Assembly: GCA_048213135.1 (NCBI GenBank)
Contig: PS015038.1
Span: forward strand, 131,136 to 151,135
DNA length: 20,000 bases
Direction: 5' to 3'
Source of the DNA: Reclinomonas americana ATCC 50394
Lineage: Eukaryota
A program made the position numbers and the translations under genes. The notes beneath the pieces are model-generated. The model saw only the letters and a program-made list of their open reading frames with translations, made no database searches and had not been told where the DNA came from. Of the stretch, positions 1 to 20,000 are shown one piece after another (positions within the stretch are counted from its first letter, which is position 1; every line of letters begins with the position of its first letter).

Positions 1-418
1 CGGCGAACTCGGCGCGCAGCTGAACAGCAAGGATCGCGAGCTGCAGCAAGTGGTGCGGCAGCTGGCGGACGCGAAGCGAGCCACCACCCGTCTGGAGGAG
101 GAGCGCGAGTCAGCGCGCGACCGTGAGCGAGTGGCACGCGACCGCATTCTCAAGCTCGAGGAGGAGCTGCGTCTGCGGGAGCGCCACTTGACCTCGTACG
201 AGGGCGAGTTGCAGGGCCAGGCCGTGGCCGCCGCCAGTGCCGCCGGCGAGCGTCGTGGTGCAGCCGAGACCCGTGCGACCCTGGAGCAGGAGCTGGCCAA
301 CAAGGAGCGCGCTCTCGGTGTGCAATCTGCCGAGGTGGAGAGGTTACGCAAGCAACTCAAGGATGCTACCACACGCCTGGCCGGTGTGGAGGAGGAGGCT
401 CGTGACGCCACAAAGCAG
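1..418 (+). CDS. Internal exon of a long coiled-coil protein (partial)
   Basis: Open frame from position 2 (GELGAQLNSKDRELQQVVRQLADAKR...DATKQ), E/R/K/L-rich heptad pattern. Ends CAG|GTGTGT (donor at 419); the intron runs into the N gap. Confidence 0.8.
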
Positions 419-473
419 GTGTGTGTCTCTCCATTTTTTTCGTGTATCATTGGCGACTGAATCTTATTCTGGC

Positions 474-493
474 NNNNNNNNNNNNNNNNNNNN
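474..493. other. Assembly gap (20 N)
   Basis: Run of n. Confidence 1.
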
Positions 494-3400
494 CCCACTG
501 TCTTTTGCGCGTCGAGCTGCGCAGAGTTGTTGTAGTGCTCCAACTGCGCCAGTTCGTGCTCCAGCTGTCGGATCTTGTCGGATCCCTGCCGTTCGCGCTC
601 GCGCACCTCCTTCAACTCGTCGTACGCATTGGTGAGCTCGCCTTGCAACCGGTACACACTCTTGCGAGCCGTGCTCAGCTCTTGCGACATGCGTTCCATT
701 CTGTATGGGCGCGGTCAGTACCAGCCGCAACAGGACAAGAGCGAGCGAGGAAAGAAAAGGGGGGGGGGGGCACGAAACTGCGAATCAAAGGTCGAGGACG
801 GCGCAGCAAACACCACGGCCTCTCGTGGCGGCTCCGGACGCAGGTCGTCGGCAGCACGTTGCATGCGACGCAGCTCGGCATTCAGCGTGGACACCTGTGG
901 CATGCGCGTGAGCACACCTGTCTGTTTTTTTTGGAAAGGAGAAACACACACACCTTGTCGACCGCAGAGGCCTCACGCTCCTGCAACTGGGCGCAGTCCT
1001 TCTTCAGCTGCGACACCTCGCGATCGAGCTTGAACACCTGCGTGTGTTTGCGTGGCGGCACAGCATAGCGTTGGTTGTCGAGTCACTTGCACAACAACAC
1101 AACACAGAGCGACTGACGCACCTCCTCCTTCAGGTGGCGAATCTCCACATCCTTGGCGCGCAGCTCATTGGCGTGCACCTCGTCGGACGAGGCATCCGAG
1201 CGCATGCGCGCAATCTGCGAATCACGCTCGCGCAAGTTCTTCTCCAGGCGGGCTGCGCAGTCGAGATGACAGTCGTGAGGACCATTGAAACAAACGAACA
1301 CATCAGAGCTCTGTGAACGTGCTTGCTCAACGCACCAAGTTCCTGCTGCTGTCGCGACATGTCATTTTCCATGCGCTTCAGCTTGTCCACCAGCCGCTCG
1401 TTCTCGTCCTGCAAATGCGTGCTCGACTCCTCCATCACGGACAGTCGCTGCCGCAGCTCATTGTCGCCAGTGACGCGCTCCGTGCCGCTCGATGGTCGCA
1501 CGCGGAGCGAGAGCAGCGAGGCCGGGGCTGCCGCGGTCACAGCAGATGAGCCCGAAGCGGTGCTGCGGGTGGCCGACGACGGTCGGGTCGGCACGTTCTC
1601 CTTGCTCAGTTGCCTCGCAATCTCCTCACGCTCACGGCTCACCGCCTACACGCCGCGCCAATAGGTGAGTCAGCAGGCAGAATGGAGCGGGCTGAACAAT
1701 GTCATGCACGCACCTCCTTGCGCTCCAGTGTGGCCTTCTCGCGCGCCTCCATGGCAGTCTCCATGTTGGCACGGAAAGCGTCAATCGCTCGGCGTCGCTC
1801 CGTGTCGTTGTCGCTCATCAGAGGCGCCAACGCGGCCGGGAGAGCCTCACGGACCTCGTTGCGCTTGCCGCCGCTGCGGTCCTCCTACACGAACACGCGT
1901 GTGAGAGACTTGCGCGCGCTTGTGCGATAAAGGTAGAAATTTTCCTTACCGTGCACTTGATCAGCGTCTCCACGGCCATCTTTCGCACCTCCACGTCCTC
2001 GTCCTCGGCAAACTCCGCAATCGCCTTGAGCGACTGCTCGCGCGTCCTCTCCACCATCATGTTTCCGTCGACACACATGTGGTACACGCCCTTGATGGCG
2101 TGGCGCTTGGTCTTGACGTCGCGTGAGACCAGCGACTTGAGAATGGCACTGCCGGCACCGAGAGCCATGACAGCGGCGCGGTTCGCCTCCTCCATCACCA
2201 TAAACGAGAGTGCGCCCATGGCGTACCTGGCGATCGACGCAGCGAATGAGCAACAAGCAAGCAAGCAAACAGCGACAAGAGGAAAAGTGCAGCTCACCGA
2301 CGAGCCTCCGGCTCACGGCCCTTGAAGCACTCCAACACAATCTGCACACCGTCAACTGACGGCACGGCCGCATTGCTGCACCAGACAACAGGGTGAGTAT
2401 GTGTGGCGAAGGGCGAAGGCCTCGCCCTTCTTTCTCAAACGCAGACTCAACTTGGCCGGATCCTGGCACATGTGCATGGTTGTGGCCAGAGCGTAACAAC
2501 GAGCCTCCAAATCCGAGTCCTTGGTCAGTCGCAGCAACACCGGCAGCGCACCGATGCGTCCAAGTGTGGCACGCGTGCGCTCCCCCAGGGACGCATTGCA
2601 CAGACACCGCAGACCGAACCGCCGACTCTCCACATCTTGCGTGTTGCTCACACAAAACAAAATCTCCTCGAGACCACCTGCGACACGCGCGCGCCGTGAT
2701 GAACAACCAGCGAGGAGGAGTGGGAAACAGGAAGGAGAAAAAATGATGATTGCCGAACCTTCCTGGATCAACTGCGACTCGTTGTCTTCATCGCTGTCAG
2801 CACAAACACACAGAGGTGTCAGAGAGCACTTGGTGAAGAAAATTGCACATGTTGTCACCCCAACGCACCTGGCCAGGTTGATCAAACTGCACAACACGCG
2901 AGCCATTTGAGTTGATGAGCACACACAGGAAGAGGAGGAGGAGGAGGAGGAAGAGGAAGGGGAAGCAACGCACCTCGCAAGCGCATAGCGCTGCGTTTCT
3001 GGATCGTCCACCTTCAAGCATTCGATGACATTGCGAATGCATCCAAGCGGGCGGAACTGCATCTTATTCTGTGGAAGCGGGTGTCAGCCACCGTCAGGAA
3101 GCACACAATAAAAGGGAGCGCGCGGCACGCAACTTCGACGTTGATGGACAGGTTGCACACCTGCACATCGAAAAAGTGTGAGAAACACAAACGGGAGAGA
3201 AACTGTGAAACTGCGACACGCACTGTTCGCAGAGCATCACGGCGAGTGCGAATGTCTTCAGCGAGGAGACACTGCACAATGAGCGGGAGACCGCCCTGCA
3301 GGCGGATTTCCACCTTGTTGATATCGTGGATGCTCAGGTTACACAGCGAGCTGCGACACCGACAAATCAGACACAAGAGAGTACGAGGAAAGAGGCAAAG

Positions 3401-4345
3401 CATGTGCGCACCGCAACGCGACACGCGTAATTTCGATATCCTGCGTGCCGCTGGAGAGGCAGTCGAGAATCGCTCCCACGCCGCCCAATCGCAAAATCTC
3501 CTTGCAGCTCGGCTCCTCAAAACTCATATTACACAGCAGACGCAGGCACAGCTTCTGCACATCGTACGAATCCACAGAGAGCCACTCCACAAGAATATCC
3601 AAGCCACCCTGCTGTCGAATCTCCTCGCGGTATTGTGCTGGATGACGATCGCCATCAGCGTCGCAAAATAGAAACCCACATACACACACACACGCAAACC
3701 GCGAACTGACCATGCTGACTGATCTTCCACAAGATCCACAGTCCATCGCGCTGCGATGCTGCGTCGCCTTCCGTCAACATCTCCAGGAACTTGTCGACGC
3801 AGTTGTTGTGCTCAATGTTGACATGAAGCGATTCTGCCACAAGAGAGAGAGAGTGAGTCAGGGCGCCAATGTCACTCTTGTGTGTGTGCGACTCACCATC
3901 GATTGTGATGCGACCGACTTCGGCCTGCGCCGCAGGCCGTGCGCGCTCCTGTTATCAGAAACACACATGCCAAGTGAGCGCGCGGAGAAGCGGGGAAACA
4001 AACACAGAGTCCGATCTTCCGCATCATGTGAAATCGATAAACGTGTCGCGTGCAACACACGCACTGGCGAACATGCTCCCTCTCTCTGTTACTCTCTCGC
4101 GTGTGCATGTGCATTCTTTCTGCGCGTGTATGTATGCACAACACTCACTCACACACAAAGAGCGATTGCAAACAGCGGAAACAAAGACGCACGCTCTCTC
4201 TCACGCACGCACGCACGTATGCAGTAACGCGCCACACTCTCTCACCACGTACACGCACTCTCACTCTTTCTCCTCGCTCTTCCCGTCTCTCTCAGTCGAA
4301 AGTGAGCGTGAGATGGCGCACACACAAACTCACCGGTCGCGACAT
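494..4345 (-). CDS. Armadillo-repeat protein with C-terminal coiled coil, multi-exon, 3'-truncated by gap
   Basis: Frame-consistent GT-AG exons: 4345-4334 (MSRP, tentative start), 3948-3897, 3833-3711, 3637-3412, 3350-3224, 3160-3134, 3068-2974, 2886-2869, 2793-2759, 2677-2452, 2375-2298, 2226-1950, 1884-1714, 1645-1336, 1252-1122, 1037-954, 894-779, 700-494. About 8 ARM-like units (EIRQQGGLDILVEWL...LRLLCNMS; EIRLQGGLPLIVQCL...ALRTVCNLS), then coiled coil. Confidence 0.88.
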
Positions 4346-4702
4346 TTAACGCCCCCTGAGTCTGTCACACGCACACACACGCACACACAAACACAAAGTG
4401 CAGCACGCTCCCTCGCACACACAAACACAAACAAACACAAACAAGCGCGCGTGGTTGGTGGTTCGTTGGCGAGCACTGTCCAGCAACACATTGGCACTGT
4501 CCATCTTAACGCGCCGGATTTTTGTAGCGCGCGCGCCTTTCTTCCCCCGTCTCTCTCTCTCTCTCTGCGTGCGTGTGTGTGCACAACTCTCTCTCCCCCT
4601 CCTCTCTCTCTTGTCTTCGTCTCTCTCCCTCTCTCTGTGGTCAGCAAGTTCGCGACTCAAATTCCGCACGTTGCGCTGCGCGTGAGGCCTTCTGGGGACC
4701 CC
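4346..4702. promoter_or_regulatory. Short divergent intergenic region, putative bidirectional promoter
   Basis: Lies between the inferred ATGs at 4345(-) and 4703(+). CA-rich left part, CT-rich right part. Positional inference only. Confidence 0.45.
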
Positions 4703-7653
4703 ATGCGAGCGCTGCTCTTGCTGCTGCTGTTGCTGTTATCAGTGACAGTGGTGGCCAGCAGCAGCAGCAGCACTCATCGCCTTCTCCACCAGCACCACCA
4801 CACTGCGCACGTGTTCGATTCAGATGCATGGATGACAATGATGAGGAACACCACTGCACACGATGATGATGGCGCGCGGATAGGCAACTATGCTCTGTCG
4901 CGCTTGCCGGTGTGCTTTGTGGAACTGGAGAGCGTCGACAGTGGCGGCAGAGTGATTACAACGCGCGACGATAATATCAGTGTGCGTGTCCGCGTAAGCG
5001 GCGGCATCAATAACAGTGTCGACGATGGCGACAATGCTGGAGGTGGTGGCATTGCTGGTTTTGAGCTGTTGTCGTATGCGTTGCGTCGTCACGCTTTATT
5101 GTCTTCTGCCATGTGTGTGTGTCTTTTCAGTTTGCATTGATCGTTGTTTGTGATATTGTGTGTGGGCAGTGATGAGACGAAGAGTGTTGTACGTCGTCAG
5201 CTAGTTCGCATGCGAGTGCATGTGGAGACGCGGGAGGACGATGAGTGGACGGCGTGGTCGCTTGTTCGGCAGTCGTCGGTGCGTTATACAAGTGTGCATG
5301 TCCTGCCCTCTGTGTGTGTGTTGCACTCATTCCGCGCGCTCCGTGCAGAACTGCGGTCGTGCATCGTTTCTGATTGGCGGTGGCGGCTTCCCGTGGCGGC
5401 AACATGCCAACATGAGTGATGTCATTGAGTCGCACACGCCGCACGTGCAGGTGCTGCTGCGTGGACAGAGTGCGCCGACACGCACTGTGAAGAGCGAGGT
5501 GGTGCTCACGCGCGCCGACGAGCTCTCCGCCTTGCGTGTCACATACGACGGCGTGTCGGTGCGCTCGGCTCGCATTGGGGAGGACGGCGAGCTGCGGTTG
5601 CTGCTGGACGATGGCGAGCTGGTGGAGGAGGCGCCGGTGTTTTCGCAGGCGGCGCATGCGCTGGGCTCGGCCGACTTGCGTGGTGCTTTTGAGCTGCTCA
5701 GCGTGGCCGATGGCGAGGTGATCGTCGGATTCCGCCTCACTGGCGGCCACCCCGATCCAACCATGCCGCTGCACATTGATCCACCGTATCACTTTTGGGG
5801 TGCGTGACGACGTGTCAAGGTCGGTGTGTGACAATCAATGTTCACTTTTGCTGGCTTGTCTCCACACAGGCTCGTTCTTTGGTAGCATTGACAAGGACGA
5901 CACGGCTACGAGCGTGGCCGTCTCGCCGTCGGGACTGATTGGTATCGCTGGCTACACCTTGTCGCACACTCGCATGAACTCGTTCACTGTGCCAATGTCT
6001 TCCTGTTGCGTACTGCCAGCTGTTGCCTTTGTCATTGTTTGCGTACGTTGCCTCTATCTCACGCTCCGTCACGGCACGCAAGATTCCGGAATTGTCGACA
6101 CGGTGGCCTTCGCAGCCATTGTCGATCCGCAGACCTACTCGTTGGTCAACATTGTTTACTATGGTGGATCAGGTACGTCGTCGTGATCGTGCCGAGCGAG
6201 ATGTGTGCCACTGTTGCTCACCATTACACGTGCTCACAGGAAACGACGCCGCCAACAGGTATTCACCGCCTTCACCGATGATGCCAACACAGTTTCTGTC
6301 GTTTGTCTCATTCTCGTCTCATACTCGCACAGCATTGCATTTTCCTCGGCGGAAGACGTTGTGATTTGCGGTGCGTCTCCAGCGGTCCTTCTTCTCTTCT
6401 GCACACATTATCCCTCATCTCCTTTTCTCTACTTTCTCCTTGCAATCAAAAAAAACAAGGCACGACGACGTCACCGATCATTCCCACAAGCGTCGATGCG
6501 TGGCGACCGACCTCGGTCACCTCCAACTCGGGTATTGGGTTTGTGGCGCGACTGACGCAGCTGGGTGTTCTGGTTGGCGGCACCTATGTGACCAATGTCG
6601 GCGCAACCACATGCGAGTCGTTAGCACTCGACAGCCAGAACAATGTGTTCATCACCGGCCGCTTCAAGTCTCCAGATGCTGACCCCACCGTTGTCGACTG
6701 TGGCATGGGGTGCACCAGTGCGGTCATCTACGTTATGGTGTGTTGACACCATCGACGCTGTTTCCTTTTGCGGATCACACGCTCACCGCTTCACCTGCCA
6801 GCGATTTGACCCCACTGCTCGCCTCCGCCAAACCTCCGCAGTCATGTTTCACACGAACTCGGGCGAACTGAACGGCGACTCGCAGGGTGGTACGTGAGCG
6901 GCGTGTGTCAGTGGATCTCTGCTGCATACATCTCACGGCATGCTGTTGTGTCGTCGTCGTCGCACACAGACCTGATTGCTGTGGACCCTGCGGATGACCA
7001 AGCTGTGTTTGTTCTTGGCCGCTCGCGAGCCACCAATCTCCACACCGTATTTGTGCGCCTCTCTCTCTCTCTCTCNNNNNNNNNNNNNNNNNNNNNNNNN
7101 NNNNNNNNNNNNNNNNNNNNNNNNNNNNNNNNNNNNNNNNNNNNNNNNNNNNNNNNNNNNNNNNNNNNNNNNNNNNNNNNNNNNNNNNNNNNNNNNNNNN
7201 NNNNNNNNNNNNNNNNNNNNNNNNNNNNNNNNNNNNNNNNNNNNNNNNNNNNNNNNNNNNNNNNNNNNNNNNNNNNNNNNNNNNNNNNNNNNNNNNNNNN
7301 NNNNNNNNNNNNNNNNNNNNNNNNNNNNNNNNNNNNNNNNNNNNNNNNNNNNNNNNNNNNNNNNNNNNNNNNNNNNNNNNNNNNNNNNNNNNNNNNNNNN
7401 NNNNNNNNNNNNNNNNNNNNNNNNNNNNNNNNNNNNNNNNNNNNNNNNNNNNNNNNNNNNNNNNNNNNNNNNNNNNNNNNNNNNNNNNNNNNNNNNNNNN
7501 NNNNNNNNNNNNNNNNNNNNNNNNNNNNNNNNNNNNNNNNNNNNNNNNTCCGGTACCGTCGGACGGTAGTACGAACGACGTACGTGTTGTTTCGTTTCGT
7601 TCGGTCCGTCCGTCCGCGACGACCACCACTCCTACCACCTACTTACGTTGTGC

Positions 7654-7706
<53 letters not shown>

Positions 7707-10700
7707 TATTTTCATCGCTGCAAGTCTCACTCCGTGCTCTGCGCCTAGTCAACTTTTGGGTACCACAACGCCTTTCAAGTATCCAATCTTGTGGAGACCG
7801 CAGCCGTCGACCGCGCCGTTCTGCTGAGACTCGATGTCACCAACAACATCACGCTGGATGTGAGTGGCCTTTAATTCCCGGTGGAGTAATTAGTTTTGCG
7901 TGATTCTGAAGCGAGGTGTGCGACGCAGTACATTCAGTTCATTGCCGCGGAGGCAGCGTACATTCCCGGAGCAGTGTCTACCGTTCCTTGCAGCACAATC
8001 GGCACGACTCTGCTGATCAATGGCACTTCTGTGTGGACTGCGGGTACGCCCCTCCCCCCCCCCCCGTCCCGTGAGTACCGTCAGAGCTGTCTCACAACCG
8101 TGCTTACAGTGGCCGCCGATATCAACATCCTCGTGTCAGCGTGCTCGTCCCCAACGCAATGTGTCACCAACTCATTGCAGGTGGCCGGTGGTCGCGAGGA
8201 TAGGGGTGCATCCTATTCCCTTGGTGATCCTCAATTCTATCGCATCTACATTAGCGAGGTTTGAGTGTGTTCAGCCGTGTCTGCGCGTATGGTGCAACCT
8301 CATTTCGTCTTTTCATTCAGATGTACAAAGGGTCTGGTGCACCGCTGGTTTCTGGTTTCGCCACTCGAGTCAATCAGAGCACACTGACGGCGGGACGCAT
8401 GGTCATTGATCGCAGCAATACGTTGCGTGTTTTTCTTTCTGCGCTGGGTGCCGACTCGACTGTTCGCAACTCACGATGGCCACCACCATGCAGCATATGG
8501 GTGACCACGGGAGACGATACCTCCAGTCTTCACAGAGTCAATGTCACGAGTGCAGACGCGATTTCGGGTGATCCTCCGGATCCCAACGCTCCGTTCAACA
8601 ACATGCTGGATGATTCTCCGTACCAGGCCACGGGCACAGGTGTCGATGGACAAGCTGTGAAGTCTGGTAGCGGCATGTTGGTAACGGTGGACAGATTCGG
8701 CAATGTGGTGTTTGTGGGCACCTCCAAGTACGGCAAGAGTCAATCGGGCGACATCCCGCCTCTTTCCGCAACCACTGTGACCTCGATCGCTACACCGACT
8801 CAGTTTTCCGAAGGCATCAATTACGACATTTACGTTGCGCTGCGTGTGGAACCATCCTGCTTCTTTATGTCTGGCAGCCATGTTCACCCGCAAGTCGTAT
8901 TGTTTGCAGGTTGGAAAAGTGTATCAGGCAGAATCTGTGCCTGATGTCGCATTCACGGCCGTGCACACCGACGCAACGCAACAGACGCTGCAGTCTATCG
9001 TGCTCCAGGTGTGTGTGCTACTGTCATTGCTGCTTGCCAAGACTGTCGTCTCGTCACCTACTCTGTTCGCGCGGCGCCACACAGTGGACGTTGCCAGCGA
9101 CACACATTGCGTGGGGTCGCTGGACTGCCGATGTGCAAACAGCAGTGAGTGGCAGCAACATGTGGGCCCCGGCCATGACCACGACCGCACCAAATGTGGA
9201 TTCCGCCGGCCTTGACTTGCCGGCACTGCCTGTCACTTTGGACTTTCGCGTTCGAGCCGTCACTGTGCTGACACAGTTCGCTGGTCCGTGGAGCACCGTG
9301 TTCACGCAAACTTTTGCTGATGGTCTGTCTGTGTTCCATTCCGTGTTTGCCGCACTGCGCCTCGTTGCTGACCACCAGCTTGTACAGCCGCCGTGTGGGA
9401 TCCAAACAAGTCGCTTATCGACTGGATAATCAGCGACCCCGCTGCGGCCGTTAACATACCGAGTGGCACTGTGATTCCGCCGATTGTTGGTCTGAACGTG
9501 GGCTTGACTGCTGGCGCCATCATCAACCGACTGCCGCCGGGCCCTCGCACTCGCTCACTGACACTGCGAGCCAACAGTGGTGGCGTGACATTCGATTGCC
9601 AGAACACCTCCATCATTCAACTCACGGCCACGGACCAGTTGTGGCTCCGTCTGACATTCGTCGGCATTACATTCCTGCGTTGCACGCCTCCGTTTGTCAA
9701 CGGCTACCAGACCACGGACTACTCGATTTTTCTGCAGTCAGACGGCGCCAACGGCGACGCCAGCAAAACTCACCAACTCACGCTTCGTGACTGTATTGTC
9801 CAGTCGTCGGATTACTTTGCGTTCCTGGAGGAATCCGTCGGCGACTTTACCGTCACCGTGCGAGACTCGGATTTTCCGTTCACACTCTTTGCTCGCTCCG
9901 GTTCGTGGCTGCGCTTCTTGCTCTCTTTTCGTTCCACGTGTGTGACTTGTTCTGCTGACTGCGCGCTCGCGCATGGCAGCCCCTGGACACACCAGCAAAA
10001 GCATCACCACCTTTACGAATTCCACGCTCATCGGCTGCGACTCGTGCGTCCGCATCAATGGGGCAATGACTTCGTTCACCATGTCGTACAGTACGTGCAC
10101 TGGTGCCTTCCGTGGGTGAGTCAAACACGTTGTTAGTTTCGACGCATATCCACGTGCCGCTGAAGCGCGCTGTGCAACTACAGACCGAATAACAGCAACG
10201 AGGCGTTAGCGCCATGCATCTACGCGAAGGGATGTTTGTCTACAAGGATCCTGTATTCCACCTTTGCCAACAACACCATCGACTCATCGCCTAACGAAGC
10301 GCTGACCGCGGCCGCTGTGGCACTCATTGGGACGGGTACCTCGTACATCGAGAACTGTCAGTTTATCAACAATTTGGCAACCTACACTGTCGCTGCTCGC
10401 CCTTCTGGCGACCAGGACGCAGCAGGAGCGCTTCTCATCAATGGTTTGTCTGGAGGGGGAAGGGTGTTTTCTTGTTGAAACACCGGACGCTGACCTGAAG
10501 AGCACAGACGTGAATCACATTCTGACCGTGACGGCCAGTACGTTTAGGAACAACAAATCAGTTGGCGGCACCGGTGCTCTCGACTGTGCCTGTGCGTGTG
10601 CTCGCGAGCATTGATGTAAAGTATGCTTCTGGTTTGCTGATCCGCCTGCTCTTCCGCAGCTGGTAGCTGCTTGGTTACCGACAGCGCGTTCTCTGGCAAC

Positions 10701-13700
10701 TCTGGGCGTATCGGTGGTGCCCTGCGATTCCGTGGTACAAGTTTCGTGGGAGTTGTCTCTTCAGCACGTCGGTTCTCGTCTGTTCACCATCTACCGGTGT
10801 GCACGTGTTTTCACAGCCAACACGGTTACCATCATCGGCAACACGTTCACAAGCAATGTGGCGACGGAGCTGGTTGGTCGACCGCTTCGCTTGGGCAGTA
10901 TTTGTCGTCCTGCTAACAATGGAATTGAACTGCAGGGAGGTGCAGTGGGCGTGTACGGTGGTTTCATGACCATGTGGAATTCCGAGTTTGTGAACAATGT
11001 CGCGAATCTGGGTGCCGGGTGTGTTCGCCTTTTATTGGTTGCTTTTTGCCACTTGCCTCTGCCACTAACTGCATGGTGGTGGTGACGCAGTGGTTTGGTG
11101 TTCTTCGCCTCCGGGTCGATCGTGAACTGCACCTTTGTCGGCAACAGTACGCCACTGCGAGGCGGCGCCATTGTGGCCAACGGAGCGCCGTCGCTCATTC
11201 TCACGTTACGTGCCACCGCACTGTCGGGCGCATTGTCGCACGCTTCGTCTCACACCGTTGTTATTTTGTCTCGCAGGGCTTCCACAATCACGGGCAATAG
11301 AGCGGGTCAGGGGGGCGGAATCGATTCTTCCTTTTCTCTCCTCCGCCTCGTGAGAATGACTGCATCGGGGAACACGGTTTGTTGCAGTGTCTGCTCTCTC
11401 CCTATTTTGCTCTCAAGTACCGATGGTGATGAATGTGTTTAATATGGCGCAGGCTAGCGATCATGGCGGTTTCCTGTTTTCGTACTACTCCACCTTGATC
11501 ATGTCGCTCTCCACCATTCGCACTAGCGGCTCAACCGCTGGTTCCGGTGGCGGTGTGTATGGCATCCAGTCGACCACCGCCATCGACAGTACCTCCTTCA
11601 CTTCCAATTCGGCGGCCAAGACTGGCGGAGCGCTCTACCTCGATCGGTGTCCTCTGGTGATGACCAACTGTACGGTGACGGACAACATTGCCGGTTCTGG
11701 TGGCGGCGTGTCGTTGATCGGCTCCAGGTCACGCGCTGCATTGCACGCACTTACACACGTATCTACTCGCTCACAACTGCTCGTGCATGCAACAGACCAA
11801 GCTCCATGTCAAATTGTGTGGTTTCGCGCAACTCGGCAACGTCGAATGGCGGCGGAATTTTAGTCGACGACAGTGCTCAGCTCTTGATTACTGGGCAAAG
11901 CACGCGAATCTCGCAAAACAGCGCTGCCACTGGGGGCGGCATTGCGTGCACTCTGGTGTGCTTGATTGTCACGTCACGATCGGGGATTGCACTCTGGCGG
12001 TAGAACTCATCGCGCTGTGTCCGCAACACAGTGCAACGAGTTGACGCTCACTGGCAACTCGATCTCGGAGCCAGTGCTGATCACCTCTAATGTTCTGATC
12101 AGTGACCCGAGTGCCTCCGCACCTCCAGTTCTCCGAGGTACGTGATCGAGTGCTTCTGTCAGAGGAGTGATTGTCTGATGCATGATGTTGATGATGCTGC
12201 GCGCGCAGGAGCTGGTGTGTTCGCGCAGCCTGTGCTCACAGCCCGGTTCAGTCTCGTCAACTTTGACACGAATCAGTGGTGTGTGGGATTGATTCTCTCC
12301 TCTGCGTTTTTTTGCGCTGTTGCTTATCGTGCCGCAGTGAGGACTGCAATGGTGGCGCGATTTATGCTTCCGATCCCGGTGACATGTACGTCAGCAGCTG
12401 GTGAGTACAATGATGAGATAGGATAGGAGAGGATGAGTACGACGGTGATGTGTTGTTGTGGCTCACCTTCTCGATTGCAGTGATTTCGTCAACAATAATG
12501 CCACCTTTGGAGGTCTGTACCACCAAACCCCCAGCGCGATTCATGTTTCTCCACGCTGTGTTCTGACTTGTTCTTGTCTGTGTGCGCACAGGTGCCATCT
12601 ACTACTCGTCGTCCAAGTTGCCGGCACCGGCGACAAACGACACTGCAAGTGTCGATTTTGGCGATGCTATGAACCCGCTAACTTCAGCTGCCAGTGTGCG
12701 CACCGTGGGTGTACTGGCCACAACCAACGGATGCATCACGTCGTCCTCATTTCGCGGCAATTCGGTGCGTAATGACTGTTCATAACGTTGACATTCAGTA
12801 CTCTTTTGTCGGCGCTGACTCGTCATGCACTTGCTTTCACGTGCATCCTGCAGGCGTTGCGTCGTGTCATGCAGTGCTATTGTCTGTCTCATGTTGCTGA
12901 TGGGGTGTTTTGTTTGTCTAGTGCGGCTGGCGGTGGTGCCATTTACTACGACCGCAGTTCACCGTGCGCCACGTCGCTGACCTTGACGGCCAACACGGCA
13001 GCGTATGGTGGCTCGCTGGCGTCCGCAGGCCGCGTACTGCAGTACGAGGCTGTGAACACAACAAGCGGGGACGCTGCGACTAACCCTCGTGGCTCATCGT
13101 CGTCAGCACCTCTGACGGCACCCAGCGGCAACTTTGTGCGACCATTCAATGTGTACTTGGTGGACACGCTTGGCCAGCTGGTGCGCAGCTCGAGTGGAGT
13201 AAGTGTGTCCATCGATGCAGCGACCTCCAATGTCACCGTCAGTGGTGCCCGTTCCATGGTGTTTGACAGCGGCGTGGCGTATTTCGACAGCCTTGTGGTT
13301 CGTCAATAACAGAAGTGCTTTTCTTCGTGTGTCTCTTTTCTCTCACTGTGGCTTCAGATTGTCGGTATGCCAAATACGGTGCAGACACTTCGTGCCACGA
13401 GCGATACCACCAGTCTGGTCATCTCGGTTCAGATGGACGCTTGTGTCGCCGGACAGTATCTCGATACCACGGCGCAGCGTTGTCGANNNNNNNNNNNNNN
13501 NNNNNNNNNNNNNNNNNNNNNNNNNNNNNNNNNNNNNNNNNNNNNNNNNNNNNNNNNNNNNNNNNNNNNNNNNNNNNNNNNNNNNNNNNNNNNNNNNNNN
13601 NNNNNNNNNNNNNNNNNNNNNNNNNNNNNNNNNNNNNNNNNNNNNNNNNNNNNNNNNNNNNNNNNNNNNNNNNNNNNNNNNNNNNNNNNNNNNNNNNNNN

Positions 13701-16700
13701 NNNNNNNNNNNNNNNNNNNNNNNNNNNNNNNNNNNNNNNNNNNNNNNNNNNNNNNNNNNNNNNNNNNNNNNNNNNNNNNNNNNNNNNNNNNNNNNNNNNN
13801 NNNNNNNNNNNNNNNNNNNNNNNNNNNNNNNNNNNNNNNNNNNNNNNNNNNNNNNNNNNNNNNNNNNNNNNNNNNNNNNNNNNNNNNNNNNNNNNNNNNN
13901 NNNNNNNNNNNCGTGTGCTTGGCACTCACAAGACGTGCAACTAGTGTGCCGTCTGTCCCGATGGTGGTGTTTGTGGCGACGGCCTGCTACTGGGGCAAGA
14001 TGAAGTTGCGTCACTTCCACACATGCACTGCGTAAGATGCCGCGACTCATTTCTTTGCAGGGATTCTGGCGACCGCGATCCGACGCAATTATATTTTACC
14101 CAGTTGCGTTGCCGCCCTGTATTCGTTCGCATTGCTCTTTTGCACTGACCGCTCTATTTCAGTGTCCGAACAGCGACTGGTGCCCTTCATACTCCACGAA
14201 TCGAGTGTGTCGTGGCGGACACACTGGTCGCGTGGTAAGCGTGTGCTGCGTACTTGTGCCCTGCGTGCGACAGACACTAACTTCTGCACTTTTGCGCCTG
14301 TTCCGTACCAGTGTGCCGTCTGCGAGGGTGCGTACACGTCCATGTCTATCTTTCGTTCTGACCTCCTGCTTCCTGACATTTTATGTTCCTCCCGAGATAG
14401 ATGGCTGGTTCTTGAATGGTAGCTCAGGATGCACCAGTTTCGTAGACGCGTTGGCAATAGCTGTCTATATCGTCGCTCACTGCGTGTGGCGGCGGCGGTG
14501 GTGATGATGATGATACAGAATGCGCATCCTCCGCCCGGACAGCTCTCACGCTGGTTATTTTCGCCTCGGTTATCGCTGCTATGGTCTTCTTCTTCTGTGC
14601 GTCAACAATTCGTCGTCTGCACTGCACACCGATTTGTGTATTCACCATGCGTTTCTGTGCAGATTTGATTCGCACTGCCGGGTAATGGAGTACACGAGCT
14701 GTTTACATCACAAGGTTGTGCCTCTCTCACTCACACTCACTCACACACGCAGTGCCATGATCAAGCTGCGCATTTTCGTCTCCTTCCTGCAGGTCCGTTA
14801 AAGTCAAACCATTGTATTTGTGCACGCGTTTGTTTGTGCTGACCACGCTGCTCTGTCCGCGCGTGCAGATGGTGTACGAGTTGCCCGAGTATCAAGTACC
14901 GTGGCCGCTATCGTGCGTCTGTCGCTCTCTTTGCACATAAGTGGCCTCGGTGATGTGGCAGTTGACAGTGTGCATACAAACAGTTGGCTCAATCTCAGCA
15001 CTCAATTCGCTTTCTTGGAGCTCGACATTCTCCAGGCGACGGTGCGCATCGCGTAGAATAGTTGTTGTCTCTCAAAAGCGCAAAGGATCGTGCAACTGAC
15101 TGCGTCTGCTGCAGTCGTTCCGCTGCATTGCCCCCAGCATTGGGTGCGGCGGGGAATGTTCGATTGCTTGTTTCATTCTATGCTGCAGCGCTCACACGGT
15201 GGTGGTGTTGCAGAGACCTGTACTTTGTGAAGATTGTTCTCATCCCGCTGCTGCCGGTTATTGCCATTGGCATCCTCTTCATCGTTTTCGTTGCGTCACA
15301 GCTGCAGTTGCAATTGTTCGCCCGCTTGTCTGTGTCCTTGTCTGAGTGCCCGGTCCGTGCCTGCAGCTGCTATCCAGGCCCGCTGTCCGCGCGAAGCTAA
15401 AGCTGTGCTGCTGTCGCTATTTCCTGTGTCGTCGCAAATGGAAGCCCGTTGACGAGCTAGGCGACGACGACGACACGGCAAACGATATCGATGCTGTGGA
15501 CGCGGATGGCGATAACGACTCGGTGTCGTCACAGAACGACCAGTTCGTGGCATCGCCGGAGGCACTGCGGGCAGGCTCCACGCAGTACGCGTCCACCGAG
15601 CTTTCTACGTTTTCACCACCGTCACCTGACGATCAGGCGGATCGAACCCGGGTGCGCCCCATTGTGCCTTGTGCTGCTTCACAAATGCAATCTGTTCCTC
15701 ACAACTTGTGTGCAGACTACCTCTGCCGGAGCGACTATGGTGTGTAACTCGCACGTGTGTTGTTGTTGTTGTTGCACCGCTCACTGGTACCTTCTTTGTT
15801 GCAGAATCGCAATGATGTAGTGTCGCCGTCAATGGTTTGTGCGCGCGCTTCGGACGCGCCAGGTTTGCTTGCTGCACCACCAGCGCGTGCCACTGACGCG
15901 CGTATGCGCGTGGCCGAGAGTTGCGTGTTTTCTTCCACACTACTGGAACAGAGTGACACACGACCTAACGCCTTTCATATCTTGGTGAGCAGAGGTGGCT
16001 CGCGGCCTCAATGCGACGAAAGACGCGTCGGTGGCGTCCTCTTCCGACGGAGAGGAGCGAGATGACTTTGATTTCATGTCTGTGGGTGAGTGCACCGTCC
16101 TGGTTGGAGCGCGCGGCTTCAGCATCGTTCGCAGTGACTGAACAATATGCATGCGTGCGTGCGGCAGACTCCATGATGGTGCTGAGTCCATTCGAGCTGT
16201 TTGTGCAGCGGAGGTACGTGGTTGCTCAGATTCCTCTTCACGTACAACCGATATATTCATGCTGTGCACACAGCTTCCTCGTCGTTTTTATCGCCTACCC
16301 GGTATGTGGAACAGAGTGCGTTCCTTGCGTTGTACCTTGCATGCTAACTCGCGCGCTATGCAGGGTGTCGGTGGTGCGTACTAGGACAGTGAGAGCTCAA
16401 TAAGGCGCAACAATGCTCTCGCTCACACCTGTTTGTTTCGCAGCCACCCTCCTGTCGTACTTCAACTGTCAGGTGGGCTGGCTCTCTCGTGTGCTGCATG
16501 CTTGTGTTCTGATCCACTCAATCTGTCGAGTGCAGTTGCTCAACGACGGATCGTGGAACAAGAAAGGCATGTTGCTGCTAGGGGCCTCATTGTGTGTGTC
16601 TGTGACTGCGGCTGCTAATGCATGTGTGGCTTGACAGATTTTTCTGTGGCATGCTACGACACCAAATGGTTCAGCTTCTTGCCGTGGGTGGTGCGTGGCA

Positions 16701-19488
16701 TTGATGAGTGTGCGTATTTGCGCGCGGGGCGACTGCTGACGTACATCTGAGCAGTTGGTGTGGTGCTTCCTGATCCCGGTCGGCTTTCCCCTGGCGTGAG
16801 TCCATACGTGCTCGCCACACTCGTGAAGACAACCTCAAACTGCATATGTGTGTGCTTGTGCATTCACAGCATTGGACTTACGGTCGGCTTCAACCGACGC
16901 CGACTGCGTCGATTCAAATTTGAGCATCGATGGGGGTTCCTGTACGAAGGTGTGAATCACGAACGTGCTCGTTTGCTGTATCTGTCAAGCTCATTCTATA
17001 TGTTGCTTGTACACAGCCTATCGGTAAGTATGTGTGTCGCCGCTGCAGCAAACATGTCTGCCTTCTGATTGCGTTTCACGTGGGTGATCTGCTGGCATCT
17101 GGCAGGAAGGGAGTTTCGTTGTCTCTGTCCGTTTTCATTGCTGCTGACCAATCTCATTCGCTGACTCGGTCTGTGTTTGTGACTGCCGTCTGCAGGCCGA
17201 ATACTGGGAGGTTTGTGCACACTTCACTTTCTATTCACTCAGTGTGCGTGAACGTGTGTACTCATTTTGTGTGTCGATCGGCAGGTCACTGAGCAGGTTC
17301 GACACCAAGTCGATCGCATTCTCTAACGCTCGCTGCGCACTTCATCGCTAACAGTGCGTGTCACTTGGCTTTGCTTCTGCACAGATTCGCAAGGTGAGTG
17401 TTGTCGACTGTGGTGTACATCATTGCGCGGTCAGGTCGCTCGCGCTCACGATGCGTTTCTTGTCGCAGCTCACACTGGCCAGTCTGCTGATTGTGCTGGG
17501 TGAGTTGGTGTTGCATTGTGCGACTGTGTCAGTGACCACGCTCACCACGCAGCCGTCAGGTTTCCAACCGGCACTCCAAATCCTGCTTGGTGTCGTTGTG
17601 TCGGCCGCTGCAATCATCGGTCACCTCATTGTGCGACCATTCAAAGAGCGAAGTGACCAGTGGCTGCAGGTGAGAGGCAGAAGGGCAAACAGGGAAAGAG
17701 AGAGAAAGTGGGAAGGAGGGCGAGGAGGAGGAGGAGGAGGAGGAGGAGAAGAGGCGTAGAAGAGAGAGCATACATAGCCATGTCTCTAATGACATGAAAA
17801 TTTCAAAGTGTGTTCGTGAGAAAGGGGAGGGGAAAAGTGGGAAGGAGGGGAGGAGGAGGAGGAGAGGGAGAGATAGTGCATGTGCTTTGCAGCGGTTTCT
17901 CATTCGTGACTACGCCTGTACAGACGGCGTCACTCATTGACATTTTCTGTGAGTACTGTAACCATCCGCTTCGTGTGTGTTGCTGCCATTCACTCACTGT
18001 CGACCTTGTTTTTTTGGAACAGCGCTGCTTGTTCTCGGCATGGCACTGAGGTAATTGCGATGCCATGTTGAAGAACAGCGCGACAACGTGAAGGAATACT
18101 CACTTGTGTGTTTCCTCTGTGTGTAACAGGATGCAAACACTGCCGTCTGAGCGCAACTGTTGCGTATTGCAGCGTTGCACCTTCTATTGATGGGGTTTCT
18201 CACAACTGTGAATCAGTTTTCAACATCATTCTCGTGGTGCTCACGTGCTTCAGTGCGTATCCATCCTGCTGCATGACGGTGCAATCGCCGCACACTGCTC
18301 ACTTAAATTGTGTTCTACTGCAGTCATCATTCTCGGCGGTACGATTCTGTTCCTTGAGGTACGTGTGACTGCGATCGTCAGAGAGAATTGCACGTGGCAC
18401 CGATATCCGTGGGTGAAACTCACTGGGTCTTCTGCGTCTTTCCATCGCCGCCAGATCACTGTCGAGGTGTGTAGCTGCAGGCAGCATTCGTTGGCATAGT
18501 CTTCTTGCGTCGCTGACACCACTGTGTGGCTATTTCGCAGTCCCGTCGTGTCGTGGCGCACTACCCTCGTCTCCGTTGCTTGTTGGGCTGGGTGTTCTGC
18601 TTCTGGTGCGCACAACGGTGGTGTTTGCATAGGAGCATGACGATCTTACTGACCCTGTGCGTTGTAGCATCAAGCGCTGCCGACCGGCGTACATGGAGCA
18701 TCCGAAGGCGCATGTACATCATGATCATGCGCACGACGACGACGACGACTACGAGGATGAAGAGGACGAGCGCACAGTCATGCTGGAACTACAGCAGTAT
18801 CCGATGTTGGCGCCCATGGACGACGATGCAGTTCTGTCGTGTTATTTCCCCAACGCGTGCACATATGCATGTTTGCGTTAATGAGTGCATGTACTCACCG
18901 CTGCGCTCGCCGTTGCAGCGTGCACGCATGACCAACTTGGTCCGTTCGTGTTTCGCGGCGGCGACTCAATCTGTCGCCGGCGCTGCTGCGGCTGCGCAAG
19001 ATCCGGCGTCGCCCGCTGCTTCTGAAGCCAAGCCGTTCCATGTGCTCCTCCGGGAGCATGCTGCAGCTGCCAGCGCTGCAAGTCAGGCACTACCGGCTCA
19101 AGTGACACCACCACCATCATCGCCTCGCACGCCACCGCTGCATCCAGCCGACGAGACGCGGCCCGGCGGCGACGTGTTTGCCGTGCTGTCGCTCCCCGCA
19201 TCGCCGCGTCTCCTGTTACCGCAACCACCACCGCTGCCGTTGGTGGTGAGTGGCAGCGCCGATGGTCGCCGGGAGCGGCGCCACACCTCGGCCGATCGCA
19301 CGGAGGTGCTGCTGCCCGGTACGCCAGTCCACTCGTCGCTGGACGATGACAACTGCAGCAACATCTTTCCTGTACAAGACTTCTCCGACGACGAACGCCG
19401 CAGTGGTGGTGGCAGCAGCAGCCACAGTGGCTCCACTAGCCCACGTCGCCAGCTGTTGCCTCGCTCACGGTCGCGGTCGCCAAGATAA
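4703..19488 (+). CDS. Giant multi-domain cell-surface multi-pass membrane protein (SBBP propeller, FN3, Pmp-like beta-helix, Cys-rich, about 9 TM), about 2,750 aa plus gap content
   Basis: 75 exons with consistent phases: 4703-5073,5170-5278,5349-5799,5870-6004,6083-6172,6240-6258,6333-6370,6460-6737,6802-6889,6970-7046,7749-7859,7929-8043,8110-8258,8321-8833,8910-9008,9085-9322,9388-9900,9980-10115,10184-10443,10508-10591,10660-10734,10817-10872,10936-11018,11091-11204,11277-11376,11453-11727,11796-11955,12032-12137,12209-12278,12338-12400,12481-12512,12592-12764,12854-12855,12922-13297,13358-13486(gap),13945-14004,14061-14102,14163-14234,14312-14327,14401-14436,14519-14596,14663-14681,14753-14792,14869-14912,14984-15041,15115-15143,15214-15289,15367-15651,15716-15739,15805-15919,15993-16085,16168-16213,16274-16301,16364-16373,16444-16472,16536-16566,16638-16690,16755-16795,16870-16949,17017-17023,17106-17112,17196-17210,17285-17296,17385-17393,17469-17499,17560-17669,17924-17948,18023-18050,18130-18158,18217-18252,18324-18358,18455-18466,18541-18605,18668-18830,18919-19488(TAA). 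Starts with signal peptide MRALLLLLLLLLSVTVVA. A few junctions have alternatives, and continuity across the second gap is inferred. Confidence 0.85.
7059..7075. repeat. (CT)n microsatellite at left gap edge
   Basis: ctctct run ending at N. Confidence 0.95.
7076..7548. other. Assembly gap (473 N), probably spurious
   Basis: Run of n; the flanking exons join in frame. Confidence 0.95.
7657..7696. repeat. (CT)20 microsatellite
   Basis: Perfect CT run followed by a short GT run, intronic. Confidence 0.95.
8931..9322 (+). other. Fibronectin type III-like domain
   Basis: SIVLQWTLP...LDLPALPVTLDFRVRAVTVLTQFAGPWS matches the FN3 W..P / F.VRA / G.WS pattern. Confidence 0.7.
9388..13030 (+). other. 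Right-handed beta-helix (pectin-lyase-like, Chlamydia Pmp-type FxxN/GGAI repeats)
   Basis: More than 12 repeats, e.g. FSGNSGRIGGAL, FTSNVATELGGAV, FVGNSTPLRGGAI, FTSNSAAKTGGALY, FVNNNATFGGAIY, FRGNSAAAGGGAIY. Confidence 0.85.
13430..14530 (+). other. Cys-rich juxtamembrane stalk (growth-factor-receptor/furin-like), interrupted by gap
   Basis: CVAGQYLDTTAQRC...CAVCPDGGVCG...GFWR...FYPCPNSDWC...CRGGHTGRVCAVCEDGWFLNGSSGCTKC. Confidence 0.8.
13487..13911. other. Assembly gap (425 N) within Cys-rich coding region
   Basis: Run of n starting mid-exon. Confidence 1.
14531..18466 (+). other. Multi-pass TM domain (about 9 helices) with TRP/PKD2/FLC-like motif pattern
   Basis: Spliced motifs IKLRIFVSFLQ, VPWP, IAYPGVGATLLSYFNC, DFSVACY, GFLYEAYRKGAEYWEVTEQIRKLTL, LQILLG...HLIVRPFK, plus hydrophobic segments. 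Family assignment is by recognition, not search. Confidence 0.7.
17670..17875 (+). repeat. Purine-rich/(GGA)n low-complexity tracts within a 254-nt intron
   Basis: gaggaggag... at about 17722-17748 and 17845-17870; intron 17670-17923. Confidence 0.85.
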
Positions 19489-19528
19489 TGTACACGGAAG
19501 TCGTCCTGCTTGACATGACGCACTCCAC

Positions 19529-19887
19529 TCACTCGTCCGTCTCGAGACAAGAAGAAGGGCGCACAGATGGCGCACTTTCAAGATTACACACCAGCTTCCT
19601 TCCACCGAGAGGTGTGAGCTCGTAATGCGAGTGACTGTGCATGCACGTATTCTCACTCACCTGCCTCGTCAGCGACCAACATACGATGGCAAACGTATGC
19701 GACCGCCCGTGGAACGCAAGTACTTTGACTACACAAGCACCATGTTGAGCGCACAGGAGGTGAGCAGACAGACTGAAGAAGAGCAGGAAAGGTGCATGTG
19801 AGACTGAATGTTGTCGCGCGCGCACACACAGTTCCAAGTCTTTCACGACCTCACCGACCCGGCGTTGGAACTGGAGCCCGACTTGCC
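19529..19887 (-). CDS. Probable 3' exons of a convergent gene (frame and stop unresolved)
   Basis: Minus-strand intron-like units 19854-19773 (GTGAGG...ctcac...ttcttcAG, 82 nt) and 19660-19595 (GTGAGT...ctcac...aAG, 66 nt), plus a TAG acceptor at 19888. No recognisable protein. Confidence 0.4.
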
Positions 19888-19904
19888 CTACATGAAGGAC
19901 GTGC

Positions 19905-19927
19905 GTATGTGTATGTATGTATGTGTA

Positions 19928-19999
<72 letters not shown>
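19905..19999. repeat. (GTAT)/(GT)n microsatellite
   Basis: gtatgt units, then a pure GT run from 19933. Confidence 0.97.

Positions 20000-20000
<1 letters not shown>

Follow-up and report, generated by a model that had tools for sequence, protein, structure and literature searches.

We analysed a window of 20,000 nt from Reclinomonas americana ATCC 50394 (contig PS015038.1, positions 131,136 to 151,135). It carries an armadillo gene on the minus strand and a giant gene on the plus strand, the latter divided by gaps into three parts. A hand-curated intron parse of the window comprises 90 complete introns and 95 predicted donors. This matches the roughly 90 introns of the original prediction, although the agreement is partly circular because both parses were guided by consensus. 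With the curated introns removed, the minus-strand gene reads as a single open frame, and so does each of the three parts of the plus-strand gene. In the last of these parts the frame is open up to a stop at 19488.

The predicted donors can be divided into 72 with G at +5, 18 of the form GTTNNG without +5G, and 5 others. The usual predicted donor of the organism is G/GTGCGT (the slash marks the exon-intron boundary), and the GTTNNG class can be written as (C or A)A/GTTGCGT. Every member of the class (18/18) fits GTT[GTAC][CAT]G[TC]. At this intron-crowded locus the class accounts for about one intron in five (18/95 predicted donors), with 15 of its 18 members located within one gene. A string check of the 15 GTTNNG sites listed originally found all of them present, each lacking +5G and having a base other than G (A, C or T) at -1. 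The curated parse recovered all 15 and added three further candidates at 5080, 8422 and 10741. The nine other GTT donors on record are also all present, each with G at -1 and +5. The predicted class introns are 56 to 90 nt long with branch-like motifs and acceptors of the typical kind, and they are similar to the other introns in GC content and length. The class donors are as follows.

772 to 778, minus strand: GTTTCGT donor, A at -1; predicted intron 778 to 701, 78 nt, required since it contains an in-frame stop
2445 to 2451, minus strand: GTTGAGT donor, A at -1; predicted intron 2451 to 2376, 76 nt, required
3127 to 3133, minus strand: GTTGCGT donor, A at -1; predicted intron 3133 to 3069, 65 nt, required
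5080 to 5086, plus strand: GTTGCGT candidate donor, newly added, C at -1; predicted intron 5080 to 5169, 90 nt
6005 to 6011, plus strand: GTTGCGT donor, T at -1; predicted intron 6005 to 6082, 78 nt, optional by frame and stop-free
8422 to 8428, plus strand: GTTGCGT candidate donor, newly added, C at -1; predicted intron 8422 to 8493, 72 nt
8834 to 8840, plus strand: GTTGCGC donor, C at -1; predicted intron 8834 to 8909, 76 nt, required
10741 to 10747, plus strand: GTTTCGT candidate donor, newly added, A at -1; predicted intron 10741 to 10816, 76 nt, parser-chosen and required
11205 to 11211, plus strand: GTTACGT donor, C at -1; predicted intron 11205 to 11276, 72 nt, optional by frame
12856 to 12862, plus strand: GTTGCGT donor, C at -1; predicted intron 12856 to 12921, 66 nt, optional by frame
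14005 to 14011, plus strand: GTTGCGT donor, A at -1; predicted intron 14005 to 14060, 56 nt, required and frame-changing
14103 to 14109, plus strand: GTTGCGT donor, A at -1; predicted intron 14103 to 14162, 60 nt, optional by frame
14437 to 14443, plus strand: GTTTCGT donor, A at -1; predicted intron 14437 to 14518, 82 nt, required
15290 to 15296, plus strand: GTTGCGT donor, C at -1; predicted intron 15290 to 15366, 77 nt, required for the acceptor used
15920 to 15926, plus strand: GTTGCGT donor, A at -1; predicted intron 15920 to 15992, 73 nt, required
17113 to 17119, plus strand: GTTTCGT donor, A at -1; predicted intron 17113 to 17195, 83 nt, following a 7-nt exon
18159 to 18165, plus strand: GTTGCGT donor, T at -1; predicted intron 18159 to 18216, 58 nt, required
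18831 to 18837, plus strand: GTTCTGT donor, A at -1; predicted intron 18831 to 18918, 88 nt, required

Thirteen of the 18 class introns are obligatory by frame or stop codon, and the chosen GT closes the ORF for the given acceptor. The other five (6005, 8422, 11205, 12856 and 14103) are stop-free and in frame, with homology support for two of them. The earlier statement that the reading frame requires cleavage before GT therefore holds for 11 of the 15 listed sites but not for 6005, 11205, 12856 and 14103. Several class sites have other in-phase GTs; for 10 of the 18 introns, none of these carries +5G.

In the armadillo gene, the full ORF is open with the predicted introns at 778, 2451 and 3133 removed. 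The in-phase alternatives to donor 778 are 892, 811 (with +5G) and 799, and those to donor 2451 all lack +5G. Use of donor 2451 preserves a 41-residue armadillo unit, whereas the alternative 2469 leaves 35 residues. The armadillo HMM scores are 416.9 bits for 2451 and 411.2 bits for 2469. The split codon AA/C at donor 2451 encodes Asn, as found at position 2 of armadillo units 3, 4, 5, 7 and 8. Donor 3133 has a sole in-phase alternative, 3139 (GTCGAAG). It preserves the modal 41-residue unit, in contrast to 39 residues with 3139; the HMM scores (447.4 versus 446.5) are not discriminating, and spacing alone favours 3133.

For the plus-strand gene we scored isoforms by summed bits against 55 PMP-repeat homologues obtained in a HMMER scan, none of them from this locus. 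As a calibration, the curated donor ranked first in 7 of 10 ordinary introns having alternatives. Donor 11205 was the best of five isoforms (1046.6 bits; the next donor reached 715.8, and retention of the intron 435.9). Donor 12856, which implies a preceding exon of 2 nt (12854 to 12855), was the best of three (862.2 bits, against 609.7 with the intron kept and 551.5 with donor 12874), and removal of its intron makes the PMP repeat motif intact again. Two substitutes for donor 12856 were rejected: a single intron 12765 to 12921 is 2 nt out of phase, and the GC donor 12767 is possible and off consensus. The candidate 10741 came third of seven by homology score, behind 10735 and 10732, and is uncertain. 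Taken together, independent support for the class is partial: repeat spacing or homology fixes the junctions at 3133 and 2451 (minus strand) and at 11205 and 12856.

No homologues were found with which to score the junctions at 6005 and 8422. Removal of intron 6005 to 6082, which has a branch-like TCTCAC 21 nt upstream of its acceptor, gives a spacing of 23 residues in the translation, the same as in the following repeat of the propeller-like region. Donor 8422 was chosen by the parser; its intron is optional by frame and stop-free, with ACTCAC 19 nt upstream of a CAG acceptor. The support for candidate 5080 is weak: the exon-blind parser described below picked it and an in-frame stop makes an intron necessary, but there are six in-phase alternatives, two of which (5074 and 5113) have +5G. 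Donor 8834 has in-phase alternatives at 8714, 8777 and 8846 and a T-rich tract at its acceptor 8909; the rival pair 8844/8931 is frame-compatible, too.

Further downstream, the alternatives to donor 14005 (13951 and 13969) would remove cysteines from a Cys-rich module. Donor 14103 is the sole in-phase GT for its acceptor, and ACTGAC together with TTTCAG forms a typical 3' end. A single alternative exists for donor 14437 (14419, GTAGCTC, without +5G), for donor 18159 (18174, which leads to a 43-nt intron) and for donor 18831 (18777, GTCATGC). The last of these introns ends with TACTCAC and TTGCAG, and its donor was picked even by a parser without any donor model. Donor 15290 is uncertain: there are four in-phase alternatives, none with +5G, and the parser favoured the path 15353/15444, whereas the curated path preserves a basic, Cys-rich stretch following the membrane helix. 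Both alternatives to donor 15920 (15863 and 15902) have +5G, and the protein sequence is not decisive here because the region is a low-complexity linker. Donor 17113 is uncertain as well, a single 246-nt intron from 16950 to 17195 that skips two micro-exons also being in frame.

The class differs strongly from the ordinary donors in the last exon base. G at -1 occurs in 0 of 18 class donors compared with 61 of 72 +5G donors (Fisher 9e-12); the bases found are A in 10, C in 6 and T in 2. The share of A (10/18) exceeds the background of 22% (p 0.002). For the exon side of the class, the ordinary profile displaced by one base gave a log-likelihood of -70.6, the background -75.5 and the unmoved profile -105.2. 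The displaced profile predicts about 15% G at -1, so that 0/18 is only mildly low (about 0.05, estimated from the -2 counts). The coupling to a non-G base had originally been described as strict. The tie itself is clearly seen, while its strictness may reflect the small sample. A GCGT core is present in 10 of 18 class donors and in 18 of 72 +5G donors (p 0.02); a stricter downstream part of this kind is expected as compensation.

The donor model used in the parser and in a decoy test was blind to the exon side, and the -1 base was never used for site choice. This exon-blind parser chose 16 class donors, none of them with -1G. The GTTNNG class is specific to T at +3. In the decoy control, with the base inserted at +3, 16 donors were chosen for T compared with 2 for A, 4 for C and 3 for G, and the score gain per insertion was 82.1 for T, 1.3 for A, 12.5 for C and 6.9 for G. 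The sense/antisense counts in the window are 10/2 for GTTGCGT, 0/0 for GTAGCGT, 2/2 for GTCGCGT and 3/3 for GTGGCGT. On both strands together, GTTGCGT was observed 12 times versus 5.75 ± 2.40 expected, and at least 12 copies occurred in 2 of 200 shuffles, a modest excess when taken alone. Outside introns, there are 20 sense GTTN[ACT]G sites that are class donors or have T at +7. Eighteen of these are the class (17 with +7T), and only 2 exon-internal sites have +7T.

Three other origins of the class were considered and rejected. Introns that start with TT and are slid by one base require a following G, and only 4 of the 18 class introns comply. An introner-like repeat family was searched for by all-versus-all blastn of the 90 introns, which returned two reciprocal matches of 13 to 15 nt, none of them class-to-class. 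U12-type introns have the donor (A/G)TATCCTT and the branch site TCCTTAAC. They are comparable to the class in being a second, minor donor class with its own consensus in the same genes, but their extended donor is absent from all 18 class sites.

On balance, we lean towards the view that the class consists of genuine donors of U2-type GT-AG introns, at which ordinary U1 would pair one base downstream. The analysis establishes the sequence pattern, its T-specificity, its tie to a non-G -1 base and, for some of the sites, support from reading frame, repeat spacing or homology; use in living cells, the register of pairing and the U6 step are inferred. In an ordinary donor G/GTGCGT, the two G's that flank the exon-intron boundary would pair with adjacent C's of U1. 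In a class donor, the G at +1 would occupy the role of the -1G opposite U1, and the U at +2 would form the only mismatch, opposite the second C. The next U, at +3, would pair with the U1 A that normally faces +2, and GCGT at +4 to +7 would pair like the usual +3 to +6. Cleavage would stay 5' of GU, with the site set by later steps (U6, U5, Prp8) rather than by U1; at the U6 step, one base is probably looped out. The -1G would be absent from the class because +1G replaces it in the shifted register of an ordinary U1, which makes a variant snRNA unneeded. T would be specific at +3 because only U pairs with the U1 A at this position.

Pairing was counted against the standard U1 5' end as in the accessible part of PMC4856993, and the organism's own U1 may differ from it; no match to Rfam at the gathering score, and hence no snRNA gene, was found in the window. 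The class donors (n = 18) form on average 4.06 pairs in the normal register, 6.39 when shifted by one base and 6.61 with +3U bulged, compared with 7.49 for the ordinary donors in the normal register. The shifted and the bulged register are thus not separated by pair count alone. If the donors are real and the sites were bulged, U1 would keep its normal register, including the exon side and +1/+2, with the U at +2 or +3 bulged. Such a bulge is known in human, where 68 of 201,541 sites are predicted to use it (PMC4856993, in the part consulted). The human bulge and asymmetric-loop registers, as covered by the available text on Roca et al. 2012 and Tan et al. 2016, likewise place an additional nucleotide between GU and the equivalent of +5G. 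UU at +2/+3 would let either U bulge. However, exon-side pairing is kept in the human bulge registers, where -1 faces a C of U1 and G is favoured. A loss of -1G is not predicted from this, and the class lacks it (0/18 versus 61/72). In addition, the bulged base could be any, yet inserted A, C and G were barely used (2, 4 and 3 versus 16 for T). We regard a bulge as unlikely.

Parts of the spliceosome specific to the lineage would also lead to real donors, either through a second variant of U1 (or U6) or through altered U1-C/LUC7/Prp8 contacts. The share of the class (18/95) could be taken as a hint in this direction, as it is far above that of the non-canonical registers in human (1.5 to 2.1% in all, according to the accessible part of PMC4856993). 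Moreover, the main consensus GTGCGT already deviates from standard pairing at +4, where its C does not pair with U1. On the other hand, the preference for T and the base composition at -1 are already explained by an ordinary U1 in the shifted register. Were U1 lengthened by one base, its next C would still pair with -1 and G would be favoured there, contrary to the class. We consider such machinery quite improbable. Of the proposed lineage-specific recognition, what stands is a distinct T-displaced class tied to a non-G -1 base; variant machinery is not needed to explain it. It is also conceivable that the class is largely a parsing artefact, with many of the 18 sites unused in favour of other donors, longer introns or retained in-frame segments. 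Five of the 18 introns are optional by frame, the excess of GTTGCGT over shuffles is modest, and alternatives with +5G exist at 5080, 8422, 8834, 10741, 11205, 14005, 15920 and 778 (minus strand). Parsers with the ordinary matrix only also reach complete legal paths, and together with a parser lacking any donor model they show that paths without the class exist. Both kinds fused or missed short exons and failed to remove introns that are in frame, and both were set aside as final models; a low-penalty parser over-splits (e.g. at 5189-5272 and 7912-7915) and was corrected by hand. An artefact is difficult to reconcile with the decoy control (16 donors for T versus 2 to 4 for A, C and G, score gain 82), with a -1 pattern that is extreme though unused in site choice, with the four junctions that homology and repeat spacing fix exactly, and with the branch-like motifs and acceptors of typical form that follow the donors at 56 to 90 nt. 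We judge it to have a small chance of being correct.

Human shifted-register sites number a few dozen. The register shifted by one base was established in human cells by Roca and Krainer (2009), as described in the accessible parts of PMC4856993 and PMC11162779, and the human test oligonucleotide is ACA/GUCAAGUAU (Tan et al. 2016, PMC4856993, in the part consulted). Going by these portions of the sources, the human sites share with the class a GU at the cleavage site, a poor fit in the normal register and a good one a base downstream. In both cases, +2 faces a C of U1, +6G and +7U stand in for +5 and +6, and A occurs as the last exon base. Unlike the human sites, which are rare exceptions, the class comprises 18 of 95 predicted donors at one locus and is known from sequence. 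It has U at +3, as do the mammalian examples named in the original prediction, and its core is GCGT, not the human AAGU.

The Mamiellophyceae (Ostreococcus, Micromonas) resemble the locus in G/GTGCGT, C at +4 and branch motifs of the CTGAC type, as far as covered by the accessible parts of PMC2483917 and PMC3879977. There, branch point and acceptor are 43 to 52 nt apart, in contrast to about 15 to 30 nt here, and the same portions of the two papers report no GTT-shifted donor class. A literature search on strings of the GTTGCGT type and introns gave nothing on splice donors among the matches listed, which dealt with primers or unrelated subjects. Single-exon word-index searches of protein libraries did not yield the protein of the locus or close relatives, and metagenome scans found no relatives of the locus. 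The protein atlas returned only generic armadillo clusters, with no hint of a lineage.

As a tentative and rather doubtful extension, the shifted register might be more than a tolerated exception in this lineage, namely a regular second mode of about one fifth of introns genome-wide. It would be T-specific, with a more stringent downstream core and no G at -1, maintained by selection and perhaps dependent on a U1 variant of its own or on changed U1-C/Prp8 contacts. Gene finders with a single donor matrix would then misplace or miss about one fifth of the introns, as the ordinary-matrix parser did here. Human shifted and bulged registers are known mainly from work on disease genes and minigenes. 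If about one fifth of introns use a shifted register, this would show the natural reach of the separation between U1 binding and the cleavage site. Hundreds to thousands of introns would then be natural test cases of how a register is chosen and of the U6 step, and the organism would be a natural system that uncouples the U1 register from cleavage-site choice at scale.

The window covers a eukaryotic locus packed with introns, with a G+C content of about 55-60% and three assembly gaps (N runs at 474-493, 7076-7548 and 13487-13911), two of which lie inside the giant plus-strand gene. An Rfam scan of the window gave no match. The locus carries the following genes:

1-470, plus strand: end part of a coiled-coil gene
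3951 down to 494, minus strand: armadillo gene with eight armadillo repeats followed by a coiled coil (Pfam Arm and translation)
4703-19488, plus strand: giant gene with a DUF7948-like domain, propeller-like repeats, Chlamydia-PMP/beta-helix repeats, a Cys-rich module and a multi-pass membrane part
from about 19567: start of a fourth gene

Between the divergent minus- and plus-strand genes (3960-4700), the sequence consists mostly of low-complexity runs rich in CA, CT and GT. One or more initial exons of the minus-strand gene lie here, upstream of the 3952 acceptor and outside the gene model. An ATG at 3897-3899 of the minus strand adjoins the donor at 3896 (atg/GTGAGT); it is out of frame with the next exon and so is not a start codon in the model. 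A (CT)n microsatellite (7640-7700) falls within the intron 7580-7748; the window end (19900-20000), downstream of the donor at 19901, is taken up by a long (GT)n run.

Dynamic-programming parsers without a donor model fused small exons and left in-frame introns unspliced, and were judged not good enough; parsers with a single ordinary donor matrix had the same faults. Legal paths lacking the donors described below exist in both kinds of parse. We employed an exon-blind parser that scores donors from intron positions +3 to +6 only and tolerates, with a penalty, a single extra T at +3. It returned 97 introns, 16 of which start with GTTNNG without G at +5, i.e. with the usual donor consensus displaced one base by an extra T (class donors). 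None of these 16 has G at the last exon base (position -1). After hand curation of this parse, the giant gene has 74 complete introns and the minus-strand gene 16. In the curated models each of the three gap-delimited parts of the giant gene forms one open frame, the third running to the stop codon at 19488, and the minus-strand gene is open throughout. Retention would be frame-neutral (in frame and stop-free) for 17 of the 90 complete introns, 5 of 18 in the class and 12 of 72 among the others. The intron 17670-17923 is a length outlier (254 nt; all others 44-169 nt, mostly 56-96 nt) with a GGA/GAG-repeat-rich sense strand and an open Glu-rich frame, at times taken as exons by the parsers. 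The membrane part of the giant gene contains consecutive micro-exons of 7, 7, 15, 12 and 9 nt (17017-17393), each with consensus-like signals on either flank; a single 246-nt intron in which the first two are skipped would also keep the frame.

Together with five donors of introns cut by gaps or the window end, the curated set comprises 95 donors: 72 with G at +5 (ordinary donors), 18 of the class and five of neither kind. The class share is similar in the giant gene (15/75 donors) and the minus-strand gene (3/16). All 15 class sites of the original prediction are included, and their strings in the window indeed read GTTNNG without +5G and with A, C or T at -1, just as the nine other GTT sites listed there read G at both -1 and +5. 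Three further candidates were found at 5080, 8422 and 10741. G at -1 occurs in 61 of the 72 ordinary donors and in 0 of the 18 class donors (Fisher 9e-12); in the curated set, too, all nine GTT donors with +5G carry -1G. Class donors show A (10), C (6) or T (2) at -1, with A at 22% in the local background (p 0.002). The main consensus of the ordinary donors is G/GTGCGT (e.g. 5279, 5800, 6371 and 12765); C is commonest at +4 (35 of 70 counted), a base left unpaired by the standard U1 5' end. The five remaining donors, four of them with G at -1, are 6259 (GTATTCA), 7047 (GTATTTG), 11728 (GTCACGC), 14682 (GTAATGG) and 18051 (GTAATTG).

GTTGCGT is found 10 times in the sense and twice in the antisense direction, and GTTTCGT 6 and 0 times. 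When the inserted T of GTTGCGT is exchanged for A, C or G, the sense/antisense counts are 0/0, 2/2 and 3/3. Taken alone, the excess of GTTGCGT is modest: 12 on both strands against 5.75 +/- 2.40 expected, with at least 12 in 2 of 200 dinucleotide-preserving shuffles. Since the sense strand is also T-rich, further tests were needed. As a decoy control the parse was repeated from the same start with an inserted A, C, G or T allowed in turn. The parser chose 2, 4, 3 and 16 such donors, respectively, at total score gains of 1.3, 12.5, 6.9 and 82.1, and with G at -1 in 2/2, 2/4, 2/3 and 0/16. T at +7 is present in 17 of 18 class donors, and only two exon-internal GTTN[ACT]G sites share it; the sense-strand sites outside introns that are class donors or have T at +7 thus number 20, the 18 class donors plus these two. 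The looser GTTN[ACT]G pattern has 26 exon-internal matches, nine with G at -1. The pattern in the sequence is real, specific and statistically strong.

The reading frame, originally said to require cleavage before GT, makes removal of the intron necessary in 13 of the 18 class introns (11 of the original 15), through a frame change or an in-frame stop; the other five (6005, 8422, 11205, 12856 and 14103) are in frame and stop-free. Ten class introns have no other in-phase +5G GT for the same acceptor, and 14103 has no other in-phase GT at all. For a homology test, 140-residue windows of alternative isoforms were compared with 55 PMP-repeat proteins found by HMMER. Donor 11205 ranked first of five isoforms with 1046.6 summed bits; the next donor reached 715.8 and intron retention 435.9. 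Donor 12856 ranked first of three (862.2, compared with 609.7 when the second intron is retained and 551.5 for donor 12874), and 10741 was only third of seven. Among ordinary introns with alternatives and a non-zero score the curated donor came first in only 7 of 10, so the test is informative but not infallible.

The lengths of the eight armadillo units of the minus-strand gene, in residues, are 41, 43, 41, 41, 42, 41, 41 and 41, and their glycine anchor stays in register. Both 3133 and 2451 (minus strand) are junctions at unit boundaries that preserve the length of 41; their sole in-phase alternatives would give units of 39 and 35 residues, respectively. At 2451 the split codon AA/C encodes Asn, as at position 2 of units 3, 4, 5, 7 and 8. 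In an HMM of the other armadillo units, 2451 outscores 2469 by 5.7 bits; 3133 and 3139 are not distinguished. Weak points are 5080, 15920 and 778 (minus strand), where in-phase alternatives with +5G exist, 15290 and 17113, for which there are other legal paths, and 12856, which implies a 2-nt exon (GC, 12854-12855) between the introns 12765-12853 and 12856-12921. This exon is needed for an intact PMP repeat motif and is favoured by the homology score. Frame, spacing and homology support genuine splicing at a good part of the sites, and most of the 18 are likely to be real donors.

The class does not form a repeat family: when the 90 introns were compared all against all by blastn, two reciprocal matches of 13-15 nt appeared, neither between class members. 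Class and other introns are alike in GC content (0.53 vs 0.53) and median length (76 vs 71 nt). A U12-like nature was rejected, as were introns slid by one base, which require a G after the acceptor, found in only 4 of 18.

A class donor (C/A)A/GTTGCGT would correspond to an ordinary (C/A)AG/GTGCGT in which the first intron G has become T and cleavage occurs one base earlier. U1 could then pair one base downstream of its normal register, or in the normal register with the U at +3 bulged out. Relative to the standard U1 5' end (PMC4856993, PMC9311317), which may not be this organism's own, the mean number of pairs at the 18 class sites is 4.06 for the normal register, 6.39 for the one shifted by one base and 6.61 for the bulge; ordinary donors reach 7.49 in the normal register. 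Against the bulge, the ordinary exon profile fits the class when displaced by one base (log-likelihood -70.6) but not when left in place (-105.2; background -75.5). Furthermore, T was the sole extra base accepted in the decoy control, which is not expected of a bulged base but is expected if +3 must pair with an A of U1. Both points speak more for the shifted register than for the bulge. The downstream core GCGT is present in 10 of 18 class and 18 of 72 ordinary donors (p 0.02), as if a stricter core compensated for the +2 mismatch.

With a shifted register, the link to a non-G base at -1, originally called strict, would simply follow from the displacement of the exon profile. Among ordinary donors 11 of 72 carry G at -2; on that basis the 0/18 seen at -1 in the class is only slightly below expectation (about 0.05 by our own arithmetic). 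U1 binding alone is established not to fix the cleavage site (Roca and Krainer 2009; Seraphin et al. 1988, cited in PMC4856993; PMC11162779), and some human sites use a U1 register shifted by one base (Roca and Krainer 2009, cited in PMC4856993; PMC11162779). The U6 step would need a similar one-base shift or one looped-out base; the STAT3 paper (PMC11162779) reports evidence for such a shifted U6 register. On balance we lean towards a shifted register rather than a bulged one or one served by a variant snRNA.

The shifted register is known from only a few dozen human sites. All human non-canonical registers together are estimated to make up 1.5-2.1% of 201,541 sites, with a bulge at +2/+3 predicted for 68 sites (PMC4856993), whereas the class accounts for 18 of 95 donors at this one locus. 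The G/GTGCGT hexamer is reported for Ostreococcus and Micromonas, and the main consensus and CTGAC-type branch motifs resemble those of Mamiellophyceae; the branch-point distance, however, is unlike that in the window, and the excerpts available mention no shifted class (PMC2483917, PMC3879977). A full-text literature search (without supplements) for the class heptamers with "intron" gave no splice-donor report among the matches listed, and the class may still have been described. Our best, though unproven, reading is that these donors would represent the known one-base shift of U1 pairing in abundant form, for which no special snRNA would be needed.
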